From: a virus
Virus record (IMG/VR): IMGVR_UViG_3300044712_000982
Span: 21,373-85,372 of that record
Strand: one strand, 5' to 3'
Length of the DNA stretch: 64,000 bases
Positions within the stretch are counted from its first letter, which is position 1, and each line of letters starts with the position of its first letter. The notes beneath the pieces are model-generated. The model was not told the origin of the DNA, did no database searches, and saw only the letters and a program-made list of their open reading frames with translations. A program made the position numbers and the translations under genes. Positions 1 to 64,000 of the stretch are shown here, piece by piece.

Positions 1-1
1 C

Positions 2-235
2 TGCGCCGGAGGCGTGTCATGCCCACACCGTCGTTGCGTCAACCCATGGCATCTAGAACCCGTCACGAAGGAAGAGAACGCACGTCGCAGCAATAAGCCC
101 AAGCGATCCAGTTGCCCACATGGACATGAATACAGTACCGAGAATACATACATAAATAAGCTCGGTAGACAAGTTTGCAGAACGTGCGCAAAGCGTTCTC
201 AGCAGAGATACGAGCAGCGACGGAAGGTGGCATAA
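2..235 (+). CDS. HNH endonuclease, 5' truncated by window edge
   Basis: HRRCVNPWHLEPVTKEEN HNH motif followed by CPHGH...CRTC zinc finger; AT-richer than flanks. Confidence 0.75.
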   Translation, partial: CAGGVSCPHRRCVNPWHLEPVTKEENARRSNKPKRSSCPHGHEYSTENTYINKLGRQVCRTCAKRSQQRYEQRRKVA

Positions 236-711
236 TGGCGGGCGACACTCCGATAACGATTCATGGCAACATTACGGGCGACATCGATCTACGCTTTACA
301 CCAAGCGGTGCCGCGACATGCAAGTTCACCGTCGCGTCGACACCACGACGCTTCGACAAGAACGCGAACACATGGGTCGACGGCGACCCGCTGTTCATGC
401 GCTGCACCGCATGGCGGCAACTCGCAGAGAATATCGCTGAGAGTACCGGCAAGGGGTCCCGAGTCATCGTTTCTGGCAATCTCAAGCTGGAGCGATGGGA
501 AAGCAAGGAAGGCGAAAAAAAATCCGCGCTCGTCTTGGAGGTCGACGACTTCGGGCTGTCGCTGAAGTTCGCGACAGGGAAGGTGCAGCGCATGGCGCGC
601 ACATCCGGCGGTGGCACGTCTGGCGGTGGCAGCGCGGCTGCTGGTGACGATCCGTGGGCGTCGTCGAAGCCAACCGGCGGGTCGGGCTTCGACGACCAGC
701 CGCCGTTCTGA
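235..711 (+). CDS. ssb: single-stranded DNA-binding protein
   Basis: MAGDTPITIHGNITGDIDLRFTPSGAA, WRQLAENIAES, Gly-rich linker, acidic DDQPPF tail; ATG overlaps upstream TAA. Confidence 0.95.
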   Translation: MAGDTPITIHGNITGDIDLRFTPSGAATCKFTVASTPRRFDKNANTWVDGDPLFMRCTAWRQLAENIAESTGKGSRVIVSGNLKLERWESKEGEKKSALVLEVDDFGLSLKFATGKVQRMARTSGGGTSGGGSAAAGDDPWASSKPTGGSGFDDQPPF

Positions 712-730
712 GCTGCTGAGACGTTGCGTG

Positions 731-748
731 GGCCGGGGTGACCCGGCC
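731..748 (+). terminator. GC hairpin after ssb
   Basis: GGCCGGG-gtga-CCCGGCC, weak T tract. Confidence 0.35.
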
Positions 749-778
749 TCGCCTGTTTGATCCACAACATAGACGGGG

Positions 779-1057
779 ATGATCATGAGAGTTTTGAGGC
801 GAACACCAGGACACCCAGACGAATGGCGCACCCAAGGCGCCTGCCAAGGACAAGACCCACTCCTGTTCTGGCCAGACGACGAACGCGGCAAAACCCGCGA
901 ACACATCAACAAGCAAGCCAAAAGCATCTGCAGCGAATGCGACGTCCTCCACAAATGCTTCGCATGGGCCATCCGCAACGAACGATACGGAACATGGGGC
1001 GGCCACACCGAAGAAGAACGCTCAAAAATACGGCGCAAAGCAGGGGCTGCCGCATGA
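779..1057 (+). CDS. whiB: WhiB-family Fe-S transcription regulator
   Basis: W..QGAC, AKSICSECDVLHKC, YGTWGGHTEEER (four Cys plus the G-x-W-G-G turn). Confidence 0.92.
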   Translation: MIMRVLRRTPGHPDEWRTQGACQGQDPLLFWPDDERGKTREHINKQAKSICSECDVLHKCFAWAIRNERYGTWGGHTEEERSKIRRKAGAAA

Positions 1058-1416
1058 GACCAACAGCAAATCCGAGACCGCGATGCCGATGCGGCAATCT
1101 CGCGCGGCTCGACTACGACACGTGCTGGGGCTGCTGGACACCACCCAACGACACCGTCAACGGCGAGCCCGAATGGCTGCCGCCAGATTGTGACGCCGCC
1201 GACGAACCAAACGCACTACCGGCCGCAGCACGCAGACAAGACCGCCGCATCAACCGGCCCATCGCCGACGACGACCGGGAACGAATCATCGCAGCATGGC
1301 AACAAATCCCGACCCTTGCCCACGTCGCAGCAGCCACCCACCGGTCCACCACCACCGTCGCGAAGATCCTGCATGAGTCCGGCATCCGCCCACTCCGAAC
1401 CAAGGCAACGCCGTGA
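1054..1416 (+). CDS. hypothetical protein with Zn ribbon and C-terminal HTH
   Basis: CRC..CWGC; LAHVAAATHRSTTTVAKIL; ATGA coupling. Confidence 0.55.
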   Translation: MRPTANPRPRCRCGNLARLDYDTCWGCWTPPNDTVNGEPEWLPPDCDAADEPNALPAAARRQDRRINRPIADDDRERIIAAWQQIPTLAHVAAATHRSTTTVAKILHESGIRPLRTKATP

Positions 1417-1856
1417 ACTGCCCACTCTGCGGATGCGAGATGACACAGCTCATCGGCGACGTGTGTCCGCTCTGCTGGATCCCGCCACTCGCCCACCGCG
1501 CCCCCGACGCCCGTCCGGCGAAGAGACCACCGAAACGCACCAGCGCCGCCGAGGTGGCAGAGATCATGCGACGCCACGCCGCAGGGCACTCCCCCGCCAG
1601 GATCGCCGCCGCGCTCGGCCGCGCCTACTCGACGGTGTGCATGATCCTCGGCGACCAGCACCAGCGCCGTGTGCGGGTGCCCGTCGACAAGGCGGAGACA
1701 CGCAGGATCATCGCCGCCTACGGCCGTCCAGGCGCAACCGTCAAAACGCTCGCGCCTGTGTTCTGCCGCGACCAGGCGACTATCGCCGCCGTGCTACGGG
1801 ATGCCGGGGTGCTGCGCTCGGTGGGCGGCGACCGCAAAACACGGAGGAGCAGTTGA
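1413..1856 (+). CDS. Zn-ribbon and tandem HTH protein
   Basis: CPLC..CPLC; SPARIAAALGRAYSTVCMIL; second HTH-like segment. Confidence 0.6.
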   Translation: MNCPLCGCEMTQLIGDVCPLCWIPPLAHRAPDARPAKRPPKRTSAAEVAEIMRRHAAGHSPARIAAALGRAYSTVCMILGDQHQRRVRVPVDKAETRRIIAAYGRPGATVKTLAPVFCRDQATIAAVLRDAGVLRSVGGDRKTRRSS

Positions 1857-2104
1857 ACACACCACCAAATCCAATCAAGTCGATCAACATTCGGCTTGGG
1901 GTGGCGGCCCGGCGCCGCCAACTCCGCGAACAACTCGGACTCACGCCGCAACAACTCGCCGCGCGGATCTTGGTTACGCCGCAACTCCACGTCAGCGCAG
2001 AAACCCTGACCGACTGGGAGAACGCCGCCTACTGGCCGATGCCCGACGTGTCCGAGAAGTGGCGGCAGGCACTCCGCAACGCACAACGACGGAGGCGACG
2101 TTGA
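1853..2104 (+). CDS. XRE-family HTH protein
   Basis: LREQLGLTPQQLA...ETLTDWEN; TTG start overlapping upstream stop. Confidence 0.65.
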   Translation: MNTPPNPIKSINIRLGVAARRRQLREQLGLTPQQLAARILVTPQLHVSAETLTDWENAAYWPMPDVSEKWRQALRNAQRRRRR

Positions 2105-2243
2105 ACCGACTCGGCCCGAACGATCGCGAACCCGGCGACTCCCCCGGATCCCGGATGTGGCACGCCGCGCACGGATATGACTGCACGGCGCCGTGCCGGC
2201 ATCGACCCGAACTGGTCGACGACGCAGAGGACGGCGAGGGGTC

Positions 2244-2462
2244 GTGACCTACGTCGATCCGGTCGTCGCCGCGCTGACAGCCGAACGCAAACGCCGACGC
2301 TGGACACACGAACAGCTCGCGAAACGCGCCCGCGTCGGGAGAAGCACCATCTCCCGCTTCGAGGCCGGGCGGCACTCGCCGACGCTCGTGGTGGTACGCG
2401 CCATCGCAACGGCGCTGGGGCGGAACATCGCGCTGCCGGAACAGCAGGTGATACGCGAGTGA
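2244..2462 (+). CDS. XRE-family HTH (Cro-like) regulator
   Basis: WTHEQLAKRARVGRSTISRFEAGRHSPTL. Confidence 0.85.
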   Translation: MTYVDPVVAALTAERKRRRWTHEQLAKRARVGRSTISRFEAGRHSPTLVVVRAIATALGRNIALPEQQVIRE

Positions 2463-2518
2463 GGTGGACACGCACGTGTGGCCCGGCCGGATGGTCGGGC
2501 TATGCGGCGTTGCAGGGG

Positions 2519-2758
2519 TCAGACCGGTTTTCCTTCGGCGATTCGCTTCGCGCGCGTGTCTGCGCGCCATCTCCGGATCGGCCCGCGCTTCTTCCCGGGC
2601 AGAGGTGTTGCCGGATGCTCCGCGCGCCACTCCATGTAGTCCCGGATGTCTTGAGCGCGGCCGAGGTCTCCTGTGACCTCGGTGTAGGCATCGAAGATCG
2701 GCGCGGGTACGCGGAAGCGACGGACGTCGGTCGTTGTCTTCTCCGCTTCCTCGGACAT
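2519..2758 (-). CDS. small ribbon-helix-helix-like regulator, copy 1
   Basis: RRFRVPAPIF strand-helix pattern; paralog of 6664-6867 sharing D-R-Y-EW...P-TPLPG-RGP. Confidence 0.6.
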   Translation of the reverse strand: MSEEAEKTTTDVRRFRVPAPIFDAYTEVTGDLGRAQDIRDYMEWRAEHPATPLPGKKRGPIRRWRADTRAKRIAEGKPV

Positions 2759-2827
2759 GGGCCGAGGGTACGACAGTTGCCCTCCGGATGTCTACAACCG
2801 CGACCACATCGACGTCTGGCGTGTGGC

Positions 2828-2864
2828 TTGATTTGTGGCACACCAGCAGCTACGTTTGTGGCAC
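2828..2864 (+). promoter_or_regulatory. sigma70-type promoter of the modification operon with overlapping direct repeats
   Basis: TTGATT-17 nt-TACGTT; TTTGTGGCAC at 2832-2841 and 2855-2864. Confidence 0.55.
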
Positions 2865-2889
2865 CAAAACTGATCACACTGGAGGCAGC

Positions 2890-4046
2890 GTGAGAGACGC
2901 CGAACTGTGCGCCGGCTTCGGGGGCTTGCACCTCGGCCTCCAACTCGCCGGACTCCCCGTCCATCTCGCGTGGTACGCCGAAAACGACCCCGCACCATCC
3001 GTCGTCATGGCCACCCACCACCCCGACACCCCCAACATCGGCGACATCACCACCGCCAACTGGGACGCAGCCGAACCGGTCGACATCCTCTGCGCCGGAT
3101 TTCCATGCCAGCCGTTCTCCCTCGCAGGGAAACGGCGCGGATCAGCCGACGAACGTCACCTCTGGCTCACCGGCGTGCTCCCCGCGATCACGACGCTTGA
3201 GCCCGAGGTCTTCTTCGGCGAGAACGTCCCCGGGCTGCTCACCATCGAACGCGGCGAGGTTTTCCGCGCGATCCTCACCGACCTCACCGCGCGCAACTAC
3301 ACCATCCGCTGGACCACCATCGGCGCCTGCAAAGTCGGCCTGTGCCACCACCGGCACCGCGTCTTCATCCTCGCAACCCGCCAGATCGGCGAACTCCCAC
3401 CCGAGTTGGGCATGCCGATCTCGGCCTGGTCCAGGGGCCGCAGCCGCAACCCGTGGCCGCGCGACGGAGTATGCGCGGGCGGCGAAGTGTGGGACGAACC
3501 TACCGACCACTGCCACAAGACCGGCCTACTGCCCACCCCGACCGCGACACCGTACGGCAACAACCAGACCGACAGCCCGGGTGCCGCCGTGCGCCCATCA
3601 CTCGACGCCCTCGCGCCACTCCTACCGACGCCACGCGCATCCGACGGCGAAAAGGGCGGCCCGAACCAGCGCGGATCATCCGGCGACCTCGCCCTACCCG
3701 CCGCCGTGCAGCCCGAACGGTGGGGCCAGTACGCCGAGGCCGTGTGGCGACACGAACTCATCACCGGCATGCGCGCACCCGACCCGACCATCACCGGCAA
3801 ACGCGGCGGACGTCGCCTCAATCCGGAGCTCACAGAGTGGATGCAAGGGCTACCGGCCGGGTGGATCACCGGCTCGATCCTGCCCGACAAGGACCCGCGT
3901 CCGGACCGCATCGACCGGAACGCCGCTAACAAGATCGCTGGAAACGGCGTGGCTGTTCCCGCCGTGGCTGCCGCCGTGCGCCGGCTACTCGACCGTGCTG
4001 GCTGGGCCGCGCTGCCATCCCAACCCGCACCGGAGGTGCAGCATGA
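2890..4046 (+). CDS. DNA (cytosine-5) methyltransferase; no in-frame stop at the expected end
   Basis: LCAGFGG (motif I), GFPCQPFS (IV), ENV (VI), HRHRVFIL (VIII), GNGVAVP (X); end set at the out-of-frame TGA 4044-4046, while the frame itself stays open to 5595. Confidence 0.9.
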
Positions 4047-4546
4047 GCAAGTTTCTATACGCGTTCGGCGCGTCGGTCGCCTACCTCGGCACGATCGTTG
4101 CCGCGAACTGGGCCATCGCAACGTTCGGCGCGGTCCCGGTCGGGTTCGGGCTCGTAGCACCCGCTGCGGTCTGGTTCGCAGGTCTCGCGTTCACGCTCCG
4201 GGACCTACTTCACGACGCAGCCGGACGCTGGGCGGTGCTCGCCGCAACTGCTGTCGGTGCGGTCTTGTCGGCCGCCGTCGCGGGTCCGGCCATGGCGCTG
4301 GCATCGGGCGTCGCGTTCGGCGTATCGGAGCTGGCGGACTTTGCCGTCTATGCCCCGTTGCGCCGTCGCCGCTGGCTCCTCGCCGTGGCCGCATCCAACG
4401 CATTCGGACTCGTGGCCGATTCGCTGCTGTTCCTCTGGCTGGCGTTTGGGTCGCTCGCGTTCCTGCCGGGCCAGATCGTCGGCAAAACCTGGATGACGAT
4501 CCTCGCCGTCGCAGTCCTCGCAGTGTGGCGGAGGTGCCGCAGGTGA
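4043..4546 (+). CDS. VUT/YhhQ-family (queuosine precursor type) membrane transporter
   Basis: Multi-TM protein with AANW, LAFTLRDL, FGVSELADFAVY, SNAFGLVADSLLFL, GQIVGK; GGAGG RBS. Confidence 0.8.
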   Translation: MSKFLYAFGASVAYLGTIVAANWAIATFGAVPVGFGLVAPAAVWFAGLAFTLRDLLHDAAGRWAVLAATAVGAVLSAAVAGPAMALASGVAFGVSELADFAVYAPLRRRRWLLAVAASNAFGLVADSLLFLWLAFGSLAFLPGQIVGKTWMTILAVAVLAVWRRCRR

Positions 4547-5392
4547 GGCTCTACCTCGGCGTGGACGTCGGCTGGCTCAACCGGCCCGAGATGGCTGGTA
4601 CGCCGCGCTGCGTCTCCCGCAACCGACTCGCCGGGCGTCGCAGCATCCAGCGCGCCAACGGGCCGATCCTCATCGACTCCGGTGCTTTCACCGAACTCAA
4701 AACCCACGGCCGGTGGCGCATCACCCCCGCAGAATACGTCGCCGAGGTGCGCCGCTACGTCGCAGCGATCGGGCCAGACAACGTCGTGGCCGTCGGGCCG
4801 ATGGACTGGATGTGCGAGTCCGTGGTCATCGACGGAGGCGTCACGAAAGACGGGCGCTTCGCCGGTACTCGTGCGGCCATCGGCATGCCAGACGCGAGCC
4901 TCGACGAGTGCATCGCTGAGCATCAGCGCCGCACCGTCGCCAACTACCTCGAACTCCGGGCGCTCGCGCCTGACCTGCCGATCATGCCCGTCTTGCAGGG
5001 CTCGACCCTCGACCAGTACCTCCGCTGCGTCGACATGTACCGGACGGCTGGTGTTGAACTGCGCACGGTGCCGCTCGTCGGGCTCGGCTCCGTCTGTCGA
5101 CGGCAGGCGTCGGACGAGATCGACCTGATCGTCACCACCCTCGAATCGCTCGGGATGTCCCTGCACGGGTTCGGCGTCAAGTCCGGCGGACTCGCCGCGT
5201 ATGGGCCGCTCCTCACCTCCGCCGACTCGATGGCCTGGTCCTACGGCGCCCGGAAACGCGGCGGCCGGTGCGTCCACGGGCTTGTCAGGTGGGAGACCAA
5301 CTGTCCCGCGTGGGCTGCCGCGTGGTGGCGCCGAACCACGGCACGTATCAACTGCGCGCAACCCGCGCTCGACCTTTGGAGTGCCGTCATGA
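4543..5392 (+). CDS. tRNA-guanine transglycosylase-fold (DpdA-like) protein
   Basis: ILIDSGAFTEL, PMDWMCE, IMPVLQG, GLGSVCRR, LHGFGVK, SADSMAWS; frame continues into 5389-5595. Confidence 0.7.
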
Positions 5393-5595
5393 CCGTCACC
5401 GCCACGTGGACGCGCCCCACGTGCGACACCTGCCGCGCGGTCTACACCCCGACCGGCCCGTACTGGGACGGCACCAACGACCGCATCGACGCCATGGCCC
5501 GCGCCGCCGGTTGGGGCATTGCCGTTGGTGTCACCCACGGTGGGCGCCCGTATGCGGCAGCGGCGTGCCCGACCTGCCGCCGTGGTGGTGCATGA
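5389..5595 (+). CDS. small Cys-rich protein, in frame with the TGT-like gene
   Basis: CDTC..CPTC; own GGAG RBS and ATG. Confidence 0.45.
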   Translation: MTVTATWTRPTCDTCRAVYTPTGPYWDGTNDRIDAMARAAGWGIAVGVTHGGRPYAAAACPTCRRGGA

Positions 5596-5999
5596 TGGGC
5601 GGCCAGCGAATCTCCAGCCAGCGGGTCGCCGAACTCGTCGCCCACTACCGACGGCACCGGTCAGCAGCCGCGGCGGCTCGATCTGTCGAGTGCTCCACAA
5701 GCGCCGCGATCAAGCACCTGCGCGCGGCCGGCATTGGGGTAACGTCGCCACCCCCGCCGGTCCGGACCGTGTGGGTCGACTTCGATAGCGCCGCGTTCTT
5801 CGCCGCCGTCGACGATGCCCGGCGCGAGCGGGGCGTGTCGTGGCGGACCGTGCTCGTCGAGGCCGGCATCAAGGGCGCTTCGTTCATCACCCGGTTTACT
5901 GGCGGGCAGACCCCGGATGCCAACAATTTGGTGCGTCTGCTGGCGTGGCTCGGCACGACCGACATGGGCCCGTACATGCGTAGCCGTGGTGATGCGTGA
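5592..5999 (+). CDS. double-HTH protein
   Basis: SAAAAARSVECSTSAAIKHL; RGVSWRTVLVEAGI...TPDANNLVRLLAWL. Confidence 0.6.
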   Translation: MMGGQRISSQRVAELVAHYRRHRSAAAAARSVECSTSAAIKHLRAAGIGVTSPPPPVRTVWVDFDSAAFFAAVDDARRERGVSWRTVLVEAGIKGASFITRFTGGQTPDANNLVRLLAWLGTTDMGPYMRSRGDA

Positions 6000-6607
6000 T
6001 GCCCGTGGCTTTGTTCCCGCCGGTCACCCACGGCGGCGCCGACCCGCGGCACTACGCCGACGCTGTGCCGCTGACGGAGGCGTTGCGGTGGATGCGCGGC
6101 CCGGGTAACGCGCGCTGGCATCGGGTCAGGTGGGGCGTCCGGCACGGCGACCACGTCAGTTGGTCGTACTGGTGCAACCCCGCGTCGTCGTTCAAGCTCG
6201 GCGGCCCGTACCAGCTCGACGAGTTGGCCGACGGCGAACCGACGTGCGCGAGGTGCGTCGAGCTGGCCGAGCGTCACGACCAGGACGGCATTCCCCTCGA
6301 CGTCGACCGGTACCGGCAGTGGGCTGATCTCGCACGCCGCCCCGCCGTCTGCCCCGGGTCGCGGCGGGCCGAACTGTGCCGGCCCTTTGACGAGACGCTG
6401 CGGGTCGGAGTGTGCCTCGCCTGCGGCGTCACCGAACAGGTCCGGCCGTACAGCGGCTACACCCGGTCCAGCTACGGGCTCGCGCGACACGCCCCGAATT
6501 TGGAGTTGCTCGACCCGTGCCCGTGGCACGAGTGGCGAGACGTGGTCGCCGTGGGTGAGGCGGCCGGGTGCAGGTGCGGATGGCATCAACGGGAGGCGCT
6601 GGAGTGA
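5996..6607 (+). CDS. hypothetical Cys/His-rich phage protein
   Basis: Coupled ORF, several CxxC motifs. Confidence 0.5.
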   Translation: MMPVALFPPVTHGGADPRHYADAVPLTEALRWMRGPGNARWHRVRWGVRHGDHVSWSYWCNPASSFKLGGPYQLDELADGEPTCARCVELAERHDQDGIPLDVDRYRQWADLARRPAVCPGSRRAELCRPFDETLRVGVCLACGVTEQVRPYSGYTRSSYGLARHAPNLELLDPCPWHEWRDVVAVGEAAGCRCGWHQREALE

Positions 6608-6663
6608 CGTGTGTATATGCAGATAGCCCGACCTTCACTAGGTCGGGCTGTTGGCGTTGGTGG

Positions 6664-6867
6664 TCAGGCGTTCGCGCTGGTGGACTTGTTCCTCACGACT
6701 GGTCCGCGGCGCCGGCCGGGCAGCGGCGTGCGGGGATTGTCGACGCGCCACTCGATGTAGGCCCGCAGGTCGGCGGCTCTGCCGTGGTTTCCGACGACTC
6801 CGGCGTACTCGGCCCACAGCTCGGCGTTGACGCGGATTCCGCGCATTTCGCTTTCTGTCTTGGCCAC
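6664..6867 (-). CDS. small ribbon-helix-helix-like regulator, copy 2
   Basis: RGIRVNAELW; paralog of 2519-2758. Confidence 0.6.
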   Translation of the reverse strand: MAKTESEMRGIRVNAELWAEYAGVVGNHGRAADLRAYIEWRVDNPRTPLPGRRRGPVVRNKSTSANA

Positions 6868-6935
6868 GTCTTGAGGGTAGCTGGACTGGTCAAAGAGGTC
6901 AACAAGTGGTCATACGAACAGTTGTACATCACAGC

Positions 6936-6964
6936 TTGACTGACTTGTCATTTAGCAATACATT
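6936..6964 (+). promoter_or_regulatory. sigma70-type promoter of the replication operon
   Basis: TTGACT-17 nt-TACATT in an AT-rich intergenic region. Confidence 0.7.
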
Positions 6965-6999
6965 TGTGTAGTCGATCACGGAGCGAGGGGAACCGCCCG

Positions 7000-7899
7000 A
7001 TGGCACGAACGGAAGCGCCGCAGGACCTGAGGCCGTACGTCCGGGTCATGACGGACCTGCCGCTTCACCCCAAACTGGCGCCCCTCGACAACCCGGCCGC
7101 CGGATGGACCTACGTCGTCTCGCTCTGCTACTGCGGCCAGAGCCTCACCGACGGGCACTTCCCCGTCGCCGCCGTGTTACGTCTGGCCGGCACCGACAAG
7201 GACGTGGCGGAGGCACTTGTCGAGCAGGGACTATGGCACTTGCCAGGACACGACTGCGAAGAATGCGACCAGCCGCGCTCCGGGCAGGCCGTCGTGCACG
7301 ACTACCTCAAACACCAGCGGTCATCGGCCGAAGCGCGCGACCTGAGCGAAAAGCGCCGAGAGGCAGGTCGACGCGGGGCAAAGGCCCGATGGGGATCACG
7401 ATCCGACGATGCCGACATGGCAAATGCTATGGCAAATGCCATGCCAAGTGCTGAGCAAGTGCCATGGCAAAACGATGGCAACGTGATGGCAGAGGAGAGT
7501 AGAGGAGAGAAGAAGAGAGAAGAGAAGAACAAGAAGACTTCGTCTTCTTCTCGTCGGAGAACCGACGAGCCTCCTCGACCAGACGTCGACCGACTCTGCG
7601 CACATCTCGTCGACAAGATCGTCAGCAACGGCTCTCGGCGTCCGACCATCACGAAGGCATGGCGGGATGCCGCCCGACTCATGCTCGACCGCGACGGCCG
7701 CACCGTCGAGCAGGTGATCAAAGCCATCGACTGGTGCCAGCGTGACGAGTTTTGGCGCGTCAACATCCTGTCGATGCCGACCCTGCGCGAAAAGTACGAC
7801 CGACTCCGACTCTCGGCGCAGCGCTCAGCCACCAACCAACCGTACGAAAACCCTCAAAACGAAGACGATTACGACGCGTGGAAAGGACCAAAGCCGTGA
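7000..7899 (+). CDS. phage replication initiator (lambda O/DnaD-like organisation)
   Basis: N-terminal HPKL...DGHFP, VHDYLKHQ; C-terminal AIDWCQRDEFWRVNILSMPTLREKYDRL; internal repeats; sits upstream of loader and helicase. Confidence 0.75.
   Translation: MARTEAPQDLRPYVRVMTDLPLHPKLAPLDNPAAGWTYVVSLCYCGQSLTDGHFPVAAVLRLAGTDKDVAEALVEQGLWHLPGHDCEECDQPRSGQAVVHDYLKHQRSSAEARDLSEKRREAGRRGAKARWGSRSDDADMANAMANAMPSAEQVPWQNDGNVMAEESRGEKKREEKNKKTSSSSRRRTDEPPRPDVDRLCAHLVDKIVSNGSRRPTITKAWRDAARLMLDRDGRTVEQVIKAIDWCQRDEFWRVNILSMPTLREKYDRLRLSAQRSATNQPYENPQNEDDYDAWKGPKP
7417..7537. repeat. putative replication origin: iterons plus purine tract inside the initiator gene
   Basis: ATGGCA(A) five times plus one ATGCCAA, followed by an A/G tract of about 45 nt. 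Confidence 0.55.
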
Positions 7900-8492
7900 C
7901 ATCCACGGAGACCTTCGACATGGTCGGACTGCGGACCGAACAGGCCCGCCATAATCTCGCCAAGATCCCCGTCATGTTCACCGACGAGATCGACATCCAC
8001 CCCGAGATCCGGGCATGGGTCGACAGCTACGCCGGCGACCCACAGACAACCCCGTCGATCGTCCTCTCCGGTCCGACCGGAGTCGGCAAGACCCACCAGG
8101 CATACCAGGCGATCCGCGAAGCCAGCCGAGCCCGCGCCGCAAACGGCAAGGCAACCTTCTGGCTCGCCACCAGCCACCCCGACCTCAACGCCACCCAACG
8201 CGTTGGCGCCGACCCAGACACCTCGCCAACCGTCGCCCTCGCCCGCTACATCAACGTCGACCTCCTCCTACTCGATGACGTCGGGGCGGGCAAGCAGACC
8301 GACTGGACTGCCGACACGCTCTACCGGCTCATCGACCACCGGTGGTCGAACCTGCGCCCAACGATCTACGCCACCAACCTCACCCCAAAGCAGATCACCG
8401 CGACACTCGGCGACCGCGTCGCATCCCGCATCGCCGACGCCATCCAGGTCATCATCAAGGGCGACGATCGACGCTGGGGGCGCGCCCGGTGA
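7896..8492 (+). CDS. DnaC/IstB-like AAA+ helicase loader
   Basis: SGPTGVGKT Walker A, LLLLDDVG Walker B, LIDHRW, TIYATNL, LGDRVASR. Confidence 0.9.
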   Translation: MTSTETFDMVGLRTEQARHNLAKIPVMFTDEIDIHPEIRAWVDSYAGDPQTTPSIVLSGPTGVGKTHQAYQAIREASRARAANGKATFWLATSHPDLNATQRVGADPDTSPTVALARYINVDLLLLDDVGAGKQTDWTADTLYRLIDHRWSNLRPTIYATNLTPKQITATLGDRVASRIADAIQVIIKGDDRRWGRAR

Positions 8493-9868
8493 CCGCCACG
8501 ATCCAGCCACAGACGGTTCCGGGCGAGGCTGAGCGGTGGGAGTCGCAACGCTACGACCTTGCCGCCGAGCGGGCAATCCTCGGCTGCCTCATGCTCAACC
8601 CCACCACCATCGCCGAAGCTGAGGCAAAACTCGCCAAGGACGCGTTCTACCGGCCGATCCACGGCAAAATCTTCGAAGCCGTCGCCGAACTCGCAGCCGA
8701 AGGCAAACCAACCGACGCGATTGCGGTAGCCGCCCGGCTCGCAGACCGCGGCTACCTCGGCGAGGTCGGAGGCGGCCCGTACCTGTGCGAACTCATGGAA
8801 TCCGTGCCGCTCGTCGCGAACATCGGCCACTACATCCGCATCGTCGCCGGGCTCCACCAACTACGGATACTCCGCTCAACCATCGACTACGCCTCCCAGC
8901 TCCTCTCAGCCGCCAGCCACGACGAAGCCGACCAGGTCACCCAGCAGATCCTCGACAGGATCGTGGACACCAACCGGGCCACAACCAGCGACGACGGACC
9001 AAAACCATGGTCCGAACTCGTCGGCCCGCTACTCGACGAGATCGAAGCCCGAGGTCAGCGCACCCCGGAAGAACAAGCCGAGCACGTCATCACAACCGGC
9101 TGGACCGACGTCGACCGGCAACTCTGCGGCGGCGGCAAACCAGGCCAACTCATCGTCATTGCCGGACGCCCTGGATCAGGAAAGTCGATCTCGGCCATGT
9201 GCTGGGCGCAGCACGCCGCCATGGACCAGGGCATACCCGCCGCCGTGTTCTCCCTCGAAATGGGCAAGACAGAACTCGGCTGCCGGCTCGCCGCAGCGGC
9301 CACCGGAGTGCCGCTACACAAGATCGACGCGGGCGACCTCGACGACCGCGACTGGGTGAAACTCGGTCGATGGGCTGGCGACACCAGCACGGCGCCGCTA
9401 TTTATCGACGACACCCCAACCATGACAGTGGCCGACATACGGGCTAGGTCGCGGAGACTCAAGCAGCAACACGGCATCCGCATGATCGTCGTCGACTATC
9501 TCCAGCTCGTCTCATCCGGCAGAGCCGAGAACCGTCAAGCCGCCGTTGCCGCGATGAGCCGCGGATTCAAACTCCTCGCGAAAGAACTCGAATGCGTCGT
9601 CATCCTCGTCGCGCAACTCAACCGCGGGCCAGAATCACGACAGGACAAACGCCCCGAGGTATCCGATCTCCGCGAGTCCGGAGCGATCGAGGCCGACGCC
9701 GACACGGTGATCCTCGTCCACGCCATGGACAGCAACGACAGCCCCCGAGCCGGCGAAGTCGACCTGATCATCGGCAAACAGCGTGGCGGGCCGACCGGCA
9801 CGCAAACTCTCGCAGACCAGCGGCATTTCACACGCTTTGTCTCGATGGCGCTGGAGGATGCGCCGTGA
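8489..9868 (+). CDS. dnaB: replicative DNA helicase
   Basis: AERAILG, AGRPGSGKS, FSLEM, VDYLQL, AQLNRGPE, SDLRESGAIEADAD. Confidence 0.96.
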   Translation: MTATIQPQTVPGEAERWESQRYDLAAERAILGCLMLNPTTIAEAEAKLAKDAFYRPIHGKIFEAVAELAAEGKPTDAIAVAARLADRGYLGEVGGGPYLCELMESVPLVANIGHYIRIVAGLHQLRILRSTIDYASQLLSAASHDEADQVTQQILDRIVDTNRATTSDDGPKPWSELVGPLLDEIEARGQRTPEEQAEHVITTGWTDVDRQLCGGGKPGQLIVIAGRPGSGKSISAMCWAQHAAMDQGIPAAVFSLEMGKTELGCRLAAAATGVPLHKIDAGDLDDRDWVKLGRWAGDTSTAPLFIDDTPTMTVADIRARSRRLKQQHGIRMIVVDYLQLVSSGRAENRQAAVAAMSRGFKLLAKELECVVILVAQLNRGPESRQDKRPEVSDLRESGAIEADADTVILVHAMDSNDSPRAGEVDLIIGKQRGGPTGTQTLADQRHFTRFVSMALEDAP

Positions 9869-10023
9869 CCACGTCAGATCAGCGCCGCAAGGAGATACCG
9901 CGCGGGTCATTTCCGGACCGGCGACCAGTCAACGGCCACTATCCCGACTGCCCATACGGCCACCTCGGCGGGAACCCGGATACCTGCGGAATCTGCCAAG
10001 CCATCACCAAGGGGAAAACGTGA
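9865..10023 (+). CDS. small hypothetical protein
   Basis: GTGA-coupled at both ends, H/C motif. Confidence 0.4.
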   Translation: MTTSDQRRKEIPRGSFPDRRPVNGHYPDCPYGHLGGNPDTCGICQAITKGKT

Positions 10024-10343
10024 ACTGGTTTCCGACTGCCGCCGAGGTCGAGGCAGACCGGCGCGCGGCATCCCCAACCCCGTGCACCAGCGGCGGAGCC
10101 CCAACGAACTTCGCCGAGAAATGGCGCTACCTGCCCGGCGGAACCGTCGTCCACGCAGTCGGCCCCGACCACCGCCACGCCACCGGACTCAACGCCGACG
10201 CCGAATGCGGCTACGGCCCGTGGGACCCGTGCGACTGGCGCGGCACCGGCTCGCAGTCCGAATACGAAACCGCCGACCGGCTCCCACCCTGCACGCGATG
10301 CCTGCGCGCCATGGGCCTCAACCCCGCCGCCTACCGCAACTGA
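10020..10343 (+). CDS. hypothetical protein
   Basis: Coupled ORF with host-like codon usage. Confidence 0.5.
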   Translation: MNWFPTAAEVEADRRAASPTPCTSGGAPTNFAEKWRYLPGGTVVHAVGPDHRHATGLNADAECGYGPWDPCDWRGTGSQSEYETADRLPPCTRCLRAMGLNPAAYRN

Positions 10344-10364
10344 CCCACGCAAAGGAGACACCCA

Positions 10365-11162
10365 GTGAGCCCGCCCACCGTTATCCCGATCCCAGACATC
10401 AAGATCGGGGGCCGATACCGTCGCTACGGCAACATCACGCCGCTCGCCGCCGACGTGCGCCGTAACGGCATCCGGCACCCGATCATCGTCACCAGCAGTG
10501 GACAGCTAGTGGACGGCTGGCGCCGCATTCAAGCCGCAACCCGTTGCGCCGCAACGGAAATCATCACGATCGAGTCGGACAGCATCCCCGAGATCGCAGA
10601 CATCATGGCAGGGATGCCTGCTGGCGAGCAGTGCCGGTTCAGTGACCTGATGCGCCACATCGACCTGATCTTCGAGTTGGATGCGAACGACGCGGAACGT
10701 CGCAGGATCGCCAACTCATCGTCGGCGGGACGTGGCGAACGGCGTGGCGGGAACGTCGGCGGGGCGCGGGGGTGCGCGTGCCGGATGCTGCGGATCTCGT
10801 TTCCGACATATGGGCGTGCCCGCTACCTGTGGGCGCGAGCTAGCAACAACCAGCAACTCGTCGCCGATCTCGATGCCGGCAAGATCAGCGTCAACCGGGC
10901 CTACGACATTGTCCGCGCGGCTGATCTTGCCGCGCGTCAATCGGCGACGGCCACAGATCGGCCGGACATGGCATCCCAACTCGGGGCGGTCAAAATGATC
11001 GCGGCCCAATGTGAGGGCATCGCCCACGGCATCCGCAGCCTCGGGATGATCTCCGAATCACCAGAGGACGCTGACCGGCTCACCCGACGCCTGAAGGCGA
11101 GCCGGTCAGCCATCACCAAGTTGATCAACCAACTCAACCGGAAGGAAACCAACCATGCCTAG
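10365..11162 (+). CDS. ParB/Srx N-terminal-domain protein with HTH
   Basis: LAADVRRNGIRHPIIV...LVDGWRRIQA; GKISVNRAY. Confidence 0.75.
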   Translation: MSPPTVIPIPDIKIGGRYRRYGNITPLAADVRRNGIRHPIIVTSSGQLVDGWRRIQAATRCAATEIITIESDSIPEIADIMAGMPAGEQCRFSDLMRHIDLIFELDANDAERRRIANSSSAGRGERRGGNVGGARGCACRMLRISFPTYGRARYLWARASNNQQLVADLDAGKISVNRAYDIVRAADLAARQSATATDRPDMASQLGAVKMIAAQCEGIAHGIRSLGMISESPEDADRLTRRLKASRSAITKLINQLNRKETNHA

Positions 11163-11922
11163 TGTGGAGCAAATCCCAGCCAACCGCCTCAAGGTCCCCA
11201 CGAAAATCCAGCGGCGACTCGACGTCAAGCGCGTCGAAAAGATGCTGGAAGAGTTCGACCTCGACGCCGTCGGCGCACTCACCGTGTCGCGCCGCGGCGG
11301 GGACCTCCTGGTCGTCGACGGTCAACACCGGGCCGAGGCGCTCCGGAAATCCGGCAACGGATCGACCCCCGTCCAGTGCATCGTCTACGACGGGCTCACC
11401 GAGCAGGATGAGGCGAAACTGTTTCGCCTCGCCAACAACACGAAGCGACTCGGCCCGATCGACCTGTTCAAGGCCCGCGTGATCGAAGGTGACACCACCG
11501 CATGTGACATCGACAAGATTCTGAAGGCTCGAGGCTGGAGGGTCGGATTCGGCGGCGACGGCGGATCATTCGGGGCGATCGCGGCCTTCGAGCGGATCTA
11601 CCAGGTCGACCGGAGCGTCGCCGTCAACACGATCAACGTCCTGACCGCCGCGTTCGGCATGACTCCGGCCGGAGTCAACGGCGCCATCATTACCGGCGTC
11701 GGCAACGTCATCGCCCACTACGGTGAGCAGCTCAACATCAACTCCCTGGCCACACGGCTCGGCCGAATCGATCCGGTCGAACTGCGGGCATCGGCGCAGA
11801 CCCTTTCGAGGTCGCGAGTCCGGAGGGTAAGCATTTCGAGCGCACTGTCCGGGCTCGTAGTCGAGGAGTACAACGCCAAGCCGAGATCCGAATCCACGCG
11901 ACTGCCCGACTGGCGCTACTAG
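11155..11922 (+). CDS. second ParB/Srx-like protein
   Basis: IQRRLD...GALTVSRR...VVDGQHRAEAL...EAKLF. Confidence 0.7.
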   Translation: MPSVEQIPANRLKVPTKIQRRLDVKRVEKMLEEFDLDAVGALTVSRRGGDLLVVDGQHRAEALRKSGNGSTPVQCIVYDGLTEQDEAKLFRLANNTKRLGPIDLFKARVIEGDTTACDIDKILKARGWRVGFGGDGGSFGAIAAFERIYQVDRSVAVNTINVLTAAFGMTPAGVNGAIITGVGNVIAHYGEQLNINSLATRLGRIDPVELRASAQTLSRSRVRRVSISSALSGLVVEEYNAKPRSESTRLPDWRY

Positions 11923-12069
11923 CAACCACCATCCGAGCGACGTCGAGCCGGAGTCGCTTCCTGGGGACCCTGAAACATCAGTACCCACACCAACCCACCA
12001 ACAACCCCCGTGCGCCCGCCAGGGACGCCCTCAGCAGGCGCACGGGGCCGACGTGAAGGAGCACGACCC

Positions 12070-12351
12070 ATGCCAGACACCAACGACGACGCCCGCCGAG
12101 CCGCACGATCCCGACTCACCGCCGCCCAACGCGAATACGACGCCGCCATCAACGCCGTCCTCGCCGCCAACCACGGACCCGGACCCAACGCGGCACGCGA
12201 CGCGCGACGCGCCGCACGAGCCGCGAAAACACCCGGGGTTGCAGGGAAGGCTGCGGGAGTGGTCGTGGGAGGAGCGATGCTCGTGCTGTTCACCCTCGCC
12301 GTAGCGTTCGGCGCCGGGTGGAACGCAACGAAGGCGGTGTGGGGCGAGTGA
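12070..12351 (+). CDS. small protein with C-terminal TM helix
   Basis: GVVVGGAMLVLFTLAVAFGAGW. Confidence 0.5.
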   Translation: MPDTNDDARRAARSRLTAAQREYDAAINAVLAANHGPGPNAARDARRAARAAKTPGVAGKAAGVVVGGAMLVLFTLAVAFGAGWNATKAVWGE

Positions 12352-12425
12352 CGTCCTCCAAGGGCCCGATCACCGACGCCGAGCGCAAGGAAATCCTCGA
12401 CCTCCACAAGTAGGGCCTCAGTGTC

Positions 12426-12662
12426 ATGCAAATCGGAATGCGGATATCCAACCCGCGTGGCCGCTCAGCGATAAGTCGAGCCGGCTACGAGCCGATAGTG
12501 AAAAACCAATCCGCAGTCGAACAGCGATTTTCGCCAGAACGGCTCGACGCGATAGCGGCAGCGATCGAATCGCGTGAACTAAACATCACCCGCGCGGCGG
12601 CCGAGTTGCAAATGTCGCGGGGCGCAGTGCATCGGTGGCTGAAACGGCGGGGGCAGACGTGA
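12426..12662 (+). CDS. small HTH protein
   Basis: LNITRAAAELQMSRGAVHRWLK. Confidence 0.65.
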   Translation: MQIGMRISNPRGRSAISRAGYEPIVKNQSAVEQRFSPERLDAIAAAIESRELNITRAAAELQMSRGAVHRWLKRRGQT

Positions 12663-12892
12663 GTCGGGTCGTCTGTCGATATCCTGGCTGCTCAGCCGTG
12701 CTGACAGACCCGATCAGCGTCGCCCGCGGATGGGGCCCGAAACACGATCCCGACCAGGCTGCGCGACGAGCACTGAAACCGCCAGCCGTGCGGCGCCCGA
12801 GAATGCCCGACACGCCAAGGAAAGGTGACGTCGACGGGCAAGACGATTTACTAGAACTACTACGAGAAGAAGGGCACGGAAATGCAGATTGA
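12659..12892 (+). CDS. small Zn-binding phage protein (DUF6011-like)
   Basis: C..C..LTDPISVARGWGP. Confidence 0.55.
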   Translation: MSRVVCRYPGCSAVLTDPISVARGWGPKHDPDQAARRALKPPAVRRPRMPDTPRKGDVDGQDDLLELLREEGHGNAD

Positions 12893-13106
12893 ATGGCGAA
12901 GATCGACGAAATACAAGGAAGCGCACTGCGTCGAGATCGGCGCCATCGGGCGGCGCAGCACCAAATGTGAGTCGCACCATTGCGTGGCCGTCGACAGGCC
13001 CGCAGTCGACCAGGTTCACATGCGCGACTCGAAAAACCCGGACGGGCCGGTGCTGACGTTCGGCGCCGGGGCGTGGCGGGTGTTCCTGGCCGGACTGAAG
13101 CGCTGA
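12882..13106 (+). CDS. DUF397 (BldB-like) protein with duplicated N-terminal motif
   Basis: WRRSTK..HCVE, repeated as RRSTK..HCVA; then RDSKNPDGPVLTF..AW..FL. Confidence 0.85.
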   Translation: MQIEWRRSTKYKEAHCVEIGAIGRRSTKCESHHCVAVDRPAVDQVHMRDSKNPDGPVLTFGAGAWRVFLAGLKR

Positions 13107-13214
13107 CGGCGACTGGCCCCCTCCCAGCCGATTCACGGCCGCGTGACCTGCGCAAACGATGATCGTCGCGCTACCATCTGCACCAGTCGCACAACCCGGA
13201 AACTGGGGGCATAG

Positions 13215-13925
13215 ATGGGCATAAACGGGCGGCCGCTCTGCGCAACCAAATGCGCCATCCCCCGCCGCCACACCGACGGCTGCAACAACAACCAATGCCG
13301 CGGCTGCCTCCCCGCACCCGCAGCCGACGGACTCAACCTCTGCCAACACCACGCCGACCGCATCCCCACCGACGCACGCAAAGCCGCCGACCTCCACGAC
13401 GCCATCCTCGACCGCATCACCAGCGGCAGCCACGAAGAGCACGAGCGGACGTCCGGGGGCGAGAAAGGGGTCGGCCTATCGCTAGACCCCGCCGCGGTCG
13501 ACGCCCGCGACAACATCCGGGCCGTGCTCGTCGGCTGGTGCCGACTCATCGCCGAGGAGCGCGGATTCGCCCTACCGGCCAATGATGTGACCGCGATGGG
13601 CGCCTACGTCGCCCGCTCCGGACAGTGGCTCGCCGCACACCCAGCCGCAGCCGATGCATCAGCCGAACTCGCCGAACTCGTGTCCCGCGCGCACCCGATC
13701 GCCTACCCGTCCGGCGTCCGAACCATCGAAATCGGGCCATGCCCGCACGACGGATGCGACGGCACCGTCAAAGCCCGGATGCGCGCCGCCGACAGCATGT
13801 TGCCGTCCGAGCTGGCGTGCAGCGCCGAGGAAGAGCACGTGTGGCCCGCCTACGAATGGCGGAGGTTCGGCCAGATGGTCGCAGGCAGAAGCGGATACCA
13901 GCAGGTGCCGCAGAAAGCCGCGTAA
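13215..13925 (+). CDS. conserved-type actinophage Zn protein preceding the late genes
   Basis: N-terminal C/H cluster, GPCP..CDG..C near C terminus. Confidence 0.6.
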   Translation: MGINGRPLCATKCAIPRRHTDGCNNNQCRGCLPAPAADGLNLCQHHADRIPTDARKAADLHDAILDRITSGSHEEHERTSGGEKGVGLSLDPAAVDARDNIRAVLVGWCRLIAEERGFALPANDVTAMGAYVARSGQWLAAHPAAADASAELAELVSRAHPIAYPSGVRTIEIGPCPHDGCDGTVKARMRAADSMLPSELACSAEEEHVWPAYEWRRFGQMVAGRSGYQQVPQKAA

Positions 13926-13935
13926 AGGGGGCGCC

Positions 13936-14142
13936 GTGGTCACCTACATGACAGTCCAAGCGGTGATATCCATCTACTGCGTCAGGAAATCCTACGTCTA
14001 CCGCATGGCCAGCGAGCACCACTGGCGACGATATCGGCACCCCGACGGTGGCGTCAGATACCGATGGGAAGACGTCGACGACACGCTGAGCGGCGGCGCT
14101 GCTGGACGGCACGACCGGGCATCAGGTAAAGTCCGAGACTAA
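13936..14142 (+). CDS. small excisionase/MerR-like HTH protein
   Basis: YVYRMASEHHWRRY...VRYRWEDV. Confidence 0.45.
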   Translation: MVTYMTVQAVISIYCVRKSYVYRMASEHHWRRYRHPDGGVRYRWEDVDDTLSGGAAGRHDRASGKVRD

Positions 14143-14278
14143 TCCTGGGCGATGTGTCCCCAGGGACGACGGCCCGGCTCAATGAGCGCGGGCCTTTCAC
14201 ATACTCCGGTCCGCGACCCCACTGCGGACCGGCCATACCGGCAGGCGACGGCCGGGTGAGGGATGGTGAGAGGGGCCG

Positions 14279-14512
14279 GTGAGGGAGATTCGCCGACCCC
14301 TCGCCCTCGCAACCACCACAGCGATCGGGGCGGCAATCCTCACGGCCGGCATCGCCAGCATCGGTGAGCCGGTCGACATGCCACACTCGGCAGCGATGAT
14401 CGGCGCACTCGGGATCCTGTGGGGCGCACAACTCCTGATATGGCCCGGACGCAAACGAGGAGGCAACATGAACGCCTCCAATAACCACATGCGCAACGCC
14501 AATGGCAGTTGA
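14279..14512 (+). CDS. small two-TM membrane protein
   Basis: Two hydrophobic segments. Confidence 0.5.
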   Translation: MREIRRPLALATTTAIGAAILTAGIASIGEPVDMPHSAAMIGALGILWGAQLLIWPGRKRGGNMNASNNHMRNANGS

Positions 14513-15134
14513 CCGCAGGCACGGCTGCGATAAATGCGGCCAGCCACACCCGAAATGCTCGGCTCACCGAAAAAGCGACGGACAGCCGTGCGGACGTCAA
14601 CCAATGCGCGGCTTGAACGTATGCCGGCAGTGCGGCGGCGGTGCGATCCAGGCCAGGAACGCGGCGAAAGCACGGCTTACCGAAGCCGCTGCGGCGAAGG
14701 CAATGGACACATACGGACTCCCGGTCGAGGTCAATCCGGTTGATGCGCTTCTCGCCGAGGTTCACCGCACGGCCGGGCATGTGGCTTGGCTCGGGCAGCG
14801 GATCAAGGCGCTGCAAGAATCCGAATTGGTATGGGGCAAGACGGAGCAGGTCAGTAAGACCGCGACCGAATTTCCCGGTACCGATACGACTGAGGGCGCG
14901 GTGCCGAATGCGCTCCTCAAGTTGTATCAGCAGGAACGTGCACACTTGGTCGGGGTGTGTAAGACGGCGATTGCCGCTGGCTTGGATGAGCGGCGGGTGC
15001 GGCTGGCCGAGTCGCAAGGGGCGATGATCGCGCAGGTGATCCGCGCAATCCTCGGCGACCTTGACCTGTCGGCGCAGCAGCAGTCGATGGTTGCCGAGGT
15101 CGTGCCGCGGCATTTGCGGATGCTCGCGGCCTGA
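14502..15134 (+). CDS. terS: terminase small subunit
   Basis: CSAHRKSDGQPC..CRQCGG-type N terminus, LDERRVRLAE; immediately upstream of TerL. Confidence 0.7.
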   Translation: MAVDRRHGCDKCGQPHPKCSAHRKSDGQPCGRQPMRGLNVCRQCGGGAIQARNAAKARLTEAAAAKAMDTYGLPVEVNPVDALLAEVHRTAGHVAWLGQRIKALQESELVWGKTEQVSKTATEFPGTDTTEGAVPNALLKLYQQERAHLVGVCKTAIAAGLDERRVRLAESQGAMIAQVIRAILGDLDLSAQQQSMVAEVVPRHLRMLAA

Positions 15135-15148
15135 TCGGTGGTGGTGGC

Positions 15149-16639
15149 GTGACTGCGGTCCTGTCGCCGTGGGAGGCTGCGGCGCGACTGTTCGAGCCGA
15201 GGCGTCCGGTGGAGCCGTGCTCGTGGCCGTCGCCCGGTGCAATGGCGTGTGATCTTGACGCTCGGACGGTGCAGACTGCTGCGCTGAATCTGATTGATGA
15301 TGCGCTTGTCGATGTCGCTAACGGCGAGTGTTTGCGGCTGATGATTTCGATGAGTCCTCAAGAGGGCAAGTCTGAGAGGACGTCTCGGCGTTTTCCCTTG
15401 TGGGCGTTGCGCCGTAATCCGAATTTGCGGATCGCGATTGTTTCGTATGCTCATGGTGTCGCGCGGCGTTGGGGTCAGTTCATCCGCGACGACATCGTTA
15501 ACCACGGCGACAAGCTTGGTTTGGCTGTTGATCCGTCGTCGTCTGCGGCGCATGAGTGGAAGCTCGACGGGTACGACGGCGGGGTCTATTGTGTCGGAAT
15601 CAAAGGTTCGCTGACATCACGTGCCGTCGATCTGCTCATTATTGATGACCCATATAAGGATGGGGAACAGGCCGATTCGGCGGCCTGGCAGGAAACCGTC
15701 CGTGACTTCTGGACCGAAGTCGCAATTCCCCGGCTCGGGCCCGGTGTCGCCGTGGTCATCATTCAAACAAGATGGCGGCACGATGACCTGTCCGGCTGGC
15801 TGAAAGACCGCAACGACGGGGTTGCCTGGCGCGTCATCAACATCCCAGCCCAAGCCGACCATCGGCCCGAACTCGGCGAGGCCGACCCACTCGGCCGAGA
15901 GCCCGGCGAATACATGGCTTCCGCCCGCGGCCGGACCCCCGAACAATGGGAACAACGTCGCCGGGAGGTCGGCGAACGCTCTTGGAACGCGCTTTTTCAG
16001 GGGCGGCCAACGCCGGGCGAGGGAGGGCTGTTCCAGCGGTCCTGGTGGCGCCATTTCGACGCGATGCCGGCCTACCGGGCACCTGCGGGGACATGGCACG
16101 CCGACGCCGATCAGGTCATCCAATCATGGGACATGACATTCAAGGACACCAAAGGTTCCGACTACGTTGTCGGGCAGGTGTGGGCTCGCCGTGGCGCACA
16201 GGCGTGGCTCCTCGACCAGGTGCGCGACCGCATGGACTTCACCGCCACATGCAAAGCCGTCGAAGCGCTGTCGGCGAAATGGCCGCAGACGACGGCAAAA
16301 CTGGTCGAGGACAAGGCCAACGGCCCGGCCGTGATATCCCAGTTGCGCATGCATGTTCCGGGACTGATCGCCGTCGAGCCCGGAGGGTCGAAGTACGCCC
16401 GCGCGTCGGCTGTGGCGCCGCTGGTCGAGGCGGGAAACGTTTACATTCCGACGGCCGCGGTCGCGCCGTGGGTCGGATCTTTCGTTGAGGAGCTAGCCGG
16501 GTTCCCGGCGGCAAAGCATGACGATCAGGTCGATGCCGCGTCGCAGGCGCTGTCGAGGCTGATGCTCGGCGTTTCGGGTGTCGCATCGAGCGAGTGGCTG
16601 AATGCATACAAGAATGCATACAAGGATGCTGCTGGATGA
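15149..16639 (+). CDS. terL: terminase large subunit
   Basis: SPQEGKS, LLIIDDPYK, IQTRWRHDDL, SWDMTFK, EDKANG, HDDQVDA. Confidence 0.95.
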   Translation: MTAVLSPWEAAARLFEPRRPVEPCSWPSPGAMACDLDARTVQTAALNLIDDALVDVANGECLRLMISMSPQEGKSERTSRRFPLWALRRNPNLRIAIVSYAHGVARRWGQFIRDDIVNHGDKLGLAVDPSSSAAHEWKLDGYDGGVYCVGIKGSLTSRAVDLLIIDDPYKDGEQADSAAWQETVRDFWTEVAIPRLGPGVAVVIIQTRWRHDDLSGWLKDRNDGVAWRVINIPAQADHRPELGEADPLGREPGEYMASARGRTPEQWEQRRREVGERSWNALFQGRPTPGEGGLFQRSWWRHFDAMPAYRAPAGTWHADADQVIQSWDMTFKDTKGSDYVVGQVWARRGAQAWLLDQVRDRMDFTATCKAVEALSAKWPQTTAKLVEDKANGPAVISQLRMHVPGLIAVEPGGSKYARASAVAPLVEAGNVYIPTAAVAPWVGSFVEELAGFPAAKHDDQVDAASQALSRLMLGVSGVASSEWLNAYKNAYKDAAG

Positions 16640-16649
16640 CGGGGGGTGA

Positions 16650-19271
16650 ATGGTGGGGCGTCGCCGTACCCGTAGTCAGCGCACGGTCGTGAAGGCCGCC
16701 GCACCCACGATCACCCCGGCCGGCACGTTCACACCACAGCAGGTGCTCGGGTTGATGCAGGCCGCCCGAAGCGGGCAGGTCACGGGCGCGTTGGTGCCGC
16801 TGCCGCGGGTTGAGCCGCAGGTGGCGTTCGGGCCGGGCGTACCGCTCATCCCGGGCGCAATCGACCCGGTGCAGCCGTCCGGCCGCCCACTTCCGCGCCG
16901 CAACGAATATCCGGTCACGGCGAACCTGCCGGGCGTCACGGATCGGCTGGTGCCGTGGTCCGTGCTGCGCGACGCGGCAGAGCGCATCCCGCTGTTCCGC
17001 AAGTGCATCGAGATCCGCAAGAAGGAAGTGGCGACGGTCGAATGGACTGTCGCCGTCACCAAGGACGCCGTCAATGCGGCGCGTGAAGTCGACGGCGGGT
17101 CGAAAGTCGAGGTTGAGAAGGCGCTGCGGGAAAGGCTGGCGCCGGAAATCTCGCGGTGTACCGAGTTTTGGAGCGAGCCCGACCGGGACCAGGGGTACGC
17201 GTTCTCACGGTGGGTGACCGCCGTCCTCGAAGACCATTTGGTGTTGGATGCGATCGCGCTGTTTCCGCGTCGGACTCGGGGCGCGGTTGCCGGGCTCGGC
17301 AAAGACCTGTACGCGCTAGAATGCATCGACGGCAGTACGGTGAAGCCGTTGCGTGACCATCGTGGTGGTCGGCCGTTGCCCCCGAATCCGGCGTTTCAGC
17401 AGATTCTGCACGGATTCCCGCGCGGCGAATTCGTCGCCGATGTTGACGGCGACGGGAACGTCATCAACGGGTACACTGCGGACCGGCTGATTTATCTGCG
17501 GTCCAACGTCCGATCGTTCACCCCGTACGGGCTGTCGGCCGTCGAGCAGGCGCTGATGGACGGCGACCTGTACCTGAAGCGCATGCAGTGGATGGGCTCT
17601 GAGTACACCGATGGCGTCATGCCCACCGGATGGCTCAAGCAGGACGGGTCAATGCTCGGCTGGACGCCGCAGCAGGTCATGGACTTCGAGCGGCAAATCA
17701 ACGACGTCTACGGCGGCCAGTCCGCGATGCGGCACAGGCTCCGTGTCCTGCCGCCGGGGATTGAGCCGGTCGAATCGACGGACGTGGCCGAACGGTACCG
17801 GCCCGAATACGACCTGCACCTGATCAAGTTGGTTGCGGGACATTTCGACGTCACCATTGCCGAATTGGGCTTCACGGAGCAGGGTGGCCTCGGGTCCACC
17901 GGGTGGCATGAGGGCCAGGCCGACATACAAAACCGGCGCGCCACCCGCCCCGACATGCAATGGCTACAGGAAACCCTGACCGACATTTCGCGTCGACACA
18001 TCGGCATGCCCCGAGAGTTGGAACTCAAATTCTTGGGCTTCGATTCCGAGGATGAGGCCGAAGCGGACACGGTCACCCAGAACAGGGTGTGCACCGCGCG
18101 GATGACCATCAATGAGGCGCGCGACCAGACCGGGCAGCCGCGCCTCGACATCCCCGAAGCCGACATGCCGCTACTCATCTCCGGGAACAACGTCACCGTC
18201 CTCGAAGGTGCCGCCGATCGGGCTGCGGCCGGCGCGGAACTCGCACAGCGGGCCATCGTGGGTAAGCAGCCCGCGGAAGACGATGACGGAGAGTCGCCGG
18301 CCCCACTGGGCGCCACATCCGACACCGAGGATGCCGACAGCCCGCCGAAGCCAGCCGCCGCCGAAGACGCCGAAGCGGAGAAGTCCGTCAAAGCGGAGAT
18401 CGGCGCGTACCGGCGTTGGCTCCGCAAAGGCCACACCTCGCGCCCATTCGTCGCCGCCCACCTCACGAAGGCCGACATCGCCACCTACGGACTCGACCCG
18501 GCCACCATCACCCCCGCCGCAGGGCGTGATGCCGACCCAAAAGCGTGGCCCGGGTGGTCCCGGGACCGGCAAACCGCCAACCACTGGGCGCCCATCCTCG
18601 CGCAGGCTTTGACTGGGGCACTGCCCGATAGCCTCACGGCCGACTACCGGCAGACCCACCCCGACGCGTCCGAGACCGAACCCGCCGAACAGTGGCTCGA
18701 CGACCGCCGCGGCAAAGTCACTGCCACACTCGCCGCGGTACTCATTCCGCTGATGCTCGACGGCGCAGTCATCGGCGCACTGTCCACACGCGCCCTCGCC
18801 GCCAGCGGCACCGCAGCCGGGGCGATCGCCTCAGTCGACTGGCTTGGCTGGCGCCCGGGTGACACCGACCGGGCACGGCAGATCCTCGCCGCCACCGGCG
18901 TCGACACGGCGATAGTCGAGGCCGAGTCGCGACGTGCCGCGCAACAACTCACCGCGGGCAGGCTCACGGCAGCAGCTGCTGCGATCGCGGCCGGCACGAG
19001 CATCACGGCAGCGCTCAACGCGTCGCCATGGGCCGCCATGGTCGCACTGACCGAGGTTGGTCGCGCTGCTGAAATCGCGGCGGCAGTGATCCAGCCGGCA
19101 ACCGGGATGCGCCACCAGCGGTGGTATCTCGACCCGCGGGTGGACAACTGCCCCATCTGCATCGAAAACGCCGAATCCGGCCCGCTGCCCGTTGGCGTGG
19201 CGTGGCCATCCGGGCACATCCGCCCGCCCGTCCACCCCTGGTGCCGCTGCCATCTCGGAGGAGCCTCGTGA
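16650..19271 (+). CDS. portal protein fused to a MuF-like minor head domain
   Basis: Portal motifs IDGSTVKP, YGLSAVE, FDVTIAELG, TINEAR; C-terminal CPICIEN..PPVHPWCRC. Confidence 0.85.
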   Translation: MVGRRRTRSQRTVVKAAAPTITPAGTFTPQQVLGLMQAARSGQVTGALVPLPRVEPQVAFGPGVPLIPGAIDPVQPSGRPLPRRNEYPVTANLPGVTDRLVPWSVLRDAAERIPLFRKCIEIRKKEVATVEWTVAVTKDAVNAAREVDGGSKVEVEKALRERLAPEISRCTEFWSEPDRDQGYAFSRWVTAVLEDHLVLDAIALFPRRTRGAVAGLGKDLYALECIDGSTVKPLRDHRGGRPLPPNPAFQQILHGFPRGEFVADVDGDGNVINGYTADRLIYLRSNVRSFTPYGLSAVEQALMDGDLYLKRMQWMGSEYTDGVMPTGWLKQDGSMLGWTPQQVMDFERQINDVYGGQSAMRHRLRVLPPGIEPVESTDVAERYRPEYDLHLIKLVAGHFDVTIAELGFTEQGGLGSTGWHEGQADIQNRRATRPDMQWLQETLTDISRRHIGMPRELELKFLGFDSEDEAEADTVTQNRVCTARMTINEARDQTGQPRLDIPEADMPLLISGNNVTVLEGAADRAAAGAELAQRAIVGKQPAEDDDGESPAPLGATSDTEDADSPPKPAAAEDAEAEKSVKAEIGAYRRWLRKGHTSRPFVAAHLTKADIATYGLDPATITPAAGRDADPKAWPGWSRDRQTANHWAPILAQALTGALPDSLTADYRQTHPDASETEPAEQWLDDRRGKVTATLAAVLIPLMLDGAVIGALSTRALAASGTAAGAIASVDWLGWRPGDTDRARQILAATGVDTAIVEAESRRAAQQLTAGRLTAAAAAIAAGTSITAALNASPWAAMVALTEVGRAAEIAAAVIQPATGMRHQRWYLDPRVDNCPICIENAESGPLPVGVAWPSGHIRPPVHPWCRCHLGGAS

Positions 19272-19552
19272 TCGTTCATCCCACGCCGTTTGCGGCCTCG
19301 GGTGTCATCGCCACCACCGCCAAGCGGTACGCCGGATTTTCGGTCCGGGAGACCGCCGGATCAACCGCGACCGTGCGGGTATGGGACTCCGCAACAGGCG
19401 CTACCGGCGCCGTGATGGAGGAGATCGCGCTCGTCGCGTACGAGTCAGCTCGCGAGTACTACCCGGCCGGCATCACCACATCGGGCCAGACCGGCATCTA
19501 CGTCGAGGTCGTGTCCGGCACGGTCACCGGATCGATCCGCAGGGAGGCATAG
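19268..19552 (+). CDS. small beta-rich hypothetical protein, possibly virion-associated
   Basis: Coupled ORF in the head module. Confidence 0.55.
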   Translation: MIVHPTPFAASGVIATTAKRYAGFSVRETAGSTATVRVWDSATGATGAVMEEIALVAYESAREYYPAGITTSGQTGIYVEVVSGTVTGSIRREA

Positions 19553-20001
19553 TGGCGCGGCAGATCACCGACGCGCAGAAGGCCGCCGCAGTCCAGCGCG
19601 TCAAGTCCGGCGAATCCAAGGCTGCTGTTGCCCGATCCCTTGGCGTGTCCGGCCCGACCGTCACCAACTGGATCAACGCCGCCGCCGCCGAGCAAGCAGA
19701 AGCCGCACCGAAATCTGAGGCGTCACGTTTCGCACCCCCAGCACCGGCAGAGGTCGTACCCCCGCCAGCGCCCGCGCCCAAACCGGTCGTCCCGGGTGAC
19801 GTCGCACCGCCCGCCACGCTCGCACCCATCCCCGGGCCGCAGCAGGCACCCACCCCGACCGTGGTCGCCGCACCCCCAGCACCCGTCCCGACCATCGCCA
19901 CGCGCGACGAAGTCTGCGGCATGTGCCGGCCACCGCAAGGTGTGCACCCGTGCGCGACGTCATTCACCTGTGCGCACGGCCATTGGGTATTGCACCTCTG
20001 A
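19552..20001 (+). CDS. HTH protein with Pro-rich linker and C-terminal Cys motif
   Basis: ESKAAVARSLGVSGPTVTNW; CGMC..C.HGH. Confidence 0.55.
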   Translation: MARQITDAQKAAAVQRVKSGESKAAVARSLGVSGPTVTNWINAAAAEQAEAAPKSEASRFAPPAPAEVVPPPAPAPKPVVPGDVAPPATLAPIPGPQQAPTPTVVAAPPAPVPTIATRDEVCGMCRPPQGVHPCATSFTCAHGHWVLHL

Positions 20002-20088
20002 CCCGGGCCTGACGTTGCGCGTCGGGGGACGGGCGGACTCAGGCCCGGCCCCCAATCAAAAGCCGTCCCCCACAGAGAAAGCGGAATC

Positions 20089-21036
20089 ATGCGCGTTGGA
20101 GTCACCGGCGGAGCCGGATTCATCGGCGGTCACGTCGTGGCCGAGTTGCGGGGCGCCGGCCACGACCCGATGGTGTTCGATACGCGTGGCCGCATCGCCC
20201 ACGGCGCACCGGTCATGATGGGCGACGTCCGCGACGCAACAGCCGTCACCGAGTTCGCAGCCCACGTCGATGCGATCATCCACCTTGCGGCGGTGCTGGG
20301 CACGCAGGAGACGATCACCAATCCGCGCCCGTCGGCCGAAACAAACATCATCGGCGCGTTGAACATCTTCGAAGCCGCAGCCCAGTACTCGCTGCCGACC
20401 GTCTATGCGGGCGTCGGGAACCATTGGATGCGCAACCACGGAACCGGCGCCTACACCATCTCGAAGACGGCCGCCGAGGACTTTGCGCGCATGCACAACG
20501 CCTACCGCGGCGGGCGCATTACCATCGTCAGGCCCGTCAATGCCTACGGCTGCGGGCAGTCGGTAGCCGCACCGTACGGCTCGTCGAAGGTCCGCAAGAT
20601 AACCCCCGCGTTCGTGTGTCGAGCATTGACCGGTGCGCCCATCGAGGTCTACGGCGACGGCACCCAAATCAGCGACATGGTCCACGTATCCGACGTCGCC
20701 CACGCCTTCGTCGCCGCCATCGACCACACCGCGCAGCATGGCGCCACCGTCAAGCCCGTCGAAGTCGGGCCGCCCACCAGCCACACCGTCAACCAGGTCG
20801 CTGAGCTGGTCATCAAGGCCGCCGCCGACCTCGGATACCCGCCCGTCGAACTGACACACCTGCCGATGCGGCCCGGAGAAGTCCCCAACGCCGTTGTGTC
20901 CGCCGACGTCTCGACCCTCGCGCAGGTAGGCATCGACCCGGGCGCATTCGTGCCGCTCGACGCGGGTATCTCCGGAACTGTCGCATGGTTCGCCGAGCAC
21001 TGGCTCCCCGGCTACCTCGCCAGCCGGTCGTCATGA
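20089..21036 (+). CDS. NAD-dependent nucleotide-sugar epimerase/dehydratase
   Basis: VTGGAGFIGGH, IIHLAA, YTISK (YxxxK), RPVNAYG, VYGDGTQISDMVHVSDVA. Confidence 0.92.
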   Translation: MRVGVTGGAGFIGGHVVAELRGAGHDPMVFDTRGRIAHGAPVMMGDVRDATAVTEFAAHVDAIIHLAAVLGTQETITNPRPSAETNIIGALNIFEAAAQYSLPTVYAGVGNHWMRNHGTGAYTISKTAAEDFARMHNAYRGGRITIVRPVNAYGCGQSVAAPYGSSKVRKITPAFVCRALTGAPIEVYGDGTQISDMVHVSDVAHAFVAAIDHTAQHGATVKPVEVGPPTSHTVNQVAELVIKAAADLGYPPVELTHLPMRPGEVPNAVVSADVSTLAQVGIDPGAFVPLDAGISGTVAWFAEHWLPGYLASRSS

Positions 21037-21236
21037 TGCCGCAGCTCGGCGAGGCCTACCGCTATCAGCCGCAGGGCATGACTGGCCATCCGGCATACGG
21101 GGTGCACGTGACCGTCGTCGGACTGATCCTCGACACGGCGACCGGAGCCAAGAAGATCCGCGTACACGGCCCGGACGGTGTCTACGAACCCACCGCCGAC
21201 ATCTTCGCCCGCGACTACTGGGGCCCACTCGCGTGA
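21033..21236 (+). CDS. small hypothetical protein
   Basis: ATGA/GTGA-coupled within the sugar cluster. Confidence 0.5.
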   Translation: MMPQLGEAYRYQPQGMTGHPAYGVHVTVVGLILDTATGAKKIRVHGPDGVYEPTADIFARDYWGPLA

Positions 21237-22237
21237 CCCGCATCCACTTCTGGTGCGCCGACGAAGCCGGGCAGGCGTTCTGGCGCATGCAACTGCCAGG
21301 CGAAGCACTACGGCGCCGCGGCCACCACGTCACCATCGGGCAGGCGTTCACCGTCGAACGACAGGGCGAGGCCGACGTGGTTGTGGGGCCGCGGATCTGC
21401 GAGCCGGCACCAACCGCCGTGTGGCAGCGACTAGCGGCTGAGGGACGCGCGCTCGTCTACGACGTCGACGACGATTACCTCAACGTCGATTCGACCAACG
21501 CGGACGCCGTCGTCTACTACGGCGACCCAGGACGCCGCGCTCGGATGATCGCCAACATCGAGGCAGCCACCGCCGTCACCTGCGTATCGCAACGCCTCGC
21601 CGACACCTACCGTCGCCACAATCCGAACACGGTGGTCGTGCCGAACGGGCTCCCCGCTCACGTGCTCGACTGGCGGCATTCCAGCCTCGGCCCGGTCACG
21701 CTCGGATGGGCCGGATCGAGCTCGACGCTCCCGGAGCTGGAGTTGATCGGCTCCCGGGTACGGCGATTCTGCGACCGCAACGCTGGCGTGCGGGTCCGCA
21801 CCGTCGGTGTCTGGCCCCGGGACCTCGCATCAGTTGGACTGCGCAGCGACGCCGTCGAATACGTCGGCTGGCGGACGCCCGGCGAAGAATACCTGCGGGC
21901 GTGCCAAGGGTTCGATGTGTGGCTGGCCCCGTACCGATCCACCGAATTCAACAGGTGCAAGGCTGCGACGAAAGCGATCGAGGCTGCCGCACTCGGTATC
22001 CCCATCATCGCATCGGCGATCGAACCCTACGAGCGGTTCGTGGAGCACGGCGTGACCGGTTTCCTGGTCCGCCGAGACCACGAATGGGACGGGTACATGC
22101 GGCAACTCGCCACTGACATCGACCTGCGTACGGCGATGGGGAAGGCCGCCCGCGACAAGGCTCGCAGCAACACGATCGAATCAATCGCGCCACAGTGGGA
22201 GGCGGCAATGGGCATCACCGCAGGGGTTGCGGCGTGA
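21233..22237 (+). CDS. GT-B fold (GT4-like) glycosyltransferase
   Basis: VYDVDDDY, VVVPNG, LGWAGS, KAIEAAALGIPIIAS..HGVTGFLV. Confidence 0.85.
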   Translation: MTRIHFWCADEAGQAFWRMQLPGEALRRRGHHVTIGQAFTVERQGEADVVVGPRICEPAPTAVWQRLAAEGRALVYDVDDDYLNVDSTNADAVVYYGDPGRRARMIANIEAATAVTCVSQRLADTYRRHNPNTVVVPNGLPAHVLDWRHSSLGPVTLGWAGSSSTLPELELIGSRVRRFCDRNAGVRVRTVGVWPRDLASVGLRSDAVEYVGWRTPGEEYLRACQGFDVWLAPYRSTEFNRCKAATKAIEAAALGIPIIASAIEPYERFVEHGVTGFLVRRDHEWDGYMRQLATDIDLRTAMGKAARDKARSNTIESIAPQWEAAMGITAGVAA

Positions 22238-23109
22238 GCGTCAACGGGCGCCCGACGATCGCGTGGACCCCTTGGGGGCGGAAGGTCACGACGTCGCTGC
22301 TGTATCGGCACCTGGCGCGTGACCACCGACGCGGCATTGTCGACGCCTGGTACCTGTACATGAATACCGACCCGGATCAGGTCGGTGATGTTGCCTACGC
22401 GCACGAACTGGCCGCGTCGCACGACTGGATTCACCTAGTCCACCGCCCGGCCGATGTTCCCGTCCTGTCGCCAAAGCAGCGCATGACCGGATTTGCCTAC
22501 CGCTATTTCACGAATGCCGACGCGGTGTATGTGCGGCTCGACGATGACATCATCTACATCCACGAAGATGCCATCACAACACTCGTGAATGCGAAACTTC
22601 AACAAGAATCGGTGCTGTGCGCATTCCCGATGACATGGAACAACGCCATTGTCTCGCACTTCGCGCAGCAGTACGGCAAGATACCCCGCGACTGGGGCAC
22701 CGTCGGCATGTACTGCATGGACCCGATCGGGTGGGCTAACGGCCAATTCGGAATCAGGATCCACAACCTCCTGCTGGAGAAGATCGAGCAGGGCCGTGTA
22801 GGTGACCTGTACCTGTACCAGGACGTTCCACTCCCGCCCGCCACCCAATTTTCCGTATCATGCTTCGCTACGGCCGGCAGCGACTACGCGATACTCCAGC
22901 CGCCCGGATTCCTCGGCTACAGCAACGACGCATACGGATGGGCCGAGGAAGAGAACTTCCACACCATCGAATGGCCGCGTCGCACCGGCAAAGTCAACAT
23001 GCTCATCGGCAACGCGTTGGTCTCCCACTACACGTTCGGGCCGCAACGCCAGGAGATCCTCGCAACCGACATTCTCGACCGCTACCGGGCGATCGCCGAG
23101 GCGCAATGA
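22234..23109 (+). CDS. putative GT-A fold glycosyltransferase
   Basis: WTPWGR start, YVRLDDDIIYIH (DxD), located between two GTs. Confidence 0.6.
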   Translation: MSVNGRPTIAWTPWGRKVTTSLLYRHLARDHRRGIVDAWYLYMNTDPDQVGDVAYAHELAASHDWIHLVHRPADVPVLSPKQRMTGFAYRYFTNADAVYVRLDDDIIYIHEDAITTLVNAKLQQESVLCAFPMTWNNAIVSHFAQQYGKIPRDWGTVGMYCMDPIGWANGQFGIRIHNLLLEKIEQGRVGDLYLYQDVPLPPATQFSVSCFATAGSDYAILQPPGFLGYSNDAYGWAEEENFHTIEWPRRTGKVNMLIGNALVSHYTFGPQRQEILATDILDRYRAIAEAQ

Positions 23110-23870
23110 GCAGCAGCGGCCGAACCGAACCGGCCCCCCTCAAAGTCGGCGTATGCGTGCCAGTACTCAACTCTCTGCCGTGGATCGAAAACCTGATCAC
23201 GTCGATCGAGGCGCAAACCTACCAGCCATTCTGCCTGTATTTTGTGGTCGACCGGAACGCGGACGGTACCGACGATGGCACCTGGGATTTCATGTCCTGC
23301 CGGTGGGGCAACTACAGCCTGACTCGCAACGATGTCCATCTTGGCTGGCCGGCGTCACTGAATCGGGCAGCCTTTTTCGCCGTCGACCACGGTTGCGATG
23401 CGTTGTTCGTTGCGAATGCGGACGATTGGCTTCGCCTCGACTGCCTCGAAAAGGCGGTTGCCGCACTACCGGGATACGACTGGGTGAATGTGTACGGCCA
23501 GCAGGTCGGCGGCCGGGACGTGGTCATGGAGTCGATTCCGCCGACGTCACTGGCGGAGCTGACGACACACACGCCGTGCACCAACTTCGCCCTCATCACG
23601 GCCAAAGCGTGGCAGGAGGTTGGCGGGTATGCCGAAGACCTCGGTCTTGCTGGGCTTGGCGCGGGCTATGAGGACTGGGAATTTTGGGTTCGCATGGTCA
23701 AAGCCCGGCTGCGCGGCAATGTGGTGAAAGAGCCGCTCTACTACTACCGCATGCACGAAGGCCAGCTGCACAGGCTGACCACGGCGCGGCACGCCGAAGC
23801 CGTGGATCTCATCATGCGGCGGCACCCCGACTTGGCGCGGATAGCACGCAAGCGGCGCAACGGCGACTGA
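23106..23870 (+). CDS. GT2-family glycosyltransferase
   Basis: VCVPVLN..SIEAQTY, SLNRA, NADDWL, YEDWEFWVR, EPLYYYR. Confidence 0.9.
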   Translation: MSSSGRTEPAPLKVGVCVPVLNSLPWIENLITSIEAQTYQPFCLYFVVDRNADGTDDGTWDFMSCRWGNYSLTRNDVHLGWPASLNRAAFFAVDHGCDALFVANADDWLRLDCLEKAVAALPGYDWVNVYGQQVGGRDVVMESIPPTSLAELTTHTPCTNFALITAKAWQEVGGYAEDLGLAGLGAGYEDWEFWVRMVKARLRGNVVKEPLYYYRMHEGQLHRLTTARHAEAVDLIMRRHPDLARIARKRRNGD

Positions 23871-23880
23871 GGGGGTGACC

Positions 23881-24786
23881 ATGGCCGGCGAACACTCGGA
23901 AGACTGCGCAAACGCGACCGGCAAGATTTGCGTCTGCTCATGCCGAGGATCGATGCACGGCATGGCCCATACCGATGGACACAACGCTCACGTGTCCAGG
24001 CTCGCCGAAGTCACCATGCCAGACGACGGCAGCACGCCAGTGGAACGGGAAAAGCATCCAGTCATCGTCGCGCAGGTCGACAACGACGCCGACCACTTCA
24101 TCCGCCATGAAGAGGACCAGTCCGAACGACTCAATCTCAATGCGCTCAGCGACGACGAACTTATGGCCGAGTTCAACGCGGCGGCCGAACGGGGAGACGA
24201 CGCGGCGGCACAGCGCATCTTCGATGAAATGGGTTGGCGTGAACAGAACATGGACACGCCAACCGGCGACGCGGGCGGCGGCGAGGACGGATGGCTTTCC
24301 GGCGGCAGCGACCTCGGCCATTGGAATGATCAGTCCGCGCCCGAGGACAGTCGCGTTGACGATCTGGTGGCTCGCGGTTGGGACTATCTGGAAGCCTACG
24401 CGGAAGTCCACGACCTAAATCCGGAACAGTTGCGCCGCGACGAGGCATCGTCTGCGGTTGAGCGCGGAGTTGGCGAAACGCTGGAACGATCGGTCCGGCG
24501 ACAGTACGACGAGTAGGTCAACCTGCAATACATTGCAGCCGAGACCGCCGTTCGGGGCCACATGCTCTCGCGTGAAGGTAAACGCGCCAACGTCGATCCG
24601 ATAACGCTGTTCTCTGGCCCAACGGCTCGTGCCAGGAAGCACGCATCCGAAGACCTGCTCCGATGGTGGGCGGATAACGGAAGGATGACGTACGCCGAGT
24701 TTCGCGCCCAGATTCTTGGTCGGGAGTCCGACGTGGAGTCGGCCAAGAAAACGCGCATGCAGTCGAACGCGAAGGACTTCATCTGA
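23881..24786 (+). pseudogene. head-module gene interrupted by a single in-frame TAG (24514-24516)
   Basis: RRQYDE*VNLQYIAAETAVRGHMLS continues in frame into ORF 24562-24786. Confidence 0.65.
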
Positions 24787-26699
24787 TGGCCAAATCGAAG
24801 CAGCCGTCAGCTGACGCGACTGACATCATGCACGCGCGTCGTCTCGGCGTTTTCGCGGGGCGTCGTGGCTTGGCGGTCACGAGTTGTCCATTTCGGGCGG
24901 ACGGCGATGCGCGACAGAGGGCGTTGTCGCTGGCGTGGGTACGCGGATTCCTGTCGGTGCGTGGTGGCGAAAGTGTCTCGTATGAATCAGATGAGGCGGC
25001 CAACATCGGGGCCGTCGAAAAAAGCGACGGAGCGGTTATGACTGATGTTGCCTACGCTTGGGCGCCTATCACTAAGACCGTCAAGCAGGACGACGGAACG
25101 CTGATGGTGTACGGGCCTGCCATTTCGACTGACCTTGACAGCGATGGCCAGCGATTCAGCCAGGAATTTATCGATAAGGCTATGCCTGCGTGGCTAAGGG
25201 ACGGGGCTAACGTCAGAGAACAGCACGACCCGAAACGGGCCGTTGGAGTAGGTGTTGGCCTTACTCGCGGCGACGACGGGGCGCAGCTTCTTGCGGCGAA
25301 GGTCGTCGACTCCGAGGCAATCAAGAAGGTCGACCACAAGGTTCTTCGTGGATTCAGTGTCGGGGTCCGTGAGCCGCGCATTGTCATGGGGAAGGCTGAC
25401 GCGCCCGGCGGGGAGATCGTGGGGGGCCGGGTAATCGAAGTGAGCCTCGTCGATAGACCAGCCAACGGTCGATGCCTATTCGAAATGGCCAAGGCCGACG
25501 GTTCCGGCGCACTTCAGCCCATCGATGACCCGAAGGTGGTCGAGCACGACGACACCCCGGACGCAACCAAGTCCGATGTGCCGGACGTCGAGAAGCGTGA
25601 CTTTCCCGCGAAAGAGCGCGAAGAGGCCGCCGAATCCGGCGAGGCAATGAAGGACGGCGCCTACCCGGTCAAGTCGAAGTCCGATCTCCGCAACGCCATT
25701 AAGGCGGTCGGTCGAGGCGGCGCCGACCACGACGCGATCCGCCGGCACATCATCGCCCGCGCGAAGGCGCTCGGACTCACCGACATGATCCCCGACAACT
25801 GGGGGCCGGACGGCGCACTCAAGGGCTCCGAGAAGACGGAATCCGCGGACGGCATCCTCAAGGCTCTCGCCGATCTCGACCTCGCCAAGGTCGACGGGGA
25901 AGGTCCGCGTGACGAGTCGCAGGATCTCGCCGGGGCACGTGACGCGCTCGGGTGTCTCGCCGCGCTGATCCAGCACGAGGCGCAGTCGCTGGGCATGGGC
26001 CAGTTCGACGAGGCCATCGACATCCAGATCCTGCTGCGCGCGGTCGATGCGCTGCGCTGGTTCGTCGAGCGAGAGCAGGCCGAAGCCGCAGGCACCGCGG
26101 CGGCAGCCGTTGCCATGCCAGCCGTGGTGGAGATGTCGGACGCACCGGACCTCACCAAGTCCGACGAGCCCGAGACGACGACCCCACCGGAGGAGCAGTC
26201 GCCCGCCGTGACCGACGAATCGGCCGACGTAGCTACTCCAGAGACCCCCGCCGACCCGGCCCCACAGTCGGAACCGGCGGTCACGAAGACCGACGTACCG
26301 ACCCTGACCAAGGCCGACGTCGCCGACCTGATCAAAACCGCAGTTGCGGAGGCCACGACTGCCGCCGAACAGCGCGAAAAGGACCTCATCGTGAAGGTCG
26401 ACGCGCAGGCCGCAGCCCTGGCAAAGGCAACCGAGCGGATCGACGCCCAGTCGGCGGACCTCACCAAGGCGCTCAGCGAGTTGGAGGCGGTCAAGGCGCT
26501 GCCCGAGCCTGGCGGGCCGGTGCTCACGCGCACCGCCGTGCAGGACCAGGCGGCACGCTATTCGGATGCCGATCTGCTGAAGGCCGAGGCGGCGAAACTT
26601 TTGCAGAAGGCCGACGGAATGGCCGACCTCACCCTCCGCGAGGGTTACCGCGAGCTGGCAGAGAAGAAGCTCGCGCAGGCCGCCCAGATCGCCATCTGA
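24786..26699 (+). CDS. prohead protease / scaffold polyprotein with N-terminal CP-x-W small domain
   Basis: NVREQHD, GFSVG, EVSLVDRPAN protease motifs; KRDF...IPDNW domain; acidic/Pro-rich then helical scaffold tail; alternative ATG at 25038. Confidence 0.8.
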   Translation: MAKSKQPSADATDIMHARRLGVFAGRRGLAVTSCPFRADGDARQRALSLAWVRGFLSVRGGESVSYESDEAANIGAVEKSDGAVMTDVAYAWAPITKTVKQDDGTLMVYGPAISTDLDSDGQRFSQEFIDKAMPAWLRDGANVREQHDPKRAVGVGVGLTRGDDGAQLLAAKVVDSEAIKKVDHKVLRGFSVGVREPRIVMGKADAPGGEIVGGRVIEVSLVDRPANGRCLFEMAKADGSGALQPIDDPKVVEHDDTPDATKSDVPDVEKRDFPAKEREEAAESGEAMKDGAYPVKSKSDLRNAIKAVGRGGADHDAIRRHIIARAKALGLTDMIPDNWGPDGALKGSEKTESADGILKALADLDLAKVDGEGPRDESQDLAGARDALGCLAALIQHEAQSLGMGQFDEAIDIQILLRAVDALRWFVEREQAEAAGTAAAAVAMPAVVEMSDAPDLTKSDEPETTTPPEEQSPAVTDESADVATPETPADPAPQSEPAVTKTDVPTLTKADVADLIKTAVAEATTAAEQREKDLIVKVDAQAAALAKATERIDAQSADLTKALSELEAVKALPEPGGPVLTRTAVQDQAARYSDADLLKAEAAKLLQKADGMADLTLREGYRELAEKKLAQAAQIAI

Positions 26700-26745
26700 C
26701 CACATCAACCAATTCCGGAACCCCCCAGAGTGCGGGGGTTTCTGC

Positions 26746-28530
26746 ATGTCTGGAGACAACATCATGGCTCTGCCTCCCGTCGAAAACCTGTTCGGCGGCG
26801 CACCGGATGCGCCGCGGCTGTCCCCCGCCGAGGTCGCGACCCGCTTCGACGAATTCCTCAGCAAGGTCGATTCCGCGCCGCAGCGGACGATCACCCGCGA
26901 GGAGGCGGCGGCGCTCGGATCCGGATCGTCGGTCAGCTTCGACGCGCCCGAGACGCCGTACGCGTCCCTGACGAAGGCGCTCGCTGCGCCCTCGATCGTC
27001 AAGTCGATGTCGGCCGAGTCGCTGGCCAGTGTCACGGCGACGCTGGAGCAGCTCAAGGCGCAGGTCCCGGATCTGGCGAAGGACATCAGTCTCACGTCGC
27101 CGGTGTCGACGGGTCTGGTCGCGTTCGACCTTGAGGCCCCGGCGAAGATGCTTACGCCCCGGCCGACGCCGCTGCGGAACCGGGTGATCCGGCGCAAGGG
27201 TGTCGGCACGTCGCACCGATTCAAGAAGATCACCGGGTTCACGGGTACCGGCACTGGTGGTGTCGGCGTGCTCCGTCCGGGCATCGCATCGACGACCCAG
27301 ACCAACTTCGCCGTATCCGGCTCCTCGAACGCCCTGTACTACAACCGTGGGCCGAAGATCTCCTACGCCGGTGAAGACGTCGTCGTCCCCTACATCCAGT
27401 TCGGCGTATCCGACGAGGTGACGTGGGCCGCGCAGTACTCCGGCCAGGGCTACCAGGACATTCGGCAGCTCTCCCGCACGTCGCTGCTCTACAGCTCGAT
27501 GCTGATGGAGGAGCGCGTTCTGCTCTACGGCCGCGGCACCGCCTCCGGGTTCGCGGGCGTCCTCGCCGCGCCGACCGGTGTTGCTGTCACCGCGCGGACC
27601 GCAGCGAGCAACGAGACCGCCCTCACCTCGGGCACCTACATCTATGTGCGGGTGTGCGCGGAGATGGGCGACTTCGGACTGTCGCAGGCGTCGGCGGTCG
27701 CCTACAACGCGAGCCCGACCACCACGGGCCAGGTCGTTGACGTCACGTACACCCTGCCGGCCGGTGCGACCGGCGCGCGGGTGTTCGTCACCTCCAACAC
27801 CTCCGCCTCCGACCCGGGCGATGCGTCGAAGTACCTGTACGCCACACGGTCCGGGTACAACACCACGGCGATCCACGGGACCCTGCCTACCTCCGCGAGC
27901 CCGGCCGTCACCGCATGGACCGACGCCCGCGGCGTGGCCATCAACCTCACCAGCGCCGACGGAGGCAGCGCCGACGCCAACGAGTACGACGGACTGTGGG
28001 CCTACTGCTCCGGCACCTCGGCCGGCTACACCAACACGCTCAACACGACCCTGTCGACCACATCACCCGGGTCCGAGTGGCAGACCGGCTTCGCATCGAT
28101 GTACGACAGCGTGAAGGCCGACCCGGACCGGATCATGATGTCCGGGCAGGACCGCAAGCAGCTCTCCGAGGCGATGCGGTCGGGCGGCTCCAACTCGGCG
28201 TACCGGCTGACCGTCCGGCAGGACGAACTGACCGGCGTCAGTCTCGGTGACGTCGTGACGACCATCTACAACGAGGTCACCGGCAAGGCCGTGGACATCG
28301 AGGTGCATCCGTGGCTGCCGCAGGGCAACAGCCTGATCGTGTCGGACACGCTGCCGATGCCCGACTCGCAGGTTTCTGAGGTCTTCGCCGTGTGGAACGT
28401 GCAGGACCTCATGGGCGTGGACTGGCCGGTGAACCAGTTCGCGTACGAGTCGTCGTCCTACTGGTACGGTACCGCGATCTGTTACGCCCCCGGATGGCTC
28501 GGCTCCATTTCCGGCATCAAGAAGTCCTGA
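26746..28530 (+). CDS. major capsid protein with large internal insertion
   Basis: Follows scaffold; PTPLRNR, LMEERVLLYG, IEVHPWLPQG; followed by a terminator. Confidence 0.8.
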   Translation: MSGDNIMALPPVENLFGGAPDAPRLSPAEVATRFDEFLSKVDSAPQRTITREEAAALGSGSSVSFDAPETPYASLTKALAAPSIVKSMSAESLASVTATLEQLKAQVPDLAKDISLTSPVSTGLVAFDLEAPAKMLTPRPTPLRNRVIRRKGVGTSHRFKKITGFTGTGTGGVGVLRPGIASTTQTNFAVSGSSNALYYNRGPKISYAGEDVVVPYIQFGVSDEVTWAAQYSGQGYQDIRQLSRTSLLYSSMLMEERVLLYGRGTASGFAGVLAAPTGVAVTARTAASNETALTSGTYIYVRVCAEMGDFGLSQASAVAYNASPTTTGQVVDVTYTLPAGATGARVFVTSNTSASDPGDASKYLYATRSGYNTTAIHGTLPTSASPAVTAWTDARGVAINLTSADGGSADANEYDGLWAYCSGTSAGYTNTLNTTLSTTSPGSEWQTGFASMYDSVKADPDRIMMSGQDRKQLSEAMRSGGSNSAYRLTVRQDELTGVSLGDVVTTIYNEVTGKAVDIEVHPWLPQGNSLIVSDTLPMPDSQVSEVFAVWNVQDLMGVDWPVNQFAYESSSYWYGTAICYAPGWLGSISGIKKS

Positions 28531-28545
28531 CGTCCGTCAATGTGT

Positions 28546-28569
28546 TGGGGGTGGCTTCGGCTGCCCCCA
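28546..28569 (+). terminator. hairpin after capsid gene
   Basis: TGGGGGTGGC-TTCG-GCTGCCCCCA. Confidence 0.5.
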
Positions 28570-28588
28570 GTACGCCGAAAGGGGCTCT

Positions 28589-28852
28589 ATGGCAACGCGC
28601 ATGTGCATGCCCGACAACGCCTGCCGTGGAATATCCGTCGAGGGCGCACAAACGGGCGGCACCACCCACTACAGCGGCCACATCGTTGACGTCGACAATC
28701 CGCGCCACGTCCGGGCGCTGCGATCCATGGGTGCGTTCGTGGCGTCCGCTACCGGCGCCCGCGCAACCGGCGGATACGCCTGCCTCAACTGCGGATTCCA
28801 GTCGTATTTCAAAGCGTGTTCCCGCTGCGGCGGCGAATGCGTCCCGGCCTGA
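28589..28852 (+). CDS. small Zn-ribbon protein
   Basis: CLNCGF..CSRCG. Confidence 0.6.
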   Translation: MATRMCMPDNACRGISVEGAQTGGTTHYSGHIVDVDNPRHVRALRSMGAFVASATGARATGGYACLNCGFQSYFKACSRCGGECVPA

Positions 28853-28866
28853 TTTGAGGGGGTGCC

Positions 28867-29748
28867 GTGCTCACATCACCATACGTGTCGGTCAAAGAGT
28901 TCCGCGCGGCGCCGACATTCCTCGATTCGGAGAATCTGCGGACCGGACAGTCCCCGGACTATCAGGACGCCGAACTGCTCAACGTGTTGCTGCGAGCCTC
29001 GGCGTGGGCCGACAATTTCGTCTCGGCCGGCGGGTTCGCAGCGCATACCCGCACAGACCAGCTTCGTGCCCGGTCGGACAGGTACGGGCGGCTACGACTC
29101 AACCCCGACCACATTCCCGTCGCCGCCGTCTCGTCGATCGCGTACGGCGCGACAATGAGCAACCTGACGACTCTCACCAGCCCGACTGTGTGGATCGAGG
29201 ACGAGCGACAGGTTGTTGCCGAACTGGCCGGGGTTTCAGCGTGGTCGGGTGCGCTGCAATTCGGCGCACCAATGTCCAGTGACCTATTTGTCCGCTGGAC
29301 ATACACAGCCGGATATGTGACAACGAATCTCGCGGCATCAACATCGGCTGGCGCAACGTCGATCACCGTCGCCGACGCGACTGGTATCACCGTCGACACG
29401 GTACTGCGACTGTGGAACCCGGGCAAAGAGGAAGCGGTCACCGTCGACGCGGCGTATGTCGCCGGGTCAACGACGGTCCCGCTCACTGCCGCAACGACGT
29501 ACGCCCATGCCGTCACGGCAGGCGCGGGCGGCGTCATCGGGGTTTCCGCGCTGCCCGCCGACGTCCACCAGGCCATCATCAACTACGCGGTGGCGCTGCT
29601 CATGCGGCCCGATACAACCGCCGAAGACCAATTTCCGTCAACCACGGTCACATCGACGACCCGCCGTGACGACCCGCGGCGTGACGACGCGGCCGGGCTG
29701 GTTACTGAGGCGAAACGGATCCTCCGCTCGTACCGTAAGGCCCGCTAG
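28867..29748 (+). CDS. head-to-tail adaptor
   Basis: Position; LLRASAWADNF, YTAGY, LPADVHQA. Confidence 0.65.
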   Translation: MLTSPYVSVKEFRAAPTFLDSENLRTGQSPDYQDAELLNVLLRASAWADNFVSAGGFAAHTRTDQLRARSDRYGRLRLNPDHIPVAAVSSIAYGATMSNLTTLTSPTVWIEDERQVVAELAGVSAWSGALQFGAPMSSDLFVRWTYTAGYVTTNLAASTSAGATSITVADATGITVDTVLRLWNPGKEEAVTVDAAYVAGSTTVPLTAATTYAHAVTAGAGGVIGVSALPADVHQAIINYAVALLMRPDTTAEDQFPSTTVTSTTRRDDPRRDDAAGLVTEAKRILRSYRKAR

Positions 29749-30278
29749 TGACAGCAGCATCGGTCCTCAACCAACTGTGCGTCTACTTCGGTGGCGCCTA
29801 CGACGACGACAGCCGCTCGTACCGTTCGCCGCAGGTCGACGGGCTCGGCGCGGTACGGCGCGCATTCTCGAAACGCGTCGACCACGTCGACTACGTACTC
29901 GACGACATTGCCGACAGTGGCGCGCTCATGGTGGTGCAACTATCGCACGGCGATGAGCGTCGGGTCGCGTTCGGTGGTGCCACATCCGGTGTGAAGCGGC
30001 GCCATTTTCAGGCTGACCTTCACGTCTTTGTCCGATCAACTGCCGCTTTCGCGGAGGACGCGCACGATTTCACGCTCGGGCTCCTCGACGGAATCATCGA
30101 GCGCGTGCATGCGGATCGGACATGCGGCTCTGGCGGGTTCGAAAACGGCGGGTTTCAGGTCGGCGAGGGCGACGCCCCCACGTTTGAGTGGGATTTGACG
30201 CCGGCCGAGACGGCTGCGGAGTTGACGAAACTGTACCTGCACATTGTCACTGACGTACTCGAATACGTGCAGGCTTAA
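29748..30278 (+). CDS. tail completion/terminator-like protein
   Basis: Position and size between adaptor and tail tube. Confidence 0.5.
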   Translation: MTAASVLNQLCVYFGGAYDDDSRSYRSPQVDGLGAVRRAFSKRVDHVDYVLDDIADSGALMVVQLSHGDERRVAFGGATSGVKRRHFQADLHVFVRSTAAFAEDAHDFTLGLLDGIIERVHADRTCGSGGFENGGFQVGEGDAPTFEWDLTPAETAAELTKLYLHIVTDVLEYVQA

Positions 30279-30295
30279 ATCCTCGGGGAGAATCC

Positions 30296-30550
30296 ATGTC
30301 GCGCGCCAAACGTGCGCCGGTCGATGCTGCGCCACTGGCCGAGATTGCCGAAATGTCTGACCGTTTCGAGGGCGTTCCGCGCTGGAAATACGTCGGTACA
30401 GAGCGGCGGATCTATACGAATGTGCCGGTCACGGTCGACCAGGGTGATGTGATGCCGCATGCAGAGATCCCCGCCGAGGATGGCTGCTGGGAATCTGCCA
30501 CCGGCGACTACAACCGACTGCCCGACAACTACACGATTCCGGGGGTGTGA
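30296..30550 (+). CDS. small hypothetical protein
   Basis: GGAG RBS, coupled to tail tube. Confidence 0.45.
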   Translation: MSRAKRAPVDAAPLAEIAEMSDRFEGVPRWKYVGTERRIYTNVPVTVDQGDVMPHAEIPAEDGCWESATGDYNRLPDNYTIPGV

Positions 30551-31575
30551 CCGTGCCGAACCCGACCACGTTCAGCAGCCAGAAGCAATTCATTGGCGTC
30601 GCGAAGGAAACGACACAGGGCACGGCCATACAGCCAACCCACACGATGCTTGTCGAAAAGTTTGAGCCCGAGGATCAGATCACGTGGCTCGATGACACGT
30701 CGTTGCGTGGGTCGATGCCGGAACTGTACGGGCGTGTCCTCGGACCACAGAAGGTCGAATGGTCGCTGTCTGGAAACTGGTATCCGGACACCTTCGGTTT
30801 CCTCGCGAACAACATTCTCGGGGATATCGCCACGACCGGGGCTTCGGCGCCGTATGCGCACGCCATGTCGACGCTCAACACTGGTACGTCGCAGCCCGGA
30901 TCGTTGACGATCACCGACTATCAGGGCACCCCGGCAACATACCCGGCCCGCACCTACGCCGGCTGCTGCCTGTCGGAGTTGACGATCAAGGGCAACGCAG
31001 AGTCGTCGCTGATTCAGGTTGAGGCGAAGGGTATCGGCTGGGGGCCGTCTGCGATTGCTGGTGCGACGCCGACGTCGTCTCCGTCGACGGAGGTGGCGTT
31101 TGCGGCGTGGCGAACGGCGCTTGGTATTGCCGGTGCCGCGTCGGGTGGGACGCAGGTCAAGACGGTGGGTGAGTGGGAGGTGGCGATCAAGCGGGATTTG
31201 CAGCCGATTTACACGGCGCAGAATTCGTCGTCGCCGTACTGGATTCACCGCGGCAAAATCGGCGTTTCGGGCAAGCTCAAGTTTGTGGTTGCGGCGGATG
31301 AGACTCCGTTGACGTACATGTTGAACAACACGCAGCCACGTGTCGAGTTGACGTTCAACAATGCGCTCGCGTCGTCGGCTTCCGGCTACCGCGCCATGAC
31401 GATGAACATGACGAATGCCGCGTTCAAGACGTCGAAGATCGACCGCGGTTCGTCGGCGGTCGGCTACGAGACCGAGTTCGACGCGATCGCGAACACGACC
31501 GACGCTGGCGCGTCGGCGGGATACTCCCCCATCAAAATCACACTCAACAACGCCATCGCCGCATCAACCTACTAG
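30547..31575 (+). CDS. major tail tube protein
   Basis: FIGVAKETTQG start, S/T-rich beta protein of 342 aa upstream of chaperone and tape measure. Confidence 0.8.
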   Translation: MTVPNPTTFSSQKQFIGVAKETTQGTAIQPTHTMLVEKFEPEDQITWLDDTSLRGSMPELYGRVLGPQKVEWSLSGNWYPDTFGFLANNILGDIATTGASAPYAHAMSTLNTGTSQPGSLTITDYQGTPATYPARTYAGCCLSELTIKGNAESSLIQVEAKGIGWGPSAIAGATPTSSPSTEVAFAAWRTALGIAGAASGGTQVKTVGEWEVAIKRDLQPIYTAQNSSSPYWIHRGKIGVSGKLKFVVAADETPLTYMLNNTQPRVELTFNNALASSASGYRAMTMNMTNAAFKTSKIDRGSSAVGYETEFDAIANTTDAGASAGYSPIKITLNNAIAASTY

Positions 31576-31596
31576 TCGCACAGCACGGAGCAGCCA

Positions 31597-31974
31597 ATGA
31601 GCACTGAAGGCACCATCGTCCGCCGCATCGACCTGCCGTCGGGTGGGTGGGTCGAGTTCCGCGACCCCAGCTCGATCCGCGCGAAGCACAAGCGGAAGGT
31701 CATGCGTGGTATCGACAACCCGGAGAAGCAGGCGGCGGCGGCTCTCGATCTGACTGAGGGTATCGCAGCGATGTTCATCGAACGCTGGGACATTCCGGAA
31801 CTGCCGAATCTGCCGCTGCCGATCGACGACCTGAACGTGTTCGATCTGCTCACCGTGGCCGACTACGACGCGATCGTCGACGCGGCACGTCCGGCAATCG
31901 TCCTGTTCTTCCCGACGTCCACGCCCGACGATGCGGGAACACCGGGGACCCCTACGCTGCCCGCCAGCGGCTGA
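31597..31974 (+). CDS. tail assembly chaperone
   Basis: Position; about 125 aa; overlapping -1 frame ORF follows. Confidence 0.7.
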   Translation: MSTEGTIVRRIDLPSGGWVEFRDPSSIRAKHKRKVMRGIDNPEKQAAAALDLTEGIAAMFIERWDIPELPNLPLPIDDLNVFDLLTVADYDAIVDAARPAIVLFFPTSTPDDAGTPGTPTLPASG

Positions 31975-32198
31975 GGGCACAGCTCACTGGCGGGGATGTT
32001 CGTTTGCCGGTCTCCGGTGAGGAGCGGTGGATGGATGAGGCGGCCTACTATCACGGGTTCGCGAAAGAATACGGCTGGACCCCGGATCAGGTCGATAATG
32101 CCCCGGCGCTGCTGGTTGACCGGATGATGATTGTCGCCCATACGTGCCACGAGATTGAGGCCGAGCGAAACAAGCCGTCACTCATTCAGGGGCGCTAA
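31944..32198 (+). CDS. tail assembly chaperone extension (probable -1 frameshift product)
   Basis: -1 frame open: GDPYAARQRL...YGWTPDQVDN. Confidence 0.55.
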   Translation, partial: GDPYAARQRLRAQLTGGDVRLPVSGEERWMDEAAYYHGFAKEYGWTPDQVDNAPALLVDRMMIVAHTCHEIEAERNKPSLIQGR

Positions 32199-32629
32199 TG
32201 GGTTCGGTGAAGAACCTCCGCGAAGTGAACGCGGGGCTCAACAAGCTGCGCCGCAAGGGCGACCGGGCGGCCCGCAAGTCCGGGAAGAACATTGCCGGCG
32301 ATGTGCAGCTCGTCGCGCGGGCGCTGTTGACGTCGCGGTCGCATCCGCGGGGCACGAAAACGCCGTCACCGCCGTGGACGCCACCAGCGATGATTTCCGG
32401 GGATTTGGCGCGGTCGGTGTTGGTGGTTGGCCCGACCGGTGGCGCTGAGGGCTATGTGCATCACAAGGTCGGGCCGACTGGCGTGCAGGGCCGCATCCAA
32501 GAGTTGGGTGGCGTGACCGGCGCCGGATATCGCACGAAACTGCCGCCCCGGCCCTATTTGCTGCCGGCGTGGCGTCAGGTCAAGCAGTGGGTTCCGCGGA
32601 TCGTCGAGGACGCCTGGCGGTCGAGTTGA
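32198..32629 (+). CDS. HK97 gp10-like neck/tail completion protein
   Basis: SGDLARSV, QELGG, LPPRPYLLPA. Confidence 0.65.
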   Translation: MGSVKNLREVNAGLNKLRRKGDRAARKSGKNIAGDVQLVARALLTSRSHPRGTKTPSPPWTPPAMISGDLARSVLVVGPTGGAEGYVHHKVGPTGVQGRIQELGGVTGAGYRTKLPPRPYLLPAWRQVKQWVPRIVEDAWRSS

Positions 32630-32641
32630 TGGGGGTGCGTC

Positions 32642-35260
32642 GTGCCTGAATTCTTGCCCCCCGCAGTGCTGGAAATCATGTCGAAGTTCGACGATACCGG
32701 TATCGCAAAGGCGATGGCGGCGATGAAAGAACTCGACGCGATGAAAGCGACCGCGAAAGTCAAAATTGACGTCGAGGGCCGCGCTGAATTGACCGCCCTG
32801 AAGGCGCAGATCGCGACCCTGCGCGACAAGAGCGTCAAAATCAAGGTCAATACTGAGCGATCCGGCGTTGATGGCGGCGCTGGCATGCCGTCGATTCCGG
32901 GCGGCGACTCTGGCGCTGCGCAGATCGAGCAGATCGGGTCGTCCGCAGCCAGCGCCGGTAGCCGCATGAGCGTCATGTATTACGCGCTCGCCGCGGTCGC
33001 TGGTGTCCTGCCGATGATCGGTCCGCTGGCAGCAGTCGCGGCGGCGGGGGTTGTGGCGCTCGGTTCGGCTGCCGCCGCAGCCGGTGCCGGTTTGGGCACG
33101 ATGCTCCTCGGGTTCACCGGCCCGGTAAAGGCCGTGCAGCTCATGGGGCAGGCGTCGAAGGCGGCGGCCGGGTCGTCGTCGGACGCCACGTCGAAAATGT
33201 ATCGACAGGCATCTGCGGCTGAGGCGTTGGCGGCGTCAGAGCGGTCCCTGGTCAGTGTGCAGCGCGACGCGGCGCGGGTGCAGGACGATTTGACGGCGGC
33301 GCGGGAGGCGGCACGCCGGTCGATCGAGGACATGAATCTCGATTTGGCCGACGGCGACCGCGCCCAGCGACAAGCATCGCTGAACGTCCGTAAAGCGTTG
33401 GAGGAGGTCAGGCGGGTCCGCGGTGATTCCTCGGCGAGCCGCACCGAGCGGGAGCAGTCGAGGCTCACCTATGAGCAGGCGCAGGCTGACCTGTCGAGGC
33501 TCGGCGTCACCCAGGGGCGACTCGCGACGGATACGGCTGACGCGAACCGCCGCGGGGTCGAGGGTTCCGACCAGGTCCGCACTGCGCAGGAACGCATTCT
33601 CGACACTCAGGATCGGCTGATCGCGGCGACGGTAGCGGTTGCCGCCGCGCATCGGCAGGTTGAGCAGGCTGCGATCGAGACTGGCGCCGCGGGTTCGGCG
33701 GCGATGAATCAACTGGGTGATGCGCTGGCGAAACTGTCGCCCGAAGGCCGCCGGTTCGCGTATTTCCTGCGGGGTCTGATTGATGGGCCGCTGGCGGAGT
33801 TGCAGCGCACGGCGGAGGCTGGGCTGCTGCCGGGTGTGCAGCGCGGTGTTGAGTCGCTGTTGCCGTATTTCCCGCAGTTGAATGAGTTTGTTGGGAAGCT
33901 CGCGAAGGTCCTCGGTGACTTGTTTGAGGCGGGTTTGAAGGCGCTCGCGAATCCCGAGTGGCGGGCGTTTTTCAAGTACATGGGTGATACTGCCGGGCCA
34001 GCGTTGACTGGTATCGCCAAGATTTTGGGGAATGTCGCGGAAGGTTTCGCGTCGCTGATTGTCGCGTTCGCGCCGACAACGAAGCAGATGGGTGAGGGCC
34101 TTGTCGGGTTGACGCGGAAGTTCGCGGACTGGGCCGCCGGATTGTCGAAGTCGGAGTCGTTCAACAAGTTCATCGACTACGTGAAAGAGAATGGTCCGAA
34201 ACTGGTTGAGATTGTCGGCAATCTGGTCACCGGCTTCATCAACTTCATGAAGAACACGTCCGGCAGCGGCAGCAAGATGCTCGATTTCGTGGTGGCGTTG
34301 ACGCGGCTGATGGACACGTTCAGCCAGTCGCCGATCGGCGCGAAAATCATGTACGGGTCGCTTGACACGATCCTGCCTATCCTCACTGCGCTCATCAACG
34401 GCTTGAATTCGCTGCTTCAGGCCGGTTCGGGCATGTGGGAAACGCTGCGTGGTGCGGGTCAGGCGGCGTGGGGCATCCTGTCGCCGATTTTCGAGGGCAT
34501 CAAGAATGCGGCGTTGATGGTCGGCGGCGCGTTCGTGACACTGTGGACGACGTTCATCAAGCCGCTATGGGACAACACGATGGTGATTTTCCAGGTCGGG
34601 TGGACGTTCCTGCAAATCATCTTCGGCCTGTGGACGATGGCGTTCAACGCGATCGGGCAAGTGTTCCGGGCACTGTACGACAATTTTATTGCACCGATTT
34701 GGAACAATTTCATTAAGCCGATCTTCCAGGCGATCGGGACGTTCCTCTTTGACAATGTTGTGCCGCGCGTGCGGAGCGCAGTCGACACGATCGGGCGGAT
34801 CTGGCACGGCATCATCGACCTGCTCCGGACCCCGCTGCGTGTCGCCGTGAACTTCATCAACGACAACCTCATCGAGGGCTACAACAAACTCGCCCGTAAA
34901 GTCGGCGGACCGAAAATCGACCCGATCAACATTCGCGGCTTCGCGACCGGTGGTGTCGTGCCCGGTGTTGACCGCGGCTACGACTCGGTGCTGGCAATGC
35001 TCCGCCCGCAGGAGGGCATCCTCATTCCGGAGGCAACCCGCGCGTTGGGTGGTGCTGCCGGTATCGGTGCGATCAACGCCGCAGCCCGGTCAGGGAGTCT
35101 CGGCCCGCAGCTGTTTGGGCCGGTCGGGAATGGCGCACCGTCGTCGATCATTGTTGAGAACCATGTTCATTTGATGCTGGATGGGCAAGAGCTTGTCGGC
35201 GGGTTGACGGTGTCGGCGCAGCAAACCAAATTCCGGTCCGGCGTTTCGGGGATGAGCTGA
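32642..35260 (+). CDS. tape measure protein
   Basis: Long Ala/Gly helical protein, W/F-periodic C-terminal repeats, [18 protein letters not shown]. Confidence 0.9.
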
Positions 35261-38200
35261 TGGCATACACTGAAGTCACTGTTGTCGGTACGTATCTCGG
35301 GCCGGACGGGACGCCCCTTGAGGGTGCGCAGGTACGGTTCTCGCCGAACGTCCCGACGCTCAAAGACTCCGACGGCAACACGGTCATTGTGCGTGGTGAG
35401 GGCATTGTCGTCACGCTCGACGCGACCGGCAGCTTCAGCCAAGCATTGGCGGCCACAGATGACGCGAACCTCACACCGGCCGGATGGTCGTGGAAGGTTC
35501 GTGAATTCTTCGAACCGAACCGGTCCTGGTTTTTGGCGGTCCCGGCCGCGACCGTCGGCGATCTGAACATCGCGGACGTCGCGCAGTATGAGGTCGCACC
35601 GGACCTGATTACCTATCCGTCGCGCACCGACTTCGACACGCACGTGGCGAAGACCGCCAATGTTCACGGCATTACCGACGCCACTGTCCTCGAAACCCAG
35701 GCCGGGGCACAAAGCAAAGTCAACACGCACGCCGCTGTCACGACCGGCGCGCACGGCATCCCCGACCCGACCACGCTCGTAGTCACATCGGACGCCCGGC
35801 TCACGGACGCACGCCCCCCGACCGCCCACGCAGGCAACCATGCGACGGCAGGTGGCGATCCGCTCACCCCGACCGCGATCGGCGCCGCATCGGCATCACA
35901 CACGCACCTCGCCGCAGACGTCACGGATCTCGGGCTCGCCGCGCACGTCGCAGCCACCACGTCGGTGCACGGCATCCCCGACACGTCGGCGCTCGAAACC
36001 ACGACCGGTAGCGCCGCTAAGGTCTCGTCCCATGCGGCGGCGTCGGATCCGCACGGGGATCGGGCGGCGGCATCGGCTGCACTGTCGGCCCACACGTCGG
36101 CGACCACCTCGGTCCACGGAATCGCCGACACCTCGGCGCTCGAAACGACGACGGGCGCCGCAGCCAAGGTCTCCGCGCATGCTGTCGCCGCGGATCCCCA
36201 CGGGGACCGTTCGTACGCCGACGGCGCAGCATCGTCGGCGGTTTCGGCGCATGCCGCTGCGACCGACCCCCACGGCGATAGGTCCTTTGCGACGTCCGGG
36301 ATTTCGGCGCACGTCTCCGCGGCCGATCCGCATTCGGACCGCTCGTACGCCGACGGGATTCTCTCAACCCACGCTGCCGACACCACCTCCGTCCATGGGA
36401 TCGCGGATACTGCCGCGCTGGAGACCGCGGCCGGGGCGGCGTCCAAGGTTTCGACGCACACCGTTGCGTCCGATCCGCACGGGGACCGCGCCTACACGGA
36501 TGGCCAGCTCTCGACGCACGCCAGCGATACGACGAGCGTGCACGGGATCGTCGATACGTCGCTGCTCGAAACATCGGCTGGCGCAACGGCGAAGGTGTCC
36601 GGGCATGCTGGCGCGAGTGATCCACACGGAGACCGTAGTTACGCCGACGGAATTGTGTCGACCCATGCCACCGACACGACGTCCGTCCATGGAATCACCG
36701 ATACGTCCGCACTTCAGACGACCTCGGCGTGCACTGCGGCGATCAGCAACCATGCGGTCGCATCCGATCCGCACGGGGATCGCGCGTATACGGACGCGCA
36801 GGTAACCACTCGGGTGCCGACGTCCCGGACCATCTCGCCGGGCACGGGCCTCACGGGTGGTGGCGCGCTCGGATCGAACATCACGATCTCCGCAGACGTC
36901 GGCACCACTCCGGGGACGCTGGCCGACGGCGCTGCCCCCGGAGCCGCGCTGGCGTCCGCCAATGCCTATACCGACCAGACCTACGTCAGCGTAGATCCCA
37001 GGCTCGATGAGCTAGAGGCGATCGCGGCCGGGCTGGGCGGCGCTGCCGTACTCGGTGTCGGTACTACGGCGGGGACGGTTGCGGCCGGCGACGACTCGCG
37101 GATCACCGGGGCCGCTCAGAAGGCCAGCAATCTTTCGGATCTAGCGTCTGCTGCTACCGCCCGGACGAACCTCGGGTTGGGTGGTGCTGCGACCCTCAGC
37201 GTCGGCACAACTGCAGGCACGGTCGCGGCCGGCAATGACTCGCGCCTCTCGGACTCGCGGACGCCAACCGCGCACGCTGGCACGCACGCCGCGGGGCAGG
37301 CGGACGTCGTCACGCCCGCGGCGATCGGCGCGCAGCCGGCCGATGCGACGCTGACGGCGCTGGCCGGGCTGGACGCTACGGCTGGCCTGATCACACAGAC
37401 CGCAGCCGATACCTTCGTACGGCGGTCGATCGCCGCAGCCAACACCATGGTGACGGTCACGAATCCGGCTGGTACGGCCGGCAATCCGACGATCGGGGTC
37501 ACGCCAGCGAATTTCACGGGCATCCCACAGTCGGCAGTCACGAACCTGACGACGGATCTCGGCAACAAGCAGGCCGCCGATGCCGACCTGACAGCGATCG
37601 CCGGTCTGACTCCAGCCGATAACGACCTGGTCCAGCGGAAATCCGGGGCATGGACGAATCGCACCCCTGCGCAGGTTAAGGTGGACTTGTCGCTCGCAAA
37701 GGCTGATGTCGGCCTCGGGGGCGTCGACAACACCAGCGACGTGAATAAGCCGATCTCGACAGCCACCCAGACGGCGCTGGACGGCAAAGCGCAAGAAGCA
37801 GAGTTTTTCGCCGACTTCCCAAATGGCGTAGGCGACCAAAAAGTGGACGTTTACTTCACGGCCCCAAACTCATTCGGCGGATTTATAGACGTCGCCATCG
37901 CGGGAATGTACGGGAACGTGAACGCCTACGGCAAGCTGGCCGCCACATATGCGGCAATGATATCCGCGCCCAGCACGATTAACTCTACGTCGCTGACCTA
38001 CATGGAGTCTGTGTCCAACCTAGCAACCCACTTTGCTTTGATGCCGCTGGCATGGGATGCGGTAAGCTCCCGCTTCAAAATCACAATTGCACATAGGACA
38101 TCACTGGGCAACAAGATTGGGATCACGGTCCGTTTCCGTGCCGCGCAGGCCGGATACAAGACCGCCATAGCCACAGTGGGCATTGGCTCCGTATACACCA

Positions 38201-38529
38201 CAGACGCGACGGTGGCTGCTGCGGCGGTGCCCTGGCAGCAGCCGGCCGATGCGACGCTGACGGCGCTGGCCGGGCTGGACGCTACGGCTGGCCTGATCAC
38301 ACAGACCGCAGCCGATACCTTCGTACGGCGGTCGCTGGCGGTCGCCGGTGGTCTGACCATCGCAAATGCGGATGGCGCTGCAGGCAATCCCACCGTCACA
38401 GCAGGGGCGGCAGACATGAATTTCGCGACCAATGCGGTCGGGCCGACGCTTGTCGATACGGATGGGTCGGGGAAGCGTTACCGCCTGAAAGTTTCCGGTG
38501 GCGTGCTAGGAATCGTGCAGGTTGTGTGA
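35260..38529 (+). CDS. long tail fibre / receptor-binding protein
   Basis: Anchor-like N terminus, His-containing repeats, [31 protein letters not shown] and [18 protein letters not shown] fibre motifs. Confidence 0.8.
35640..36800 (+). repeat. His-rich coding tandem repeats
   Basis: Six VHGI.D...LET units and seven DPH[GS]DR units. Confidence 0.85.
37332..38334 (+). repeat. perfect 97-bp direct repeat (37332-37428 and 38238-38334)
   Basis: GCAGCCGGCCGATGCGACG...TTCGTACGGCGGTCG read as identical in both copies. Confidence 0.9.
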
Positions 38530-38530
38530 C

Positions 38531-38815
38531 ATGGATCTGACACGCGCGGACAACTACTATCCACTGTCAGCCGAGAAATTCAAAGCGGTCGCCTGGACGA
38601 TGGAGACCAAGCTGGCCGAATTCGAACGCCTTTATGGTGGCATGCGAGTCATCCGGATGACACCGGAGCCTGAGCGTGCACTTGTCGTTGCCATCGAGGG
38701 GACGCAGCGGCAGATCCAGATGGGTGAGGTTCTGCGCGTCAATCAGCTGACCGGCGCGATGCGCGTAATGACGCAGGAGGATTTCCTCGCGGAGCATGGC
38801 GTCGCACAGTCGTAG
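38531..38815 (+). CDS. small hypothetical protein
   Basis: ORF between fibre and minor tail gene. Confidence 0.45.
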   Translation: MDLTRADNYYPLSAEKFKAVAWTMETKLAEFERLYGGMRVIRMTPEPERALVVAIEGTQRQIQMGEVLRVNQLTGAMRVMTQEDFLAEHGVAQS

Positions 38816-38855
38816 GACATACGCAGCAGTAGGTAGACGGGGAAGGGGGTGAATC

Positions 38856-41342
38856 GTGGTCGCATCGTGGCGCCCTGATCTGGCGGTCCAGCTCGCGTTC
38901 AACGCCGATCCGAACGATCCGTCCGCTGTGCCGACGTGGGTTGATTTGTCGCACCTGTTTATGCGCATGGCATCGTGTAAGCGCGGCCGGCAGTACGAGT
39001 TGGATCAGAATCAGGCGAATGCGCCGACGCTCGAATTCTATGACCCGAGCGAGCTACTGAATCCGGCGAACACGGCAAGCCCCTATTATGGATATCTGGT
39101 GCCGTATCGGCAGATACTGATTCAGGGAATGTGGCCAAACACCACAACCGGAAACATTCTCAACACGGCCGGATCGATCCTGTATGACGGTGACCCGTAT
39201 AACGGGTCGTTCGAGTCGTATGCGCCGGGCGCACTGCCGGGCTGGCTCACAGGTGTCGGCGGGACGATCCCGGCGGTGGTTGCGTCAACTCCCTATCAGG
39301 GCGCGAATTGTGCCGTTTGGACAGTTGGTGGGGGGGCAACGGTACAGGGCGCCGAATTCTCCCTACCGTGTATTCCGGGGCGCCAATACACAGTGTCGGC
39401 GTATGTGCAGCAAACGTCGGCCTCGACGCAGCAGATCACGGTGGACGGTTCGGCCGGCACTTCGACGACCACAATCAACGCGTATGTGCGGTTGTCGAAG
39501 ACGTTCACCGCGACGCAACCTAGCCACACGTGCCGGGTCGCGACGACCGGCACAGCGGTTGCCGGGATCGTACGACTGGACGCGGTGCAGCATGAGCAGT
39601 CCGCGTCGGCTACCGCGTTCACGACGACCGGGCCGATCATCTATCCGGTGTTCCGAGGGTTCATCGAACGGTTCCCGCGGACGTGGCGACATCGTGGCGT
39701 CATGGGTTTGTGTGCGGCGAAAGCCGTGGACGCTTTCGGGCCGCTGAATCGGTTCAAGGTCGATACGGAGGTCCGGGGTAGTATCAATGCGCTCGAACCC
39801 GACTATTATTGGCCGTTGGGTGAGCCGGACGGTACGACGACGTGGGGTGGGAACGGTACCCAGTATTTGACGGCCATATCGTCGCCGTATGGTGGTGGGC
39901 CGCTCGATTCGGGTGTTGCGCACGGCATTCCGGGGGATCCTGGCGGTACCGGCGTTGAGATCACCCTCCCCGCATATATTGGCAATCCGCAGGGGACGTT
40001 GCTGTATGGTGGCGGGCCGAATTCGCCGATTGTGACTGGCGGTTCGGGGGCGTCGTGGGCGTTGTCGGTGGCGATCTGGTATGCCCGCACCGATGTTGAC
40101 GATTCGAAGTACCAGATTGTGATGCTGTCTGCGCCCGGGTTGAATAATGTTCCGCTGTCGTTGGCGATGTCGGACGCCGGTGGCGGCGCGGTTGATTTCG
40201 AGTTGGCCACTTGGGTTGGTATTCCGTCCGGTATTGCGACGGTCGGATCGTTCGACTACGACGAAGAACCCCACCTGTTGGTTGCGAATGTGTCTGTCGC
40301 TGCGGACACGTTGACGCAAGAGTTGTGGGTTGACGGCACATATTACGGGTCGAACACGGAGACGTGCAGTACCCTGTTTGGCACCGCGACGCCTGATCTG
40401 GTGGCGAACACGGTCACTGTCGGCGGGTTTGTTGCCGACCTCGGATATTGCACCGTCAACGCAGGCTTGTATTCGCACGTCGCGATTTGGGATCGTGTCC
40501 TCACGTCGACCGAGGTCACGGCACTGTATGTTGCCGGCCGTGGCAGCGGCAACGAAACAGCCGGCGACCGCATTTACCGCTACCTGTCGTACGGCTGGTC
40601 CGGTGAAGTGTATGTCAACCCTGGACGTTCAACAATGGGCGTCAACGCACTAGCGAGGCGGACGGCGCTCCTCGCCGCATGCCAGGATGTTACGGTCACC
40701 GAGAACGGCAACTTTTGGGCCGACAGTGCGGGCGTGGTGCGGTTCGCGGGCCGGGACGAACGCTACCAGGCATTAACCGCAGTGTGCACATTCGGGGAAG
40801 ACGTGGCCGGCGGGGAATATCCGTACGGTGAGGGAATCGTCTACGACATCGACCCGATGCGCATCTACAACGAAGTCACGGTCACCAACTCGGGCGGCAT
40901 TGTTTCGCGGCGAACAGACCCAACAAGCATCAAACGGTTTTTCCCGAATTCGTTCGAGCGCACCATTAATGTCGCCGACGACAATGAGGCGATCGCCTGC
41001 GCGCAGTGGATCCTGACGGGCCATAAGGATCCGCAGCAGCGTGTGGCGTCGTTGACGCTGGATCCGGCGTCGAATCCGACCCTGTGGACTGTTGTGCTCG
41101 GCTTGGAAGTCGGGGATCGGGTGACGGTGAAGACCCGCCCGAAAGCCGCAAATAGTGGTGCCGGTTTCACAATGTCCGGGGACTATTTCGTCGAGTCGAT
41201 TTCACATGACACGGTCGATATGGATGCTGGGGTTTGGCGGACGACGTTGACGATGTCGCCGGTCCCGGTGTTGAGGCCGTTCATTCTCGATGATGCCACA
41301 TACGGCGTGTTGGATGACACGTCGTGCACAACCGTGTATTGA
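38856..41342 (+). CDS. minor tail (distal tail/hub-like) protein with carbohydrate-binding and LamG-like domains
   Basis: GRQYELD, NGSFES CBM-like start, YYWPLGE and HVAIWDRVLTSTEVTALY (LamG-like), IYNEVTV. Confidence 0.75.
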   Translation: MVASWRPDLAVQLAFNADPNDPSAVPTWVDLSHLFMRMASCKRGRQYELDQNQANAPTLEFYDPSELLNPANTASPYYGYLVPYRQILIQGMWPNTTTGNILNTAGSILYDGDPYNGSFESYAPGALPGWLTGVGGTIPAVVASTPYQGANCAVWTVGGGATVQGAEFSLPCIPGRQYTVSAYVQQTSASTQQITVDGSAGTSTTTINAYVRLSKTFTATQPSHTCRVATTGTAVAGIVRLDAVQHEQSASATAFTTTGPIIYPVFRGFIERFPRTWRHRGVMGLCAAKAVDAFGPLNRFKVDTEVRGSINALEPDYYWPLGEPDGTTTWGGNGTQYLTAISSPYGGGPLDSGVAHGIPGDPGGTGVEITLPAYIGNPQGTLLYGGGPNSPIVTGGSGASWALSVAIWYARTDVDDSKYQIVMLSAPGLNNVPLSLAMSDAGGGAVDFELATWVGIPSGIATVGSFDYDEEPHLLVANVSVAADTLTQELWVDGTYYGSNTETCSTLFGTATPDLVANTVTVGGFVADLGYCTVNAGLYSHVAIWDRVLTSTEVTALYVAGRGSGNETAGDRIYRYLSYGWSGEVYVNPGRSTMGVNALARRTALLAACQDVTVTENGNFWADSAGVVRFAGRDERYQALTAVCTFGEDVAGGEYPYGEGIVYDIDPMRIYNEVTVTNSGGIVSRRTDPTSIKRFFPNSFERTINVADDNEAIACAQWILTGHKDPQQRVASLTLDPASNPTLWTVVLGLEVGDRVTVKTRPKAANSGAGFTMSGDYFVESISHDTVDMDAGVWRTTLTMSPVPVLRPFILDDATYGVLDDTSCTTVY

Positions 41343-41354
41343 CGGGGGGAAATT

Positions 41355-41873
41355 GTGGGTGGTGTAACCAGTTCGGGGTTTGTTCCCGGCGTGCTGTATT
41401 CGGCCGATCTGACTGCTGCCGTCGACTGGGGTCGGCCGGTGTATGCGCTGAAGACCGCGGACCAGGCGCGGAACAGCAGCACAACATTGACGGACGACAC
41501 AGAGTTGACGGTCCCGGTCGTGGCGTCGGCGAAGTACGCGCTCGACCTGTTTCTCTACTATGATGCGACGGCCGGGGTCGATATCAAGTTTGGGTTCACA
41601 TTCCCGGCCGGTGCGACATTGACGTTCGGCGGGATCTGTTATCTCGTGGGCGGCTCGTTCACGATCGCGATGCTCCGGGCGCAGCGTGCCACGTCGGGGT
41701 CGACGACACTGGCCGCGTCTGGTGGCACCACACCCCATACGCGGATCGACGGGACGTTGATTACTGGTGCGACGGCCGGGGATTTGACGTTGCAGTGGGC
41801 GCAGAACACGTCGAATGCGGCTGCAACGACGGTGAAGACCGATTCTTTGCTGCGTCTGACGCGGTTTGCCTAA
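41355..41873 (+). CDS. minor tail protein
   Basis: G.LYSADL start, LQWAQNTSNA..TTV. Confidence 0.65.
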   Translation: MGGVTSSGFVPGVLYSADLTAAVDWGRPVYALKTADQARNSSTTLTDDTELTVPVVASAKYALDLFLYYDATAGVDIKFGFTFPAGATLTFGGICYLVGGSFTIAMLRAQRATSGSTTLAASGGTTPHTRIDGTLITGATAGDLTLQWAQNTSNAAATTVKTDSLLRLTRFA

Positions 41874-41902
41874 ACGCACAATTCACCCTGTGAGGTTTCC
41901 GC

Positions 41903-42745
41903 ATGGTTACGTTGGCGCCAGAAGCGCTGGCCTGGTTAGCTCGTGAATGGGAACACGGCATTGACACCGCGCGTGCCCGGAACGACGCTGCCACGTTCTC
42001 CGGGATCGTTGGCGACGCCCAACATCGGGCAGAAGGCGGCTACCACATCAGCCGCGAAGACCAGCCGGCCACGAATTACAGCATCTCGGACTTCTCCGAC
42101 GACCGTGAGGGGTCGTCGAATCTGGCCGCCGCCGTGGACATGACGATGGACCGCGAAGCGATGGTCATGGTGACGGGGCGCCTCGCCGCCGCGTGGTCGG
42201 TGCGGGATCCGAGGCTTGCCAACGTGCGCGCATTCAACGGCACATTGGATGGGGTCAACGCGTGCCGATGGGATGCCGCGAATGATCCGAACGTGACGAC
42301 TTGGGCGGACTCCACGCATTTGTGGCACGTGCACCTTGAGGTGTTCCGCAAGTACGCCGATGACGTGGAGACCGCACGCAACATTCTTTCAGTGATTCTC
42401 GGAGCCGGAAACGACAGCGCGGAGGGCGACATGCAGTTGGATGAGCAGTTCGACATTCCCGATTGGGATAAGACGTGGGGTGGCCCGGAGCGGACATCGG
42501 TGCAGACGGCGTTGGCTGTTTCGCAGCGTCGGTCGTTCCTGGCGTGGCGGTCGACGAAGGATGTCGTGGCGAAGGTCGACGAACTGACAAAGAAGGTCGA
42601 CGCGTTGGCTGCGAGGCCCGCGACGACGGTCGACCTCGGCGATGGGGGGCGGGCGGCACTTGCCGATCTGACGGCGAAGGTCGACCGGATCGTGGCCGCG
42701 CTGGAGTCAGCCGGCGCTGGGCTTGGCAAGGCGGACGGCCGGTGA
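41903..42745 (+). CDS. endolysin, putative Zn peptidase (M15/LAS-like)
   Basis: GYHIS..AAVD..HLWHVH; first gene after tail module; helical C terminus. Confidence 0.6.
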   Translation: MVTLAPEALAWLAREWEHGIDTARARNDAATFSGIVGDAQHRAEGGYHISREDQPATNYSISDFSDDREGSSNLAAAVDMTMDREAMVMVTGRLAAAWSVRDPRLANVRAFNGTLDGVNACRWDAANDPNVTTWADSTHLWHVHLEVFRKYADDVETARNILSVILGAGNDSAEGDMQLDEQFDIPDWDKTWGGPERTSVQTALAVSQRRSFLAWRSTKDVVAKVDELTKKVDALAARPATTVDLGDGGRAALADLTAKVDRIVAALESAGAGLGKADGR

Positions 42746-42922
42746 GCCCGTTGATCGGTACGGGTGAGCATCCGACGGTGGGCGTGTCGGCGCGGGTGGA
42801 TCAGGTGTGCGCCCGGGTGGACATGGTGACGCGCGAGCTGCGGACGCTGGCCGAGGTTGCGTTGGTGCGACCCCCGCTGCGCACAGTCCCGCCGCAGCGC
42901 TGACGAAGGGACGCGGGGGGTC

Positions 42923-43162
42923 ATGGCGGTAGGGGATCGGGAGTTTGGGGCGCTGCTGGAGCGCGTAGACGGGCTGGCGGAGGCGCTGCACGAGGCGCTG
43001 CCGGCGTTGCAACGGCGGGACACGTGCCAGTTGACGTGCGGCGCGCTGGAGCGGCGCGTGGCGGCACTTGAGGGGCGTCCGGTGCGGTTGTGGCCGCTAC
43101 TGATCGGCGCGGCCGGGGTACTGGTGGCGATCGCTGCGCTGGTCGTGTCGCTGGCCAAGTAG
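42923..43162 (+). CDS. lysis-cassette membrane protein (coiled coil plus TM)
   Basis: LERRVAALE then WPLLIGAAGVLVAIAALVVSL. Confidence 0.6.
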   Translation: MAVGDREFGALLERVDGLAEALHEALPALQRRDTCQLTCGALERRVAALEGRPVRLWPLLIGAAGVLVAIAALVVSLAK

Positions 43163-43228
43163 GATCGCGGCAACGCCAAGGGGTGGCGAGGGGTGCGGGG
43201 GTCGACTACGGTCGGCCCCCGTCGGCGT

Positions 43229-43486
43229 CTATCCGGCGGCGCGGAGTTGCCCGAGGTCGGGCAGTTGCGACCACGCCCACGGCGTTTCGTAGACGGCGCG
43301 TGCGGGCTCCGGGGTGGTCCAGCAGATCCCGAGTCCGCCCATGGGGGCAACCCAATACAGAGTGTGGCCGAGTCCGGGCGCCCGGCCGATTCGCAGGGTG
43401 ATTTTCCGGCTGGCGATGGTTTCGGAGCCGGGGAGCCGTAGCGGGTTGATGGGTCTACCGCCGTATGGCCATCGATTCTCGCCCAT
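43229..43486 (-). CDS. small counter-oriented hypothetical protein (leaderless)
   Basis: TACGAT 6 nt upstream of ATG; hairpin GGGGGTCGAC-TACG-GTCGGCCCCC downstream. Confidence 0.4.
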   Translation of the reverse strand: MGENRWPYGGRPINPLRLPGSETIASRKITLRIGRAPGLGHTLYWVAPMGGLGICWTTPEPARAVYETPWAWSQLPDLGQLRAAG

Positions 43487-43589
43487 CTCGTGATCGTACC
43501 GCTGGGCTCTGACGTTTCGTAGACGTTCATTCGCGCGGCCGGATTCATAGGTTCGGCCGCTTTCTTGCATTCCAAGATCGGGGGATCTC

Positions 43590-43808
43590 ATGTACGGACG
43601 CAAATTCTGGACGGCGGCAGTCGAAAGGGCGACCAAAACACTCGCGCAAACACTGCTGACCGTGCTGCCGATCGGGGTTGGGATCGCGGATCTGCCGTGG
43701 CTGGCCGGGCTGTCGATCGCCGCATCGGCCGCAGTCTTGTCGCTGTTGACGTCGGTCGGGTCGGCGCAGGTCCGCGATGACACGCCGTCGCTCGTGGGTG
43801 ATCGGTGA
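43590..43808 (+). CDS. holin (r1t-like)
   Basis: FW..AVERA.KT.AQT..W.AGLS.AA.AAVLSLLTS. Confidence 0.85.
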   Translation: MYGRKFWTAAVERATKTLAQTLLTVLPIGVGIADLPWLAGLSIAASAAVLSLLTSVGSAQVRDDTPSLVGDR

Positions 43809-44209
43809 CCGCGCAGCCGCCACGGTGCCGACAGACGATCTTCGCCAACCCGGACGATCCGGGCGCGCCGCTCGGCAACTGTTTGCAGGCTGCTATCGCG
43901 TCGATGCTCGGGTTGCCGCTCGACTCGGTGCCGCACTTCGTGCAGGTCGAGGCGGACGGCGGGCGCCCGTTCGGTGTGATCCTGCGCGAGTTCCTTGAGG
44001 CTCGCGGTTTCGAGCTCGCAATCGACGTCGACCCGGAGCCGGGTGAGGAGTACCTCGCGATCGGCAAGTCACCGCGCGGCCAGGGCCTGTACCACTGCGC
44101 GATCTACCGGGACGGCGTGCTGGTCCACGACCCGCACCCGGACGACACCGGCGTGGCCGAGGTGACCCGCCGGTGGGTGCTGCGCCACACGGACGGTGGC
44201 GTGCGGTGA
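43805..44209 (+). CDS. hypothetical phage protein
   Basis: GNCLQAAIASML..SPRG..HC..HDPHP. Confidence 0.65.
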   Translation: MTAQPPRCRQTIFANPDDPGAPLGNCLQAAIASMLGLPLDSVPHFVQVEADGGRPFGVILREFLEARGFELAIDVDPEPGEEYLAIGKSPRGQGLYHCAIYRDGVLVHDPHPDDTGVAEVTRRWVLRHTDGGVR

Positions 44210-44427
44210 GCCGCAGATTCGAGCTTCACGCCGACGCGCCGGAATCAACGGGACGGTTGGTCATCGCGGGAGTTGGGATCGTCGCGGAGGGCATCGAGTT
44301 CGGCGACGGGACGGCGGTGGTGCGCTGGCGTGAGGACCCCCCGTCGACCTGCATGTGGGGCTCAATCGCCGAGATGGGTTTGGCGCAGGCGGCGTCTAGG
44401 GTGCAGATCGTGTGGGTCGACCGTTGA
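44206..44427 (+). CDS. small hypothetical protein
   Basis: RRFEL..VAEGIEFGDGTAVVRW. Confidence 0.55.
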   Translation: MSRRFELHADAPESTGRLVIAGVGIVAEGIEFGDGTAVVRWREDPPSTCMWGSIAEMGLAQAASRVQIVWVDR

Positions 44428-44545
44428 CGCCGCAAGCCTGGCTGATCGTGCTGGCGGTCGCGTCGCTCGCCGTGATGGTGGTCAACGCGACGCTGCCGGC
44501 CTGCCAGACGAGGTACATGCGCCGCGCAGACCAGCGGGCCGAACG

Positions 44546-45190
44546 TCAGCCGTAGACCCATTCGACGGCGGTCTTCCCGTCGCGGGAGGTTTGCCGCAGC
44601 GTCCACCGCTGGCTGCGGTATGCGGCGTCGACGTGGACCTCCAGGTCTGTGACTTTGCGCGTGGCCCCAGCGGGGAGCGGGTTGTCGAGGACCGTGGTTG
44701 CGGAGACGTCGGAGCCGTTGGTGTCGATGCCGCGTAGGTGGATCGTGTCGGGGTCGATGGGTTCGGTGCCGGCGGTGATGGTTGCGGGGGCGACGAAGAC
44801 GGACTTGTTGCCGCAGTCGTCGCAGGGCGAATAGGTCGGCTTGCTGATGGTGATGGTGTAGCCGTCGATCGCGGCGGGCTGTCCCCATTGTGCGGGCGTG
44901 ACGGTGGCCGACGTCGATGGCGTTGGCGTCCCGAATGCGGCTTTCAGTTCGTCGATCGCGTGTAGCTGTTCGTCGGTGGCCTTGTTGATGCGGTAGCCGG
45001 CGCCGTAGGCGATCGTGCCGGCCCCTGCCACGAGTACGAGTCCGGTGGCGAACGCGACGGCCAGGGCGACGGGGTCTGTGCGGGTGCTGGTCACCGGCTG
45101 AGTGTCGCGGATCTGGGGCGGCACGCCGAGCCGTTCGCCCGGTAGTGGGCGGGGCGGAAGGTTCGATTCCGCCCGTTTTATATAGATCAC
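44546..45190 (-). CDS. membrane-anchored exported protein (Ig-like), moron
   Basis: One TM, PTPSTS linker, beta-rich domain. Confidence 0.55.
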   Translation of the reverse strand: MIYIKRAESNLPPRPLPGERLGVPPQIRDTQPVTSTRTDPVALAVAFATGLVLVAGAGTIAYGAGYRINKATDEQLHAIDELKAAFGTPTPSTSATVTPAQWGQPAAIDGYTITISKPTYSPCDDCGNKSVFVAPATITAGTEPIDPDTIHLRGIDTNGSDVSATTVLDNPLPAGATRKVTDLEVHVDAAYRSQRWTLRQTSRDGKTAVEWVYG

Positions 45191-45394
45191 ATACGACTCA
45201 CCGCATCGATCCCGGTGCGGTGTTTTTGCTGCTCACGCGGTAGAATCTGCCTACAACTAAAGACGGGCCGGGAGTGCGCTTAGGCAACGCACTTGATCCC
45301 GGCCCTTGATCGGACAACACAGTCGAAGGAGCGTCCGACCCATGTGCGAGGGTAATGCACGAACAGACGTGCGCGCGGATAGCGGCGGCGGCCT

Positions 45395-46348
45395 GTGATG
45401 TACGACGATGATCCGGCCGACGAAACCGCTCGGCCGACGGCGGCCCCACACGAGTGGTTCGGGCTCGTCAAGCGGGCACGCCTCGGCACCAGCCACCTCG
45501 GCCGTGAGCGCAAGCGGGCACTACTTGCCTTCGGGACCTATGCGGACACCGGCAAGGAAAACGGACAGGTGCCCGGCGAGCACGTTCACTGCGGCGTTGC
45601 CAGGCTGGCTACCGATCTGGAGATCGGGTTCTCGACAGCCCAGCGGTACCTCGCGTGGATGCGCAGTACCGGTCTGATCGAGCTGACGGCGAAAGGAAGC
45701 TACCGACTCGGGCTCGCTGACGAGTATCGGCTGACGCTCCCGACTCCGGAGCAGGCCGATGAGTTACGAATCTTGGATCCGAGCGCGTACAAGGAGCTTG
45801 TCGGCGGGAAGGTCCGGGCGAACAAGTCGAGGCACAAGCCGAAGGTTTCGGACCTCACCTTGACTGAGGTCCGAACCTGTGGACAAGCCGGTGACGTTGG
45901 CGACGATCCCGGCGAGTCTTTGGACCTCACACTGACTGAGGTCCAAAGTGCGTTTCGGACCTCGATTCCGGATGGTTCGGACCTCAGTCAGTGTGAGGCC
46001 CCACCGAACCTAGATCTCACCGACCCTATGTATTTGACCGAACCTGAAATGGTTGATCTTGCAGCTAGGGTTACCCATACGCGCGCGCGAGGCTGTGGAC
46101 GACGAGATCCTGATCAAGGGGAAGTAAGCGGCACGGCTCCGCCGGCCGCCGCGATCAGACCTCCCCGACAGGGCGCGATACCCGAGCAACCGAAACCGTC
46201 GGAAGAACGCGAATACACCGACGACAGGAAGATCACCAACGCAATCAAGGCCGGATACTGCCCAAGCTGCTACCTCGTCGGCGACTTCACCCCCGTCGCC
46301 AACGGCGCACGAACCTGCCAGCACCACGCAAAGATAGGCGCGGCATGA
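45395..46348 (+). CDS. second replication-initiator-like winged-HTH protein
   Basis: LLAFGTYAD..HCGVARLATDLEIGFSTAQRYLAWMRSTGLIEL..GLADEYRLT; internal palindromes. Confidence 0.65.
   Translation: MMYDDDPADETARPTAAPHEWFGLVKRARLGTSHLGRERKRALLAFGTYADTGKENGQVPGEHVHCGVARLATDLEIGFSTAQRYLAWMRSTGLIELTAKGSYRLGLADEYRLTLPTPEQADELRILDPSAYKELVGGKVRANKSRHKPKVSDLTLTEVRTCGQAGDVGDDPGESLDLTLTEVQSAFRTSIPDGSDLSQCEAPPNLDLTDPMYLTEPEMVDLAARVTHTRARGCGRRDPDQGEVSGTAPPAAAIRPPRQGAIPEQPKPSEEREYTDDRKITNAIKAGYCPSCYLVGDFTPVANGARTCQHHAKIGAA
45847..46002. repeat. three palindromic sites with 7-bp spacers
   Basis: TTCGGACCTCA-CCTTGAC-TGAGGTCCGAA; TTTGGACCTCA-CACTGAC-TGAGGTCCAAA; TTCGGACCTCA-GTCAGTG-TGAGGCCCC; extra half-site at 45953. 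Confidence 0.85.
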
Positions 46349-46554
46349 ACCGAGTGATCGAATTTCCAGGCCGCCGTCAGCCCCGTAGGGACCTCCCCGA
46401 CCGCACAATCCCAGCAGTCGTCACCCTCATCGCCGAACATCTCGTCGACACCGTCGCCGCCGCACTGGAAGCCGAAGGAGTCGAATTCGAGACCCGCGAA
46501 CGCGTCACCCGGAGACTCCTGCTGACCGAACACGAACGCGAGGCGCAGGCATGA
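46345..46554 (+). CDS. small hypothetical protein
   Basis: ATGA-coupled. Confidence 0.5.
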   Translation: MNRVIEFPGRRQPRRDLPDRTIPAVVTLIAEHLVDTVAAALEAEGVEFETRERVTRRLLLTEHEREAQA

Positions 46555-46798
46555 CCAGTCGCAGCCAGTCCGGGAATCCGCCAACTGGTTCCGACCAGGA
46601 AAAACGTCGAGTTTCCGCAGGCTGCGACTGGCGACTGGATCCCAGGCTGCGGCAGATTACCCACGAAGAGCACGACTGGCCGGCGCCGGTCGGTAGAGGT
46701 TCAAGGGGAACTCCGGTACCCCTGATGCGTTTCGGCCAGCACGTGACAGCCACCGACGCCGAGAACTTCGGCACCCACGAACGCGAGAGGATGGCCGC

Positions 46799-47041
46799 AT
46801 GAGTACTCCCGACCTTCCCCGAGACGACCGACTCTTTGCACCCGAGCCGCAACGGGGACCACTCCGCGACTCCGTCCCGTCGCCGAAACGCAACGCCAGG
46901 CCGCTGCCGGCGCTGTTCGCCGAACTCCGCAACGTCCTCAGCGCAATGGACGCAGCCATGTCCGCCGAGGGCGCGACGCCAGAATTCCGCACCCGCGTCA
47001 CGAACCGGCTCGTCTGGGGCCAGCCGGACGGGCCGACGTGA
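46799..47041 (+). CDS. small hypothetical protein
   Basis: ATGA-coupled. Confidence 0.45.
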   Translation: MSTPDLPRDDRLFAPEPQRGPLRDSVPSPKRNARPLPALFAELRNVLSAMDAAMSAEGATPEFRTRVTNRLVWGQPDGPT

Positions 47042-47287
47042 TCGGCGCGGTTGGGATGATGGCGGCATGAAAGACCACGTTCACCTACGCCGCGGCTCGG
47101 ACGGCCTGTACTCGTTCCCCGAAGACGACGACCTCACCGAACGGTTCGCTGCGGCGATCCGCGCCCGGCGCCGACCCAAGATTCTGCACCCGACGCGCCG
47201 CGCCGCCGTGGCATGGACCGTCAAGTGCGCGTGGCTGCGACTGCGAAACAAGATTGCGATCGCATACCTACAGATTCGGTACCGACG

Positions 47288-47914
47288 ATGAAAGCCGGCG
47301 GAGACGTGACCTGCGATGATGTGCCGGTGGGGAACATTGGTGAATCAATCCGTCGTCGCCGCAACCTGATATCGATGTCACAGGCCGAGCTTGGCTGGCT
47401 CGCCGGGGTAGCTGGAGGAACAGTCAAGAAGGTGGAAGGTGGCAGGCAGCCAGAATCGGGAACGGCTGCGAACATCTCGCTAGCGCTCGGATGCATGCCG
47501 CCGACCAATCCGGCCAACATGGAGCTGACCGAGGTCTTCTCGGCAACCGCCACCCGGCTAGCTACGCGCGCCATCATCGCCCACGATGTCTCGGATGCGA
47601 TAGCCGCGTGCTGGCGTGATGTTGTTGCGTGCCGTGGCGGCAGCGTGCTCGGCGAGTTGTGCAGCATCCTGGAGTCTCGGATGTCTCCGCCGGAGTTCGA
47701 GATGTTCGAACGTGAGGTTGCGGCTTTACGTGAGCACGAGCCAGCCGTTTCCGCCGAGCCGGCTGCTACACGCGACCGAGACTTCGCGGCGAACGCCACC
47801 GCAGCGATCGAGCAGGCTGCCGCAAGCGCTGGGCTGATCTCGGACCCGCGCGATGCTGCCGCGATGTGGCTTCAGGTCGCTGCGGCGTGGATCGATCTGG
47901 ACCGTCGGCCGTGA
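47288..47914 (+). CDS. XRE-family HTH regulator with C-terminal domain
   Basis: IRRRRNLISMSQAELGWLAGVAGGTVKKVEGG. Confidence 0.75.
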   Translation: MKAGGDVTCDDVPVGNIGESIRRRRNLISMSQAELGWLAGVAGGTVKKVEGGRQPESGTAANISLALGCMPPTNPANMELTEVFSATATRLATRAIIAHDVSDAIAACWRDVVACRGGSVLGELCSILESRMSPPEFEMFEREVAALREHEPAVSAEPAATRDRDFAANATAAIEQAAASAGLISDPRDAAAMWLQVAAAWIDLDRRP

Positions 47915-48474
47915 GCGCGACATGCGAGGACGGCGCGAGGCCCGCGGCCATCGACCTGCACCGTCTCGGCGAACTCGTCATGGATCGCATGCTGAAGGTC
48001 GAGCGGCGGCGCCCAGACCTCGCCGACCCCAGCACCGCCACAGCGCTCCCGGACAGGCTCGACGTCTCCGTTGGCCTGCTCCGCAACGGCACCTGGGTCG
48101 AATGGCACGCGACGCTCGAAGTCCACGAGGAGAACGGCACATGGTGGGCGGCCGGCGACGGCGTCAACGCAGTCGGCACCGACATCGACGAGTTGGCCGA
48201 CATGATCGCTGGGGCGGTCGAAATGGCAGCCTGCGATGATGGCAACGTGACTACCTCAACCGCAACGCCGCCCGTGTCGGATGTGAGCCCGGAGTCCCCG
48301 CAGTATTCGATGGTGCCGCACGGCGACGAGCCGCAGGCGACCATCCGTTGGATGATCGTTTGTGATGAGGGGTGGCGCACCTCGATCGTGTGCGAAGGCA
48401 TGTACGAGTGGGCCGCGAAATGGCTGCTCGGCGTGCTCGGCAGGAATCCGTACGCGCCGGAGACGCGCCCGTGA
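47911..48474 (+). CDS. hypothetical protein
   Basis: Coupled ORF. Confidence 0.45.
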   Translation: MSATCEDGARPAAIDLHRLGELVMDRMLKVERRRPDLADPSTATALPDRLDVSVGLLRNGTWVEWHATLEVHEENGTWWAAGDGVNAVGTDIDELADMIAGAVEMAACDDGNVTTSTATPPVSDVSPESPQYSMVPHGDEPQATIRWMIVCDEGWRTSIVCEGMYEWAAKWLLGVLGRNPYAPETRP

Positions 48475-49028
48475 AATCGATGATCTGCAACGTGCGCATC
48501 GCCGACGCCGATGCCGTCGAGGAAAAGTTTGGCGAGGCCGCACACGTCATATCGACGCTCCGGGCCATCCTCGCCGATAGAGAACGCGAACTGCTGGAAC
48601 TGAAAGGCCCATGCTTCACTCGGCGATGCCGGCTGCACTACGCACACTCCGGGCCGTGCGACATCGAGCGCGATTCGATGACCGCGACCCGTTTCCGGAT
48701 CCGGCCGTTCGACGTCGATGCCATCCAATGGACCGGCCGGGACTGCTGTTTCACCGAGGAGCGTATCCAAAGTCTCGTCGGCCCGGACACGTTCGAGTAC
48801 GTCGTCGAAGAGGACCGCGCCAACTCCGACGACCCGGACGCGTCGGCAGCGCTGCGTGACCACGACCACGGCGTGTGGCGGCCCGTCAAGGACGGAACGT
48901 GGATCGTCCGACGGTGCGACACCGGGCGGGTGTTCCGGCTCGCTGACGACGCGTTCAGGGCCGCGTACGAGCCGCTGCCGTACGTGGTTGACGAAGCCGG
49001 CGTGCACATCTACGAGGAGGCGCCGTGA
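48471..49028 (+). CDS. two small phage domains in one ORF
   Basis: LKGPC..CRLHYAHSGPC, then internal MTATRF..VDAIQWTG..GTWIVR..F..AYE starting at 48678. Confidence 0.55.
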   Translation: MKSMICNVRIADADAVEEKFGEAAHVISTLRAILADRERELLELKGPCFTRRCRLHYAHSGPCDIERDSMTATRFRIRPFDVDAIQWTGRDCCFTEERIQSLVGPDTFEYVVEEDRANSDDPDASAALRDHDHGVWRPVKDGTWIVRRCDTGRVFRLADDAFRAAYEPLPYVVDEAGVHIYEEAP

Positions 49029-49182
49029 GCAAGGTTCCGTGCGAGCCGTCCGCCGACATCCGTCAGGCGGCATCAGCGATGTGGCAAATTTACGTCGCGT
49101 TGACCGGCGAGGGATTCACCGAGCGGCAGGCACTCATCATCATCGGGCAGATGCTCGCTGCGGGCACGAATCGGAGCAGCGA

Positions 49183-49512
49183 ATGACCACCCCCCTAGCT
49201 CAGGTGGCCTACGCCGCGTACGGTGCCACGACCGGCGGTCTCAACTACCGCGGCGAGCCGATGCCAGAGTGGGCCGACCTCGGAGACCGGATCCAAGGCG
49301 CGTGGATTGCTGCCGCGCATGCTGTGGTCGATGCGGTCGAGGACCGGTCCAAGCCGGAGCCCCGGGAGTGGAAGCCGGTCCCGACGCATCGGCACCTGCG
49401 GTACGAATGCGCCGCCCACCGGACACCGCTCGGCGGCTGCAAATGCATGATCATGGACGGCGACGAGGTTGAGGTGCGCACCGCCGACTGTGTCTCTTGG
49501 TGCCCGTCGTGA
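49183..49512 (+). CDS. hypothetical phage protein
   Basis: LAQVAYAAYG..NYRGEPMPEWADL..W.AAA. Confidence 0.6.
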   Translation: MTTPLAQVAYAAYGATTGGLNYRGEPMPEWADLGDRIQGAWIAAAHAVVDAVEDRSKPEPREWKPVPTHRHLRYECAAHRTPLGGCKCMIMDGDEVEVRTADCVSWCPS

Positions 49513-49934
49513 CCGACGTCGAGGATCCGCTCGCTGACCGGCCCCGCGGGACCACCCCCGCCGTCGACTGGCGCCAGCTCGCCGCGCGTGTCGACCAGCG
49601 CGCCGCCGAGATTGCTGCTGGGCTCCAACGGCCCACCGGGCTCCAGCCGGGCGAGGAACGCGCCGCCGCGATCCGCGAGGTCTTCCGAAGCTGGCTTATG
49701 GGCGCCGAGGCGACCGAAGATCTCGAATTCGAGCGTGGATGCCTCGGCCGGCAAATTGAGGCCGAGCGGCAACGACGACTGCGCGACTGCGCCGACCTTC
49801 AAGTGCGGCTCGCTGATGCCCGTGCTGATGCGGCCGCTGGGCTGCGGCGATGGTGCAATGAGCGCACGGTGCCGTCACGGTATCGGCGCGATGGGGTCGA
49901 ACTGGCTACTAAGTGGCTTGAGGACGGCCGATGA
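49509..49934 (+). CDS. hypothetical protein
   Basis: Last gene of the coupled + strand run. Confidence 0.5.
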   Translation: MTDVEDPLADRPRGTTPAVDWRQLAARVDQRAAEIAAGLQRPTGLQPGEERAAAIREVFRSWLMGAEATEDLEFERGCLGRQIEAERQRRLRDCADLQVRLADARADAAAGLRRWCNERTVPSRYRRDGVELATKWLEDGR

Positions 49935-50146
49935 ATCGCGACGGTTTCAACCGTTACAACGGTTCCGACATATGCCCAGTGTCGGTGTCGCGAACCCACG
50001 ACGCGCGCCGTGACGGCACCTGCCGTTGGCGTGAACGCCGTTGCGCCTACCCAGTGGCCCGCCCGAAACCGGTACGCGTCGTCAGCGTGCTCGACGACGC
50101 GTACCGATACATGTGGGACCCGGACTACGGGCTCACTCCCTGACCG

Positions 50147-51280
50147 TCACTTCTTCGCATCGAGTCGCACCGGCATCATCAGGTACACGTACCCACCCAT
50201 CGGCGCACCGTCGCCATCCGCGGGCGTCAACGTGGCCGGATTCTTCGGCTCATTGAACGACAGCGTCGCCATCGAAGTCCCGACCGACGCCAACCCATCG
50301 AGCAGATATTGATGGTTGAACGCGATCGTCATCGACTCGCCGTTGTACGTGCAGTCCATGGCCTCGCTGGCGCGGGCGTCCTCGCTGCCGCTGGCCTCGA
50401 CGACAAGACCGTCGTCGCTGAACGACAGCCGGATCGGGGTCGAGCGCTCGGCGACCAGGGCCACCCGCTTCACAACCTCCGCCAGCTCGCCGACGACGAC
50501 CGTCGCGGTGGCGGCGAACGAGTCTGGGATGAGTCGACGAACCGGCGGGAATTCGCCGTCGATCAGCCGCGACGTGGTGCGCCGTGCGCCAGCCGCGAAC
50601 CCGATCATGCCCTCGCCGATGGTGCCGCGCGACAGCGCAACCCCGACCGTCCCGGCGCCACCGATCGTCTTCGCCATGCCCTCCAGCGTGCGCGCCGGAA
50701 TCAGCGCCGACATGCCGCATGCCGGGTCGTCGGGCGTCCACGGAATGTCGCACACGGCCAGCCGGAACCGGTCGGTGGCGAGCATCGTCAACGTGTCGCC
50801 GGACAACTCCAGCCGGACCCCGGCGAGGATCGGCAAGTTGTCGTCACGTCCAGCGGCGACGGCCGTACGTGCTACCGCCCAGGCGAACACGCCAGCGTCG
50901 ACGCTGCCGGCCGAACCTGGCATGGGTGGCAGTGCCGGGTAGTCCTCGACCGCCATCGTCGGGAGCGTGAACCGGCCCGACCCGCACACGATCTCGACCT
51001 GCGCGCCGACCGTCGAGATGTCGACCGGCTTGTTGGGCAGCACCTTGGCGATGTCGGCGATCAGCCTCCCCGACACGAGCACGGCGCCCGGCTCGGAGAC
51101 GTGCGCCGGGACCGTCGTCTCGTTCGACACTTCGAAGTCGAAGCCGCTCACGGTCAGGTGATCGCCGTCGGCGCGCAGCATCACACCAGCCAGGATCGGC
51201 AACTGCGTCCGGGTCGGAAGTGCCTTCGCCGTTGCGGTCACGGCCGAGGCCAGGTCGTCACGGCCAATACGGATCTTCAT
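50147..51280 (-). CDS. dnaN: DNA polymerase III beta sliding clamp
   Basis: LPILAGV, SGFDFEVS, MLATDRFRLA, LIDGEFP, IAFNHQYLLDG, YLMMPVR. Confidence 0.95.
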   Translation of the reverse strand: MKIRIGRDDLASAVTATAKALPTRTQLPILAGVMLRADGDHLTVSGFDFEVSNETTVPAHVSEPGAVLVSGRLIADIAKVLPNKPVDISTVGAQVEIVCGSGRFTLPTMAVEDYPALPPMPGSAGSVDAGVFAWAVARTAVAAGRDDNLPILAGVRLELSGDTLTMLATDRFRLAVCDIPWTPDDPACGMSALIPARTLEGMAKTIGGAGTVGVALSRGTIGEGMIGFAAGARRTTSRLIDGEFPPVRRLIPDSFAATATVVVGELAEVVKRVALVAERSTPIRLSFSDDGLVVEASGSEDARASEAMDCTYNGESMTIAFNHQYLLDGLASVGTSMATLSFNEPKNPATLTPADGDGAPMGGYVYLMMPVRLDAKK

Positions 51281-51531
51281 TCGATTCCCTCCAGTATCGC
51301 GTAGGCGACCGCGGCCACCTGGACTAGTTCTTCACGGAGCGCGTCCGGGTCGCAGTCGAGCGCGGCCCGTGCGACCTCCCCGCATTCCTCCGTCAATACG
51401 GCAACCTTCACCATTAGCGGCACGTCGGGGCTGGAGCAGTCCCCGTGGCCGTGCGCATGCTGGCGTCCCCACAGCCGACGTTGCCGCGCACGCTCGGCGG
51501 CAACGTCGGCTGTAATGTCGTCGAATTTCAC
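51277..51531 (-). CDS. MazG-like nucleotide pyrophosphohydrolase
   Basis: VLTEECGEVARA..LREELVQVAAVA. Confidence 0.8.
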   Translation of the reverse strand: MKFDDITADVAAERARQRRLWGRQHAHGHGDCSSPDVPLMVKVAVLTEECGEVARAALDCDPDALREELVQVAAVAYAILEGIE

Positions 51532-53501
51532 AGCTCGAACAGCCGCGGCTGCGACATCTCGTCGTCGAGACCGCGCAGCGTCTTGACTGCGGTCTCCCAG
51601 TAGGACGGCTTCAGTTCGATGCCGAGCGCGCGGCGTCCCCGCTTGACGGACACATACAGCTCGGATCCGATGCCGGCGAACGGCGTGAACACAGTCTCGC
51701 CCTGCCGTGAATACATCCGGACGCACCGGTCGATGAAATCCAACTGGAGAGGACAGTTGTGAACGACGGCGCCCTCCGCGACGAAAGAGGCGTCGTCCTC
51801 CACCTGAAGGTCCCATACCTCTGCGAATCCTGAGGGCTGCGAACGGCGCACCTTCTTCCATGCTCCGTCGGTGTCTATCCACCCAGACTGGCGGTATCCC
51901 TCACTGTTCCGAAAGGCGAAGATCCAGTCCTGGCGGGCAACGACCGACCGACCGTCGATCACGTGCTTGCGTTCTGGTCGGCCAGCGTAAACGCTCGCCA
52001 CCACGCCACGGGCACGCTGTGCCACCATGGCCATGCCCAGCAGGAGCGCCCGAGATACCGACGATGCCGTCCACCGGTCGTAGCGTCCGACGTAGTGACC
52101 ATCGGCCGACAGATATCCGGCCAACAGTGCCTCCGCTTTCGGCTGTGGCAACGTCAGAAGTTCCCCCGGCACTCGCTTTCGATGGGCACCCTCGCCGCAA
52201 CGGGCTAGCGTGGCGCGGAGGTCGGGTGACAGGTTCCTGAGGCTGACTTGGATGTCGGTGCCGGGGTCATGGGCCGCCCCTGCCTGGTGCCCCAGTCGCT
52301 CCGAAAGTTCGGCGAATTCACCCCGCGCGCACGACAGGATGAACTGACCCGTTCCGCCCCGTACGCCACTACGGCGATGAGCCGACGCTCGGTGTCCATC
52401 GCCCAGCCACCTACCAATGACCCAACACTCATGCTCGCTGAGTGGTGACTCTTCTATCGGAGGCAACGGAAGGTTGAGGTACGAACCCAGCGTTTCAGAT
52501 GCCGGAATCCACTCCGGCGCAGCAGACTGGGCTCGAGCCTTGGCATGAGGCCCAACACCCCGACGGGCCCACAGCATATGGTCGGCGGTGGTACGAAGAT
52601 CTGCAACCCCCTGGGCGCATGTACGAATCACCGGCTCAATGCCGTTGCACCGCTTCGCGGTTACCGCACGCCATCGGCCATGGTGGGTCAATACCTCGCC
52701 CCCCACCGGTACGGTCTCGATCGGCACGTACCCGTCCCGGGTAAGCACCAGCGATCCTTCGGCCAAGCAGATGTGCCTCTCATCCTCCGGATCGCGGCCG
52801 GCACGGACGTTGAGCGTGTTCGTCTCCTTGATGTCGGTCCATACCGGAGAGATGTGCTCACCGCCGAGCGCGGCACCCTCGCCACGGTCGAACCAGATCG
52901 GCGACGCCCACTCGATCCACTCATCGTTGGTGAAGTCCCCACCCTTCGCGTCGTGCGGGATCTTCGCCGCGTTGTCGCCGGGCTTCTTGAAAATCAGAAG
53001 GTAGTCGGCGAGTGCCGGGCGGATACCCATCGAATCGCGGTTCTTGGTCTGAAATGCGAGCGAATACGAATGCGTGCGGATACTCTGCGCCTGCGGGTCT
53101 TTCCAGATCGTAGCCTCCCCATAGAAGATCCATCCCTCATCCTGGAATGCCCGGATCACGTCGCCGCGGAAGTCGGTCAGTCCGATGTGCCCGTGGGTGA
53201 CCTTCGACGTCGTGAGCTGCTGAACGTGCACGCAGGCGTTGCGTCCCGGCTTCGTGATCCGCAGCTGCTCACGGATGATGAACCGGTAGTGGTCCAGGAA
53301 TTCCGTACGGGTGGACGAGTTGCCCAGGTCGCGGACGCTCGGCGAATAGACGAAGAGCGAAGCGAACGGGGGGCTACACACTGACAGGTCGACCGACTCA
53401 TCCGGAATCTCGGCCATGCGCTCGCACGAGTCGCCGAGCATGAGCCGCCACATGTCGCCGCATGCGTCGTCGGTCACGTATCCGTCGGTCTCGGTGGTCA
53501 C
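51528..53501 (-). CDS. DNA N6-adenine/N4-cytosine methyltransferase with intein
   Basis: LGDSCE, SVCSPPF, KPGRNACVH; after intein CPLQLDFIDRC, FTPFAGIGSE. Confidence 0.9.
   Translation of the reverse strand: MTTETDGYVTDDACGDMWRLMLGDSCERMAEIPDESVDLSVCSPPFASLFVYSPSVRDLGNSSTRTEFLDHYRFIIREQLRITKPGRNACVHVQQLTTSKVTHGHIGLTDFRGDVIRAFQDEGWIFYGEATIWKDPQAQSIRTHSYSLAFQTKNRDSMGIRPALADYLLIFKKPGDNAAKIPHDAKGGDFTNDEWIEWASPIWFDRGEGAALGGEHISPVWTDIKETNTLNVRAGRDPEDERHICLAEGSLVLTRDGYVPIETVPVGGEVLTHHGRWRAVTAKRCNGIEPVIRTCAQGVADLRTTADHMLWARRGVGPHAKARAQSAAPEWIPASETLGSYLNLPLPPIEESPLSEHECWVIGRWLGDGHRASAHRRSGVRGGTGQFILSCARGEFAELSERLGHQAGAAHDPGTDIQVSLRNLSPDLRATLARCGEGAHRKRVPGELLTLPQPKAEALLAGYLSADGHYVGRYDRWTASSVSRALLLGMAMVAQRARGVVASVYAGRPERKHVIDGRSVVARQDWIFAFRNSEGYRQSGWIDTDGAWKKVRRSQPSGFAEVWDLQVEDDASFVAEGAVVHNCPLQLDFIDRCVRMYSRQGETVFTPFAGIGSELYVSVKRGRRALGIELKPSYWETAVKTLRGLDDEMSQPRLFEL
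51756..52769 (-). mobile_element. intein (338 aa) with LAGLIDADG homing endonuclease
   Basis: C1-LAEGSLVLT, T.DH block B, GRWLGDG and LAGYLSADG, VWDLQVEDDASFVAEGAVVHN followed by Cys+1. Confidence 0.93.
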
Positions 53502-55213
53502 TGCGATTCTCCGATCAGCGTGTTGCGGGACTGCATGGCGGTGACGAGCGCTTCGATCATCTGTGCCGCGTCTGATTCTTTCCGTGCGACGTTTGCCGCA
53601 ATCTGCGATTCCAGCTCGGACAGCACGACGTGCACGTTGACGATGCGCGCCTGACCGTACCGGTAGCAGCGGCGAATGGCCTGGTAGTAAGACTCGTATG
53701 AGTCAGACAGTCCAACAAATGCCATCCTGGCGCAATGCTGCCAGTTCATTCCAAACGAATACATTCCTGGTTTTACTACCAGGATTCGGAACTTTCCTGC
53801 GCGCCATTCCTGGTCAATCTCGACGCGCCTACCGACGGGAGTACGGCCGTCGATTCCGCGACATTCGTCGCCGAGTGCTGATACTAGCGCGTCTTGTTCG
53901 TCATTCAATCCACACCAGATGACCCACTGGTCCCGGCACGCATGATGTACCGGTACAATGCCATCATCCGGAGCGGATCGTCCTGCAGGTGACCCATCGC
54001 CAGGTTGCATGGCTGACAAAGAACACCGCGGACCATGCCGGTCGTATGGTTGTGGTCGATGTGCAGCCGAACCGTCTGATCCACATGATGATTCGCCCCA
54101 CATGCCTGACATCCGAGATCGAGCATCATCTCGATCTCGTCCCGGCTCAATCCGTACTGCCACGCCCTCCGCTGTAGGGGTTGACGTTTGCGATACTCGG
54201 ATACTTGGCGCTTGATCTCCTCCCGGTGCTTCGCGTCCAGCGCGTAGCGTTCGCGCCGCAAAGCATTCCTCCGCTCGTTCAGTTCCGGAGTTCGCTCCCA
54301 TTTTTCCTTGTTGGCCAAATAGTAGGCCCTGCTGTACTCTCTGCGATCCGCAGTCACTAACTAATTGTACAGCCCTATCAACCCGCGCGCTTAGGGTTGA
54401 ACGACGCACTTTCGCGCGTCCCCCGACCCCTCCGAGGTCAGTGGCGAACAGTTGACCCTCCGCCTCGACTTCGACCGGGATCAACTCCGGAACGATGTTG
54501 AGTCCCGGCAGGTTGTAGCCGGTGTCCGGGTAGCCGACGTCGGACGGTCGGCGGAGAGCAATCGCCCACGTCGACATCCACCGGAACATCGGGCCTTTCG
54601 CGTGGCCTTTGAGTCGCCATCCGTCCGAGTCGTGGACGAAGTAGCTGGCCAACATTTCCACGCGGGGCATGACCCCGAGGAATTCGGCCTGACTAGTGAG
54701 TTCCTCCGGGTCGTTGGGGGCCGGCGTGGCGGTGCATGCGAGCCGGTACGGCACGTCACGGAAGTGGGTGATGAGTTTCGTGCGGGTCTTGCCGTCGGAC
54801 TGCTTGAGGATGCTGGCCTCGTCGAGACATACAGCACCGAACAGCGCGGGCGAAAAGTGGTCGATCATCTCATAGTTGGTGACCCACACCCCGGGCCCGG
54901 TTACGTCATCGCCAGATCGTACGTACCGCGCGGTTACGTCGACCTTGGCGGCCTCGCGGACGGTCTGCTGGCACACGGCCAGCGGTGCGACAATCAGTGA
55001 CGTGTCGGCCGACAGCCGGCACCATTCGATCTGCTGGATCGTCTTGCCGAGCCCCGTATCTTCCCACATCGCCGCGCGCCCGACCCTGACCGCCCATTTG
55101 ACGATCCTGGCCTGCCATGGGTGCAGCATTGGGTGAACGTCTGACACGTCAATGTCACGGCCGAGATGCGACGCGGATCGTACCTTGCGCGCGAGGAATT
55201 CGGCGTAGCTCAC
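53498..55213 (-). CDS. SNF2/SF2 helicase-like protein with an insertion of about 135 aa
   Basis: DTGLGKT, LDEASILK, LACTATPAPND, WCGLNDEQ, GMNWQHC, QAIRRCYRYGQ. Confidence 0.9.
   Translation of the reverse strand: MSYAEFLARKVRSASHLGRDIDVSDVHPMLHPWQARIVKWAVRVGRAAMWEDTGLGKTIQQIEWCRLSADTSLIVAPLAVCQQTVREAAKVDVTARYVRSGDDVTGPGVWVTNYEMIDHFSPALFGAVCLDEASILKQSDGKTRTKLITHFRDVPYRLACTATPAPNDPEELTSQAEFLGVMPRVEMLASYFVHDSDGWRLKGHAKGPMFRWMSTWAIALRRPSDVGYPDTGYNLPGLNIVPELIPVEVEAEGQLFATDLGGVGGRAKVRRSTLSARVDRAVQLVSDCGSQRVQQGLLFGQQGKMGANSGTERAEECFAARTLRAGREAPGGDQAPSIRVSQTSTPTAEGVAVRIEPGRDRDDARSRMSGMWGESSCGSDGSAAHRPQPYDRHGPRCSLSAMQPGDGSPAGRSAPDDGIVPVHHACRDQWVIWCGLNDEQDALVSALGDECRGIDGRTPVGRRVEIDQEWRAGKFRILVVKPGMYSFGMNWQHCARMAFVGLSDSYESYYQAIRRCYRYGQARIVNVHVVLSELESQIAANVARKESDAAQMIEALVTAMQSRNTLIGESQ
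53905..54357 (-). mobile_element. endonuclease VII-family homing endonuclease nested in the +1 frame of the helicase
   Basis: YGLS..CQACG..LHIDHNHTTGMVRGVLCQPCNLAMGHLQDD. Confidence 0.88.
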
Positions 55214-55374
55214 TGGGCACGCTCGCGGTCAACGTCGAGCGACTGCTCGACGAGCACGATCAGTGCCGCGTTACGGCTCAGTCCTCGTCGCTTGGCGTAT
55301 TCGCCGAGTCTGGCATGTAGCTCATGTGGGAGCCGGTAGGTGCGTACGACCGGCTCCATCTGCTTGCTTGGCAT
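55210..55374 (-). CDS. Arc/RHH-family repressor (leaderless)
   Basis: VRTYRLPHELHARLGEYAKRRGLSRNAALIVLVE; TATGGT 6 nt upstream of ATG. Confidence 0.8.
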   Translation of the reverse strand: MPSKQMEPVVRTYRLPHELHARLGEYAKRRGLSRNAALIVLVEQSLDVDRERAQ

Positions 55375-55516
55375 GCCAGAACCATACCACACTGATACCG
55401 CGCCGGTTCACGTACGGTGCAAAACTGGTGGCGCGTCACGGTGACCTTGGCCATGTAGCCAGCCACGCCACCTGAGATGATGGCCGCACGGACGAGCCGA
55501 AAACGCCAGAAGCCGG

Positions 55517-55780
55517 CTAGCGCCAGGCGGTCTCTGGCTCGTCGAGCGGCACCGCCGAGAACGGATCCACCGTCTTGGCCTGTTCGGGCTCCACGGGCGC
55601 ACTGACGGCTTTCTGTGCGGCGCGTGCGAGGATGGCAGTGCGTTCGGACTGGGCTCGGAGCCGTTCGAGGACTGCATCTTGCCGAGCCCGTCGCTCTTGG
55701 GCGTCCTGCCTCACTTTGGCCCGGCGGATCATGGCGGCGTATTCGGGGTCACATTGGGAGAGGATCACGACGTCTTCCAT
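55517..55780 (-). CDS. small hypothetical protein
   Basis: CACAAT 6 nt upstream of ATG. Confidence 0.45.
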   Translation of the reverse strand: MEDVVILSQCDPEYAAMIRRAKVRQDAQERRARQDAVLERLRAQSERTAILARAAQKAVSAPVEPEQAKTVDPFSAVPLDEPETAWR

Positions 55781-55839
55781 GCGCCCATTGTGCCTGATGA
55801 TTCCCGCCGGGCGCTAATTCACTCAAGCGTGATTGCGAT

Positions 55840-55869
55840 TTGCCATTCTGTGGAATGGTGGAGTGTAAT
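55840..55869 (+). promoter_or_regulatory. promoter of lsr2
   Basis: TTGCCA-18 nt-TGTAAT. Confidence 0.5.
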
Positions 55870-55876
55870 AGCCGAC

Positions 55877-56233
55877 ATGGCGAAGCGAGTAATCCACATG
55901 CTGGTTGATGACCTCGACGGCGGGGACGCGAACGAGACGGTGCGGTTTGCGCTGGATGGCGCCCAGTACGACATTGACCTGTCGGAGAAGAACGCGGCGA
56001 CCCTGCGCGAAGTGTTGGCGCCATGGGTTGCGGCCGGCACGAAGGTCGCACGCGGGGGCGTCGTGAGTCGCATCGCCGACAGCGGAAAGCGCCGGCCGAC
56101 CGGCCTCAACCGGGAGCAGAACAAGGTAATCCGGGAGTGGGCGCAGTCGAAGGGCATCGTGCTGTCGGATCGCGGCCGTATCGCCAAGGAGATCGTTGCC
56201 CGATACAACGCTGAGGCCGGCGTCGCTGCCTGA
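55877..56233 (+). CDS. lsr2: Lsr2 nucleoid-associated protein / xenogeneic silencer
   Basis: LVDDLDGG.A.ETVRFALDG..Y.IDLS..NA; IREWA..G..LSDRGRI. Confidence 0.96.
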   Translation: MAKRVIHMLVDDLDGGDANETVRFALDGAQYDIDLSEKNAATLREVLAPWVAAGTKVARGGVVSRIADSGKRRPTGLNREQNKVIREWAQSKGIVLSDRGRIAKEIVARYNAEAGVAA

Positions 56234-56248
56234 GCGTTTCGATCCTTC

Positions 56249-56285
56249 CGGGGTCTCGGCGTGTGCCGGGGCCCCGTTTCGTTGT
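56249..56285 (+). terminator. intrinsic terminator after lsr2
   Basis: CGGGGTCTCGGC-GTGT-GCCGGGGCCCCG then TTTCGTTGT. Confidence 0.7.
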
Positions 56286-56474
56286 GTGTGTCGCTGGCCA
56301 CACATGGGGTGTTTGCGGCATTTCGGGCGCGCTATCCACCGTTCGGGGGCATTGAGTCGAGCCGTTGCCCGTGACACGCCGAGCCCACCGGCTGTTAGTT
56401 GGCTGGGAGCCTCGCATGTTCGGCGTGTGTCTATCCTCGGAGGGTTCGTCACGAACACCCCGGAAAGGATAGAT

Positions 56475-57152
56475 ATGCGTATCTCTACCGTGCTCGGTGG
56501 CATCGCCGCCGGACTCGCACTCACCGCAGGACTCGCCGCACCCGCCGCCGCTACCGGTGAGGCCGTCGGCGCAGAGTGCACCACCGCTGGCACCGAAGCC
56601 AAGTCAGGCGACGTCACCCTGATCTGTGACCAGTCCACGAAGAAGTGGACCGTCAAGGTCGACGTATCCAAGACCGAGACCACCACCAACGCCACCCAGG
56701 GCCAGGGCGCCAACACGGACCAGAAGGCCAAGGGCGACGGCACCAACCAGCAATCCTGCAACCAGCAGATGCAGGCCGGACAGACCATCGCCGGCAACCA
56801 GTACTGCCTGATCGCCAAGGGCGACATCAACCTCAACATCGCAGCCGCGAAGCCGGCCGACTGCAACGGCGCCACCTGCAACGGACTCCCCGCCGAGGTG
56901 CAGGTCCAGTGCTCAGCCGGGCAGACGGCCACGATCGAGGCCGCGGGTGGGGCGAAGGCCACCTACTCGTGCGCGAAGGCCGCAAACGGCACGACCACGA
57001 TGAAGAAGGCCGCCGCCGCGTCGTCTGGCGATAGCCTTCCGGTGACGGGCGCGAAGTCGCTTATCATCACGGCGGTCGGCTTCACCGTGCTTGCGATCGG
57101 CGCGGCGCTGTTCTTGGTGGCGCGTCGCCGTCGGGTGAGCTTCACCGCGTAG
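56475..57152 (+). CDS. sortase-anchored (LPXTG) secreted surface protein
   Basis: Signal peptide ending APAAA, eight Cys, LPVTG, TM segment, RRRR. Confidence 0.85.
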   Translation: MRISTVLGGIAAGLALTAGLAAPAAATGEAVGAECTTAGTEAKSGDVTLICDQSTKKWTVKVDVSKTETTTNATQGQGANTDQKAKGDGTNQQSCNQQMQAGQTIAGNQYCLIAKGDINLNIAAAKPADCNGATCNGLPAEVQVQCSAGQTATIEAAGGAKATYSCAKAANGTTTMKKAAAASSGDSLPVTGAKSLIITAVGFTVLAIGAALFLVARRRRVSFTA

Positions 57153-57275
57153 TCTGAGGTCGACCAGCTCGTGTACTGATCACCGCATAGCGTCGCCCCC
57201 GGCCATGGGAACAGGTCGGGGGCGTCGTGTTTACATGATGGCAAGGGAGATGTAAGGCGCGATTACACGATCGAG

Positions 57276-57644
57276 CTACTTGCCGAGCCACGGCCGGAGC
57301 GTGCGCGCACGATCGACCCCAGCATCCCGCGCAACCTCAACCTCCGACCGGCCCTTGGCGATCTCGGCGATACACGCTGCCTTGAGCCGCTGCTCGACAT
57401 CGGCGAGCGTTTGCCTTGCGCGGATCCGCTCATCCCGGAGGTCGGTGAGGCTGATCGCGCCCTCCGGTGGCACGATCCGGACCGTGTAGTGCCCGAATTC
57501 GGTCAGCCGCTCGTACTGCCTGTCGGCTTCGTCGGCGGTGAGCGCATAGGCGTGAGCGTATTCGCCCTGCCGGATGGTTCCGTGTACCGACCATCGTGGG
57601 CCGCGCGCGGTGATGAGCCGGTGGAGTGACGTCGTCCCGATCAT
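57276..57644 (-). CDS. protein with C-terminal HTH
   Basis: GRSEVEVARDAGVDR..LRPWLGK. Confidence 0.6.
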   Translation of the reverse strand: MIGTTSLHRLITARGPRWSVHGTIRQGEYAHAYALTADEADRQYERLTEFGHYTVRIVPPEGAISLTDLRDERIRARQTLADVEQRLKAACIAEIAKGRSEVEVARDAGVDRARTLRPWLGK

Positions 57645-58000
57645 TTCTGGTCCTCCTGCGTGGTGGTTTCGCTGGCCTTGACGGCCTCGCCGATGCCGTC
57701 GCGGATCCAGCCGGGCACGCTGTCGGCGTATCGGCCGGTGCGGTAGGCGGTAATGTGGATTTGGTTGTCGGCGTCGGACCACCAGACCTTGGTGACGACT
57801 CCGAGGATGTCGCGGGCGCGGGCGTTGCTGATCGACTCGCCGTCGAGGGTGGCGCCGCAGATGTTGCCGGTGTTGTAGCGGGAGACTTCGAGGCCGATGA
57901 GTTCGGGCCAGCTGTTGAAGTAGACGCGGACCTCGCCGGTGCTGGGGTGGGTCCAGGCGTTGCCGCCGATGCGGATCATCTGGTCTTTGGTGTAGGTCAT
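57641..58000 (-). CDS. hypothetical phage protein
   Basis: GEVRVYFN, YNTGNICGATLDGESISN, KVWW. Confidence 0.6.
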   Translation of the reverse strand: MTYTKDQMIRIGGNAWTHPSTGEVRVYFNSWPELIGLEVSRYNTGNICGATLDGESISNARARDILGVVTKVWWSDADNQIHITAYRTGRYADSVPGWIRDGIGEAVKASETTTQEDQK

Positions 58001-58022
58001 CGCCCTGGTCCTCTCGCTCGCT

Positions 58023-58065
58023 TCTGTAGACCACTCTACACGACACATGTTGAGTGGTCTACAGA
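58023..58065. promoter_or_regulatory. 14-bp perfect inverted repeat overlapping a minus-strand promoter
   Basis: TCTGTAGACCACTC-15 nt-GAGTGGTCTACAGA. Confidence 0.65.
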
Positions 58066-58078
58066 ACCCACGAACGAG

Positions 58079-58621
58079 TCAACCCACCAGCGCCAGCACA
58101 GACACCACCCCAGCCGCCACCAACACCGGGCGCACCAGCCACAACTCAACCCGACACCCCCGCCGCCCGGTCTTGAACCGCAATGGCACCCACACCCCGA
58201 CCGGCCGGCGACACCACGGCCCGAACAGCGGTGCACCAGCGTCTGTTAGGCAATCTCCGAGCACGTGGACAACATGCCCAGCACCGACCGCCAGGCCCAC
58301 CCACCACAGCGAAGGCTCGACCAGCGCCGCCAGCGCGCCCACCGCGAGCCCGAGCATCACGCCGACGATCCCCCAATGCGTCGGCCCGCGATGCCCGCAC
58401 CCGAGCCGGACCCCGGCCGACACGAGCCGCGACACCCACCCCAGCGACCGCGACGCCATCGACTGCGGATGGTCGAGGTCAGGCAGAAGCGCGCCAACCC
58501 CGCACAGCACGGCACCAGCGACCGTGGGGACCAGTCCGGGCGCGTGACCCACCTGCGCTAGCCCGGCGCACCCGGCCGTCCACACCACGGCGCCGGAAAG
58601 TCGGTGCGTTACGCCCATCAT
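58079..58621 (-). CDS. membrane-bound metal-dependent hydrolase (YdjM-like)
   Basis: THRLSG, GALLPDLDHP, HRGPTH, HVLGDCLT..G.PLF. Confidence 0.85.
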   Translation of the reverse strand: MMGVTHRLSGAVVWTAGCAGLAQVGHAPGLVPTVAGAVLCGVGALLPDLDHPQSMASRSLGWVSRLVSAGVRLGCGHRGPTHWGIVGVMLGLAVGALAALVEPSLWWVGLAVGAGHVVHVLGDCLTDAGAPLFGPWCRRPVGVWVPLRFKTGRRGCRVELWLVRPVLVAAGVVSVLALVG

Positions 58622-58757
58622 CGCAACGCACCTGCGACGAGCGCGGCGCCGACCATCAGGCCGATGGCGGAGGGCCACCACGCGGCGACCCGCAGCCACA
58701 GCGCCGGCCGGGGCACGATGGCGATGACCTCTGCGGTCACGACGGGTACGAGTTGGC

Positions 58758-60653
58758 TCACGACGTCACCTGCCAGGGGGTTCCGCTGCCGCTTGGCTGC
58801 CTGATGTCTCCGGACTCGCGCAGCTCGGCGAGTACGGCACGGAGTTGCGCAGGCCTGACCGGGCAGTCGGGCCGATCGAGGAGGGCATTCGCTGTCTGCG
58901 GTGAGATCCGTAGCCGTGCGCGAATCCACTCCTTTGTCGAGGTGGGTTTCTGCGGCGGCGGGCTCGGGTGGACCCCGAATGCGGAGAGCCGGTCGGCGAC
59001 AGCGGCGGCTGCGCTTCCGAACGTTTCGCGAGGCGCGTCCGCTGCCGCTCGCCGCTGTTGCCCGCTGGTCGAGGGTTGCTCGGCTTGCTCGGGCTGGTCG
59101 ACGATCCACCTGATGGGGCGGCGGACGTGCCGCGCGGAGGCTGCGGCTTCGTCGAGGAACGGGACGCGTCCGAGCATGCCGATCCGTTCGGCTGCGCGGG
59201 AGTAGCCGCTTCCGGCGGTCTTCAGTTTCTTGCCGCCGATCTCGATCTCGATGGGGATGGAGAATGGGTCGCCGATGAAGTCGTCGGGGAGCACGGTGGT
59301 GCCACTGCCGCGGTTGGACAGTCGGAGGATGAGGGCGTTTCCGGCGACGGCGGCGTCACGGATCCGGATTGATCCGCCGAGTGATTTCATTTGCGGGAGT
59401 TGGGTGGCGAGGATGACGGAGACGCCGGTTTTGCGGCAGATCGCCATGATCTCTTCGAGCATCTCGACGATCTGACGGTCTTCGCTGGACATCGTGAGCA
59501 CCAGGTGGCATTCGTCGATGATGACGGCGAGTTGCCTGATCCCGAGCGCAATGATTTTCGGGTCCGCCTGGTCGTAGGCGTCGATACCTTCAGCCGCCAG
59601 CCGGGACGATCGTTCCATAACCTCGGCGTGGAGCCTGCGGATTAGGTCTTTCGTCGCCGTGACCCCGTTGTGGTATTCGCCGGCAGTGTCCCGCCATTTC
59701 GGCAGTGACTGGCCGTTTTGCGGGTCGCAGACGACGACCATCACACCGGCGTGGAGGAGGTTGTCGATGATGACGCCGAGTGCGCGGCTCTTCCCGGCGT
59801 TCGACGAGCCGACGATGAGCCCGTTGAGGGTTCCAGATCCTTCCTGCTGGTGGATCCAGGTGCACGGGGTGCCGTCGGCGTAGGTGATGATCTGGAAGCG
59901 TCCGTCGCGGTAGGTCGGGCCGGGGTAGCGAACGGGCAGTTGGATGTATGAGCGCTCGACGATGACGAGCTGGAGTTTCGCGGCGCGTCCGGTGCGTCGC
60001 CAACCAACTGAGCCTTCGGGGAGGTCGAGGCAGGTTTCGACGGCGGAGCCGGTCTTGACGACCTCCCCGATTTTCGTTCCTGGCAGGAGCCGGATTGTGG
60101 CTTCGATGACACCGGCGCGGACGGTCTTCGCCACGGTGAGCAGCGTATTTTTGCAGACCCCATGGCCGATGACTTCGGTGCGCCACCTCTGCACCCATTC
60201 GTCCGTCCGGTCGACCTCCGGCTCGGGGTCGGGCTCGACCACGTCACGTAGGTGACGCCACCACGGCCAGCCCAGGAGCGGGGTGACGATCGCCAGGATC
60301 GGAATTGAGGGGCCGTGGGTGAGCGGATCGGCCAGCAGCGCCCACAGTCCGAGCGTCCCGGTGATCACGGCTCGGTAGCAGCGAATCCATCCCGAGTGGG
60401 TGCGCCACCCGGCGGCGATGAGCACGGCGACCGCCACGGTGCCCCACTCCCACCAGCCGGACAGGTCGAGCCACCCGGAGGCGACGGCGGCGAGCCACGC
60501 TGTGGCGGCCCAGTACGCCGGCAGCATGCGCCGCCACGTGTGCTTGAGGATCCAGCCAGCCGCGATCAGCACCGCGGCGCCTGCCGTCGCGGATCCGGTG
60601 ACTGCCGCCCCGGCTGCCCGCTGTTTGATTCCTGCCGTCGCCATTTTGTTCAC
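58758..60653 (-). CDS. traB: FtsK/SpoIIIE-family TraB-like DNA translocase
   Basis: N-terminal TM helices, GSSNAGKS, VIIDECH, RKTGVSVILATQ, C-terminal winged-helix-like tail. Confidence 0.8.
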   Translation of the reverse strand: MNKMATAGIKQRAAGAAVTGSATAGAAVLIAAGWILKHTWRRMLPAYWAATAWLAAVASGWLDLSGWWEWGTVAVAVLIAAGWRTHSGWIRCYRAVITGTLGLWALLADPLTHGPSIPILAIVTPLLGWPWWRHLRDVVEPDPEPEVDRTDEWVQRWRTEVIGHGVCKNTLLTVAKTVRAGVIEATIRLLPGTKIGEVVKTGSAVETCLDLPEGSVGWRRTGRAAKLQLVIVERSYIQLPVRYPGPTYRDGRFQIITYADGTPCTWIHQQEGSGTLNGLIVGSSNAGKSRALGVIIDNLLHAGVMVVVCDPQNGQSLPKWRDTAGEYHNGVTATKDLIRRLHAEVMERSSRLAAEGIDAYDQADPKIIALGIRQLAVIIDECHLVLTMSSEDRQIVEMLEEIMAICRKTGVSVILATQLPQMKSLGGSIRIRDAAVAGNALILRLSNRGSGTTVLPDDFIGDPFSIPIEIEIGGKKLKTAGSGYSRAAERIGMLGRVPFLDEAAASARHVRRPIRWIVDQPEQAEQPSTSGQQRRAAADAPRETFGSAAAAVADRLSAFGVHPSPPPQKPTSTKEWIRARLRISPQTANALLDRPDCPVRPAQLRAVLAELRESGDIRQPSGSGTPWQVTS

Positions 60654-60704
60654 CTATCTGTGCGGCGGGGGGCGACCGGCGTGGTCGCCCCCCGCGTCGC
60701 GTGG

Positions 60705-61118
60705 TCAGCCTTCGAGGACTTCCCGGTCGGCGAGGTTCCCGGCGGCGTCGGCCGCGTCCGCCACCGCCCCGTCGCGGGCGTTGAAGTCGCTGGTGGCGGC
60801 GGTGAACGACTCGGTTGCCGCCTGCAACTTGGCTTCGGCGGACCGGGCTGATTCGGCGGCGGCGTGGTAGTCGGCGGCTGCTGACCGTGCCTGCGTGGCC
60901 GCGTCGCGGAGGTGCTCGACGGTCGAGGCGGCCATCTTCGCTGACTCGTAGTTGTCGGCGGCCTGCTCGAAGGTCGCGGCGGCGGCCTCGGCGGCCTCGG
61001 CGTTCTCTTCGAGCTGGGCGGCGGATGCGCCGGCGTTGGTGGCGGATTCCTCGGACCATTCGGCGCCTTGGGCGAATGCGGCGCGGATGGATTCGGGTCC
61101 TGCTGCCTCGGTGTTCAT
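60705..61118 (-). CDS. Ala-rich helical protein upstream of TraB (TraA-like position)
   Basis: Coiled-coil-like, 137 aa. Confidence 0.5.
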   Translation of the reverse strand: MNTEAAGPESIRAAFAQGAEWSEESATNAGASAAQLEENAEAAEAAAATFEQAADNYESAKMAASTVEHLRDAATQARSAAADYHAAAESARSAEAKLQAATESFTAATSDFNARDGAVADAADAAGNLADREVLEG

Positions 61119-61717
61119 GCTCCACTACCTTCGTTGATCTTGGGTGGTACGGATTCCAGTTCCGGGATGGGTCTCAGCTGCTGCGGACTGCCGCTCCGCG
61201 CGGGCCTCTTCGTCCTTCGGGCCGGCGACGGACGGCGCGTCGGCTCGGGCATCGTGTCTGGGTCTTCGTCGGTGTCGGTGTGGTGGATGTCGGTGTGTTG
61301 CTTCGACGCGTCGTCGGCGTTGCGTTTGAGCTGGTATGGACGGGATCGCCAGTCGCACAGGTCGCAGTTGCCGTACCAGTGCTTTGCCTGCCGGTCGTAT
61401 TCGATGGCGACGGGGCCTCGCGTGCGGCGTTCGCGGTAGATGGCGCGGCGCTCCTCTCGGCGTTGGCGGCGCTGCTCCCACCGTTCGGGGCGGCGTTCGC
61501 GGGCGGCGTCAGAGGCGTCCTCGATCAGGTCGGCGAAGTACTTGCCGATCGCCGACCTGGTGCGCTTCGGCTCCCTGCCGGCAGCCCGGTCGACGCGCTC
61601 GCGCTTTTCGCGTTCCTGCCTGCGCGGCGATGTCTTCCCGCGGGCTGCGGCGACGACGTCCTCGAAGATCAGGGCGATGACCTTCAGTGTGATGAGTACG
61701 AGTACGACGTCGACCAT
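61115..61717 (-). CDS. hypothetical membrane-anchored basic protein
   Basis: N-terminal TM, Arg-rich, CDLC. Confidence 0.5.
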   Translation of the reverse strand: MVDVVLVLITLKVIALIFEDVVAAARGKTSPRRQEREKRERVDRAAGREPKRTRSAIGKYFADLIEDASDAARERRPERWEQRRQRREERRAIYRERRTRGPVAIEYDRQAKHWYGNCDLCDWRSRPYQLKRNADDASKQHTDIHHTDTDEDPDTMPEPTRRPSPARRTKRPARSGSPQQLRPIPELESVPPKINEGSGA

Positions 61718-61719
61718 GG

Positions 61720-62100
61720 CTACCTCCTCTTGTTGCTGGCCTTGACGGCCCGCTCATTGATCGTGTGCGCGACGACAAGGCACACGGCTGCGATGGTCAT
61801 CGTTGAGGTGGTGGCGAGCCCGTAGCCGACTTGCTCGCCGACGAAGTCCCACAGGTCCGAGAAGCGCGACTGGATCCAGTCGGAGATCGGGCCGGGGATG
61901 TAGACGAGCAGGGTCGGCATGACGAGGGCGCCGACGATGGCGTCCTGGTTTGGGGTCTTGTCCTTGGCGATGTCGACGACGGCCTTCACGAGCAGGCCGA
62001 TCGTGAAGACGATGAGGACCATGGTGGTGGCGTCTGCGGCGAGGCCAGTCCCGGCCACGATCGCGAGGATGAACGCGCACCACGCGAACAGTTTCATCAT
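61720..62100 (-). CDS. multi-TM Spd-like membrane protein
   Basis: Three to four hydrophobic helices in the transfer module. Confidence 0.55.
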   Translation of the reverse strand: MMKLFAWCAFILAIVAGTGLAADATTMVLIVFTIGLLVKAVVDIAKDKTPNQDAIVGALVMPTLLVYIPGPISDWIQSRFSDLWDFVGEQVGYGLATTSTMTIAAVCLVVAHTINERAVKASNKRR

Positions 62101-62126
62101 GGTAGATCTCCTTTCCGGGAGTGGTG

Positions 62127-62504
62127 TCAGGCCGTCAGGTAGGTGATGATCAGCGCGACGCTCACGGCGAGCGTGCGGAGCGGATGGGTGAGGATCCACG
62201 AGACGAGGTGGAGCATCGCCCGTGGGATGAGCGCGAGGGCTGCCCAGGCGGTCAGCCAGATCTCCACCGCGGTCGCGTTGCCGTCGCGGATGGTGGTGGC
62301 GTCGGTGACGAGCTTGCAGAGCGGGTCCGGGCTGTCGGTCCAGACGGAGCGGATCGATGCGAGGTCGTCGACTGTGGCGCCGTAGACGTCACGGACAGTG
62401 ATTCTGGTACTGGAATCCGAACCAGAATCCGGCGTGCTGGTTTGTGCTGGTTTGGGATGATTCTGATCTGGGCGCGGATACGGAGAAGGGCGCCTACGGG
62501 CCAT
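62127..62504 (-). CDS. membrane protein of the transfer module
   Basis: GAGG RBS; W..WAAL..HLVSWILTHPLR TM end. Confidence 0.55.
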   Translation of the reverse strand: MARRRPSPYPRPDQNHPKPAQTSTPDSGSDSSTRITVRDVYGATVDDLASIRSVWTDSPDPLCKLVTDATTIRDGNATAVEIWLTAWAALALIPRAMLHLVSWILTHPLRTLAVSVALIITYLTA

Positions 62505-62601
62505 AGAAATGACCTCGGCCCCACCCGGACTGGAATCCACCCGGCCATGTGACTGTCCGTAGTCATCGTCACGTGCTGGCTGCGCACCCATCACTCCCAC
62601 C

Positions 62602-62724
62602 TCATCCCGTCACGTACGCCACGATCGCTACGACGACCAGCACGAAACCGCACGTGACGATCACGGTTGCGATCGCGCGCAGCGGGTTCGATCCGTACTG
62701 GTGCGTCCCGTTGTGCTGGTCCAT
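62602..62724 (-). CDS. 40-aa TM peptide (not in the ORF track)
   Basis: MDQHNGTHQYGSNPLRAIATVIVTCGFVLVVVAIVAYVTG. Confidence 0.45.
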   Translation of the reverse strand: MDQHNGTHQYGSNPLRAIATVIVTCGFVLVVVAIVAYVTG

Positions 62725-62855
62725 CACGTCGACCCGCCGATCAGCAGCCCGCACGCGAGACCAGCGACGATCGCGACGGTCACGGCGAGGGCGAGGATCG
62801 GGCTACGGGGAACCGACGCGAACGTCTCGCCAAGCACCCGACGTGCGTAGATCAT
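62724..62855 (-). CDS. 43-aa TM peptide
   Basis: GGAG RBS; ILALAVTVAIVAGLACGLLI. Confidence 0.45.
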   Translation of the reverse strand: MIYARRVLGETFASVPRSPILALAVTVAIVAGLACGLLIGGST

Positions 62856-62869
62856 GACGTTTCTCCTGG

Positions 62870-63307
62870 TCAGTGGCTTGTGAGGTGCCTGCGCCGGTTG
62901 CGCATGGCCGAGGCGATTCGGCGGCACGTCCATGTGATGGCCGGGTGCGCGATGGTCGCGAGTGCGGCACCGGCCGTGACTGCCGCGAGTTGCCCCGACC
63001 CGAGGTGCCATCCGTGGACGCCAACGACGTACCAGCCGATACCGCAGGTCACGGCCGCGATGGTCGCCGCGGATGGGGCATCGGCCCACGCGTCGGCGAG
63101 CCTGGAACGGATGGGGTGGGCTGCGCGCTGCGGGTCGGGCCACGGATCGCCGGTCTTCCATGCGTAGAGGGCGTCGTCGACCTCGTCCATTGCCTCGGAG
63201 AGCAGGCTCCGGAGGTGGTCGACGGTCGCTTCGTCGATGTGCTCGTTGGCGGCAATCGCGGTGTCGACGGCGATGATGGCGTCGAGTGCGCTGGTTGGGT
63301 CGTTCAT
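62870..63307 (-). CDS. protein with two C-terminal TM helices
   Basis: GGGAG RBS; MNDPTSALDAII start. Confidence 0.5.
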   Translation of the reverse strand: MNDPTSALDAIIAVDTAIAANEHIDEATVDHLRSLLSEAMDEVDDALYAWKTGDPWPDPQRAAHPIRSRLADAWADAPSAATIAAVTCGIGWYVVGVHGWHLGSGQLAAVTAGAALATIAHPAITWTCRRIASAMRNRRRHLTSH

Positions 63308-63542
63308 GACGTTGCTCCCTGCGTGAGCCGGTCGAGTGCGTCCGCCACCTCGGTGACGGTGGTTGCTGCCGCGTCTGCGGCGTCCATGGCGGTTGCCGTA
63401 GTCGCCGTTGCGGGCGGCTCGGAACGTGTGGTGCATGGTCGTGGATGCGCCGCGGAGTTCCTCGGCGAGCGCGCGGATCGCGGCCACTTCGGCGGGGGTC
63501 ATGACCAGTACCTGCCGTATGCGAGCACGAGTTCGACGATGG

Positions 63543-64000
63543 TCATCGGGTCTCCTCAGGCTGGGCGGCTTCTGCAATTGCGCGGTCGATGAGGTCTTGC
63601 ACCGCTGGGTAGCCGATACCGACGCCGTTGCGGGCGTTGCGGATGGCGTCGTAGACGGCGCGTTGTCCGGGTGCGTTGCGGCCTTTGTTGCGGGCGGTTG
63701 CAACGAGTGGCCGGACGATGTTCATGAGGTCGTCGTCGCCGGTTGCAACTGGATCTGCAACGTGGTCGACGGCTGGTGTTGCAACGGGCTCGGCCGGGCT
63801 GGCTGTAGGCGCCTCTGTGGGTGTTGCAACTGGCCCTGGGCGCGGCGTTGCAACTGTCGCGGCTGGTGCCGTTGCGGGCTTCCGTTGCGGTCGCCGGCGG
63901 CTCTTCGTCCGGGTGGCCTTTCGGCTGGTGGGGCGTGTTGCAGCCGGTGTTGCAACCAGTTCGGCGGCGGGTGTTGCAACGGCCGGGGCGACGTCTGCAA
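63543..64000 (-). CDS. Spd-like protein C terminus (VAT repeats plus terminal HTH), 5' truncated
   Basis: Frame from 63998 is open: repeated VATP, then PGQRAVYDAIR..GIGYPAVQDLI. Confidence 0.6.
   Translation of the reverse strand, partial: ADVAPAVATPAAELVATPAATRPTSRKATRTKSRRRPQRKPATAPAATVATPRPGPVATPTEAPTASPAEPVATPAVDHVADPVATGDDDLMNIVRPLVATARNKGRNAPGQRAVYDAIRNARNGVGIGYPAVQDLIDRAIAEAAQPEETR
63697..63980. repeat. seven copies of the 8-bp palindrome GTTGCAAC
   Basis: Starts at 63697, 63742, 63778, 63823, 63847, 63949, 63973, plus near-copies. Confidence 0.9.

Follow-up and report, generated by a model that had tools for sequence, protein, structure and literature searches.

The clt loci of plasmids such as pSVH1, pJV1, pIJ101 and pWTY27 are clusters of short direct repeats that are bound by TraB (PMC4447253, PMC3583192). 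Among the published repeats are G(C/A)AAC for pIJ101, CCGCACA(C/G)(C/G) for pJV1 and TGACACC for pWTY27 (PMC3583192). In pIJ101 the protein SpdA2 binds the palindrome CGTCACGTGACG (sps), which is repeated inside the gene for SpdA2 itself (PMC4170104); synonymous recoding of sps affected the stability of the plasmid and not its transfer (Thoma et al. 2014, PMC4170104). SpdB2 of pSVH1 is an integral membrane protein that is encoded near traB and is needed for mycelial spread (PMC4447253), and it was reported to interact with TraB and to bind dsDNA (the latter by the title of reference 22 of PMC4447253). How the Spd proteins aid TraB in moving DNA through the mycelium is an open question in the field. 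A search of the open-access literature yielded no description of a specific site array or DNA target for SpdB-type proteins, nor of arrays of a short repeated word inside SpdB-like genes. Repeats embedded in a gene are textbook knowledge for phage lambda, the origin of which lies inside gene O, in the linker-coding region.

The array described here is at the end of the window, by which we mean the whole stretch of 64,000 nucleotides of viral DNA that was analyzed, bases 21373-85372 of a single contig; coordinates refer to the window unless they are given as positions in the 106,285-bp phage genome. A reading made from the sequence alone (the sequence-only reading) had located seven perfect copies of the octamer GTTGCAAC at 63697-63980, and these positions were confirmed. 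The copies, listed as features without strand, lie at 63697-63704, 63742-63749, 63778-63785, 63823-63830, 63847-63854, 63949-63956 and 63973-63980. The number of copies expected per 64 kb is 0.77, and none of 100 dinucleotide shuffles reached eight, the number found in the window when the copy at 43006, outside the array, is included. A count over the whole genome, a check that the sequence-only reading had proposed, gave nine copies in 106,285 bp, seven of which are within the array.

The seven perfect copies stood, but the array is bigger than first described and runs beyond the window end, with two dozen or so copies of GTTGCAAC and close variants. Its in-window part (63407-64000, plus strand) consists of GTTGCRR sites, which read YYGCAAC on the coding strand. 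The non-perfect sites in the window are GTTGCAGC at 63937 and GTTGCGG-type sites at 63407, 63627, 63636, 63675, 63687, 63871 and 63884. The array extends 241 nt past the window end, to genome position 85613, and this extension holds four copies of GTTGCAAT and more variants. When up to one mismatch to GTTGCAAC is allowed, 14 sites are counted over genome positions 85069-85604, among them four ATTGCAAC (coding strand); the genome has 37 such sites in all, and these 14 are in the array gene. Beside them are about ten copies of CCGCAAC, all within ~830 bp. On the plus strand GTTGCRR occurs 21 times in genome 84779-85613 compared with 0.46 times per kb elsewhere.

The sequence-only reading had found it unusual that the octamer is palindromic whereas known TraB recognition sequences are directional. 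The perfect copies are indeed palindromic, but the anomaly is softened by the observation that half of the copies keep only the GCAAC half. This non-palindromic half occurs 17 times on the coding strand (4.8 expected). Half-sites on the other strand number 4 (2.1 expected), and all four are GTTGCA(G/A), for which the expectation is 0.15. Coding bias alone predicts a half-site ratio of ~2:1, which weakens a simple directionality of the array, and strict directionality was therefore not adopted. We read the site as a palindromic 8-mer accompanied by many half-sites.

Four site pairs are spaced by 24 bp, the perfect copies at 63823 and 63847 forming one 24-bp pair and those at 63949 and 63973 another; CTGCAAC lies 24 bp before the copy at 63778. 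Three weakly similar 44-nt units can be recognized, each with two sites 24 bp apart. No tandem repeats were found in the linker array by TRF, and the Pro codons flanking the octamers vary (CCC/CCG/CCA) while the octamer is invariant, showing that the copies did not arise by recent duplication. Helical phasing of the sites is absent (Rayleigh R 0.06 at 10.5 bp). The GC content at the array is ~0.67, and the array has no AT-rich unwinding stretch and no GC-skew extremum or turn.

On the minus strand, which is the coding strand, all seven copies of GTTGCAAC read Val-Ala-Thr as GTT GCA ACn, a coding that the sequence-only reading had noticed. In order of increasing window coordinate they encode V370-A-T372, V355-A-T357, V343-A-T345, V328-A-T330, V320-A-T322, V286-A-T288 and V278-A-T280. 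These codons are rare in the phage, again as had been claimed, with GTT accounting for 12% of Val, GCA for 13% of Ala and ACA for 10% of Thr. In residues 194-413 of the array gene, 12 of 14 Val-Ala pairs are coded GTTGCA, compared with 4 of 258 in 80 other phage genes, and none of the 7 VAT tripeptides in those 80 genes is coded GTTGCAAC. From residue 194 on, xTT GCA codes 17 of 19 Val/Ile-Ala pairs; before residue 194 it codes 0 of 4. The excess of VAT is itself private to P0001, the product of the array gene, which has 7 VAT and 4 IAT as against 2 VAT and 1 IAT in its 62%-identical homologue P0002. Copies of the word are also present in helical parts of the protein that are conserved and that have Ile-Ala in homologues.

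Synonymous recoding of the array gene gave an expectation of 4.95 ± 2.0 copies of GCAAC on the coding strand; 24 are observed. The excess is present in all three frames: 14 copies read as GCA AC, Ala-Thr (2.3 expected, P <1e-4), 6 as C GCA AC, read CGC AAC, Arg-Asn (1.7 expected, P 2e-4), and 4 as G CAA C, Gln (0.9 expected, P 9e-3). Similarly, the 14 sites with at most one mismatch to GTTGCAAC compare with an expectation of 1.97 from recoding of this protein by the codon usage of the phage. Because GCAAC in each frame exceeds synonymous recoding of the same protein, selection acts at the DNA level. The suspicion of DNA-level conservation in the sequence-only reading was thus borne out, and its proposal of a cis-acting, protein-binding site is credible.

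The array gene occupies genome positions 84915-86183 on the minus strand, stop included, and encodes the 422 amino acids of P0001. Its ORF runs from genome position 86183 down to 84918, which corresponds to window 63546 to 811 nt past the window end, and has a GC3 of 0.77; the 3' part with the stop is at 63543-64000 (minus strand). In a structure model of low to moderate quality (mean pLDDT 58), P0001 has four long N-terminal helices that coincide with predicted membrane helices (residues 30-155), followed by a helical middle part (168-268), a linker that is disordered (263-353) and, at the C-terminus, a bundle of three helices. The C-terminal tail (residues 350-422; 63546-63764, minus strand) has predicted helices at 354-375, 383-394 and 401-415, with a pLDDT of 50-62, and is the proposed reader of the word. 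The five perfect copies from 63778 to 63980 are encoded in the disordered linker, and the copy at 63697 falls in the first helix of the tail. The tail is proposed to be a small, HTH-like DNA-binding domain. As regards the build of the protein, membrane helices with a helical tail, the designation of the gene as Spd-like holds.

Searches of Pfam, NCBIfam and the PDB returned no meaningful match to P0001, DUF2637 included; with E values of up to 10 allowed, that family (PF10935) matched neither P0001 nor anything else in the phage. Sequence searches with the tail gave no Pfam or PDB family match. The nearest ESM Atlas clusters of P0001, to be taken as a lead only, carry DUF2637, SpdB_N and HTH_SpdB_C (scores 0.90-0.93). 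The tail is 67% identical to that of P0002, the closest homologue. P0001 had no tblastn match in phages or in 72,556 plasmids, IMG/VR scans with P0001 and with an alignment of the tail found no close relatives, and nothing was found when P0001 was searched for in the records of L193, L174 and L103.

The array gene is among the first in a long string of leftward genes that begins after a divergent promoter gap (genome ~87,040-87,260) and runs via small genes to a TraB-type translocase, and the sequence-only reading was correct in placing it within a TraB module. The gene for the TraB/FtsK-type DNA translocase (58758-60653, minus strand, 631 aa) is in the same leftward string, 3 kb from the array. 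The protein combines a P-loop ATPase with a membrane part at its N-terminus and a conserved ALLDRPDCPV region at its C-terminus. It matches NF041214 (E 2e-14) and FtsK_SpoIIIE (E 1e-4), both below the curated cut-offs, and searches of Pfam, NCBIfam and PDB sequences with its C-terminus gave nothing usable. P0051 is an 84% identical homologue; IMG/VR scans with the phage TraB and with a TraB alignment found no close relatives. Between TraB and the array gene are three small genes (60705-62600, minus strand): g137 (60705-61118), g200 (61115-61717) and g157 (62127-62600), the homologues of which keep this order in Micromonosporaceae TraB modules and were used there to locate the position of the array gene. 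Megablast of window 58000-64000 against plasmids gave no match, and no tyrosine- or serine-integrase families were found in the phage.

The homologues of P0001 all come from Micromonosporaceae or soil metagenomes, and the host of the phage is presumed from the taxonomy of homologues only. These proteins are alike in their membrane and middle parts, and it is in the linker and the tail that they diverge. Their genes adjoin varied DNA-translocating ATPases: in L002 an FtsK that has a gamma domain and lies beside an integrase, in L195 a HerA-like ATPase, in L003 a T4 coupling protein and in L197 a TraB-like protein. A minority have a strong word array of their own, located within the gene or immediately before it and in many cases represented in all three frames. 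The words are GCGGACAG in L197 and CCGGTAC(C) in L245 (13 copies each), CGGAAGT in L198 and L202 (7 copies each), ACCGTCA in L199 and L200 (8 copies each), GCCGTCA in L195 (10 copies), and CAACCGG/CCGGTTG in L002 (17 of the 23 copies in the 16.8-kb locus). At a cut-off of P < 1e-10, strong arrays were found in 8 of 134 homologue gene windows compared with 5 of 623 control windows (Fisher P 5e-4). L198 and L202, which share the word CGGAAGT, also have a common tail; so do L195, L199 and L200, which have the common core CCGTCA and differing linkers.

Most chromosomal homologues have no array, and the array as a universal trait of the P0001 sequence family was rejected, a strong array being present in only ~6% of homologue loci. 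The largest chromosomal class has three GCTAGC upstream of the gene instead. Phages unrelated to this one have arrays of GTTGCAAC as well: in L193, the linker of a protein with its wHTH at the N-terminus contains four copies of ACCCGTTGCAACGGGT, and three copies at intervals of 21-23 bp are found in many viral contigs.

TraB modules related to that of the phage were examined for the relationship between word, tail and TraB. Homologues 44-53% identical to the phage TraB were present in 4 of 301 sampled Micromonosporaceae and in 16 of 275 Micromonospora genomes, on contigs of ~14-190 kb and with homologues of g137, g200 and g157 alongside in the same order. In 16 of 17 modules the strongest local 7-mer array is in a membrane-plus-HTH gene at the position of P0001, just upstream of the g157 homologue; these array genes are positional analogues, mostly without detectable homology to P0001. 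Class T1 (nine elements and L254) has the word RGCGGAAAY, with 113 copies in the nine elements at a density of 6.9 per kb in the gene compared with 0.6 outside. Class T2 (three elements) has GCGGAAGC in 41 of 41 copies, L255 has CGTCCGGA(CG) and L256 has CCGGTACC, where the phage has GTTGCAAC. In the T1 and T2 genes two codings are used for Ala-Glu, GCC GAG and the word GCG GAA, and Glu after other residues is coded GAG, which is again a DNA-level signal.

The 55 C-terminal residues of TraB can be 93-100% identical between elements with different words (GGCGGAA and GCGGAAGC; GGCGGAA and CGTCCGGA); they are 100% identical between L280 and L285, and 98% identical between L282 and L255. The ALLDRPDCPV region is kept from the phage to Micromonospora even though the words are unrelated. 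The tails of the array proteins, by contrast, are at most 51% identical between word classes and at least 51% identical, with a mean of 76%, within a class. The putative recognition helix is SDRTIRKVLNAV in the RGCGGAAAY class and SERTVRTVLSAV in the GCGGAAGC class, with TraB C-termini that are up to 100% identical. Because the TraB C-terminus can be near-constant while word and tail change, this comparison suggests that the word follows the array gene's own tail and not TraB. Independent contrasts with a constant TraB number about three, and array and tail are <1 kb apart, where one recombination block could carry both, so that the covariation is weaker evidence than it would otherwise be.

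The explanation that we favor, at slightly better than even confidence, is that the array provides docking sites for the product of the same gene. P0001 would be anchored in the cell membrane through its four N-terminal helices, and its tail would recognize GTTGCAAC, a dimer probably occupying the palindrome, with the half-like YYGCAAC bound more weakly. The sites lie within the gene for the protein itself, for the most part in the linker-coding stretch, where nearly any residue is tolerated. Lying inside that gene, the sites would be met by a newly made protein on the very DNA molecule that encodes it. Phage DNA would in this way be tethered to the membrane, close to the TraB pump and to the small Spd-like membrane proteins encoded in the string, and the outcome would be movement or positioning of DNA in a mycelial host. 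Self-docking is suggested by the DNA-level selection, the fitting build of the protein, the recurrence of arrays in relatives, the covariation of word and tail, and the precedent of SpdA2 and sps. Against it are a tail that falls in no known DNA-binding family, the tail pLDDT of 50-62, the closeness of array and tail, the small number of contrasts, the lack of an array in most chromosomal homologues and the status of the Micromonospora array genes as positional analogues. The array, its DNA-level selection, the predicted build of the protein, the like arrangement in relatives and the covariation of word and tail are observations, while DNA binding by the tail, its recognition of GTTGCAAC and any effect on transfer or spread are inferred. 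Of the two possibilities raised by the sequence-only reading, an array for a Spd protein fits, since the word appears to follow the tail, and a clt for TraB has become less likely, since the TraB C-terminus can be constant across different words.

Other explanations were weighed against self-docking. Under a strict clt model, the C-terminal winged helix of TraB would read the octamers, assemble and pump the phage DNA. The array resembles a clt, a TraB-bound cluster of short repeats (PMC4447253), in that a TraB-type gene is 3 kb away in the same string and the non-palindromic copies are in excess on one strand. The published pIJ101 and pJV1 repeats (PMC3583192) also resemble YYGCAAC, although this likeness amounts to 5 bases. 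We nevertheless regard the strict clt as quite unlikely, as the TraB C-terminus can stay the same across the different words of the relatives, and its ALLDRPDCPV region across the unrelated words of the phage and Micromonospora. Furthermore, the clt of pWTY27, the best described of the TraB-bound ones in the literature consulted, adjoins tra, whereas the phage array is in a different gene 3 kb off. That the array binds some other protein, either a phage regulator carried in the same exchangeable block, for example one from the small upstream genes, or a host factor, and acts as a partition, silencing or titration site is also unlikely. The data establish that there is a site at the DNA level and that it is linked to the 3' part of the gene, rather than which protein reads it, and GTTGCAAC arrays in unrelated phages (L193 and the many viral contigs) would be consistent with a reader other than P0001. 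The protein g84, which heads the operon and has a weak HTH match (HTH_23, E 0.023), is one candidate, but it more plausibly reads a single palindrome, TGTCTAGCGCTAGACA, in its own promoter gap. A host factor would leave the element-specific words unexplained. As for partition, no ParA (AAA_31) was found in the phage and its single ParB_N match is sub-threshold (15.9 bits) and ~53 kb from the array; a centromere of the ParB/parS type was given low weight.

Initiator-binding repeats in coding sequence would make the array a replication origin of the lambda type, for which the linker-coding position of the lambda origin and the GTTGCAAC-centred palindromes in the linker of the L193 wHTH protein offer parallels. 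The lack of phasing, the GC content of ~0.67 and the lack of a skew turn all argue against such an origin. So does the predicted nature of P0001 as a four-helix membrane protein in a transfer-type module and not an initiator, and the DNA-metabolism genes of the phage are located elsewhere; we consider an origin very improbable. Equally improbable is a signal in RNA or translation, in which copies of GUUGCAAC fold the mRNA or rare codons pace translation via phage tRNAs. A 300-nt mRNA stretch does fold better than its shuffled versions (z = -3.0), but such a score is built in by the seven self-complementary octamers. The CCGCAAC and ATTGCAAC copies contribute no pairing, the words of relatives are non-palindromic (for example GCGGAAGC), and an Rfam scan gave no match beyond a spurious mir-138. 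Pacing by rare codons would fit the presence, among the 33 tRNA genes detected in the phage with aragorn, of tRNA-Ala(UGC), Thr(UGU), Gln(UUG) and Val(UAC), which match codons of the word; the core occurs in three frames, however, and so is not one codon pair. The least probable explanation is that the array is a functionless by-product of peptide repeats or local duplication. Linkers of the P0001 family are repeat-prone, with 15-bp tandem repeats in L078, L058 and L257, and the 44-nt units with their 24-bp site pairs could be taken as traces of duplication. The linker array itself has no tandem repeat, however, and synonymous positions flanking the octamer vary where the octamer does not. The copies, moreover, occur in three frames and extend into conserved helical parts where homologues have Ile-Ala. 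The codon-use and recoding statistics already bring the by-product reading close to refuted.

A wider version of the favored explanation, in which SpdB-like proteins in general dock to their own genes by private words and the phage passes between hyphal compartments without virions, is doubtful. If it is true, each membrane-anchored SpdB-like protein would fasten its own coding DNA to the membrane alongside a dsDNA pump, and the virus would use a plasmid route of spread within the mycelium. Private words, if real, would provide a simple, testable handle and would explain odd runs of rare codons in these genes. The presence of module and array in a phage suggests that phages of mycelial actinomycetes may borrow the cell-to-cell DNA route of plasmids. 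For annotation, such arrays mark a cis-acting site that is overlooked by gene callers and repeat finders.

The phage locus can be compared with each of the described systems. It resembles clt loci in being a cluster of short repeats, presumed to act in cis, on an element with a TraB-type dsDNA pump, and its YYGCAAC core is similar, over 5 bases only, to the published G(C/A)AAC and CCGCACA repeats. The known clt repeats are direct, number 3-9 and are bound by TraB, and the clt of pWTY27 adjoins the tra gene; in contrast, the phage array is inside another gene 3 kb off and its best copies are palindromic. In addition, the word varies among related modules in which the TraB C-terminus is constant.

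With SpdA2 and sps, the phage shares a palindrome within coding sequence of the spread region that is seen in the protein as a recurring peptide, SRDD/E for sps and VAT in the phage. The sps palindrome is nevertheless 12 bp long, is present in 1-3 copies and is conserved among plasmids, whereas the phage word is an 8-mer in 14-24 copies and is element-specific. The SpdA proteins are soluble, with 117-163 amino acids and an N-terminal binding domain, whereas P0001 is a 422-residue membrane protein with a C-terminal tail. P0001 resembles SpdB in build, as a predicted membrane protein with a helical C-terminus in the model and with its gene in the same string as TraB. It differs in having no match to the Pfam family DUF2637, in being absent from the 72,556 plasmids searched by tblastn and in being carried by a phage. 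As in the lambda origin, the repeats are embedded in the linker-coding part of a gene, and reading by the gene's own product is proposed for the phage. In lambda the repeats are phased and adjoin AT-rich DNA, and the initiator O is a soluble protein, features that were not seen in the phage. By the tests made, the phage locus is a member of none of the clt, SpdA/sps and SpdB systems and mixes features of all three.

The leftward gene string that carries both the array gene and the gene for TraB, a TraB/FtsK-type translocase, is preceded by a divergent promoter gap. This gap holds one copy of a perfect 16-bp palindrome, TGTCTAGCGCTAGACA, at genome positions 87114-87129 (11742-11757 of the phage locus L001), ∼1.7 kb past the end of the window. 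TGTCTAGCGCTAGACA is likely to be an operator, and g84, the small protein with a weak HTH that adjoins it, is perhaps the user of this candidate site. Inverted repeats of the form ACCTGTCC(C/G)GGACAGGT were also found clustered in an intergenic region at genome positions 94620-94780 (L001 19248-19408), with two full 17-mers and several half copies. This cluster looks like a repressor operator set.

Within the array gene, the repeated octamer GTTGCAAC imposes the codons GCA, ACA, and CAA, which are minority codons in the phage. These codons are matched by the phage tRNAs Ala(UGC), Thr(UGU), Gln(UUG), and Val(UAC), encoded outside the window at genome positions 98832-100323. A further tRNA, Ala(GGC), was called by aragorn at window positions 61431-61504, inside the reading frame of g200, a small gene of the TraB module, and distant from the phage tRNA block at 97.6-100.6 kb of the genome. 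The call within g200 may be false.

Both ends of the contig, which lie outside the window (genome positions 1-115 and 106159-106285), are made up of tandemly repeated GCTCGGT heptamers, with 16-17 copies at each end. The “direct terminal repeat” of the record is, therefore, a microsatellite. Completeness or circular closure, where inferred from this terminal repeat, calls for caution.

In the largest tail class of chromosomal P0001 homologues, three GCTAGC sites spaced by 11-12 bp (L013, positions 7659-7687) occupy the equivalent place in ∼30 of 41 loci, ∼320 bp ahead of where the match begins and before a small upstream ORF. The 7-mer GCTAGCA occurred 65 times in the gene windows versus 0.2 expected from the flanks. 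A palindromic word, CCGGTACC, is common to two loci. In L256 (positions 10196-10682), which carries a Micromonosporaceae TraB module, it packs the linker of the membrane-HTH gene, and in L245 (positions 549-932), an unrelated metagenome contig, it packs the region directly ahead of a P0001-family gene.

At least three copies of GTTGCAAC, counting this octamer alone, are present in >100 unrelated viral contigs (L082-L194) of 26-63% GC. The spacing is 21-23 bp in most, and the long arrays of some have a 27-bp period. L193, an 88-kb IMG/VR contig of 69% GC with terminal repeats, carries three copies or near-copies of the 16-bp palindrome ACCCGTTGCAACGGGT and one CTGCAAC variant at positions 7340-7445. 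All of these sites, the variant included, fall within the linker of a protein with a winged-helix-like N-terminal part, where they encode the peptide repeats PVATG and PAATG. L193 is a second actinophage with GTTGCAAC written into the linker of a DNA-binding protein.
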